Shown here piece after piece: positions 1 through 64,000 of a stretch of 64,000 bases of DNA. Position numbers and translations under genes: made by a program. How positions within the stretch are numbered: position 1 is the stretch's first letter; each line of letters begins with the position of its first letter. Source of the DNA: Harriotta raleighana (lineage: Eukaryota). The notes under the pieces were generated by a model. That model was not told the DNA's origin. It saw nothing but the letters and a program-made list of their open reading frames with translations, and made no database searches. Where the stretch lies: positions 944,469 through 1,008,468 of the forward strand of contig JBNZDD010013653.1 in NCBI GenBank assembly GCA_050575255.1. Direction: 5' to 3'.

Positions 1-1185
1 GATTTTATGTATCCAATGCACATTGCACTTCATAAAGTTATCTGGGACTCAATAAAGAAGCAGCATCCTACCGCCTTCAGGCATCATGCTCTTCAGAATT
101 ATCTTTAGTACATCTAAATGAAAGGCAGTCATATCACTGTCATGTTTGATACATAATGTCAGTATCTCTGTGTTCATTTTGGAACTTTGATATTCACCTG
201 TTGGTAATCTATGGTTTATCATCATGAGTACAGTTCAACATGACTGTCATAAATACGTAACATGATCACAACAGACTAAGCCTACCTCATGTTTTTAAAC
301 ATGTTTTTGAGGCTATACAATTCACATTTTGCATAGCAAAATGCAAAATGCAAAATGTCCCTCTCTTTTGCATAATTTAATGTAGGACTTGCTATTATTT
401 TATGTGCAGCACGAGTCCTAAACAAAAAGGGGGTGGGTGGAGGAATTGCAGTATGTGATATGTAATAAATATCACAAATAATTATCACCTAATGCCTTTT
501 CCACCCTGTAAATTTTGAAAATGACACCATCAACTTATTCAGAAACTTCAGCTGAGATATTTTTGGGTGCATTGGTACAGAAGTTCAGTATAGGAGGTAA
601 TTTAAGCAATAAATGGTTAGTAACATTTGACAGGTATTTAGAACCTGTACGAGATGCAGCTGATATATCTGCTAGCTCTGGGGAACTGTTAATCATTCAC
701 AGTTTTCTCAGATTTAATTTGTGATGAAAAATGAAGCATAGGCAGACATCAAAACGCTTCTCAAGATGACGGATCTCTCCTTATTTTTCATGCACCAGTA
801 GCGATCTCTAATGCACTATGTTTAGCATACGATTTCCTGTGTGAAATACCCACTCCAGCACACTTCATTAAAATACATTTTGCATAGCCTCAAAAACAGC
901 CTAATGACCGGCAAATTTTTTTTGTTTAGCTAGCTTTAGTCTAATTTAGGAATTCTTCTTGTTGAAAATGTGAAGGAATAATATCCTGCTTTATAAATGC
1001 ACATTTCAAACTCACCATATTTAACTACAAGGAGAATATCTAACCAGGGTACTATTAAAAAAAAATCCAGCCCGACATGGGATCTCTATGTTGTGTGTTA
1101 AATCCACGTGATATCATTCCTAAGCACTGTGTAATTCTGTAGCCTAAAATGTCTCCCATGCACTGTTTACACGCTACAAACTAGG

Positions 1186-1635
1186 GTGTCAGCCAGGCTC
1201 AGTTGGTAGCACTTTCACCTCTGAGTCAGAATTTGGCCTCAAATCTCTGGGCTGATACTCCAATGCAGTGCTTGGATGGTGCTGTATTGTTGGAGGTGGC
1301 ATCTTTCGTATGACACAATAAAGTGAGGTCCCTCTTACTTGTTCAGGTGAGTATTAAAGGTACTGTATCATGGAGGTAATTTAAAAGAGAAGAAAATTTC
1401 TCCCGATGTCCTGGCCCACAATCCCCCAAATAAAATTGATCATTCACCACATGACTATTTGGGTACACAATTGTGTGGACAAATTGATGACCTTGTTTGC
1501 CTACAAATTCACAGTCACCACACTTCACAGTAGAATCCTGTGAAGCACTTTAAGACATATTCATAAGGACATATTGTGTCCTTATAAGGACATAAGACAT
1601 AATGATAAGGACTATACCATTTGCAAGGATTATTA
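1186..1635 (+). mobile_element. Deu-domain tRNA-derived SINE (SacSINE1/AmnSINE1-like), near full length, diverged
   Basis: tRNA-like head GGCTCAGTTGGTAGCACT..CTCTGAGTCAGAA; Deu-like core GGTGGCATCTTTCGTATGACACAATAAAGTGAGGTCCC..CAGGTGAGTATTAAAG; tail CCTGTGAAGCACTTT..TGCAAGGATTATT. Similar copies at 38020, 52720, 61915. Confidence 0.8.
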
Positions 1636-2829
1636 TGATAATAACCAGAATAATTTGATGAGAATCTTTGATCAATACATATTCCCTTCTCAATACCAGA
1701 CCAGAAATTTCTGTTTAATTGCAAACAATGGAAGATGTACATTGAAGAGATGAGTTATATCAAGAGTCCACAATTACAGCTAAGACTCATGCACCTTCAT
1801 GTAACACAGCAATACTGCATTCTTCTCAGTTGCTGTGCACTTTGGCTGCCAGCACTAACCAAACCACTTTCACACTTGTCAGCCCAGAATTGGCAGAATT
1901 CAGACGTATTGGCCTGCAACAAGGGCTTCACAAGCTGAATTGGCTTTCTGGTATTTCTTTTGCCAAACTTTTAATCCATTATATGTGAGGAAGGCAAAAA
2001 ATGTTGGATGAGAAGCAAATTACAGTATTTCATAATTTTGATCACTTTTTTCTAAATATTTGCTGCCAACAGTAGACACCACAAATCTGCTTCTGGAGTT
2101 AAATGCTTTAACTCTTCTGGCACATTTTCAGTATTTGTCACTGTTTTACATCATAACATTTTCAGGTTCAGAGTGGAAAGCATTGTTCATTTTATTAGAA
2201 AGGTCTCTCACACAATAGTATTTTTGTGAGTACTGTACTGTTTTCTGAGCCTTTTTATTGCTGCAAAGACGAATTGGAAGGGCTTTTCAGTTGCTAACAC
2301 TATGCTCCAGAGTATGGGGACAATGTAAAAGTAGTAGAAACTCAAAATGACCTCCAGTTTGGCACTGCATTTACATTGCAGCTCTGAGTCTTTAGAACAC
2401 CAATGTAAAAGTGGCATAAATGAACACACTGTACCATAAACCTGCCCGTTTAAAGTCATCTAAGTGTCTAATTACGGTAACTTTTCTTTTGTAGTCATTA
2501 ATCAACCTTTACACAATGTTCTGTCAGCCATGACCTGATAGCATCTTACTGTTGCTATAGAGACACAAACTTAATAGGGATATTGTTCCTGTTCTCTGGG
2601 TGGTCCGTGTCTTGTGGAAATCTGAGGACAGAAACTCCAGATTTAAACCTTTCAACTTCCAGTGGGTAGAACAGACACAAAGACAGTTTAACCACAAACA
2701 TCCTACATCACATTTCCATTTTTAATTGAAGCAGTGCTGTATACAACAACTAGAAGATGGGAAAAGTGCTATATCAAATGAAGGATTATTATTATAATAT
2801 TATAAAAGCAACTACTTGCACTTACATAA

Positions 2830-3072
2830 TGGAGTCCTGTAGATTAGTGATTAGAGCACCCGCCTCGCAATCGAGAAGAACATTAGGCAAGTTTCCTTAC
2901 TCCACATGCCTCTGTTTACCTCGCAGTATGTAGAAACCCGATAGTTGCTTGGCGGATCACTTTTCCTGGGGTATTAATTTCTTAAATAAATATAATGACT
3001 GTTTGTGGGACACTGCTGTACGCACTTGGTTGCCATATTTCATCCACATAATATACTGTACAGTCAATTCAC
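2830..3072 (+). mobile_element. tRNA-derived SINE (SINE2-1_CM-like), long-body variant
   Basis: Head TGGAGTCCTGTAG..TTAGAGCAC, then GGCAAGTTTCCTTACTCCACA, extra module CCTCTGTTTACCTCGCAGTATGTAGAAACCCG, then GACTGTTTGTGGGACACTGCTGT shared with the 50401 copy. Confidence 0.8.
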
Positions 3073-3134
3073 CATTCACAAAATTCAATTAATTCATAAC
3101 TCCATCACCCAGTCCACTAACCCATACAAAACTA

Positions 3135-3530
3135 TGGACCCCCATCAAACCTGTCCTTGCCCAGGCTGCACTGCCTCCCAATCACTGAACAGATCGACTT
3201 CAAGATGTTTTCCCCAATTTTTAACTTGCTTTATGCCCTCACATCTCCCTATCTATCCAATTTACTTACCTCCACTCGTCCAGCTCCAGCCCCTTGTTTG
3301 TCCCTTGCCCACCGAACTCCACCATCGGTGGCTGTGCTTTCAGCCACTTCATCCTGAAGCTCTGGACTTCCCTCTCTCAATCCCGCCACCTTGCTCCTTC
3401 CCGCCCCACTTTCAAATGCACTTTCAAGTTCTTCCTTTTTGATTATGCTTATGGTAACCTCCCCCTCTCACTACCCCTGGCTCGGTGTCAGACTACAACA
3501 CTGTCAAGTGCTCTGGGACTCTACCCCACC
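3135..3530 (+). mobile_element. L2 LINE 3' fragment, degenerate
   Basis: Translations LHCLPITEQIDFK..SPYLSNLL and STIGGCAFSH..LWTSL..FKCTFKFFLFD match the L2 ORF2 C-terminus seen at 45924-46493. Confidence 0.85.
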
Positions 3531-4389
3531 CTATTGTTGTTGAAAGTGTAAATGAGGATTTCAGATATGTTGGGGTGAGATAGGATGGAGGAGGAGGGGC
3601 AATGTTGTGGAGTACTAATTTGCACATTGTTTGAAGAATGTATTGTACACCATTCTGATAACCTAGCCCTGTTATAGTAAGAAGATCTACACTCTACTCT
3701 CACACTCCTCTGATTAATGGGAAGTCCTCTCATGCCATCCATAAGATGTACTAATAGAAAGCTTTCTAGTTTCCAGAGCTGTAAGTGAATCTTCCAGGCT
3801 TTACTGCAACATGAAGGTAGCTAGGAGACATAAATATTCTGAGGTGAATGGTTTTATATTAAGGTGCTAATTTTATTTCAGGAATAAGATTTTGAATTAA
3901 TTTAAGCTTCTCAGTTACATTTGACTTTGAAGGTTGCATTTGTTATTGATTTAAGAACAATGATGGCAGATATGCCAAGGCAGCTGGATAAAAGGGCTCA
4001 AGTTTGGGGCTTTGAAAGGCAATTGTAAGACTGACACCAGGAACTATTTTCTTTCACTGAAGGTAAAGGCAGCAGGAAAAGGCTGCCTGGAAGGATGATA
4101 GAAAAATACAAACATCTTTTATGTTCTTGTGATTTTGAGACTTAAAGTGTGTGTATGTGTACTATGATGATAATACTCTGTTGCACTTCCATGTTGGGTG
4201 GTAAGAGGGGAAGATTGGGAATCACTCTCTGCTGGATTAATTTGAGTGGAGTTGTCTCGGGCTGTGAAGTGTCCAATCTAGGAACAGGTGGGATGAGGAA
4301 CACTTTGTCACTGTACAAGGTGTGGAGTAGGTGGCAGATGATGGGAGGGCTGACAGTTAATCAGATCTCCAACACAATGCCTTCCAATA

Positions 4390-4663
4390 AAACAACAACA
4401 AAATTACATTTGTATAACGCGTTTTATGTCAGGAGGACATCCCAAGGCGCTGGACAGTCAGAGATCCGAAATAGGCAAGAGGAATGCTCTCCCAATCGAA
4501 ACCTTGGGCAAGTTTCCTTACTCCACATGACTAATAATAATCCATCCATATACACAGCCCACAAATACACAGTCAATTCACTTTACAGTATATTCTGGGA
4601 AGCGCTTTGAGATGTCGATAAGATGTGAAAAGCGCTATATCAAATGCAAGGATTATTATTATT
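4390..4663. mobile_element. Short L2 3' tail (minus, ~4390-4460) next to a SINE fragment (plus, ~4497-4663)
   Basis: AACAACAACAAAATTACATTTGTATAACGCGTTTTATGTCAGGAGGACATCCCAAGGCGCTGGACAG matches 45820-45891; CGAAACCTTGGGCAAGTTTCCTTACTCCACA..GCAAGGATTATTATT matches the 50401 family. Confidence 0.8.
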
Positions 4664-6959
4664 GTGGGTGTCCTCTTGTTTTTCATTAATTGTCAACTAC
4701 TATACAGTTATAGCTGGTTGGATGCCAGCAGTACTCAAACACACAATTTGGGATACCCAAACCTTGGATATTGCCAACTGCGCTGAATACTTTTCCTGGA
4801 TGATGTGTCCCTCCATGGAAAGAGTCCATATTCTATTCCAACAATCTATATCTGAAATTTCCATGTGTCTCCATGACCAAAAAATAGGTTTACGTGATCT
4901 GTTGGCATTGGGCCTAATTAAGTTGATTTACATAGTTGTTCACCGATGGCTGTCATGTATTGATTCCTTTTTAACACCCTCATGCCCTCTGCGGTATCAT
5001 GTGGTGTAACACAAAGATCAAAGATTTTAAAAGGAAGACTTCAACCCTGTGTGTTTTCAAACAGAAGAGGTGGTAAATAACAAACAGTGAGCATGCTTTC
5101 TATCTCAGGAGAGTGAATCTCAAATGAGAACATTTTTCTTCTATTGTTTGCAAGTTTTTTCTTGCTCTTGGAGCATCCATCATTTTTATAGACTGGGTAG
5201 AAGTATTTTTTTTTTTTTCCTTTTTGCACTATTCCTGGCAAGATATGGTATGCGGAGAGTACAATTCAGAGTGTTAAATATCATTTGTGACCCTCAAGAA
5301 AAGAAAATCCACTTAGTTTTACCCATCCAAATTGCTCTTTTATCAAAGGCATTGGATCTAAGAAAGACTAAAAGAAGATTATCAGACAGAACCAGAGCAT
5401 TATTAATGGTTCATATTCACAATAGTGTACATCTGTTTGATTAAAATGTGCTGCTATCATTTTACCTAGCATACAATATGTTTATCTGGTAAACTACCAC
5501 AGGAATAGTAGACAATAAATACATTGCAATCTATCACCCAAAGTATTTGGCTATTTCCTAGCTATTACATGATCCCACCCAATACCCTGGCGTTAAGGTT
5601 TGAATGAGGACAAGAGCATTTGTATTGCCTATTGGATTTATCTTTGAAATATATGTAAAGAAAGATTTGGGGTGCCTGAGCAATGGTGGCCAACCTGTGG
5701 TCAGCAGGGCTGCCAAGAATCCATATCAGGTTGGATGACAAATGCTCTGCTGCTCAGTTACTGTTCCCTTTGCACTCCACTTACTATTTATTGTTTAACC
5801 AACACTTCAGCACAAACACTTAACATTTAAGTGGAAAGCTTGGATTTACGCAAGTGGTAATCTTTACAGTTCAAACAATTCATTTGAAGCACTTCGAGAC
5901 ATCTCAACGACATGATACGGTGCTATATCAAATGCAAGGATTATTATTAGTCATTTCTCTAAACAGACATGCATCTTCTCTTAATTTTCCTTCTTTTTTA
6001 AAAAAGGGTACTAAATGTATTTAACAAAATGTATATTACACTATTAGGTCTTCAGCACATGGGCTTTATACAACTAATGCTTAGGGGTCTGTTGTCTACC
6101 TTATTGTGAACAGCAACAAACTGCAGTATCTGCAGTGTTTGCTGGTTCTCAGCCTTGCCCAGTGAACAGGTAAGTCATTGTTAGTTTTTATTTTCATTGG
6201 CCATGGTTGGATGATTCAGACAATCATGTTGTAGGGATTGTTTATGCTGCGCTTCAGTAACTGGAAAGCATTTATCCCAGGAACAGTGTGACCTCCTGCT
6301 TCAATGATTATCTAACCCACATGCTTCAGTGGGTACAGACACAGATGAGAAATCATTCTGCCTGTCTTATTTTGTATGAGTGTGTTTTTAAGAAAAATCA
6401 ATAATATTCAGTGGACCAAGAAAGATACAGTGCTATAAAAGCCCCTGATGTTTCTCCCCAAAGCAAAACAAAACAACCCCTTCTGACAATAGCATGTCAG
6501 CCTCTCCATTATTTGCGTTTGAGTAATATTATTTATATTTTGCAATCTATTCCTCAAATTGCAATATCAAATTATCACAATACCTCAGATACAACTCTAG
6601 GCAATTGGTATTGCATGCAAATGCTCCACCCAGAATGCACACTTGTTGTCCCTGGGAGTTTGGAAAAATAATTTAACAAGAAATGATAACCCATTCTGAC
6701 TGTTCCCCATTTCTACGAAAAATATTGTCAGGTAAAATGATTGTAAATGTTATGACATTGGAATTCAATGAATGCATATTTTGTTTTGTGTTTCTATAGA
6801 TTTGCAACGATAAACTCTGGTATCTTTTCCAAGTAGCCATGCCTGATAATTAATTCCCCTACTTGACTATGGATGAGTCACAGCAGAGTCAAATATGTTT
6901 TTCACATGAATTACACAATACAGTACCTATCACATATCAAACAAGAATCCAGGCTAATA

Positions 6960-7112
6960 TTTCCTGTCTCTGATCCAAAGGTTCTGAGACCAATTGAGGT
7001 GCCTCTTTCACCACCCTGGTCTGAGATTCACTAACTCAGCTCAGACTAGGAATCGAACTTGGGACCATCTTGCATTTTGAAGCTCAGTATCATACTTACC
7101 ACTGAACACCAT
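6960..7112 (-). mobile_element. tRNA-derived SINE 5' part (a third SINE family)
   Basis: Reverse strand reads TGGTGTTCAGTGGTAAG (A-box-like)..GGTCCCAAGTTCGATTCCTAG (B-box-like), then a body unlike the other two SINE families. Confidence 0.6.
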
Positions 7113-7382
7113 AGTCAAAGAATTGAGCAAGATGTTAGAGAACTGTTGAAGTGGGTAGTGGGGGTTGAGGGAGGGTATTAGTTTGTTGGACAAATAATCG
7201 TTTTCTCTCCTAGGCATTCCTATCTTTTCATTTACACTATTTAAAAAAACCTTCTATATCTGCTTTATTACAGTTTTGATTTTACTAAGGCCCACCTGCA
7301 ACAAAAGTTACTACTTGCTATACAAATGTAATTTTGTTGTTGTTTGAATATTTCACGATTTCCTCTCCTTACAATAACAATA

Positions 7383-7700
7383 AATAAACTTTGCATTTGA
7401 TATAGCGCTTTTCACGTCTTCTAGATGTCTCAAAGCGCTTCACAGGATAAATTGTAAAGTGAATTCACTGAATATTTATGGGCGAAATGCAGCAGCCAAT
7501 TGTTCACAGCAGCAATTGTTCACAAACAGTCATGGATTGAAATGACAAATGTTATTATTGTGGTTTTTTTTGGACTGATTATTATTAGGCATGTGGAGTA
7601 AGGAAACTTGCCCAAGGTTTCGCCCTGACCTGCCTGAATTTGAACACAGGTCTCATGTTTGTAAGGCGAGTGTACTAACCACTGAGATACAGGACTCTAC
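7383..7700 (-). mobile_element. tRNA-derived SINE (SINE2-1_CM-like), full length
   Basis: Reverse complement aligns end to end with 50401-50733. Confidence 0.9.
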
Positions 7701-8744
7701 AAGATATATCACAGGTTACATAAAAGTGATTGACAATTTGTGTGTAGTACAAAACCTGGACTTTTGGGAGGTGGGTTTGGGGGGAGGGGAATTATTATTA
7801 TTTCTTGCTGTTAATTTCATGCAAGAATTAGAACACCACATTCTGCTCATCTTCTTTCATAATGCTGTCTTTTCTTTGATTCAAGAATATTACAACACCA
7901 TTTTGGAATCTCAGATGCCAAGGCCAAGGTGAGAAGTACTACGCGGGAGGCAGTTTTTGAGTCCAGCAGAAGAGGATATTGGCTTAATTTAGTCAAAACT
8001 CTTTTTGCACTCAAATGCCAATATTAGAGTTTGGGGCAGTAATCTAGTATTGCAATTCCCAGAAACTGTACACTGTGCCAAGCACGACTGAACAGTATAA
8101 AATGAGAGTAATTTCATAACATTTTCTAATGAAATGCCCGCCAATGTCATCCAACTGTGGCACTGCTCTCCTGATAATGCTGCTATTTGATGTATCATTA
8201 GTCAGGTCCCATTTTTTACATTCAATTAACCACAACTATAGAAGTCGGTACCTGCTGAATAAACCACCAGTTAGAAGAATCGTGGTGGGACTGACCAAAA
8301 TAAAGCAGCAAGTGGCTTAGGTCAAATGTGAAAATGCATAAAGTGCTTCCGGTGATAGAACTATAGTACTTATAAGTATACCTACATTCTCAGTAAAATC
8401 TCATACCCCATTGGAAGAAAATCTGAGGTCAGTAAATGCTTCTCACAATTAATATTAGAAATTTAGTCTAGATATTGCAGACATTTAGTTTTTTATGTGT
8501 GAATTTCATTCCTCCCATTTCTTGGCTCTCAAACCAAAAGCATATTCTAGTGTCCATACTTCCTGTTCCAGGTCACTGGAGCTGTCTGCTTTCTGCTTCT
8601 TCACTTTAACTGACAGCAGGTTTCTATCTCCAGTGACATTGAGGCTCATGACTCCGAATTATTTTAGTTGAATGAAGTCAATTGGAGATGCTTTACTGCA
8701 ATATTTTCTGTATCTGTGTTAAAAACAGAACTTGTGTTTTTGGA

Positions 8745-8960
8745 CAATTATCACTTCAAAAGATCTCAAAGTGCTTCTCGGTGATGACTATCCAATGTAG
8801 TGATTCAGTGACTATTTGTAGACAAACACCAGAGGAGCTATTTTGCATTGATTAATTTGGCGGACTGTTGGACAACTCGGAAAATTCAAGTAGTGTCATA
8901 GGATCGTTAATGTCCACCTGAAAAAGCAGACAGTACATTAGTTTTAAAGTCTCATCCGTT
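8745..8960 (-). mobile_element. Deu-domain SINE fragment
   Basis: GTGTCATAGGATCGTTAATGTCCACCTGA..GGTTTTAAAGTCTCATCCG-like sequence is the reverse complement of the Deu core; the tail remnant TCTCAAAGTGCTTC lies to its left. Confidence 0.65.
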
Positions 8961-9264
8961 AAAGAGGGTAAACCAAGATCTGACAGCTGAAATTGACCTT
9001 CCTTAAAATCCTTCACAATACAATTTAACAACCAGCACAGAGATAGAGCAAAATGCCTTTAGGTATTTTTCCATATCAGTGCTTGCATTCTCCATTGTAA
9101 AATCCCAGAGGTTCCTAAGTACGAAACAGTTGACAGTGTAATAGTGCACAGTGCATTCCTATTCCTATGTGACAGGACATGGTTTTGAGGGGTTTATAGG
9201 CTGAGTTGACAACTTGCACTGTGCCACCACAATTGGACAGATGCTCCTTATCCTCCTGGGGGGA

Positions 9265-9766
9265 GGCATATCTTTGGGATACGTTACCTGCAAGATAACA
9301 TGCCTGACAACGGAATACTGGAATCCTCTCTAATGGTCGTGCAGTCCATTTCCTGAGCCAGACAAGTTGACAAGACTCCAAATTGATAATGAACCTGGCA
9401 GATTGGCTCATTAGCAGGGCTTGGAGGAACATATCAGTTATTGGGTCAAGGATTGTATCCAGCTCCTGATACCATACGAGCGAAACTCTAATGGATAGGC
9501 TGATTTTAATTGGATGAGCAATGGGTAACTTGCCAATATGTACAAGCATGGTTTACCTACTTAAACGTTTGTAATACCCCAGTGCACACTATTGGGTCCT
9601 CAAGCCTCTACTCTTGCCAACTTGTCTCTAAATTCTCAAGGATTAAATATGCGGAATGTATCCCTCCGCAATCCATACCAGACACATGATTAGTGGAACC
9701 ACCCATTTATGTAATCTCCAGTAGTTTGGTTTGGAGACTCAGATGGGTTCATCCAGCTGACCAAAA
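9265..9766 (+). repeat. Unclassified ancient repeat 'family X', copy C (internal deletions; may extend to ~9130)
   Basis: TGGCTCATTAGCAGGGCTTGGAGGAACATATCAGTTATTGGG aligns with 36119 TGGCTCATCAGCAGGACCTGGAAGGGCAAACCAGTCACTGGG; AAACTCTAATGGATAGGCTGATTTTAATTGGATGAGCAATGGGTAACTTGCCA aligns with ~14297-14348; ends CAGCTGACCAAAA. Confidence 0.8.
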
Positions 9767-10136
9767 TACATCCTTGCCTAGAGAGGGGAATACCAGATTT
9801 ATCCACATTCAAGTAACGTTGTCATGCTTTGGTTTGAGTAGGGGAGTCTAGGATAGAATGAATATCCAGTTATTCATCACTTGTCATTGTAAAATATTAG
9901 TCATCGATCAACTAGACAAAGGCAGCAGTCAATGCATTTAGAATAACACAATTTGCAGCTATTTCATGTGAATAGATTTTTTTTTCTGTCGTCTCTCCCA
10001 ATAATGTAAGTTGAAACCATTGATGCCATGTGTCACCCACTAAACCCTATTAGGTAGTGAGATATTGGTTGCACCTTCATCAAAAAGTACTGTAATCTAG
10101 TCTATCATATGGTTCAGTGCCAATGGAAATACACCC

Positions 10137-10458
10137 GTGGGTAGAAATTCCTCCTGGGTCTAGATCTACACTATGATTTACCATGTTTTTGTTCATCTAC
10201 CAAACACACCGTCACTCCATCTTACAGTATATTCTGTGAAGCACTTTGTGACATCTTCCCGAAGTGGAAGGTACCATACCAAATAGAAGGCTTATTATTA
10301 TTATTGTAGGACATTGCTGTGTGGAAATTGAATGCCACATTTGGTTGCAAAGCTTAAATTCAAAGTTAAAACTGAATTCAACAATTTGGCATCTTCTACA
10401 CAATCTAAAATGCTACATTAATAGAATAGATCAAAACCCAGATGGAATTTCTACCCAC
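10137..10458. mobile_element. MITE-like element with 23-bp terminal inverted repeats, carrying SINE debris
   Basis: GTGGGTAGAAATTCCTCCTGGGT (10137-10159) vs ACCCAGATGGAATTTCTACCCAC (10436-10458): 21/23 inverted match. SINE tail at ~10220-10305 inside. No clear TSD. Confidence 0.65.
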
Positions 10459-10742
10459 AAAAGCATTTGGAATCACTGGTGGGTGAAAATGGTAAGACGT
10501 TATTATGCACCAGATTGTAAAGTGAGTCACTTGATTTAAAACCTTACACATGATTTAGTTTTCCTAAGGTTAAGATAAACTCAAGCAAAAATGACAGAGT
10601 TTTTATGTGTAGCATACATAAGAGGTACAGTCTAATATTAGTCTTAGAGAGGAGTGTTGGGGAGCTCTGTGCTGTTCCATTTGCTATTAAGTTTGAGTAG
10701 TCAGGTTATACTATGATTTAGAGATGGGAAAACAGAATAACT

Positions 10743-10903
10743 CAATAATCTCAGTTTTCATTTTTCACTTTTTTATTCTCATTTACATTACTGCCATTTT
10801 CATGCTCTGTGACTTTTTGCAGTTCTTCCCNAATAATCTCAGTTTTCATTTTTCACTTTTTTATTCTCATTTACATTACTGACATTTTCATGCTCTGTGA
10901 CTT
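10743..10903. repeat. ~70-bp direct duplication at a single N (10831); likely assembly artefact
   Basis: AATAATCTCAGTTTTCATTTTTCAC..CTGTGACTT occurs twice, with the second copy starting right after the N. Confidence 0.8.
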
Positions 10904-11619
10904 ACTCTGTTATCAAACACTTTCAATTATCTTTGTATTCACTTCCTCTGGTCGACATTTGACTAGAAAAACATATATAGTTTGATAAAATATTTCACCT
11001 TTGAAACAGGCCATTCAACCCAACTATCTGTGTTGGTGTTTATGTTCCACATGGACCTTCCCCCAATCCCTTCTCCAATATCCTCTAATTCCTTCTTCCT
11101 CCAATAAAAAAACACATTAGCTTAATGGTCAGTAACATTTAGAAAGTGGTTTCCAATATTGTTCCGATCAATCCAACACAAATGTCCTGAAAAAATGGCA
11201 AAATAATATTTCCTTTGCTCAGCACTGACACCCCATTCTTTATTAGAAAATGTACATTCAAACATGAAATAAAGTTAATTTACTGTGACTCCCTTTCTGA
11301 CAAATAAATTTTCTGGGTCATTTCCATGCCTAGTGCACAGTAGGAGGTCATTTTGGTTCATATATTCCCATCATCGGTATGAAGAGTTTTAAACACTTCT
11401 GAGGGTTGTGCTGGTGAATGAGAATTCTAAATGAATGGCAATCTGTGTGGAGACTATTAAGAGAAAGGAATGTTCTCATGAGTTTGTGATTGAGAGTGAA
11501 CAGCAGTGAAGGAGACACTAATAATTCTACATGAAGTTAAAAATTACAGCAAAGAAGGTGGCTACTCAACCCATCAAAGCATCAGCATTAGTTTCCTGAA
11601 ACTGTGGTTGGTAAAAATA

Positions 11620-12000
11620 ATAATTTGGTCTCTCAATCCACGGTTATGGTGCATTGCTGTGCCCAATTGGTCTGCTGCATTTTGCCCACAAAATATACAG
11701 TCAATTCAGTTTCATATATATTCTGGGAAGTACTTTGAGACGTCTCAATTATATCAAATGCAAGGATTATTGTGGATGGTAAGTGCGGATGGCGTTTTTG
11801 TTCACTCCCTCAGTTTAACCATTGCCAGCTGATCCTTCAGTCAATCACCCGACCTCTGGATCCCTTCCTCAATTATTTTGCCTTCCTATCTGTCTCACTG
11901 ATTTTTTTGAAGGTCTGTTCAACAATGCTTTGGTCATTTGTAAATTTCTCCAACTTCTTGCTTGGTACCCACGACTCCCATTGTTAAGTGCTTCGAGAGG
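11620..12000 (+). mobile_element. SINE 3' half (11620-11772) followed by a degenerate L2-like 3' remnant
   Basis: TTGCTGTGCCCAATTGG..CACAAAATATACAGTCAATTCA..GCAAGGATTATT; then pyrimidine-rich L2-like sequence ending TTGTTAAGTGCTTCGAGA. Confidence 0.6.
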
Positions 12001-12772
12001 TTCTTTGACTAGGCGCAGTGTAACTATGAGTTGTAATATCCGGTCCCACCATCCTTCACCTTAATTTACAACAACAACAATTTAAACTTGGATTTATATA
12101 ACCCCCCCACACTTGACGGCATCTCAGAGTGCTTCAGGATGTGGTACAGTCCCCTAATGGAGCAGTAGGTTCGTTGCAGGACTGGGAATGCATTAATGTG
12201 TGAAATGACAGCCAATCATTCCAATGGTTCAAAGGCACAACTCAGTTTGAAGAAACTATTTGACATTATCATGTGCTCCACTTTGTACTAGTATTATCAA
12301 CAGTTTTATTTTTCGGGTGGGTGAGGAGTGGAGGAGCGGGGGAGTGGGTGTAGAGGGGTGGGGAGGAGAGTCATATTTATGTGACATTATTACGGCCTAA
12401 AGTACAGAAAGTGATTGTCATTGACCAATAATCCCCAGATAAATTGATTATTTGCTTCATGGTTATTGTGTGGGATGTTAGTTGCCATATTTGGTTGTCA
12501 TATTTGCCTACAATCCTGCAGTCATCACACATTACAGAGAATTGATGGCATGATAATATGTATATCAAATGCCTGCAGGAAAGTTTATTTTAAGTAATTA
12601 TTAGTGATCAATCAGAGTGCCAACATTTAGAAATATCTTCACACCAACCAGAACTCTATTCCCTTGTTACATAATAACTATCTAATGACGGGTTCGGTCA
12701 CCTGGAGATCTGTTTTGGCTCAGTCAATAATGATAGTAATGCAATAATTTGCATTTAGGTATACCAATAAGA

Positions 12773-13060
12773 ATAATAACCATCCTTGTATTTCATATAG
12801 CACTTTTCATGACTTCTAGATGTCTCAAAGCGCTTCACAGAATATACCGTAAAGTGAATTGACTATATTTTGTGGGCCAAACGCAGCAGCCAATTGTGCA
12901 CAGCAGTGTCCCACAAACAGTCGTGGATTGAGTGACCAAATTATTGTTTTTTTCTTGAGAGATTGTTATTAGGCATGTGGAGTAAGGAAACTTGCCAGAA
13001 ATCGAACCTATGTCACTCGCTTGCGAGATGAGTGCTCTAACCGCTGAGCTCCCAGACTCT
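12773..13060 (-). mobile_element. tRNA-derived SINE (SINE2-1_CM-like), near full length
   Basis: Reverse complement of the 50401 family, including the head (GTGCTCTAACCGCTGAGCT). Confidence 0.9.
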
Positions 13061-13974
13061 ATGAAAAATGTAGGTATTAATGGGTATAATGCAGATGAAA
13101 TATCTTTCTTTAATTTTTATAATAATATTTAATCTTACATTTGATATAACCTAATCAGATTATCAAAACAATTAAAAGTACTTCCACAGGATTCACTGTA
13201 AAATGCAGTGACTGTGTATTTGGAGGTAAACATGACAGCTAATTTGCCTACACCATTATCCACAAGCTGTCATCAGGTGACTGACAAATTTTATCTGCAG
13301 AATATTATCCAGAGAGAGAAACTCTGTTCTCTTTTTATTTTCCTGTCAGTTAAAATAATTTATGTTTGTTCACTTTATTTCTGTTGATTTTCTCATATAG
13401 TAAATAGTGTGTTTGAACAGTTTGAATGCTGAGAAGGCAATTGGAGGAACGAAATTGGAGGAGTTATTGAGCCTGACAACGCAAGGGAGTTGAATTAACA
13501 TACACTAGACATAATTGACATAATTTACTGAAGGACCTTGGGTTAATGATTATTGAGCCTAAACGCTGCGTATCAGTGACTTTTACGCTGATGTACAATC
13601 ATGTGGAAATGGCAGTCCAGGCATTAAGGGTACCTTAGGCAGTATTAATGCCTGTATGCATATTTCAGCGCAGCTTTAACACAAAATAGCTAAAATCTCC
13701 TTGAATTGAATACACAGATTGAGTCAATTACTTTGAGGGGGTGGGGGGAACATCCAACTAATTGAAGCAATACCTTGCAAGCCCTACAAGGCACACTTAA
13801 ATTGGACCTTTTTTTTGTGCTGACAGACTTCTGCCAGCATGATTCAGGGCATTGCGACTGTTTTGTATTGTACTACGGTTGGTGTCTTGTTTAGGATGGA
13901 CATTTTGGACGTGGGAGTAAGTATAAGGTATATCAAGAGGAAATAGCCTGTCTATTGCAACTGGCATAAACTGG

Positions 13975-14478
13975 AAAGTGAGATCTCCTTGGTATTCCGC
14001 GACTCCACGGTGTCATCCCTGGCAATGGAATGTCTTAATTGAGCCATCCCTCTTTGGCGGTCTTGGGAATCTGGTTGTTGAGCGAGATGGATCCACAGTA
14101 TTCAGGATTTTGCTGATCACAATATCTTGTAGATATGACTTGGTGGGACAATATTCACCTCAAGTTAACCCTATAAGTCCAAACTCTATTGGGTAGACTA
14201 GTCCTGGTTGGACAAGCGNAGGATTTTGCTGATCACAATATCTTGTAGATATGACTTGGTGGGACAATAGTCACCTCAAGTTAATCCTATAAATCCAAAC
14301 TCTATTGGGTAGATTAGTCCCGGTTGGACAAGCANTGGCAAACTTGCCAGGCATTGCTGTGAATGGCAAGCTATGAAGCTTTGCTGGTTAAACTCCAGCA
14401 GTACATGAAAACACACTTCGGGAAGCCAAAGTCTTCACTCTCAATAACCTGTGCCGAATATTTCCTGGATTAGATAAT
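13975..14478 (+). repeat. Family X, copy B (3' end lost at an L2 remnant; contains a duplication between two Ns)
   Basis: GGCAATGGAATGTCTTAATTGAGCCATCCCTCTTTGGCGGTCTTGGGAATCTGGTTGTTGA aligns with 36006 GGCAACAGAATGTCAAAATTGAATCAGCCCTCTATGTCTGTCTTGGTAGTCTGGTTCTTCA; AATGGCAAGCTATG..ACTCCAGCA aligns with 18393-18431. Confidence 0.8.
14104..14335. repeat. ~115-bp tandem duplication with single Ns at 14219 and 14335
   Basis: GGATTTTGCTGATCAC..GGTTGGACAAGC is repeated with about 6 substitutions; each copy ends at an N. Confidence 0.85.
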
Positions 14479-14479
14479 A

Positions 14480-14937
14480 GGATGCATTTGAATGCGAGGA
14501 CAAGGATATTTAATTCAATCCACTAAGGCCAGTGGAGTTGATTGAGAATGAGGTGATGGACTCATACTGTTTGGTGTGGCAGAGGACACAACTTGCAGAG
14601 TTCTGGATGATCACCACAGTCCTTGCCAGCTCTACTGGCTCCCTGCCGCAGAGTGCTTGATTTCAAGATCACACACTCACCCTACAAAATAACTTCATCC
14701 TCTAGCGTCATCTCCACATCTCTTACCTCCTCATGCCCCTATTCATCTCCCAGACACATCTCCCTTCTTCCCATTCCCTCTGCTCTAAGATCAGCCTTCG
14801 AGTTTTCAGCCACTGCACTGAACTTCTAGAACGCCCTGCCTCATTCCCTCTGTTTTTCACCCTCTTGTTAAGCACTCAGAGACGCTAACTCGGCTTGGAG
14901 TGAAGGATGCTATATAAATGCAAGATATTGTTGTTGA
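14480..14937. mobile_element. L2 LINE remnants (minus fragment ~14480-14612, plus 3' end ~14612-14937)
   Basis: TGCAGAGTTCTGGATGA (minus-strand IQNSA motif); plus strand CTACTGGCTCCC..TTGATTTCAAGATC; tail TAAGCACTCAGAGACG..GTGAAGGATGCTATATAAATGCAAG..TTGTTGTTG. Confidence 0.7.
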
Positions 14938-15254
14938 TCGGCAGGTTGTGTACAGTAAAACTATTCCAGCTTCACTGGTGGCATTCCATAGGTGAGTAAC
15001 ATACAATCTGAATGTATGGCTGTCAAAGGCACAGGAATTCACTCTGCTGACTACATTGCAAATAGAACGAGACAAATCAGAGCAGTGATATCCAGATCCC
15101 TTCTCCAGTTTATCTTGAAATGGATTTGTTCATACAATAGTACTTCTCTACCGCTATAGCTTCATGTTACTCTGTATGGTAACTGAAGCTGTGCCCAGAA
15201 GGCTGTATCGCCTCTTTGCATGCGTGGCGTTTCAATGATAAACATGCACTTAAA

Positions 15255-15600
15255 GTTACTGAGGTATGACTGAAGGTTCATTTGATATCCAGTGGAATGT
15301 AGTTGTTCTGTGGGGCCCTAGGACACCACATGAACACAATTTCTAACATCCTGTGAATGCAAACAATAACACATTTCATTAGAGCGCTGGAGTGTGAAGC
15401 ATCCATTAGTGCTGTGAAGGTATTAATGGTGCTATGCTTTAAACTGACATGCGGAGTATGACAGGAACTGCAAGGTCTGATGAGAACAGTTGACAAGATA
15501 AGCAAATGGCTTCATTTGCCTGCAGGTCATGTGATGGCTGGATTTCAAACTGGGAAAGGCTAAAACCTTGGAGAGCATCTGTGAACTGGCTGAGTGAACG
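15255..15600 (+). repeat. Tentative diverged repeat 'family Y', copy 1
   Basis: Collinear blocks shared with 38845-39190: CCAGTGGAAT..GG(G/T)(C/G)CCTA(G/A)GA, TGAA(T/C)GC, GAAGC..AGTGCT..AAGG, AAGGT..AGTTGA, GGATTT..GGG(A/C)AAGG..TAAAAC. Confidence 0.5.
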
Positions 15601-16494
15601 AAACACGTCATAGCTAAATTGGGGACAGCAGCAGGTGGAAGTTACTTTACTTAAATAACCGACCCCTGCCCACCTATTCCGAGCAATGAATTACTGTTGG
15701 GCTTTCAGTCGGGGATAATAAGTAAAGAGATGCAACCTCTTTAATAATGCCTCAAGCTGATCTCTCCTAAAACGTAATGTGCCAAACTTCAGGCATGTAT
15801 TAGCTTAACCTGCAGAAGGGTACCAACCTTTCGTTTAAGCAAGGTGGATTCTCCACCTAATACTTCATCCTCAGGGTTTATAATGTGGGATTTATAATGC
15901 ACTATCACATCTAGGAATAAAGTGATTCAGAGCAGAATTCACTTACATTTCTCACCCAAAGCCCCAATGGGCTGAGGAGATCTCTGCAGGAATCTGCTCT
16001 ATGGACAAAGGCAATCATTTCAAAGTCTGCATGAAAAATATTTCACAGGTAGAAAAGTTAAAGCAGTCCTTCACACAGCATTCTTCTCCAACCTGAAGGC
16101 TTTTAAAAGGCATCCTTAGCACTGTATTGTTGGTTGATTTATTTCTCCTATTCTTCGCAAGCATTGCTGGTGTCCTGCATTGTGGTCCTTGGCCCTTTCA
16201 CCTCAGTTTCTCAGTTTAAGAAGCGTTGCTGCTTCACACTCTTGTCTGTCATGATAAATTTCTTGTGCCTCCGGCACTTAGGAGGTTATCAGTCTTTTAC
16301 ATTCTTACAGGAAATATCAGATCCACTGATGCATGTTGGGCAACGCATCCTCTGTATAATTTACACGAAGAAAAATAACTTGCTTTTTTATAGCACCATT
16401 ATCATTGAACAACAATTACAGACATGTTGTAGCGATTGCTTTTGTTTTTTTATACTTAGAACATGTCCATGACAATCCATATCAATCCAATACT

Positions 16495-16726
16495 TATTTG
16501 CTGTGCGCAATTGGCTGCCGTGTTTCACCCACAAAATATAGAGATAGGAGGGGGCAAGTCAGTGATTGGCCTTGAAAGTGAGACTGAGGATCTTGAATAT
16601 CCAATTATAAATATAACAAATATACTATACCTTCAATTCACTTTACAGTATATTCTGTGAAGTATTTTGAGACATTTTGAAGGTGTGATAAGGCACTATA
16701 TGAAATGCAAAGATTATTATTATTAT
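16495..16726 (+). mobile_element. SINE 3' half interrupted by a short insertion
   Basis: TGCTGTGCGCAATTGGCTGCC..CACAAAATATA, then ~90 bp of foreign sequence, then CAATTCACTTTACAGTATATTCTGTGAAG..GCAAAGATTATTATT. Confidence 0.75.
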
Positions 16727-17074
16727 GTATATATTTTATGTCCATTGGATCAGAGGATTGATTTGATTATGAATAATCAGTCCTACAGTCAGTGCTCATT
16801 AAACCAAATAGAAGTACCACTTTCAAAGTCACTACTATCCATTTGTATTGGAAGGGTCCAGATAATGAAGAACTCATCTAACACATGGAGAAGGACGAAT
16901 TGTAGAAGTTCAACTTATGTACCAAAAAGAGTGAACACTGGAGGAGGAAAGCAAAATCAATTGTAAATTAATACAACAGTAACAACAACAACAAAAGATG
17001 ACTGAAGGAGGGACATGATTGAAGGAATACCGATTTGTTACTGTTGTTATTATTATTATTATGCTTTCAATTGT

Positions 17075-17330
17075 ATGAACGTCTGAAGGCAAGACCCACA
17101 AGTGATGAGGAAGTTTTGTTTGCCAAAATGCTGTTGGGAAATACGATAAGCAATTCGCCGAACAAATACCATCACTCAGGGTGTAAGGGGATTTTCAATG
17201 CCCTGTTGCGATGGCTTCAGTCTCGACAATGATAAATGCATTCACCATTTAATTGGGCTCTGTGGAAGTGGTTGTCATTTTGAAGGTCTTGGAAGATCAA
17301 ACATTTGTCGTGGGTTCAGTAGAACCTACT
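17075..17330 (+). repeat. Tentative diverged repeat 'family Z', copy 1
   Basis: 17143-17174 vs 27262-27293: 23/32 ungapped identity, plus collinear flanking blocks TTTGC..CTGTT and GC..TGTTG..GATGG..TCAGTC. Confidence 0.45.
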
Positions 17331-18354
17331 TATTATCCCACACTTTTGCTGTAATCTGCTTATTACCATAACCTTTCAAACCATCAAACCACTTCTTATT
17401 CATTTCAGTCAGTTTTGTAGCATAATGGAGGTCACTATATGTCAGATTTAATTTCTGGGTTACAGCAGCTGACCAGAGCTGGAGTTGAACCTTTGCAATG
17501 TTCTGTGTTGAAGCCAGACATGAATTCGCCAACCTCTTCTGTGGTTTAATCTTTAAGACCCTTTCTGGATCTTGCTTTAATCTGGAAATTGCTCGTGTCT
17601 CATTATTTCTTGCTCATTACCTCCTTGTCTGCATCCTGTTGGCATTGTGCAACCTTCCACTCCTCTCTGTGACTGCTTTGTCTTATACAACCTGAAAACT
17701 GTTCAGCACATTGCAACAGTGGTCAGATGATGTACAAAATGCACATGATGTAGAAACCTTTAGTGACAGGATTAGATTGGAAATATTATTCATTTAAACA
17801 CCCGAATTCTAACAAATGGGGCACTCCCTGTTTTAAAGATTCATTATGTCTGCTTAGGTTTTTGGCTGTTCTTTATTATTAATGTTATTGATTGTAATAA
17901 TATATGTGTTTGATATTAGATTTGTAATAGTGAACCATACCAAAATGCTTCCCAGCTAATTGCTGTCAAATGTAGTAACTGTGTATTTCAGGACATATAG
18001 AGCAGCAAATTTTGCTGCGAAAATATTACTGTTGGCTTGGTGCTGAAGAAAGCATTTTGTGATTGTTTGTGAGAAAGCAATAGTTCGCCTATAAAACACA
18101 CATTGTGTCTTGTGAAGTGCTTTGGGACACTCACAATGTGAACCGTGCTGAACTAAATGTAAGGAGTATTATTATTATTATTTTAATGGTGGTGAAGCAC
18201 AGATGCTGCTATTGCTTTCCTGAGGAGTATCCCCCAATCTCAAGACAACGGCTGGTGTATTTTAATGCAACATTGATGTTGAGAGAGTGGTGTGTAATTA
18301 TTACAATAATATTGTGAAACCAGGGATTTTGCATTAACACAAATGAAGCTTCCA

Positions 18355-18670
18355 TGACAAGCAGCGGGAAAGCTTGCTGTACAGCGATATTAATGGGAAG
18401 CTATGCGGTTTTAGCTGTTTGGACTCCAGCATTACCCCGATGCATACACTCTGGTTCCCAACTCTTGGTTCTTACCAAGTTGTGCCTAATACTTTCTGAA
18501 ATTAGGTCAAACAGGATGTTTCCCTCCAGTGTGCATTCCATGTCAACAATCTATCTCTGGGATTTCCATGTATAGATGGGATGCATGGAATTCTCAGTTT
18601 GGTTTGGACATTCATAAGCATGGTGATAGGTTTCCACATGTGTCAGACACACAGCTGACCCTCACAAAAA
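18355..18670 (+). repeat. Family X, copy D (5'-truncated, intact 3' end)
   Basis: TAAGCATGGTGATAGGTTTCCACATGTGTCAGACACACAGCTGACCC is nearly identical to the reverse complement of 53539-53587 and similar to 36432-36479; followed by ACAAAAA. Confidence 0.9.
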
Positions 18671-18754
18671 GCTTGCAAATTATTGAGGCCTCCTAAAGTT
18701 TCAGTACTGCATGGAACTGAACCATGATGTACTGCAAGGCAATTTGACAGCACT

Positions 18755-19032
18755 GGAAGCATTTCCATAGCCTTAAAAACAGGAGAGTTGGAACTGAGGT
18801 CAAGAAACATTTCTGCACACAAAACGTTGTGAAGATATGGAACAGTCTGCCCCAGAAATGTATAGAGGCAGAATTAATAGGGATATTTAAAAGAGAGATA
18901 GACAACTACTTGGGAAGTAGAAATATTCAGTGGTATGTGATGGGAGAGGACATTGGCTCCAAACAATTTATCAAGATCTAATAAACTAGTGGAACTAACT
19001 TGTCAGACTGAGCGAGCTCCCCTATTCCTGTT
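18755..19032 (+). mobile_element. CR1 LINE 3' fragment, old
   Basis: GAGGTCAAGAAACATTTCTGCACACAAAACGTTGTGAAGATATGGAACAGTCTGCCC (R.HF.TQ.VV..WNSLP) plus 3' UTR remnant. Confidence 0.8.
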
Positions 19033-19162
19033 TCTCTTTATTCCTCAATGCAGCCTACAGTTTTTAGGCTGAGCAGTAAATCCTGCCTCTTCGTAAGTGA
19101 CTTTTGCTAGGTGTGATGGTTAGTTGAATAATAAGATATTTATTTTATTTAAAGATTATACT

Positions 19163-19785
19163 GATTATATTGCAACTGTGTAGGGCTTTGGTGAGACCGC
19201 ACCTAGAATATTGTGTGCAGTTTTGGTCTCCTTATTTAAAAAAGGATATACTTGCCTTAGGGGTGCAACGTAGATTCACAAGGTTAGTTCCTGGGATGCG
19301 GGGACTGACCTATGAGGATAGGTTGAATAAACTAGAGCTGTATTCTCTAGAGTACAGAAGAATTAGGGGAAATCTTATTGAAACATATAAGATTCTTAAA
19401 TAAAATAGACACTGAGGGACTGTTTCATCTGGTAGGAGTGAGGGACTGTTTCCCCTGGTAGAAGAATCTATAACCAGGGGTCACAATCTTAAAATTAAGG
19501 GTCAGCCTTTAAGAACAGAGTTGAGGAAACATTTCTTCACTTAGAGGGTAGTGAATTAATGGAATTCACTATACCAGAAGGATGTGGATGCTCAGTCCTT
19601 GAACATTTTCAAGGCTGAGATTGATAAGATTTTTTTTAGAAATAGAGGGATTAGGGGATATGGAGATAGGGCAGGTAATTAGAGTTAGGTCAGAAGATCA
19701 GCCATGGTCTTATTGAATGGCAGGGCAGGCTCGAAGGGCCGAATGGCCTACTCCTGCTCCTAATTCTTATGTTCTTATGTTCTTA
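19163..19785 (+). mobile_element. CR1 LINE 3' fragment (ORF2 C-terminus, 3' UTR, tail)
   Basis: ORF 19170-19403 LCRALVRPHLEYCVQFWSPYLKKD..QRRFTRLVPGM..RGNLIETYKIL; 3' end GGGCCGAATGGCCTACTCCTGCTCCTAA then (TTCTTATG)n octamer tail. Confidence 0.95.
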
Positions 19786-21436
19786 CACTCAATTCTGCAG
19801 TGTGTTATAGATTTCAGGTATAAACTCTCATGTCTGTTCAGACAGAAAGCACACAACAATCCAGAAACCATCTGCTGGTGGTTCCTGTCAGCTTTATCCT
19901 GTCCCTCCTGAGAAGGTTTCACATTCTGGTCACAAAACAAAATGGCAAGAACGTAACGAACACAAGCAGTGTGCATTAGATGGTCTGAGTTCAACCTGCT
20001 CTCGCAACCTCACAGATGGAAAATCTCTGAACATTGGAGAATGGGCCCATGGAATCCCACCGGATACCCTCTTTAATTCAGTAATGAATTTAACACACAT
20101 CAACTGTTGTGTCCCGGCTCCCGCCCTCCCTCCCTCCCCCTCCTCCCAACAAAAAAAAATCTATTAATTACTAACTATTCCCAACATGTCAGTTGATGTT
20201 AATTCTCCCCCCCATTGCAGGAGGAAAAATGAATAATGTGCTTCTTTACACATGCATGCCATAAGGTTAATCAAGCGCTTCTATTGGGTTCGATTGAATT
20301 GAAATTGCTAAATGCAGTCTGGCTGTTTATGTGGAAGAATGCTACTATCTCCAGCAGTAACATGGTTAGCAAATTTTGTGATCGAATTCCCCAAATTGTG
20401 TCTTAATTACTTAGACAGCTGTGCACTTTACATAACAATGGAGCATTGCCAAGTTTGACATTTCCCTCCAGCTTTTTTTAAGCTATACATTCATATGCAT
20501 GAAAGACCTTCCTCTCTCCCTCCCCGCCCCCCCACCACCCCCCCCCCCACTCCCTTCTTGGCTCCTTCATCACTTGATAGCAAATCATCATTCATTGCTG
20601 CCCAAATTTATGGAAGGACATTGCTCCCTGAGGTGTCGTATCCTTTCAGGTCTGTAACCAAACATGACTGATGGTTCCAGTATAACAGTTGCTTATTACG
20701 GTGTTCACTGAGCTATGATTGCTTCAATACTTTATGTTGGCAGATGTGGTTTTCTCAGAACAACATCCCTGAGACACAGGTCATTGATCAAACCCCTCTG
20801 GCTGTTCCATTATTTGCAAATTATTGCTTAATTGCTAAAAGCTAGGGGCCATCAGAGTGTGGACTTTCTTAGTGACTGGGGGGGAAAATAACCGATAGAT
20901 TTTCTTAGGCTGAACAAACTCAGAAAGTACCTGTGTAACAAAAGAGTCAAATGCCCTCAGAGTCTGTGTCAGAAATCCCTCAATCACCATCAAGGCCATC
21001 TTTCAACTGACACTGTACTGTATGACAGGCTGTACCTCAGGGTTAAAGGGAAGTAAGACAGAACCTAGGTGCAAAGCTCTGTTGTTTCAAGGGGATTTGG
21101 ATTTGCCTGGGTTTTGAACTCACTGGGGTGTAATTTACGGTTCGTCTTAACAGATTTCAGCAATAAGAAGTGTGTAATTCCTGAATATCTGAAACATACA
21201 ACATCTTAAAGAATGCTGATGTTTTAGAAATTTGAACATTATTAATAACTAGGCGTACCTATTGCAACTACAATTGCAACCAATTTCATTTAATTGGCTG
21301 TCTCCCCTTTGCCTGGCATTTTTATTTGTCCTGGAAAGGCTTAATCTTCTTAGGCATCTTCATCCCGTAAGATTAAAATAATGTGCTATTGAACTCGTTA
21401 GCATCTCTTATACACATATTTGCACACATATCCTTT

Positions 21437-21552
21437 GGGAGGACTCGTGTGGGAGGACTCCTGTTAGGAGGACTCAATGGGAGGATTCCAGTTGGGAATG
21501 TCAGTCGGAGGACTCCTGTGGAAGGACTCCTAGTTGGGAGGACTGCTGTTGG
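21437..21552. repeat. Minisatellite, ~8 degenerate 13-15 bp units (GGGAGGACTCCTGTT)
   Basis: Directly visible GGAGGACTC units. Confidence 0.85.
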
Positions 21553-21611
21553 TGTCTCTACATCAATTGGTAAGACAGTCACACAGGCAGATATTTTGTC
21601 TTTTTAATATG

Positions 21612-21835
21612 GATAATCCTTGCATTTGATATAGTCCTGATCACACTATATCAAAGCATCTCAAAGTGCTTCACAGGATATATTGTAAATAGCAACAACA
21701 ACAACAAAATTACATTTGTATAGCGCCTTTCACGTTGGGAGAACATCTCAAGGTGCTGGACTGTGCAAGTTTTGATGGTGTATTTTGTGGGCAAAACGCA
21801 GCAGCCAATTGTACACAGCACTGTCTCACAACCAT
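21612..21835 (-). mobile_element. SINE 3' half with a short L2 3' tail inserted (~21692-21762)
   Basis: ATAATCCTTGCATTTGATATAG..CTTCACAGGATATATTGTAAA, then CAACAACAACAACAAAATTACATTTG..GGTGCTGGAC, then TATTTTGTGGGCAAAACGCAGCAGCCAATTG. Confidence 0.8.
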
Positions 21836-21944
21836 TCAGAATAAATATACATTTCTTATTGAAAAGTCTGTTAAATCTGCTATTTCCACTATTTCTTACT
21901 TACAACATGGTTTAGAATAAAATCACTTAGCAACCAATGCTCGT

Positions 21945-22195
21945 GTACCGTGTCTGCCTGTTGGGGTGGACATTAAAGATCCTATGACACTGTTCAAAAA
22001 GATAAGGGTGCTTCTCTGGCTGTTCTGGCCAACAATCCCCCAAATAAATTGGTCACTCACTCATGGTTGTTTGTGAAACATTATTGTGCCCAACTGGCTG
22101 CTGCATTTCTTAATTCACAAAATACAGTCGATCCATTTCCTGTGAGACATCTCGATAACGTAAAAGGCACTACTGTATATCAATGATCGATTATT
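21945..22195 (+). mobile_element. Deu-domain SINE 3' part
   Basis: TGTCTGCCTGTTGGGGTGGACATTAAAGATCCTATGACACTGTTC..CTGGCCAAC..TTGTGAAACATTATTGTGC. Confidence 0.7.
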
Positions 22196-23065
22196 TTTTA
22201 CATCTTGTCATTGCCATAGTCTAATAAAAAGACCCAATAAGCTCAATGGGTTCAATGGTCTATGGCTGCTCCTATGTTAATAATGAAAGGAAACTTTGTG
22301 CAATGTGATGCAATGTTGTGCTGTCTGGTTTAGAAGCTAAAAGTTGGCAGTTAGACTTTATCTAGAACAGTGCAAATACCTTCTAACCAATTGGCCTTGC
22401 AATACACCTCTGTGACAGAATGAGGCTGCTGTTTAATATACTGCAATACATATCCTACTTTGACAATAAGGGAGGACATAAATAGTTGAATTCCATTAGG
22501 ATAAACCCATTCCAAATTGAAAATAAATCCATCCCTGGTGCAAATAGGACACCAGATTTCTTATGGAAATGCTTCCAGACAGTCAGCTTTGCTTGTTAAG
22601 GATGAGTGAACAGGCTTGCATCAAATTCAGGCCAAATCTGAACTGCTACCAATTCTCCTCGGGCTCAATGACAGGCTAAAGATTTGGCTCAGTTCCAACC
22701 TCTAGTTTGCTTCTGGGAAAACAGATGTGAAACAAATGACACAAAATAAGCATCCACACCTTGCAGAATTTTTATCAAATGTGTACCCAAACCACCAACC
22801 AATGTCTGGAGACTTTGAGATTTTGTTAGCTGGTTCATACTCAACCAGTTTTTATCTCCTTTCTGTTCTTCTCCTTTCCATTTCATTCCAGTGTTCCCAT
22901 CTCCCCTTCTTTCCTCTCTTCACTTCTCCTCTCCAGCTCTCTTCTCTCCAGGCCTCTTCTCTCTTGTTCCATTGAATCCAACTGCTTTTTCCTAGCCCAT
23001 TCCGTAATCTCAGTCAATGCATATCGACAGGTTATTTTTTCACAGCTAAACATGTAATCTATGTA

Positions 23066-23522
23066 CATGGTTAAAAGGATTAAGTTATAAGGAAATGCTG
23101 CGTAAACTTAGATTATATTCCCTTAAATTTAGAAGGATGAAGGGTGATTTAATTGAGTTATTTAAGATGGTAAAGGGATTCAATGGGGTAGATACAGAGA
23201 AGCTATTTCCTCTGTGTGGAATCCAAAACAAGCGGACATAGACTTAAAATTAGAACCAGGCCTTTTAAGAAATAAATCAGAAAGTGTTTTTTCACTCAAA
23301 GGGTGGTGGAAATCCAGAATTAGCTCCCCCAAATGGCCATGCATACTGGATCCATCCAGAATTCAAGGGTGAGGTTAATAGATTTTTTGGTAGGTCAGTT
23401 TACTATGGGGAGAAAGTGTGAAATTGGAATTTAAAGGATTATTTAAGGTACAGATCAGCCATGATCTAATTAAATGGAGGAACAGGCTTGAAGGGCTGAA
23501 TGGCCGACTCCTGTTCCTATGA
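23066..23522 (+). mobile_element. CR1 LINE 3' fragment
   Basis: AGAAGGATGAAGGGTGATTTAATTGAG..TTTTTCACTCAAAGGGTGGTGGA..CAGCCATGATC..GGGCTGAATGGCCGACTCCTGTTCCTATG. Confidence 0.9.
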
Positions 23523-24964
23523 TTTTACATAGTTTGGTTCACCTGGGAGCCCAGATCCATTCTCCTCTTCCTCACCCTTGAGAGCTCATACTTTGTATAT
23601 TATCCTGATTGTTGTCTTGCCTGAAGTCAGCTGCAAGGGCCAGTAAAATGATTCCGGAGTGCAAGTATCAAAATTTAACCATGCAGCGAAATGTGGATAG
23701 TTTTCCAACATTCAAAGCTGAGAAAAAAGACATTTGACAGCTTGGCTTCCCAGCTCAGACTCACTCACTGGGAGAATAGTTATGAGGGGACTGCAGAGAG
23801 CTTCAATTGATTTTATGGTGTGAATGTAACGTCAACTGACTCAATTCGCATCTTCAGCCAATATTTAACTTGTGTAAATCACACTTTTTTTTCAATTTCA
23901 CTGAGCCAACGGATCATGCTTACCATACTCATGATGCTAATTCATCCACGTATTTGAGGACAGAGTGACAGTCAAAGATGCCTGAGGCTGAAGGGACACT
24001 TGATGGGAACTGATGACATATCGACCATATTGATTCTTGTGAAGCAGTCAATAAATACAGCAAAGTCACCTGCACCAATGTAATCTAACCTCCTCAGACA
24101 CCACTGATTGTACTCAGTGCAGTGGAAGAGGAATTATTCCAGATCTTTTCAAATTGACAAGCCTAAATGAATGGGGGCCCAGAGTGCAGGATACCATCAA
24201 GGGTAAAAAAAGAGCATGAGAGATGCTGAGATAAACAAGAAGTGATGATTAGATTCTGTGGCAATCAAACCTAATTTGAACATATTAATTATATATTTTA
24301 TGAGACTTTTATTAAAAAAAATTAAAGAGCAATTTATTTTGAAGGTCAGACAAAGCTTAAAAAAAACCCTCGTAAGTGCAGAGACATAATTTGGAGAAAG
24401 GTTCCTTTCGTACAAAGAGACATAAATGCAATGTGATGGGTGACGTGGTGAGTCTGGCACCTTTAGGAACCTCTGTCAAGTTTTAATTGAACACGGATGG
24501 AGGTAAATGATACTTGGTAATCCAGCGTGAGGAGGAATTAATTAAATGTACTAGTCCGTAATGACCGCTTGAACATTCATTCAAGAAGCTGTTGCTGACC
24601 TGTGTGCTCAAGAAATCAATGAGTGGCAGGAACAACCTGAAAAGGAAGCTCACACTTTATTTCACCTTGTACTAAAAACTGAGACCCGATAATTGAATGT
24701 AACAAAATAAAATTAAAAACATCCTAAGCAGGAACTGACATTTTTATTGCAAAACTGATTAGATTTTCTTTATTATGTATGGATATATTTACCAAACAAG
24801 CCCAGGGAGGGAGCATTGAAGGAACTACAGAGAGAGAGAGAAATAAACAGCTGGAACAAATTATTTGTCCTTTGGATGAGGCAATGAACCATTGTCCCAA
24901 CTGAATGTTCATGTAAACAATAAATATCTAGTGGCACTATTTGCAAAGGAAAAGTGGTTGGATA

Positions 24965-25475
24965 GGACAGGAGGACATTTCAAGGCGCTGGACAGTCAGT
25001 ATTTCAGACCCAAGCTGGGGTCGGGATCAGAGAGGGTGGAGGGAAAGGAGAAGAGGGGGTCGATGAGACCGTCGAAGAGGAGGGTCTTGAGCCGGGAATT
25101 GAAGAAGGCTATGGAGGGAATGATGTGGAGGGATTGTGTGATGGAATTCCAGAGGTTGGGGGCAGAGTGGTTGAAGGCTCGCCCGTTGATGGTGAGGCAG
25201 GTAGATCAGGAAACATAGAGCAGGCGGAGTCCACGGAGTGGAAGGAGTAGTTGGTACGGGGTTAGGAGGTCGCAGAGGTAAAGTGGGGCAAGGCCATGGA
25301 GGATTTTAAAGGTGAAGACCAGAATCTTGAATTTTATTCATAATGCCTTTAGAAAGAGACTAGAAAGTATTTGATCCTTTGGTTGTTGTCTTGAGAAAGG
25401 AATTATTACAATGTAATAAATCATTGTAATTGCAAAAGAGGTCACGGGCTGCAAAGTTCTGGATGATCTGCAGCC
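24965..25475 (-). mobile_element. L2 LINE 3' fragment interrupted at 25340-25430 by a templated inverted insertion
   Basis: Collinear with 45866-46376 apart from ~65-70 bp replaced by foreign sequence. Confidence 0.9.
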
Positions 25476-25777
25476 TTAACCTCCACCTGAACAGGTACTG
25501 AAGGACAACATCTCCAACAAACACAGCAAATCCGCCCAGCACTACATTGGTCACTTTATTAGCTACATGTTAGCCTAAACTGTGAGTCTCAAACTCGCAT
25601 AGGGCCTGAAACCACAACCTTCTGACACTGAATTGGGAGTGCTACCAAGTGACCTTACTGAATGACTCGATGATAATAGGTCATAAAATATGTACACTGT
25701 GTTAATTGTAATAATTCCTTTCTCAAGACAACAACCAAAGGATCAAATACTTTCTAGTCTCTTTCTAAAGGCATTAT
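25340..25777. repeat. Perfect 73-bp inverted repeat (25340-25412 / 25705-25777)
   Basis: ATAATGCCTTTAGAAAGAGACTAGAAAGTATTTGATCCTTTGGTTGTTGTCTTGAGAAAGGAATTATTACAAT is the exact reverse complement of 25705-25777. Confidence 0.95.
25476..25655 (-). mobile_element. Deu-domain SINE 5' fragment
   Basis: TTAACCTCCACCTGAACAG..CTCCAACA..CAACCTTCTGACACTG..GAGTGCTACCAAGTGA, the reverse of a tRNA head plus Deu remnant. Confidence 0.6.
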
Positions 25778-25797
25778 TGTGGCTAATTCTTCTTAAG

Positions 25798-26160
25798 AAC
25801 AACAACAACTTGCACTTAGATAGTGCCCTGAATTCAGGGTAGCGGGTGGTGGATGGGGTGTGTTTGGGTCGGGGAAGGTGATTTTAAAAACGCTCCAAAG
25901 GAAAGGTTTTCAGGCGGGATTTCAAAAGGGATTTGAGAGGGGGAAGGTGGTGGGATTGAGGGAGAGTGTTCCAGAGTTTTGGGGCTGAAAGTGGGGTGGA
26001 GGAGACGAAGGATGAGGTAGGTTGGAGGGTACGAAGGATGAGAAGGAGGCTAGTGCAGTTAAGCGGAGACTCCGGGTGGTGGATTGGGTAGTAAAGGAGA
26101 GGTATGGAGATGCCAGACAATGAAGGGATTTGAACACGACAAGATGACAGTTAAAGGTGC
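25798..26160 (-). mobile_element. L2 LINE 3' fragment
   Basis: (AAC)n tail, then minus-strand translations FKSLHCLASPYLS and SAPKLWNTLPQ..LKTFPLER. Confidence 0.85.
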
Positions 26161-27194
26161 CTGAACCCATTCTTTGGAAAACACATTGGGTCTGAAGTGC
26201 TATCTTTTGGGCAAGTACTCTTCAACCATTTGAACAGAGTGTGTGCTTGTGGGAAGAGTTTGCAATTGTTTCAATTCTAATTGTTACAATACAGCTGTCA
26301 GCCAGTGGGAAAATAATTTGGTGTTATTTATTTCAATATGATTCAAAGTTAATCGTCAAACATCCCGCTGCTCTTGAGGGCCAAGCAATTATATTCATCT
26401 GACTTCTGTAGTGATGTTAATTTTGTGTAGATCTGATATGTAAATGTTTCTGGAGACCTGTCTTTCCCCTGTTCCCAAATGAGGAAATGAGTGAAGAGTT
26501 CTACCCTTGTGATAGAACTGAAGGGATTTCATCACTGATCCCCATTAATATGAATTGTTGAGATGACATTACTCAGCGTGGACTGGCTCCAGAATCTGGG
26601 ATGACCTGCTGTCTAGGGCTTTGCGGTACATGGAGGTGGAAACAGTACTTTTTCCCCCTTTTTTCTGAAGATTTGATTTATGTGCATTTTGAATTTCCAA
26701 ATCAGTAGGTCCCAAATTTCATCTCGTCTTAGCTTGTGAGACAGCTTTGACTTTTAAAACCTATGAATGTTTCAGCCTTTCTTTTCACAAGTTCTTCAAT
26801 TCTAAGAAAATATGGTCTCATGTTCAAGCTTAAACTTGGTGAAATGTTCTGCCACCTGAAAGTCTGTCGCCTGGGCTCCCTAGAATTACAGCGATCGTCT
26901 TATTTAAAAATAGTTTTTTATATAATAAAAAGCATTTACTTGCTGTCATTTTATCTAAGATTCTATGCAGAAAATATTTCAAATTCAAGAGGGAATTGGG
27001 TAGCTGATCAACAACCAAAGTGCCTCAGGAGTTTAAGAGATGCAGTACTGTTTGATATTTTCATTTGGTAAATGCCAGATAGCTACAATCCTGTGTGCTC
27101 TTTTGCTCCTATGCAATGTGCATCAGCAGCATCTCACATTCCTAAAAGTAAAGCCATAAAAATTGATCTCATATTTGTTTGGGGTTCATGGGAC

Positions 27195-27450
27195 TGGCCA
27201 GTCTGATGGCGTAAACTGCATGGTTCTTTGCAGAACAAATCTGTTAAATTCTGAAAACTGGACGACAAGCAAGTCAATGATCAGCTGCCATCAAAAACTT
27301 ACACTTTCTCCATCCGCTTTGTTGACAAATGATGGAATCAGTCATTAAACTCATCGACACGGTTTACTGCAGGCCGACACTTGCTGATATGTTTTCAGGG
27401 TTCAACAGATGTTGAGATGTCCCAGAACCTGTCAATACGTCAACAAACAT
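27195..27450 (+). repeat. Tentative family Z, copy 2 (hairpin-rich)
   Basis: See 17075-17330. Stems TGATGGC/GCCATCA and TTTGTTGAC (27318-26)/GTCAACAAA (27439-47). Confidence 0.45.
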
Positions 27451-28195
27451 TTCGCTGATGCAAACATAATTGACAAACAGCAAGCTGTTTGCATGGGCTA
27501 TAAAGTGGATTGTTTTTCTAAATTATTGGCAGACACACTAATTATCAACTCTTGAGAGGAACTGGTAGTCAGATAGTGTTCTTTACAAGAGTTATTTCAA
27601 GCACTGTAGTGGATGTCCAGTCTATTTAAGATTATACGAGGTAGCAGCAGTAGTTCCACACAATGTTAGCAAATCCTGCTTATTTGCTTGTGTGCACCTG
27701 AGACAATTTCCTCCTCCCACTCTCTACCCCCCACCCCCCTCCCACATTGTTCCTGCCACTTCTCGGAAGCCACCCATGCACATAGCCCCAATCCCATCCT
27801 GCTTTAATGAATTTTCCTGTCCACGGATGTTTCATGGGTTGTTGAGTTGATGAATTTCACAAGAATAAAGCGGCACCTGCTGACAGGCAGCCTGTGATGT
27901 GGTTGGCTCACACAGGGCCATGTTAGGAACTGCCTGTATTTGGTGACAGATGCATGCAGGGCACCAGTTTGTTGTGTGTTCAGGCAATAAATTTGCGATG
28001 TTTCCACTCAGTCTCTTCTCCACCCGAACATGATCCTCCTTTATCTTGTGAAAAAGTGATTTGAATATGTATTTTGTCCTGGTCTGAGGAAACAATGAAC
28101 AGCACTGCCCTTTGATCATAGTTTCTCCGACACAGTATATTGTGATGATTGTAAATCCTCGTTTATTTTGATTCCAAGTTGCTCCAAAAGTTTTA

Positions 28196-28455
28196 TGGAG
28201 TCCTGTAGCGTATTGGTTAGAGCACGTGCCTTGCAAGTAAGAGGAGTTAAGTTCTTAGCCAAGTTTTCTTACTCCATACACCTCTGTTTACCTTGTAGTA
28301 AGTAGAAACCGGGGTTGTTAGGCGATTGGCGAGTCACTTTCTGGGGGTATTAAGCTGTTGAAAAATAAATAAATAAATAAATATTCTTTGAAGCACTTTG
28401 AGATGTCTCAAACACTTGATAAGACGTGGAAATGAAATGAAATAATAATTATTAT
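28196..28455 (+). mobile_element. tRNA SINE, long-body variant with internal deletion
   Basis: TGGAGTCCTGTAGC..GGTTAGAGCAC; CCTCTGTTTACCTTGTAGTAAGTAGAAACCGGG module; TGAAGCACTTTGAGATGTC tail. Confidence 0.8.
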
Positions 28456-30171
28456 AAGATTACTGGTTAACTGGTCATCATTATATTATCAATCTTCACT
28501 CAGTGACAACAACAAGACAAAAACTTAGTTATGTAACATCTTTCATGATTCAAAGTGCTTGCATGCCATTATTACTGACATTGTATAATGAAGATAAAAG
28601 TCGACTTATTTTAAAATCCAAAGTATTTGTTTTTCTTTACTGCATTGGGTGTTACTTGGATTTACTTTTTCACCAAAATATTGATACCACCTGCTAACTA
28701 AACAAACAGCCCTTTAGTTTACTTCATTACGAGTCCTTCCAATCAATGCACTCTCCATTTTAGTTGCGAAGGTGGCTGGGGATCTGTCACTGACAGAAGT
28801 GAAAATGAGCAAGCTATTAATCTCATCTAAACAGAAAATGTAGAGTTAAGTTCTTCAACCAGAAACTAAACATTCACCTACAAAATGCATCATAGTCACC
28901 AGACTTACACTAGAGTACTGTAAATCCTGTAAAGTAATTTGAGACACTATCCTGAGTGAAGGGCACTACACAAATGTAAATTCCTGTTGCTGTTGAGAAA
29001 GTCTCCTAAAATGAAAAGTGCAGTATTACATGCAAGGAGTATTTTTATTTATTTTAATCAGCTAAGAGCTGTTCAAAATCAACCAAACCCCTGAGTTTGA
29101 AAGCTTAAATTCACTGACACGTAAAGTGCTGAACTCTGTCAACTATAGAATGCTGCTATGGCCTTCTTTGTCTTCAGTCCTTGACATTCACTGCTCATCA
29201 GCTCATTGCTACTCTTGTAATATTCCTTAATTGTGGAGACAAGCGATTGAGAAGTAATAAGTGGTAAAAGGGGTAAAGGTGTAGAGTGCAAATGAGAGGG
29301 AAATGGCAAGAGTTTCGCGAGCATCGCTGGGGGAAAATCTCGGTGATAGCTTAATAGAAGTGACTCTGACCCACTCCCAGACTCCATCCCGGTATATTAT
29401 TTATTCCATCACAACAGAATACAGGAGAACCCCAGGCTATTTATTTTGTTGGGGCTGGGTTGCATTTAATAAATTATTTATTGCCCGAACACCCAACAAA
29501 CTGGTGCCCTGAATTCATCTGTCACCAATTTTTTAATTTGTAAATTTGTTCTGCGGCTTTCATATTTGGATGAAGTGTTTTTTTAAAATCGCAAACATTT
29601 GCAAGATGTGTTTTTTCAGGAGATTACCACTTGGGGTCCTCAGAGTCATGTGACTTTAGCATCCTCTCTTCCAAGGTTCCTGCAGCTTTTGCAGCTGTAA
29701 TAACTAAACATTGTGAGATGGGAATCTGATCTAAATCTTGGGTTCCATGCAGTTAATGAGTGTCCAGTCAATTCTGGCATAATCCATTTTAGATATTGGG
29801 ATCTACTTTGTAATATTTCTTGGAAGATTTCTTAATAAGAAATTATTGAACTTGAACATCAAATGTGCCGAAGAATGTATAATTGAATTTCTATGATATT
29901 ATTGAATATGTTCTTCCGCATATTTGAAGTTTTGCAAATGTGAGTTACACATTTCTTATAGAACTGTGGTGACCAACCATTTTGATCAGCCAATACAATA
30001 TATTTTCTTCATTAAATTGTTAAAAAAAAACACAAATTAAATCATTGATTGGAACAAAGAATATCAAAATACTAGCAAAGTGACTAATTAATATTTAAGC
30101 ATAATATTCCAATAATTTTATTCTGATAAGATTGAAGAAATATTACTTCTTGCAGCATTAATATTTCTCAC

Positions 30172-30420
30172 AAGATCATAAGATCACCAGAGAGCTTTGG
30201 ATAATGAAGCCCCTTTGGCCCAGTTTTTAATTATCCTCTGGGTAAAGAAATGTTTCTTGGTGTCTGTCCTGAAATTACCATTTGCAACTCTAAACCTGTG
30301 CCCTCTTTTCTAGGTGTTTTGACACATCTGAAAGTATTTTTCTTTACTTTTTCAATCCCATTTGAACTCTTGTATACCTCCATAGGGTCCCCTCTAAAAT
30401 GCCTTCTTTTAAGACTTGCC
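30172..30420 (-). mobile_element. CR1 LINE 3' fragment
   Basis: Minus-strand ORF 30231-30434 SLKRRHFRGDPMEVYK..GIEKV; TCCTCTGGGTAAAGAAATGTTTC. Confidence 0.75.
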
Positions 30421-30747
30421 GATAATTGTTTCAAAATGCATCTTTATCTTGGTAATTGTAGTGTCAGTCTGCATTTAATGAAATTTGTTCCCTGTTTTAC
30501 CTTAATGTTGGTAAAAAAAATTCAATGGACAAATATAAATTTACAGTTTGATTAAAATTAAATCATGCCACATACTGGGTTAAACAATAAAATGTTAAAT
30601 TCCATGTGCTTTTCTTCTCAAAATGTTATTAATTTTATCATAATCCTTGTAGTAAGTAGGAACTCAGTGGGTAGTCGATTGGCAGATTGCTTTCCAAGGT
30701 TAGTAATTGCTCAATAAATAAATAATAGATAAACATAATACAGTATA

Positions 30748-31052
30748 ATACTAATCCTTTCATTTGATATATAGCTTTTCATATCTTATCGATGTCTCAA
30801 AGTGATTCACAGAATATCCTGTAAAGTGACTTGACTGTGAAATGTGGCAGCAGATTGCACACAGCAGTGTCCGACAAACAGTCGTGGATTGAAATGAACA
30901 ATTTTTATTATTGTGTTTTTTTTTGATGGCTTATTATTAGGGGTGTGGAGTAAGGAAACTTGTCCAAGGTTTCGCCCTGATCTGCCTGGATTTGAACATA
31001 GGTCTCATATTTGTAAGGCAAGTGCTCTAACCTCTGAGCTACAGGAGCTCCA
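30748..31052 (-). mobile_element. tRNA-derived SINE (SINE2-1_CM-like), full length
   Basis: Reverse complement of 50401-50733, ending GAGCTACAGGAGCTCCA. A plus-strand long-body SINE fragment lies just upstream (~30645-30725). Confidence 0.9.
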
Positions 31053-31065
31053 CAAAAGATAGATA

Positions 31066-31408
31066 CAGTAACATCTCGTTTATCCGTGACCCAATCAACC
31101 GGATTGCTTGACCCCCTCCCGGGGCAATTCCCCATTCCAGAAATCACAAGTTTGCTCACTTTGCACATCTGTGCAATGCGTGCGCATGCACACTTATTAA
31201 ACTTACACATTTGGGTTTTTATCGAGTGTGCTAGCATGCTTTATTGGTAAATATCCATACAAAATTCTGTTACTATTTAGTGTATTATTAACATGGTATG
31301 TTTTAAAATAAGTAAATTTTTTATGTTGCGTTTTCGGCAACTTGTCCCCCGTTTATCCAGGACAGTCAATTAGTCGACCCCTCCCCGCCCCCCCGAGCGT
31401 GCTGGATA
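31066..31408 (-). mobile_element. Tc1/mariner (pogo/Tigger-type) MITE, related subfamily, running into the gap
   Basis: TA followed by CAGTAACATCTCGTTTATCCGTGACCCAATCAACCGG matches the reverse complement of the right end of the 44833-45356 MITE; interior ATGGTATGTTTTAAAATAAGT..GCGTTTTCGGC matches its left part; ends GGATA at the N gap. Confidence 0.8.
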
Positions 31409-31541
31409 NNNNNNNNNNNNNNNNNNNNNNNNNNNNNNNNNNNNNNNNNNNNNNNNNNNNNNNNNNNNNNNNNNNNNNNNNNNNNNNNNNNNNNNNNNNN
31501 NNNNNNNNNNNNNNNNNNNNNNNNNNNNNNNNNNNNNNNNN
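31409..31541. other. Assembly gap (133 N)
   Basis: Run of N. Confidence 1.
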
Positions 31542-31679
31542 CCACTGCTGTGTGCAATTGGCTGGTGCATTTCATCCCATATAATTAATCTATTCCTAGT
31601 ATATTCTGTGAAGCACTTTGAGACGTCTCAGTGATGCGATTGAGCATGATATCAAATCTTATGTATCAAAAGTATTAAT

Positions 31680-32085
31680 GTTACAACCCTTACATTTAGT
31701 ATAGCATCTTATTACATCATTGAGATGTCTGAAAGTATTTCATAGGATGTACTGTAAATTGTAGTGACTATGGATTTTGAGGATGAATGAGGCAGCTCCA
31801 CAAACAGCCAAAGAGGCAGCAACCAATTTTATCTGGGTGACAGTTGGTAAAGTCACTGGGACAAACCTCCTTCTCTTTTCGAATAGAGCCATGGGATCTT
31901 TAACATTCACGTGGGCAAGCAGACAGAATCTGTGTTTAATGTTTCATCCAAGGGATGCTGCAACAACGCAGCACATCCCAGCACTGCGTTCGAATGTTAG
32001 CATGGACCTTCTGGGTTACAGGTGGAGCTTGAACTCACAGCCTTCCGACTCGTGGGTGAGAGTGCTACCAACTAAATCAGGCCAT
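31680..32085 (-). mobile_element. Deu-domain SINE, near full length
   Basis: GCCATGGGATCTTTAACATTCAC..GTTTAATGTTTCATCCAAGGG (reverse Deu core) and CTTGAACTCACAGCCTTCCGACTC..GAGAGTGCTACCAACT (reverse tRNA head). Confidence 0.8.
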
Positions 32086-34109
32086 CATAATATTCTTCTG
32101 GTGTTTTGAACCTGAATGCTGGTTGCTGGGTTTTTCAATATGTGCTCAGTCTTGTCCACCAGCGAGAGTGCGGAGTTTATAAGAACCATTTTGAACATCT
32201 TTGAATGACAATCCTGTGGGTTTTTTTTAATAAGTAATGCTTTGCTGGGAAGCTCATGACTGACTGAATCTGGAGTGGTGATTACTTCTAGCAAATTGTC
32301 TCCGAATTCTGGTTACGCTCAACGGAGTTGTCATCTCTTGCCTAAATTTGTCTGAAAGATAGCGGTTCAGGAGACAAACTGCAATTAAAACTGCCATCCC
32401 TTGAAGTAGTGCTAACATTTCCATATCTTATTACAACACTGCAGAATTCTCTTGAATTTTCAAATTTTTACTGTTTAATAAATGCTTATCAGCCGCAATG
32501 TGTCCTGATGAATTGAAAACAGTTTGCGTTTCTCGCAATAGGCTGCCTCCAATTACCTCTCACATTACTGTCACCATCCTTTTCATTACCTTAATTACAA
32601 ATAATTGAACAGATTCTAAAATAATGAGGGACAGGCTCAGGATGGTTCAGCGGGAGATTACAAGACATCTTTCCCTGTCTCTGAATCAGGTAGACAAGTA
32701 GAAAAATGGTTTGCTTAATATTTTGCAACAGCAGATGAAAGCATGATACATTCTCAGTTCATCATTTTTAAGTAAAAATGAAAGCCTAATTCTGTGACCT
32801 GTGGATACGATTAGCATATCATTTTCTAAACACCCGAAAACTGCTCAGGAACTGATCTCATTAGCTTTTGTGTCAAAGCTTATGTCAGATATGCTACTGT
32901 GCCAGTCAGTTATACTCTATAACTAAAGAACTCTTACTATTTGAGTTTAAACCTGGATTTTGGACTTCTTCCTTTCAGTAGTCTAGTGGGTAAACACACC
33001 ACATAGTGCGGTAATAGGCACACAGGTTGCAGCCTGTTGCATACAGCTATGATGTGACATGAAGAATAGCTCACTTGGATGAGGTTCAGGGAGCCAGTTT
33101 GTGTGTCCCAACAAGTATCAATGCCTCCATGAGAGAAAGGGAGGCAGGGAAGGTGATTGGGGGGTGGGAGTGGGAAGCCTGGCATGTTTGCTGCAGGCCA
33201 GGAAAATAAAATGACAGCATCTGCCTGCCTTAGGAGACATCACCGGGGATGCCAAATGAAGTCACTCATTTGCTTCAGTACATTGGTGTTCAACGCATGA
33301 CTCTGGTGTCCGACTCTGCATGAGGATCTGACACATCACCCACTGATGCACTTTTAGTTGACTTCCATGGAGTGAAAATGACAGCCTTCCAGGAAAAGAT
33401 GGCTCCTTCTGGTTCTTGGATGACTCGAGAGGCTCTTTGTTTGATGAATGAGATCCTTTAAAACATGAAAGAAATAATGTGACACCAAATGAAAGAATGT
33501 GACACCAAATTAAAATTTGCATAATTGTATCACCAGTTATTAAAACATTAAATAATCAGATTGCACTGTGCAGTTTTCATGATCAGACAATGGATTAAAA
33601 CATAAAATTTGAATAAATTAAATGAATATAAGATAAAATAACTGAATTACATCTTTACCACTTCATCAAACCTACAGCTTGCATGCTCCTTAGCTGTAGT
33701 GTGTATAAATGGAGTGGGGTGTTGTAACATTTACAACTCATATCCTGGATATAGCCATGTAGAGAAGCTTTAACATAAGCTGTTTGACTAGATAGGGGAA
33801 ATGGAAGATATTCTGCTCTTCTCAGCAGTAACGCAATTGCAAAGTATCACATGAAGTTTGTTGGTACTTTTTGTGTTGCTATTTGTTGAGAATCCTCAGT
33901 CTCCAAATCAAGTCACTCTCATAAAATCAATTTTATCAGTTTGTTACAGTTTTGAAGAGTGGGTGGGAGAGAAGTAAATGGAATGTCTTTAACGCTGAGT
34001 TGGTTCCATGGTGATTTGCCTTTCAAATTGAATATTAGAATGAAGGTGATCCTCTGTGGCAATCTCAGGAGATCTGAGCCTGTTGGGTTAACTTCCACAT
34101 GTATGTGAA

Positions 34110-34966
34110 TCACACTCAACAGCCCTTCTCCTCCTCCAGCTATGACCCCCAGCCTTCTGAGGTTCTATCAACTTGTTAAAGGTCAACAAGATGTTACCAT
34201 ACTCTTTGGCTCCTGTCGACATCTTCTGCAGTTCCTGCAGTTCCAACCTCCTCAACCTACCCAATCTATCCTTAAAATTCTTTGAACCCATGCATAGGTG
34301 TCAGGTTCGATCCCCAGTTTTCCTTCCTGCCCACATCCAGTCTCCGACTTGGACTGCTTTCCTCCAACTCCCATCACATTGTCCGTCTCTGACAATACCT
34401 CCCTTCCCAAGCTGACAAAACTCTTGTCCATGCCTTTGTCACCCCTTGGCTGGACTACACAAACTCCCTCCTCATCAGTCTCCCTTCCTCCACTATTCAC
34501 ACAAACTCTGCCACCCACATTCTCACCCGCACTAAATTCTGCAGCCCGATTACCCCAGTTCTAGACACATTCCATTGGCTTCCTGTCACAGATTGACTTC
34601 AAGATTCTAACTCTAGTATTATGCTTTGGCTAGCTTTCCGACCTGCTAGTTTTCCGACCTCCTCGCTCCTCACAGCACTACCAGCTGCCTATGCTCTACT
34701 GACTCCATCCTCCTCCTTGAACCTCAAATCCTACGCTCCATCATTGGGGGCCATGCCTTTAGACACTATGCCTCAAAGCTACGGAACTCCCTCTCTCAAT
34801 CCCTTTGCTGTGCCCCCTCTTTCAGGTTGTGCCTAAAGACCTTCGTCTTTGAACATGCCTACATGTCACTTTCCCCTCCCGCTGGCTTGGCATCAGGCTC
34901 CACCATTGTTAAGCGCTCTGCGACATCACCCAGAGTGGAGGATGCTATATAAATTCAAGTTGTTGA
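34110..34966 (+). mobile_element. Old L2 LINE, fragmented, with 3' end
   Basis: AAATTCTGCAGCCCG, TCCATTGGCTTCCTGTC..GATTGACTTCAAGATTCT, GGAACTCCCTCTCTC, tail TTAAGCGCTCTG..GATGCTATATAAATTCAAGTTGTTG. The 5' part (34110-34520) is only compositionally L2-like. Confidence 0.7.
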
Positions 34967-35944
34967 CTGAAAGGCTCTGTTGATGAAGGACCAGTCAACC
35001 AGGTTCAGTTGGAGCATTTGGAGAAGATTAATCATAGGAGTTGGGATTCTTCCTACTTGATTCCAGTTAATGCTACAAGCAGATGCCCTAATAGGTGAAG
35101 TAATATTAATAATAATTAAATGTAATGAGAATCCATTCATTTGATATAGTACTTTATCACTTTGACCAAACATTTCACTGGAAACATTTCACAGGATTTA
35201 CTGTAAATTCTAATCAATGTGTATTTGTAAGCAAATGTGGCAGCCAATATATGACCAGAAATATCTCACTCACAGTTATTAAATGAATTACCAATTTTTA
35301 TCAGGTGGAGTGGTTATGAGGAAGCAATGTGCCTTTAAAATAATGAGAATCTTAAATGAAGTAGTAGTAAGCAGACTATTTGACTTGGACCAAACGAAAG
35401 TTCTGGAGAGGATAAATTTAAAATTAAAAAGTCTCAATGGGATTAGAGATTAGAGGATTTTTCTTCTTGCACTGTTGCTGCTCTTGTCAACTAACTCAAT
35501 TTAACTTCAAAAAGGATCTGGAAAAATATCCCTTGGATATTTTTATAGAAGGATATAACGTTCAAAATTGCAGTACTACTAATCACTTTATTGTTTGGAC
35601 ACCATTGGACACCAATTAAGGATACCTTTGAAATAGAGCACCTTTGTGGCTTTAAGTTTTATTTTAATAAATTTTTTCCCATGATAAAAATAATTCTTGC
35701 ATTTGCTGCACACCTTTCACTCAGGGAGATGTCTCAGAGCTTTTCACAGTATATCAAATACAAGGATTATTTACTCTAAAGTGTAGTGACTGTGCATGCA
35801 TATCCTATAAATATAAATATCCTATAAACAGCTGTGAAATAAATGACTAATTTTATCTGGGCAATTATTGGTCAGGACACTGGGAAAAACTTTTTTTTTG
35901 ACATCATTAATGTTCACCTGAAGAGGCAGTGACTATGGAGGTAA

Positions 35945-36488
35945 ACAGGGTCTCTTTGGAGCTGATTTGGCTCCAAGGAGATTAGAGGAGCTGAACTAGC
36001 TCCAAGGCAACAGAATGTCAAAATTGAATCAGCCCTCTATGTCTGTCTTGGTAGTCTGGTTCTTCAAACAGGCAGGTCTACAGTTTTTCAGGTCCTGTTG
36101 ATGACAGCACAGCTAGCCTGGCTCATCAGCAGGACCTGGAAGGGCAAACCAGTCACTGGGGATAGGAAGTGATCGCACTCAGCTCCTGTTAACCTTGCAA
36201 GCCAAAACCCCGATAGGTAGGGTGGTCTTAATTGAATCAGTAGTTTTCCACAGTGTAGAGCAAACTCTGGGGTACCCAAGCCTTGGCTCTTGGCAACCAG
36301 TTCCGAATACTTTCCGGAATTAAGTAAATAGTCCCTCCAGAGAGAGTGCGCATTCCATTCCAACAATCTATCTTTGGGATAGATGTGTGAAGGTGGGATA
36401 CATAAAAATCTCAACTTGGTTTGGATACTCTTAAGCATGGTGATGAGTTTCTGCTTGAGTTAGACACCGGACTGACCCCTCAAAAAAA
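35945..36488 (+). repeat. Family X, copy A (longest copy with an intact 3' end)
   Basis: Aligns with copies B, C, D and E along its length; 16-bp stem at 36089-36104/36123-36138; ends GTTAGACACCGGACTGACCCCTCAAAAAAA. Confidence 0.85.
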
Positions 36489-37725
36489 GGTTAGCATTTC
36501 ATTTTCACCATAATGCAGTATCTCCAAAAATGTAACATCACTCACCAGATTATTAAGAGTATCAGCCTGGACTGCAAAAAAATTTACACTTGCATAACTG
36601 TTTTTACATTGGGAGGACATCCCAAAGCACTTGGCAAATGTGAGTTCAAAGTACTGACACGGGAAATTGAAACGATAACCTTCTGCTTTAAAGATAAGAG
36701 TGCCACCAACTGAGCCAGACTACATCTAACACCACTATTTTAAAATTCATATTTAGCATCAGACAAAGAAGATAAATCACAGTCTCCATGGCGCGATGAA
36801 AGATTTTCTGATCCCACTCTGGATTTCAGGGTTTTTTAACCTGACATTAAATACCATGGCCAGAGTTTTCATTTAATGCTGAGCTATAGTTTGGTGGTTT
36901 TATACAATTGATTTGTCAGCCCCCTAAAGCTATTGGACACCAACATTTCTTTTTGGATAAAGAATTCCCGTTGGTTCATTTGATCTTCAGGATATACAGC
37001 CATCCACAATCCCATCCTGATAACTTGTTCCAGCCATTCATTTTCTTCTGTGGGTTTGGGTGTGCATTTATTGTCCACCTCTGCGTCTATTAAGTGCTCT
37101 GAGGCATTCTGGATACTATCTAATAATAATATTATAATATTCCTTGCATTTGATATAGCTCCATATTGCATTACCAAGATGTGTTAAAACACTTCACAAG
37201 ATACACTATAAAGTGAAGTGACTGTGTGTTTTGTGGGCAAAATATAAATATATAATTTGTTAAACTTGTTTCTGCCGATAGTATCAACTAGTTTTACAGA
37301 ACTCCATTTTGAAACCGTATCCTTATGCTGTTAGAGGGAGTGACTCCACTTGCAGAGTTAGTAAATAAAGCAACCTAATAGTAACCCAAGGTGTCAGGCC
37401 TGATTTACACCAGTCATACAGGTCCCCAACACCACTGCCCCTCAAATGATTATATCAAGAACTTTGATTCTTGAGTTTTTCCAGGCTTGATCCTTTCTCT
37501 TCTGTGTTGTATAATTGCATTGAATTCTGTTTTTTAAAATGTTTTGTGTCCCTTACAACATACATTCTCCTGGAAATTCAGGGCTCAGTCATTTTTTTCT
37601 TACTTAATGGTTTAATAGGAGTTCAACTGTCCCACTCACAAGAACAAGTGTTATAAAACTATTCAGTTTATCGCGTACAGACACAGTCATTACACTTTAC
37701 AGTAAATTGTGTAGAGCCTTTCAAA

Positions 37726-37970
37726 TATTTCAATGATGTTATCAGGTACAAAATCAAATGCAAAGATTATTTTTATTATCAATATACAAAATAAACCCTT
37801 TTTTTTAATCTACACATGAAAGTCAATACTACTTAACCTTATATTTTNATATTTCAATGATGTTATCAGGTACAAAATCAAATGCAAAGATTATTTTTCT
37901 TATCAATATACAAAATAAACCCTGTTTTTTTAATCTACACATGAAAGTCAATACTACTTAACCTTATATT
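37726..37970. repeat. ~120-bp direct duplication at a single N (37848); likely assembly artefact
   Basis: ATATTTCAATGATGTTATCAGG..CCTTATATT occurs twice with about 2 differences. Confidence 0.85.
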
Positions 37971-38019
37971 ATAAAAAAAGGTGCTTCTATTTTCCTTTCA
38001 GTACACACATATAGAGAGG

Positions 38020-38432
38020 AAGCCTGGCTCAGTTCATAGCACTCTTGTCTCTAAGTCAGAAGATTGTGAGTTCAAGTCCATGTTAGGAGTCAGATCTCAT
38101 ATAGTATTTCTTGACTGATTACTGGAATACAATTCTGGGGAGTATGTGGTATTGTCAAAGTTGCCATCTCTCAGATGAGACATTAAACCGAGGTCCCTCC
38201 TGTCTGTCCAGGTTGATATTAAAGATCTTATGTCTCTATTCAAAAAGAAAGAGTTCTCCTGATATCCTGGTCAACAAACCTGCAAATAAAATTGGTCACT
38301 TATTCCATGGATATTGGTGGGTCATTGCTGTGTGCAAAATTGCCCGCAAAACACACAGCCACACCACTTTAAAGTATGTCCTGTGAAGCACTTTGAAAGG
38401 TTTCGCCAATGTGCTAAAGTGCTTTATCAAAT
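38020..38432 (+). mobile_element. Deu-domain tRNA SINE, full length
   Basis: GGCTCAGTTCATAGCACTCTTGTCTCTAAGTCAGAAG..GAGTTCAAGTCC head; TGCCATCTCTCAGATGAGACATTAAACCGAGGTCCC..CCAGGTTGATATTAAAGATC Deu core; GTGAAGCACTTTG tail. Confidence 0.88.
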
Positions 38433-38449
38433 GGTTACAAAGAGCAATT

Positions 38450-38570
38450 TTAGAATAGTTATCCGGAAGTATTTCTGTATCCAGAGGGCAATTAACAACT
38501 TCAACAGGTTTCCAGGAAAAGTAGTTGAGGCCAAGGACACCAGACTCATTTGAAAAACAGCGTGATGCTG
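38450..38570 (+). mobile_element. CR1 fragment, old
   Basis: RIVIRKYFCIQRAINNFNRFPGKVVEA resembles the CR1 motif R..FF..RV...WN.LP..VVEA. Confidence 0.65.
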
Positions 38571-38844
38571 TGAAGAGGGTGGTAGAGTGTGTTTTCTGAA
38601 GGGAAACATACTCTCTTTCAAAACAACTTTGCTTTGCTGTATCCCAGCCTTCAAAAACTTCTAAAAAAATATATCTCTTCAATAGTGCCTATGGTCAACA
38701 TTTAAAATTTTATTTTTCTCCCTGTTTGATGTGCACTGTTACACTTGTCAAATGCTTCAAGATGATCTATCACATGAAAGACGTTGTACCAAAGCATTAT
38801 TGTAATAGTTAGGCTGTGGGGAAGCAGTCTAGCCTTGCGGTAGG

Positions 38845-39190
38845 TATGGATTTGTCTCATTATCAAGCACTGGGCCCCAGTGGAATATGTAGCTGTATGG
38901 TGCCTAAGAACCCATCTGGTGTAAAGCTGAACCTTACAATGAACGCGAGTCCAACATTAGCCGAATGTTCATCCTACCAGAAGCCATCATTTCAGTGCTC
39001 CCCAAGGAGGAGGTGGAATCTCTGGTTACACAAAGCCACTGGACCATCTCCCTCATTAGTTCCAGTTAGAAGGTACGAGCTAACATAGTTGAAGCTGGAA
39101 AATATCCTCTCACCGCTGGCCTGTGTGGATTACCTCGGATTTGTTCAGGGCAAGGTGCCTCTGTAAAACTCAGACGATCTCGATTGGTGT
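38845..39190 (+). repeat. Tentative family Y, copy 2
   Basis: See 15255-15600. Confidence 0.5.
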
Positions 39191-40774
39191 TCAACAATAA
39201 ATGATTGTGTGGGAAACTGAATGTTCAGTTTTCAAAATGTTTTGTGAGGTCCATGAATGACTGAGGATAGCGTTTTCCTTGTGTTTGCCTTGTGCTTGGT
39301 GTATGAGGCAAAACCTGTGTGTCGAAACCAGTGAAAGAAAACAACACTCCAACCGTATCTTACTTTGAGTCAGGCAATCTGTTCCTCGCGCTGTCTACGG
39401 GAAGGATTCTTGGGGGTCAAGAGTTTAAATGTAGTCCTGTGCAGAATGCTGTGCAGATGGCAAGAAAAACTGAGCCCCTTCTGGAGCTTTCCTGGGGCTG
39501 AGAATGGATTGAAGCTGTCAATTCCTTTGTTCCACAGCACATGCAGTTCTTTATAGATCAGCTGAAATGACACCTCCTGTTTCCACTTGGTCCACTGACC
39601 TGGGAGTAGGAGCAGCTTGTAGCATCGATGGCAGTCGGACGCCAGATATTTAGTCATTCATATTGACATAGTCAAACAAAAATCTTTACTGCTGCAAGTA
39701 GCCTGAGACATTGGAATCCGTCAAGACTTTGTGTATGAGAGAATGTGGAAGGGAGGAGGAATCCTGCCTTACATTTGGGGGATTATCAATTATTTCAAGA
39801 GTTTCTGGATGGAAATTGTCCAGTTTGTGATCAGTGCCTGAGGTTACATATTGCACTCGGTTGCCTGCTGCAAATTTAGGAAGAAGTAAGTGTTATGCAG
39901 TCATGATTGGAAAAACAGTTGTGGGGATGTTGGGGCTGGGAATGTGGAGCTGGGCAGCTGGGAAGATAAGATTGAGCAAATGGCTGAAGGAAATGCTACA
40001 AGCATCTGACCTTGAAAGATTTCTGTAGACCTCATTGCCTCCTGGGGAAAATAAACACATTGAGGAGCTCTTCTACCACTCAAGGCCAAGCATTGAGCAA
40101 AGTTTTAAAGGCGTGGAAGAATATTCAATCCAAATAAACTCATAAATTCATTTTATAGGAAGAAACAAACCAACAGATTATGGAATCCATTTCTGGTTTA
40201 GAGCATCCTACTGCCTTCAATAAATCATTTGGGCAAAAATAAGTGTCCTTATAAAACTTGTGTACACAATGCACCTGGTTTATAATCCTGGAAGCCAAAA
40301 GATACTGTATATGCAGATGTTGTCACCAGTGAGTAAAACCCCCAAAAAGTTAGGAGCTTTTAACACTTATCTCTGCGCCAGTTTGTCACACTATACACAC
40401 GTAATTGTGATTCTTGCCACCTTTTCATACCACATTTGTATCTTGTAGTGTGTCCGCCTGCAGCAAGCACTCTGTTCGCACCTCTAGTTCACTTTTCATT
40501 GTGATTGGAGCTATTTTAAATCTCTTCCCAGCAAGAACTCTGCTTTCCTACATGGTAAGTATCAAAGTTCAAGCTTTTGTGAAAGTATTTACATGCTGGG
40601 CAGTTTGAGTGCATAATTCTTAAGTGTAACTTTAAATAATCCTATATTATGGATAAAAAAACACAATGCTTGATGTGATAATTATCATGGATGGTAATTG
40701 AGATTTGCTGAACATTGGAGTTAAAATAATTATCAACTTCCACAGGTGTGAGAACCTCGACCACACTCATCACC

Positions 40775-41000
40775 ATTGCAGGTCAGATTAGAAAACCATT
40801 CCTCAACTCAGGATCATTGTAAGAATGTAAAATTCCTTGCCACAAACAATAGTTAAATAGCATTTGCTTTTTTCAAAAAGGGAATTAGAATGATGTTTGA
40901 AGTGGAAATATTATGGAGAGAGACCAGGGGAGTAAAATTGACTCAAGTGGAACAAAATACTATTGCAGATGTTTTGGGCCCAATTACCTGTTTCTGTAGG
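40775..41000 (+). mobile_element. CR1 3' fragment, very old
   Basis: AGAAAACCATTCCTCAACTCAGGATCATTGTAAGAATGTAAAATTCC..GGGAATTAGA..GGGCCCAATTACCTGTTTCTGT. Confidence 0.6.
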
Positions 41001-41764
41001 TTATAATATTCCATGATACTTCACTCCAAGAAGTGAGAGCTCTTAACACATGCCAGGTTGCCTTGAAGCTTTATTTAACCAAAGGAAATGGATAGAAGGA
41101 GGAGACCCAGTAATGCTCTGTAATGCCAAGGTATTCTGCTGTTTTACAGTCCAGAAAAGATTTAATAGAATTCCCATATATGGTCCAACTGGAATCATAA
41201 TCTAAGTTTACATCCAAAATTCTTACAACTGCAGGCTTGAAGTCATGCAACGTGCTAAGAGATTTCAACACCACCTTTATGATATAGGGTCCCATTGATT
41301 ATTCAGATAGTTGAGCAACTTTCTCATTTGGTTAAAATAATTTACGTTAGAAATAATAATTCTACCATGTAGAAATAATTTACTACTGAATTCAAAGTGA
41401 GTTCAAAGTTAGGATGAGAGAAGATCTGGCATCCCGAGTTTGTCCAGATGGATACAGTTTGGTACGACTGTAAGCAAGCCAAGCTATAGTTTCAGTTGGC
41501 TTCAATATGGCTAGATTTATTTTTTATTTACTGGTAAAATGGAAAGATGGAGCTCAGCCAATGCTTTATAGCCTCTATTGACTGTTAAGAGGCAAAGGTG
41601 AGAAATTCCTCTTGCCATTGAATGTGGATTTTGACAATGTGTGCTTGAACGGGTCCAAATTCTGGGAGCCAAACATTGATAGAGTTTCTTTTAACACTGG
41701 TTCATTTACGTATACTCATGCACACATTTGTCACCTCAAGGCTAGTCTACGGAAACTCCCTCCT

Positions 41765-42305
41765 TGTCAACCTCCCCAACTCTTTCACAAGCTGCAGGCC
41801 ATCTAGATCTCTGCAGCACCTGTCCTCCTGCACCCGGCTCTAACCCCATCACCCCCACCATCGCTCAGATCCATTGGCTTCCCATCCCTCAGAGGATAGA
41901 ATTCAAAATCCTTGTCCTCACTTTCAAGGCCCTCCACAGCCTTGCCCCCTCCTACCTCTCTGACCCGTTGATCCCCTAAACTTGTCCATTCCCTCTATTC
42001 AGCAGACTCTGGCCTGCTCCATGTCTCCTGCCTAACCCGTCCTACCAATGGCGGCCGGGCTTTCATCCTCTCTTGCCCAATCTTTGGAACTCCATCCAAC
42101 AATCCCTTTGCCTTGCTCGCTTCCTTGCCTCCTTCAAGGCCTGACTTAAGAGTTTCCTTTTTGACCATGCCTTCATTTGCTCTCCTACCCTCTGTGACCT
42201 ACCTCATCCCAATCCTGCACCCAATGCTCCTGATCCCTGACTGTTCAGCTCATTGGGATGTCCCCTGATGTGAAAGGCACTTTACAAATGGATTTTTTTT
42301 ATTGA
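41765..42305 (+). mobile_element. L2 LINE 3' fragment
   Basis: ORF 41764-41979 [40 protein letters not shown]; tail GGGATGTCCCCTGATGTGAAAGGCACTTTACAAATG. Confidence 0.92.
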
Positions 42306-42999
42306 TGTTAACCACTCAGTTATTTTGGGAGAGACTTAGGTCTTCTCAAGAATCTTCCAGTGCGTGGGAGCAGCGTAGCCAAAGCCATCCAGGCACATGA
42401 GGGGTCCTCTGAATCTCAAGTTAGTGAACTCCCAGCACCAAGGAATCAGTCAATGGGAAGGAGTTACTCAAGGCTGCATCGTGGAGTCATTCAGCCCAAC
42501 CACGATCTAACAGATGCCTTTAATCTGGCCATGCTCAATTTCATTCAGAACTGTGCTCCCTGCTCTACCTCATTTACCTTGAGTGCATCACTGAAACATA
42601 CTAGCTGGTAAGTCTCTTGCATAATAGCACTCAGTAATAGTTTGACAAGTTTATGCATAGTTCACAGAGGGGGAAAAAATTAAAGAAAGGAAGGAGGGTA
42701 GGTACCATGGAAGGGAAGGCCATTATCAAAGTGCATTAATATAGCAAACAATCTGAAAGTATTTAACTGGTAATTGAATAATAATCCTTACATTTGATTT
42801 CACATTGGGTGGATGTCTCAAAGTGCTACACATGATATACTGTAAAGAGTAGCTTTGTATTTTGCGGGCGAGATTATCTGACAATTTGTAAACAGCAATG
42901 TCCCACAACTAGCAAATGTAGAGTAATGACTGTCTAATTTAAGCAAATATGACAACTATTTGTACCAGAAGGGTTCCATTAACAGCTGGTTAGGTGAGT

Positions 43000-43282
43000 G
43001 ACCAAGTTATTAATTTTGTACTGAATGAAATAGCATTAGCAACCATGGGTTAAATGTATGTTCCCTTCTTTTTAATTTATTCTCCTTTTAAACGAGTGCA
43101 GGAGCCGATTTTATGCTTTTTTTGTGAGGCACCAATAAATATACTGTATNGACCAAGTTATTAATTTTGTACTGAATGAAATAGCATTAGCAACCATGGG
43201 TTAAATGTATGTTCCCTTCTTTTTAATTTATTCTCCTTTTAAACGAGTGCAGGAGCCGATTTTATGCAATAAATATACTGTA
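43000..43282. repeat. ~150-bp direct duplication at a single N (43150), second copy ~18 bp shorter; likely two haplotypes
   Basis: GACCAAGTTATTAATTTTG..AATAAATATACTGTAT occurs twice. Confidence 0.85.
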
Positions 43283-43732
43283 TTTATATGTCTGCAACAG
43301 ACGCACAAGTGTTTGTAGTCAATCCAAGAATGAAAATGGGCTTTAAGACAATATTTTGTGTTCATGCACTGTTGAGAGAGCACGTCAACATCTTAGAACT
43401 TCCAGAAGGCATTTTGCTCCAAAAATCATTTATTTGAATACAGTGTTAAAAAAAAATGATTACAGAAAAGAGACTGCGGTCCCCCGATGGGAAAATAGTT
43501 TAAAACAACTAAACTTCCTTTCTGTCTCCTGATGCTTCACACTTGTGCTGGTGTCAGGTTCCCAGACACTAATCATCCTAGAGTGCCTCACCAAGTAATC
43601 ATTCTTCATCTCTAGCCTCCACGTTGTACCACAGTTTAGAACATAGGAAAACAGAAAGCCTATTGTGTCTGCTCCATCAGTTTATTAGAGCTTCGCAGAT
43701 TTTGTTTTATTCCATTTGCCATACCACTTTAT

Positions 43733-44020
43733 AATAATAAATAATAATCCTTGCATTTGATGTAGCATGTTATCAAGATATTAAACAGCCTCAAAGCTCC
43801 TCAAAGACTATACAGTATTGTAAAGTGGATTAACTATGTATTTTGTGGGCGAAACATGACAGGTCAATTACACATAGAAATGTTCCACAAACTGTCATGG
43901 ATTGAGTGACCACAATTTTTTTGAGGGATTATTACTCCTGGAAAGTAATCCTCCAATCAATTAACAACCGATTTCCTACTTACAGCTAGGTAAACAGATG
44001 TGTGGGGATAAGGAAACTTT
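43733..44020 (-). mobile_element. tRNA SINE, long-body variant, head missing
   Basis: (AAT)n CCTTGCATTTGA..TTTTGTGGGCGAAAC..TTCCTACTTACAGCTAGGTAAACAGATGTGTGGGGATAAGGAAACTT. Confidence 0.8.
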
Positions 44021-44436
44021 ATAAAGATTAGCCTGTATCATTCATTCATTTTAAAATTGAATACTGTGATTCAATCTCCATTTGGAAATTGGTTTCCTTC
44101 AGTTTTTTTAAAATAATTGGCTCCTTAATAAACACTGAATTTAAGAATTATCCATCATTCTGTGTGATCTTACATTTTAACTCAAAATATTGTAGTTTTA
44201 AATGTTAACATAAGATGGAATTTCAAGCCTATCGTGTCCCCTGTCTCCCAGCTGTACCGAAGGCATTACCAGCTCATCCAAATCTCTGCTGACCACATCT
44301 TAACCCACACAAAGAATCACATGCCCATTGCTTCCAGCGTGGCCATTGGTAAAATTGGTTAATTGCTTATTATTTCAGCATATTTGGATGTCCTCCCTAC
44401 TTGAAAGGTGCTCTATAAATGTAATTTTGTTGTTAT

Positions 44437-44478
44437 NNNNNNNNNNNNNNNNNNNNNNNNNNNNNNNNNNNNNNNNNN
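44437..44478. other. Assembly gap (42 N)
   Basis: Run of N. Confidence 1.
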
Positions 44479-44555
44479 GAAACAAAGCATGGTCAAAGAG
44501 ATAATGATAATAATCCTTGCAATTGATATAGCGCCTTATCAGGTCTTCTAGACTT

Positions 44556-44790
44556 CTCAGAGGGTGGTGGATGTATGGAAGTCTTTACCCCAAAGGGCTG
44601 TTGATGCTCAGTCCTTGAACATATTCAAGACTGAGTTAGATAGATTTCTCATTTATAAAGGGATTAAGTGATATGAGGATAAGGCAGGTAGCTGGAGTTA
44701 GAGTAGAATATCAGCCATGATTGAATGGCGGGGCAGGCTTGATGGGCCGAATGGCCTACTCCTGCTCCTATTTCTTACATTCTTATGTTC
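44556..44790 (+). mobile_element. 5'-truncated CR1 3' end inserted in a SINE
   Basis: CTCAGAGGGTGGTGGATGTATGGAA..GGGCCGAATGGCCTACTCCTGCTCCTATTTCTTACATTCTTATGTTC, close to 19540-19785. Confidence 0.92.
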
Positions 44791-44832
44791 AAAATGCTTC
44801 ACAGAATATATTGTAAAGTGAATTTGACAGTA

Positions 44833-45356
44833 CAGTAAAAGCCTGTTTATCCGGCCCCGGGGGACCTGGCCAATGCCGGTTAAACGGCTTGCCGGTAAAA
44901 CGGTCGGATCTGACGCCGAAAACCCAACACAAAAAAAAACTTATTTTAAGCACATACCATATTACTAATGGATTAAATAATAACAGATAATAACAGAATA
45001 TTGTATTGGTACTTTATTGTAAATGTTGTTCACTGTACCATATAAATAATAGACTAAATACAGTAATAACAGATACTGTAATAACAGAATATTGTATTGC
45101 TCCTTTATTATTTATACTTAATTTCTGCAATGGCGGATGCCACGGGAGGAAAAAAAATAACAGTGCGACTTTAAGGCTCTACCATCGGCAAGCGAAAATA
45201 CCTGTACAGTACTCTCGTGTAACAATTGATTCATTAAATGCGCCACCGCTATTGTGGCGGATAACATCTAGTTAATCGGATGGGGAGTTTTTTTTTGATG
45301 TACCAGTTATATGGAAGTTCCGGTTGATCGTGTTGTGGATAAACGGGCTATTACTG
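44833..45356 (+). mobile_element. Tc1/mariner (pogo/Tigger-type) MITE, complete, 524 bp
   Basis: TIRs CAGTAAAAGCCTGTTTATCC / GGATAAACGGGCTATTACTG, TA at 44831-32 and 45357-58, AT-rich non-coding core; second copy at 58287. Confidence 0.93.
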
Positions 45357-45449
45357 TATATTTGTGGGCGAAATGCAGCAGCCAATTGTGTACAGTAGTG
45401 TCCCACAGCAAGGAAACTTCCCCAAGGTTTTGTGCTGACCTGCCGGATA

Positions 45450-45800
45450 TATCAGGCCATGGTGACTGAAAGCTCAGCAATGATAAAGGGATGAAAGAAA
45501 TGAAGACCAAACAATAAACCAGAATTTGAAGAGCAGAGGATACATAATACACAAGAGCAGAATTTGGAAAGATTGCAAAGATAAGGATGAGCAAGACCAT
45601 GAGGGATTTGAAACGAAGATCTTGGATCTTAAAGCCATTGATGAAAAGGCTGGATATAATGAATGTGTGGAACCTGGTGTTGGAGAAAACATAGGATTTA
45701 GGATTTTTGATAAGTAAAAAAAGGGACACAGCTAGGGTTCATAAGGGAGAGAAAGCATTGGTAAACTCTAACTGTGAGATGATGAGGGTATGAATGACTA
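45450..45800 (-). mobile_element. Old L2 remnant
   Basis: CCAGAATTTGAAGAGCAGA..CCATGAGGGATTTGAAACGAAGATCTTGGATCTTAAA follows the minus-strand L2 pattern (FKI..L.FKSL). Confidence 0.6.
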
Positions 45801-45819
45801 GTTTGTCATCAATGGGGGT

Positions 45820-46493
45820 AACAACAACAACAACAAAATTACACTTATAGAGCGCGTTTCACGTCAGGAGGACGTCCCAAGGCGCTGGACAGATTGGTTC
45901 AGGACCCGAGCAAGGGAAAATGTTCAGGGCGAGGGAGGGGAAGGGTGGGAGCAAGGAGGGGGTAGAGACTCGAGAGGGGAGTTGAAGGCACGGTCGAAGA
46001 GAAAGGTCTTGAGACCGGCCTTGAAAGAGGAAAGGGAGGGAGCGAGGCGAAGGCACTGGGGGATGGAGTTCCAGAGCCTGGGGGCTGAGCGGCTGAAAGC
46101 CTGGCCGCCGATGGTAGGATGGTTAGGGCAAGGGCTGTGGAGCAGACCAGTGCCAGAGGAACGGAGGGTACGGGGAGGTAGATAGGGGGATAGTAGGTCG
46201 GAGAGGTAGGAGGGAGCAAGGCCGTGAATGGCCTTGTAGGTGAGGATGAGGATCTTGAATTCGATCCTCTGGGGGATGGGGAGCCAGTGGAGACGGGAGA
46301 GGGTGGGAGTGATGTGGTCTCGAAGCCTGGTGCGGGAGAGTACACGAGCTGCAGAGTTCTGGATGACCTGCAGCTTGTGGATGGAGGAGCCGGGAAGGCC
46401 TACAAGGAGAGAGTTCCCATAGTCCAGCCTTGAGGTGATGAAGGCGTGGACCAGTATCTCAGCAGCATGAGGGGTGAGGCAGTGTCGTAACCT
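45820..46493 (-). mobile_element. Young 5'-truncated L2 LINE; uninterrupted ORF2 C-terminal frame, 3' UTR and (TTG)n tail
   Basis: ORF 45924-46520: [86 protein letters not shown]; CpGs retained; candidate TSD GGGTAA at 45816-21 and 46494-99. Confidence 0.96.
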
Positions 46494-48564
46494 GGGTAAG
46501 GTAAGAATATAAATGTTCAATGGAATGAATTGAGTTCATTCATGTGGTGTTGCACAGCAAAATGCTAAGATTCACCACTGATTACCTATTATTAGCGTCA
46601 TTATTCTTATGATCATCCTTATTATTGGTTATTTGAAAGAGATTGGATGAACTTTGAAGGTACCATCGTTTCGTTTACCATAATAGTTTAGTTCAGTTTT
46701 TGGCATTTTGCAGAGGAAAGGTATATGCAGAGAAAGCACATTGGAAGGCATTGGGAAACGCAGGTACCTGAGATTAGGATAGATGGCTTAATGCATTGAC
46801 ACCAATGCAATGAATCGAATGGCCTCCTTTGAGTTGTGAATTTCTATTTTTTTTTGCAAACTAAAGCAACAAATATCTTTAATACCATTTTTGAGTTCCC
46901 CCTCCCCCATTGTTTTTAGAAGAATTCTAAACTTACCATTTCTTCATGTAATGGAGTGTATTTGTTTCAATTTGGGGGAGGGGTGAATGGGTGATAGGCT
47001 GGAACGTCTGTTCCAGATGCTGAGGTCAGTCTCTGATGCTTCATTTCAGAGGCAACCTCGAAAGCCGGAGAGATCACTTCTCTCAGCAGCCTGTTAATGA
47101 TCACAGATGAAGTGAGTTACTGCGGTCTCACTCTGATCCTCAGCGGGCACAATGCATGAAACAAAGCTGTCCCTAATTTATCAACCTCAACTCAAGAGTC
47201 TTGCACTGAATTTGTAAGGATGCCGGTGTTACCTGTCCAGGGTGAGAGGTTCAAGTTAGAACAATATTGCTAGAACAATATTATGTGGAAATATCACTAA
47301 TGCTCTTCCCAGGCCATGGATCTCACTGCTGTTGTGAACAGAATGGAAACTTTACCCCCCACACCCCCAGCCCACCCCCACACCACTCCACCCGTGGCCA
47401 CTATTTTCCACCCAATGACTCCTCCTTCTTACACTTTCTCAAGTATTCTCGTCCAAGCCCGCATTTGAGTTCAGAGAGCAATTTAAGTTCCGTTTGCATC
47501 CTTCCAGTCCATCCAACACCCCATCTCCAGTTAGAGAATGAATCACCCATTAACTCACGTTGAACCATGGAACTTACAATGTTCAGAAGTTTTGAGCGGG
47601 TTTCACATTGTGTGCTCTGGTATGGAAACGTTAGTGCTTAAAAAGCAAAATGCCAACCACATACTCTAGCAGCAAATTTGGGCTAGAGAGACAAAACAAA
47701 GCACACCCCATAATAGTTTTGTGTGTTGAATGGGCTCATGTTTCTCCAGCTACTGAATCCAGAGAAAACTTTGAGAAAGGAAAATGGTACTTGAGAATGA
47801 TTCGAGAATGATTCGAGATTCCCCCTGAATCATTGTGGCAAATTTGTTGGTGAACTCACAATTTAATTCATAATTAGTGCGGCAACTTCTGGTTTGCATA
47901 TCTTACATGTCATTGCCAGTAGATATTTAGCAACAAGAGCAATTCAACCCTTGACATTTCTAATATCTCATTAGAAATCCATTGTTCTATTATTAATATA
48001 AACACTTTGGATTGCCAATTTCACAGCTGGACCCTGTGAAAAATACAGTACGTGTGGCCTGGTTAGGATACCAGCTGCTTCTTCGTAGTTTATTCATGGT
48101 TTACTTTGTTTCATGTTTTCATGTCATTTTGTGGTTAACTTTCCTTTAAAACAAAAGTGAACATTGCATCTATCAACAAGTAGGTGCTTCTGTAATCTGT
48201 CTCTCGTTACATTGTTCCCATTATGTACGTGCCATGTACCTCTCTCGCGAATGTCAGCACACACTGTGGCAGGCACCGATAGGGCTGCCTATGCATGATT
48301 GCAACAAAGTGGGTTTGCATCTCGCAAGCAAGCGATTTTTCCGAGATGTGAAGCAGTTTGGCTGGAGCAGAGTTTGACCACTTCCAACCTATAAACACTT
48401 AGAATGACGTTGCACAGAAACAAGTCATTCATCCCAATTTGTCCGGGTCAATGTTACACCTCCACCCTTCCTGTTATCCTCACTTGTACCCTATATTCCC
48501 TTCTTCATCATGAATGCAGCACCTTTCTTTTAAATCCTTTCTTTTCCCTCCAATCCCAAATTCT

Positions 48565-48760
48565 GTCAGTGAGTTCACATTTGACAGGACGTTAAAAGAA
48601 CATAGACTTTGGCATGACATCTAATCTGAAGGACAGCACCTGTAACATGCAGCTCTCCCCAGTGGTATTACTAAAATGTTAATTTAAGAGTATACATTCC
48701 TTTCCCATCATCGGGCTTGAATCCAAAATCTTTTGACTCAGTACTATCAACTGAGCCATG
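48565..48760 (-). mobile_element. Deu-domain SINE 5' fragment
   Basis: GACATCTAATCTGAAGGACAGCACCTGTAACATGCAGC..GGGCTTGAATCCAAAATCTTTTGACTCAG..ATCAACTGAGCCA. Confidence 0.7.
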
Positions 48761-49390
48761 CATGTTTGCTTTGAGAACATTGACGTTCTCTCATCATAAA
48801 CTAATGCTGTTTATAATGAGAGAACATCAATGCACCACATTATATGTACAACAGTGTGAGAAGCGCCATTAATTTTACAGCATTCAGACCAATTTTTAAA
48901 CACAATTTTTGAACAGTGTAAGCAATCATTCCATTTCAAATGTTTTTCCCATTGTGTGCTCCGTACACTTCTTGGAGATTACAATTGCTGGCTATGAATC
49001 AATGTGGATAATTCCTGATCCTTCAGGATTACAAAGTGCTTGAGTATAGTTGTAAAATACATTGGGTTCAGAGATGTCCCTTGTATCACATTGCATCATA
49101 CATTGCATTTTTCACCTCAATATTAATGATAAACATTTTTATTGTAAATCAATATTGCCTAGCTAAGTTATTGTTGATTGATACTGAGGCAATTTTAGTT
49201 TCAAATGGTGTTGTAACTGGTGACATCTAAAATTACAGCTCACCAACATAGTGCAGCGAATATTTATTATATACTCTTCATTATGCATTTTAGATCCCAA
49301 AGATAATAAATAATCATTATAATCCTGCCATTCGACATATCATCTTTCATGTTGGGTGGATGTCTCACAGGGCTTTGTGGGATATACTAT

Positions 49391-61352: not shown

Positions 61353-61914
61353 TGAAAGGTGCTACATAAATGTAAGTTGTTTATGACTGGAATGCTATTG
61401 TATTTCGCATATTGGTGGTCTCAAGTCACCCCTCCCCTCACCCCACCATCCGCTCGAAAAAACAACTTATAATAACAATAACATTGGAGGTGATGGTATG
61501 ATACAGTATATTTTCAGCTCTTACATTACTCTCATCTTTATTTATTACCCTTTCAACTGAATCACATCATCTACCATGCTTGGTGCATCTGCTGCAGAAT
61601 GATTTTTTAAAAAGTCAAATACAAATTTTTTGGAAATAAACCATAGACTGTATCTTATAAATAATAAATAACTGGCAGTGCGTTTAATATAGTTTAAAGA
61701 GGTTCAAGTCTTGGGGTGAATAAATTCCATGATCATGGTTTATGGCATCATTGATTGAATTCCTATTTATAACTCACCACCAGTTCTCTGATATTCTACA
61801 GAAATATTTTTTTTACAGATTTTTGCCTGATAGATATGCATTACATTATTTTAATTCATGAGCAAAATTCTGAAGCACATCTGCAGCAAATGTTCATAGT
61901 TCTTGTTGTCAGTT

Positions 61915-62245
61915 TGACTCAATCTGCAGCACTGTTCCCTCTAGCTGAGAAGGATATGGGTTCAACTAAGGAATTAAGTCATAAACCAAGCTAATGCTTC
62001 AGTAGAATGCTGAAGGACTGCTGCAATATCAGTGATGTTGTCATTTGGATGCAATGCTGAACTGAGGTGCTATCTATCTGTCCGGTGGATGTTGAAAATC
62101 CCCTGGCACTATTCTGAATAGAATCAAGGTCTCGTAACGTTTTTCCCAACATCCCTGCCATATCCAAATCAGGAAAGCCAGATGAATTGGTAATTTATCC
62201 TAATGCTGTGGGACATTGCTGACTGGCATTTGCCCTTATAACAAT
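61915..62245 (+). mobile_element. Deu-domain SINE, diverged
   Basis: Head GACTCAATCTGCAGCACT..GGGTTCAA; core GTCATTTGGATGCAATGCTGAACTGAGG..GGTGGATGTTGAAAATCCCCTGGCACTATT. Confidence 0.7.
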
Positions 62246-62614
62246 AGACATGTACTGTTTGACAATGACACTATAATTAGCACAGAAGTGGGTTCCGGAG
62301 AGTAAGTTGATCTGAACTGGTTGTTCAATTGTCCAGAAAGCAATAAGATGTTCTTTAATGCTGCTAGAGCACAGAGCACTAAACTTTACGGTTTGGCAGA
62401 TATATAGGTGGGGCTCACTTCAAGATAGTTGACCAGAAAATATAATTTAGAGACGATCAATGATTACATTCTTGTGCTCCAAAAATAATGATAGGCAGCC
62501 ATTGCTAGGTCCCACTATGTGCTGCAATGAATAGCTTAGACAATAGGTTACTTATTTTTTAATAAAAAAATAGTTTTACATTATCCTGTGAATTGGTATG
62601 GTTCCATATGGAGT

Positions 62615-62985
62615 ATTTTATTTCCAGTTCTGGACCATGGACCTGGCTAAAGGTATAGAGGTACTGGGAACGGTGAAGAGAAGTGCTGCCAGGTTAATTC
62701 TGTTGCTTGGATGCAAGCCTTCAGTAAACATCTTGAGGTACTGGCCTGCTAATACAAGAAAATTGAGTTGATGTCTTGTTGACATCTATAAGATCCTTCA
62801 AAGAGTCAAGAAAATGTCAAATGGCAAAAACTGCAGTCAACACGGTTCCAGAAGCTGAGACCTTCAATCTGGAGACACAATCATTTAAGGTCGGATGTAA
62901 AGAAGAACCTCTTCATCCAAAGGGTGGTGGACATTTGGAACAGGCTCCCATGTGATACTATTTGTATGGTTTACATTTGGACAGA
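62615..62985 (+). mobile_element. CR1 fragment, old
   Basis: CCAGTTCTGGACC..TTCATCCAAAGGGTGGTGGACATTTGGAACAGGCTCCCA (QFW..FIQRVVDIWNRLP). Confidence 0.75.
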
Positions 62986-63654
62986 ATTTGTAAGTAAGAA
63001 AGGAAGAGAGAATCAAAAGCTTCAGACTGGTATGTGGTATCAATAATGGTGGAAAACTATTGATTACTCTGTATTTTTGCCTCCCTTACTAATAGGCTGA
63101 GTGGCCATCACCAGGAGTGATATGCATGTGTGGGAGGTAAAGTGGGGGAATTCTCCTAGGATCAGATTTAATGAGCCACTGCACATTTTTTATCACACTT
63201 TCCTGTCTGTATATTGATGTAATCACAAAATCGAAAATGGCTCACTGGCAAAAAGGCTACACAAGTGACACCTCAAAGGACCTTGAAATATAAAGCCAGA
63301 CTCCTCCACAAAATCCAATGTACGTCTCGCCAACTGATGCAAATTTGGCTCTTTAAAGTCACAGAAACAAGATGTTGTAGAGTTTATGACTGCAAACTGA
63401 GGAATGTAGTGAGCAAGTTTGCTTCTAGCAAGGTTGGCAGTTGAGTTTGCCATGGGTCTTGCCACATTGGCAGCAACATTCCCAGGACTGGAATCAGAAT
63501 TCCCGCTTTCTTTTCTTCTGATTTTATTACTTCAGTACTATATGATGTCAGTACAGAGGAACGCCTTACAAAATGCACTTTACTCTGTCCAGAAAAGTTA
63601 AGCTCTTGAGGAGGAACAAAAGGGGAAATAATGAGAATCAAATAAGACTCATTG

Positions 63655-63957
63655 TGGAGTACTATAGCTTAGTGATTAGAGTATTCACCTTACAAGCAAG
63701 AGACCTGGGTTTAATTCCCACTAGAGCAAAATGTTGGGCAAGTTTCCTTACTCTACATGCCTGATGATGCCTCAAGAAAAAACCCAATAATAAATTGGTC
63801 ACTTCAATCCCTGAATGTTTGTGGGACACTGCTGTGGACAATTGGCTTCCACATTTTGCCCACAAATGTTCAGTCAATTCATTTTACAGTATATTCTGTG
63901 AAGCACTTTGAGACATTTAGAAGACTTGAAAAGCGATATATCAAATGCAAGGATTAT
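63655..63957 (+). mobile_element. tRNA-derived SINE (SINE2-1_CM-like), full length
   Basis: Collinear with the 50401 copy. Confidence 0.9.
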
Positions 63958-64000
63958 CAAATACAAGGATTTTTCAGGAATAAGTGCTCAGATAGTTTAG

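Follow-up and report, generated by a model that had tools for sequence, protein, structure and literature searches.

A decayed family of A-tailed, non-coding repeats in Harriotta raleighana, probably a non-autonomous non-LTR retroposon of defined length

Seven copies of a repeat, here called family X, were identified in the window, that is, in the whole 64-kb stretch of Harriotta raleighana DNA that was analysed, and they make up a genuine, dispersed and decayed repeat family. With a probability of about 0.72, family X represents an old, dead, non-autonomous non-LTR retroposon with a defined length of approximately 575–600 nt, and it probably adds a new, or hitherto unclassified, representative to a retroposon type that is already known. 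A previous sequence-only reading had proposed a LINE-mobilised, A-tailed, non-coding and abundant element with hairpins on the sense strand, and this part of the proposal was sustained. However, the branch of that reading that regarded the element as a long LINE 3′ UTR with variable truncation is not favoured, since four copies begin at one head, without upstream homology or a reverse transcriptase. No description of family X was found in the literature by text searches, which are blind to sequence, and Dfam or Repbase may already list it. Nothing observed points to a host function for the family.

The five copies listed earlier (A–E) were mutually alignable as had been claimed, with all 10 pairs outscoring the best of 200 shuffles and identities ranging from 64.4 to 78.6%. 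These five copies are real, but the list was short by two, given that a profile search of the 64-kb window with nhmmer additionally recovered copies F and G. Taken together, the seven copies total 2,476 nt, corresponding to 3.9% of the window, which is repeat-dense and has a G+C content of 39%. The copies and their main features are the following:

Copy A: 35938–36488, plus strand, near full length, delimited by pairwise alignment and nhmmer
Copy A, 5′ head hairpin: 35949–35983, plus strand, 15 bp, z −5.0
Copy A, large hairpin (stem 1): 36084–36143, plus strand, z −4.8
Copy A, internal deletion: about 55–60 nt near 36240, plus strand, from the family alignment
Best-kept long-range helix: 36269–36282 / 36418–36431, plus strand, with two double changes
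3′ terminal hairpin (5 bp), CTGACC and A tail: 36459–36488, plus strand, the A tail at 36482–36488
Copy B: 13962–14488, plus strand, head present, 3′ third absent
Copy C: 9257–9766, plus strand, both ends kept, internal deletions toward the 3′ end
Copy C, candidate decayed target-site duplication (TSD): 9245–9264 / 9771–9789, 14/19 matching
Copy D: 18356–18671, plus strand, 5′-truncated
Copy D, candidate TSD: 18338–18354 / 18663–18677, 14/15 aligned, with a 2-nt gap
Copy E: 53530–53789, minus strand, 5′-truncated, adjoining the tail of another SINE-type repeat
Copy F: 4700–4872, plus strand, internal fragment without either end
Copy G, 5′ piece: 33967–34092, plus strand, carrying the shared head, E 0.022 before it joined the model
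Copy G, second piece: 34971–35110, plus strand, E 7e-5

The second piece of copy G resumes about 10 model positions past the first, the two being separated by an L2 fragment (~34100–34965). In copy B, the segment 14104–14217 is repeated as 14220–14333 with 95.6% identity and a single N is found at 14219 and at 14335; this 114-nt duplication is an assembly artefact at a gap. Outside the window, a 20-nt motif of the family was found in two metagenome loci, which are alike in the motif alone, and in one viral locus, while its 3′-end motif gave no locus in a genome contig collection and two viral loci. The two metagenome and three viral loci were rejected as relatives, none of the five scoring with the model of the 3′ half.

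The genome-wide abundance of the family, which had been suspected from the window, was verified in the contigs of four public runs out of 15, aligned to 35600–36800 at an 80% likeness threshold; the other 11 runs, including a fish-gut run, were left out as evidence. Thousands of matching contigs were observed in 4/4 runs (3300, 8393, 12365 and 16387 aligned contigs per run, some of which match flanking repeats). The summed depth over the element reached 2–3 × 10^5 in X4, X10 and X12, whereas in X4 and X10 the one orthologous contig had a depth of 25–50; summed depth does not equal copy number, and it was interpreted only as "thousands of copies". Regarding age, the copies of family X are 62–79% identical to one another, compared with a mean of 82% (21 pairs) for the young tRNA SINE of the window. 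Copy A sits between the halves of an older SINE copy, and copy G was itself broken by the L2 insertion. Moreover, both junctions of copy A are spanned by contigs of 93–95% identity in X4 and X10, which come from two other organisms, and the insertion is therefore older than the split of these organisms from the host species. Insertions of this kind, held in common by several species, could be used as phylogenetic markers. Unclassified repeats are reported to account for 10.8% in the whale shark (PMC8455134), and, if no library classifies family X, it would represent a sizeable share of the repeats listed as "unclassified" in sharks. In the head of copy A, a tandem duplication of about 30 nt affects the core of the head hairpin (35957–36007), where the orthologous contigs show 37 (X4) and 27 (X10) gap letters, and this duplication may be recent.

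The common 3′ end noticed previously was recovered, with copies A, C, D and E all finishing in CTGACC followed by an A-rich run, and the same end with its A tail was present in the loose-end consensus after 36451 and 36454 in 4/4 runs (118–436 contigs each). The 5′ ends, in turn, had been described as variable, which holds for the 5′-truncated copies D and E, but copies A, B, C and G have one homologous head. Among the head pairs, significant similarity was verified for A–G (z 6.9), B–C (z 5.9) and C–G (z 4.9), with B–G at z 2.4, and the alignments of A–B and A–C were not significant. None of the six pairs of upstream flanks of these four head-bearing copies aligned, and neither a reverse transcriptase nor any other Pfam domain was detected in the nine sense frames of the 1.5-kb stretches that precede B, C and G. 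A shared head combined with unrelated upstream flanks argues for a defined unit of about 590 nt, and not merely for a randomly truncated LINE tail; the summed length of the unit is ~575–600 nt. In agreement with the earlier reading, no terminal inverted repeats were found at the ends of family X, and terminal direct repeats were likewise not found there.

It could be argued that an autonomous LINE with a long 3′ UTR contributed nothing but this UTR to the unit, its reverse transcription often halting at the head hairpin. A strong hairpin does occur at the 5′ boundary, and poly(A)-tailed LINEs of the Zenon group are reported in elasmobranchs (PMC13343379), but none of the four heads extends into common upstream sequence or into a reverse transcriptase, and four independent stops within ~20 nt would be required, which renders this explanation improbable. 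As to the distribution of truncation, the head is retained in four of the seven copies and the tail also in four of seven, so that truncation in the window is symmetric, without 3′ bias; contig depth as a measure of truncation is confounded by the divergence of copy A itself.

Evidence on the mode of insertion came from the junctions. A crude search for exact TSDs returned nothing telling, and a junction-anchored test revealed TSD-like direct repeats beside both junctions in 4/4 tail-bearing copies. The corresponding p values were 0.18 for A, 0.048 for C, 0.005 for D and 0.23 for E, and 0.0017 for the sum, this last value being optimistic since the junctions of A and C were set by eye after the candidates had been seen. 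Copy D alone was significant by itself at 0.01, and swapped flanks used as a control scored in 2/12 pairings. These candidate decayed TSDs of 5–20 nt favour a LINE-type insertion, as support rather than as proof. The tetranucleotide TAAA precedes three of the four heads, as would equally be expected if the element had entered an A/T run and duplicated nothing. Since AATAAA is absent from five of the six copies checked, the A tail need not derive from Pol II polyadenylation.

Two other classes of element were weighed against these junctions. The defined ends, and a 3′ end readable as ...CA, would suit a solo LTR or a cut-and-paste MITE, but terminal inverted or direct repeats are lacking and an A run follows in 4/4 copies and in the contig consensus, so that this classification is hardly credible. 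When the minus strand is read, family X resembles a non-autonomous rolling-circle element, that is, a HINE/DINE-1-like Helentron or a Helitron: T runs are found at both ends, TAAA stands before three of the four heads, and the AG run of variable length, the symmetric truncation and the terminal hairpin are like features described in PMC4067079. The T-rich flanks, terminal palindrome and microsatellite described for HINE/DINE-1 Helentrons (PMC4067079, PMC11417382) have their counterparts here. However, HINEs are defined in PMC4067079 by subTIRs of 12–15 bp, which family X lacks, given that for 3/3 tails the best 12-mer inverted matches equalled those obtained with shuffled heads. In addition, TSD-like repeats are present in family X, whereas HINEs, as described in the same source, make none, and the 5′ TC and 3′ CTRR ends that serve as Helitron criteria (PMC11417382) are absent from the junctions, as read by eye. 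A rolling-circle origin is consequently regarded as highly doubtful.

The non-coding nature of the retroposon was corroborated by several observations. As stated earlier, no protein motif was present, with Pfam matches in 0/30 frames of the five copies, and codon periodicity was not detected in the copies of family X, in an analysis whose 5′ tally did not include D and F. In the majority letters of the contigs, each of the three sense frames is interrupted by a stop inside a stretch of ~23 nt, near 36305–36326, from which it follows that the master was non-coding there. Two sense frames of copy D gave no protein relatives. A minus-strand ORF of 123 aa in copy A produced three HMMER matches, which were rejected as weak sums over unrelated repetitive proteins, and neither this ORF nor one of 145 aa in copy C had a Pfam match.

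The absence of a tRNA, also claimed before, was confirmed, and no Rfam family reached its gathering score in family X. For the four heads, no match to tRNA, 5S or 7SL was obtained in Rfam at E values up to 10, although very old heads may evade detection by such tests, and no Rfam match to telomerase RNA or to a ribozyme was found in the family. None of the four heads has a recognisable box B, one of them contains a box A-like motif free of mismatches, and the heads did not match those of the SINEs of the window. The hairpin at 36084–36141 in copy A resembles the Rfam mir-24 model with 25.8 bits (gathering score 50), E 0.0017 locally and 0.18 window-wide, and the match is close along the 3′ arm except for a 2-nt gap; copy C gave no mir-24 match, and the resemblance is probably due to chance. 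A CTGATGA motif inspected by eye as a possible hammerhead core was discarded, as GAAA is missing downstream.

These searches bear directly on the possibility that the same target-primed reverse transcription (TPRT) mechanism acted on the transcript of a cellular ncRNA gene with an external promoter and without an Rfam model, making family X a SINE with an undescribed head. The defined 5′ end, the chain of imperfect hairpins and the failure to find LINE homology would be expected from such a source, and runs of four or more T are never shared between copies, in keeping with transcription by Pol III. On the other hand, Rfam returned nothing above chance except for the sub-threshold mir-24 match, the heads show the paucity of box A and box B motifs described above, covariation is weak and no source gene was seen. 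This origin is therefore considered possible but rather unlikely. A bolder version, in which cartilaginous fishes would have an undescribed RNA gene of ~590 nt with several hairpins, and family X would be its retroposed fossil, amplified to a few percent of shark DNA, with compensatory changes among subfamilies revealing the fold and possibly with a ribozyme-like 5′ end, is speculative and judged clearly unlikely. If the source did prove to be a cellular RNA, that RNA would be new, and so would the type of SINE head.

The structural claims of the previous reading were examined copy by copy. Compared with shuffles, the fold of copy A has a z of −3.1, and its 5′ half scores −3.5 in the sense and −2.5 in the antisense orientation. 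No other copy falls below −2 in the sense-strand fold, and random windows reach −4.1. The majority sequence yields z −1.7 in sense and −0.5 in antisense, this sequence being rough due to the misplacement of the 5′ part of D in its alignment. In the head, a homologue of the copy A hairpin is partly retained in C, with z −2.3, whereas in B and G it has decayed. Further downstream, stem 1 is a real hairpin in A, but the change from G-C to A-T in copy C, which had been presented as compensatory, needs a shifted register, and in the MAFFT register no double change occurs in 17 pairs. Copy B, in which the outer stem was said to be kept, pairs at 12 of 17 positions, but the 5′ half of this copy shows no exceptional stability (z +0.3). 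The G-U in stem 1 of A stems from the C-to-T decay of a C-G pair, most contigs carrying C at 36098. The 5′ arm of this stem is also more perfect in A than in most genomic copies, as judged from the loose-end consensus before 36095. Upstream of it, a 10-mer at 36064–36073 can pair, in the contig majority, with 36116–36125 on the side of stem 1 that faces the loop, with 8/10 pairs in C and 6/10 in A, and this pairing could represent an alternative fold or a pseudoknot.

Stem 2 pairs at 10/10 positions in D and E, and the terminal hairpin (stem 4) at 5/5 in A, D and E, both as predicted. The long-range stem 3 is complete as proposed, but in A and E only, and it overlaps a better-kept helix, 36269–36282/36418–36431, that the earlier account did not mention. 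In A and C all 12 positions of this helix pair, compared with 11/12 in E and 9/12 in D, and it surrounds the AG run of variable length near 36338. Considering six rows and 39 pairs of the 3′ half, 86% of the cells pair; double changes occur in three of the 39 pairs, a number matched by 22/500 shuffles, and the covariation score was matched by 4/500 shuffles, a level that 5–25% of unconstrained alignments also attain. An unbiased scan for helices common to at least three copies, evaluated by column shuffles, gave p 0.024 for the sense and 0.78 for the antisense strand of the 3′ half, and no significant shared helices in the 5′ half. A folding preference for the A-tailed strand has statistical support. 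The hairpins recurring across copies stood, but the covariation evidence is weak with three to six decayed rows. Because dead copies would decay neutrally, covariation should be visible only between source subfamilies.

The structure of the heads also raised the question of an HDV-like self-cleaving ribozyme that would set the 5′ end, a situation found in R2, RTE and Ingi elements. A descriptor comprising P1, P2, P3, L3, P1.1 and J4/2 CRRA was built from features given in PMC6326823, and copy B was the only full match to its relaxed version in the window, located at the 5′ end of the element. The probability of such a match by chance was 0.02 per window with the relaxed descriptor and 0.11 with the untuned core, and ribozymes without P4 are reported (PMC6326823; bioRxiv 2023.06.13.544163). 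However, the descriptor had been loosened after B was seen, by allowing a zero linker and a 3-nt J4/2, and it fails to recognise the heads of A, C and G, leaving one head in four. Furthermore, a plain hairpin accounts for the conserved bases, and the HDV-type models of Rfam give B no score. A ribozyme at the head is accordingly deemed very unlikely.

Returning to the retroposon of defined length, its most likely source would be the joined untranslated ends of an internally deleted LINE (a SIDE or bipartite element using the LINE's own promoter), for which we hold a modest preference over a cellular RNA gene, since elements of this kind are described with exactly such anatomy (PMC5786205, PMC6740152). 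In this scenario, a master copy would have been transcribed as a single RNA of ~590 nt folding into a chain of hairpins, the 3′ hairpin and A tail of which would be bound in trans by a LINE ORF2 protein. Target-primed reverse transcription would then copy the RNA into nicked DNA, giving rise to some insertions of full length, such as A and C, and to others that are 5′-truncated, such as D and E, all of which would afterwards decay neutrally. A 3′ stem-loop is reported as typical of stringent LINE/SINE ends (PMC3747384).

Bipartite or internally deleted LINEs such as RIME, NARTc, the Vingi-1_EE derivatives and RTE-N2_Lch are, as characterised in PMC5786205, non-coding and a few hundred nt long like family X, with a defined 5′ end, a LINE-type 3′ tail and no tRNA, 5S or 7SL head. 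According to the same source, each of these elements can be assigned to a parent LINE that matches it at both ends, a counterpart that was not found for family X. Persaeus, a CR1-Zenon SIDE of Lepidoptera, also shares with family X a poly(A) end, the lack of a Pol III promoter as given in its description and a very high copy number (PMC6740152), and it measures 270–390 nt versus ~590 nt for family X (PMC6740152). SacSINE1 and HE1 are likewise abundant non-autonomous retroposons of cartilaginous fishes (PMC5499810; PMC3747384), but their tRNA heads and L2/CR1 tails, as reported there, set them apart from family X.

As to the partner LINE, no other repeat of the window has the head or the tail of family X. 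Zenon is a candidate, since it is described as the sole poly(A)-tailed LINE of the CR1 group and is present in elasmobranchs (PMC13343379). The shark Zenon and 16 Squalus consensus rows of CR1, L2 and Zenon appeared unrelated to family X by eye over their first 400 nt, and motif searches within the first 400 nt of shark CR1-group consensus sequences likewise gave no match. If a partner were identified, family X would provide a vertebrate example among the few LINE clades that make internally deleted derivatives.

Several other features were observed in the window. A SINE that combines a tRNA head with an L2-like tail is abundant (58950–59251, 63652–63957, 50394–50735, 7372–7707 and others); it is interleaved with family X and forms a younger layer of ~82% identity and an older one of 67–73%; based on its architecture, we take it to be SacSINE1-like. 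Open reverse transcriptase fragments were found for an L2 element on the minus strand (45924–46535), the two best matches of which are in Callorhinchus milii (71% and 68%), and for a presumably CR1-like element on the plus strand (56696–57136). An element of ~530 nt is present in two copies with 76% identity (44824–45358 and 58278–58784), with inverted ends that start with CAGTA and with TA flanks, and is presumably Tc1/mariner-like. Near-identical duplicates of 70–120 nt flank a single N at 10744–10903, 14104–14335, 37725–37970 and 43000–43267, and they look like scaffolding artefacts. A perfect 73-bp inverted repeat (25340–25412 / 25705–25777) surrounds ~290 nt of an older repeat and possibly results from a recent inversion or from an assembly fold-back. 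Lastly, a 53-bp inverted repeat with 92% identity (27940–27992 / 29476–29528), the arms of which lie 1.5 kb apart, could correspond to the ends of a DNA transposon.
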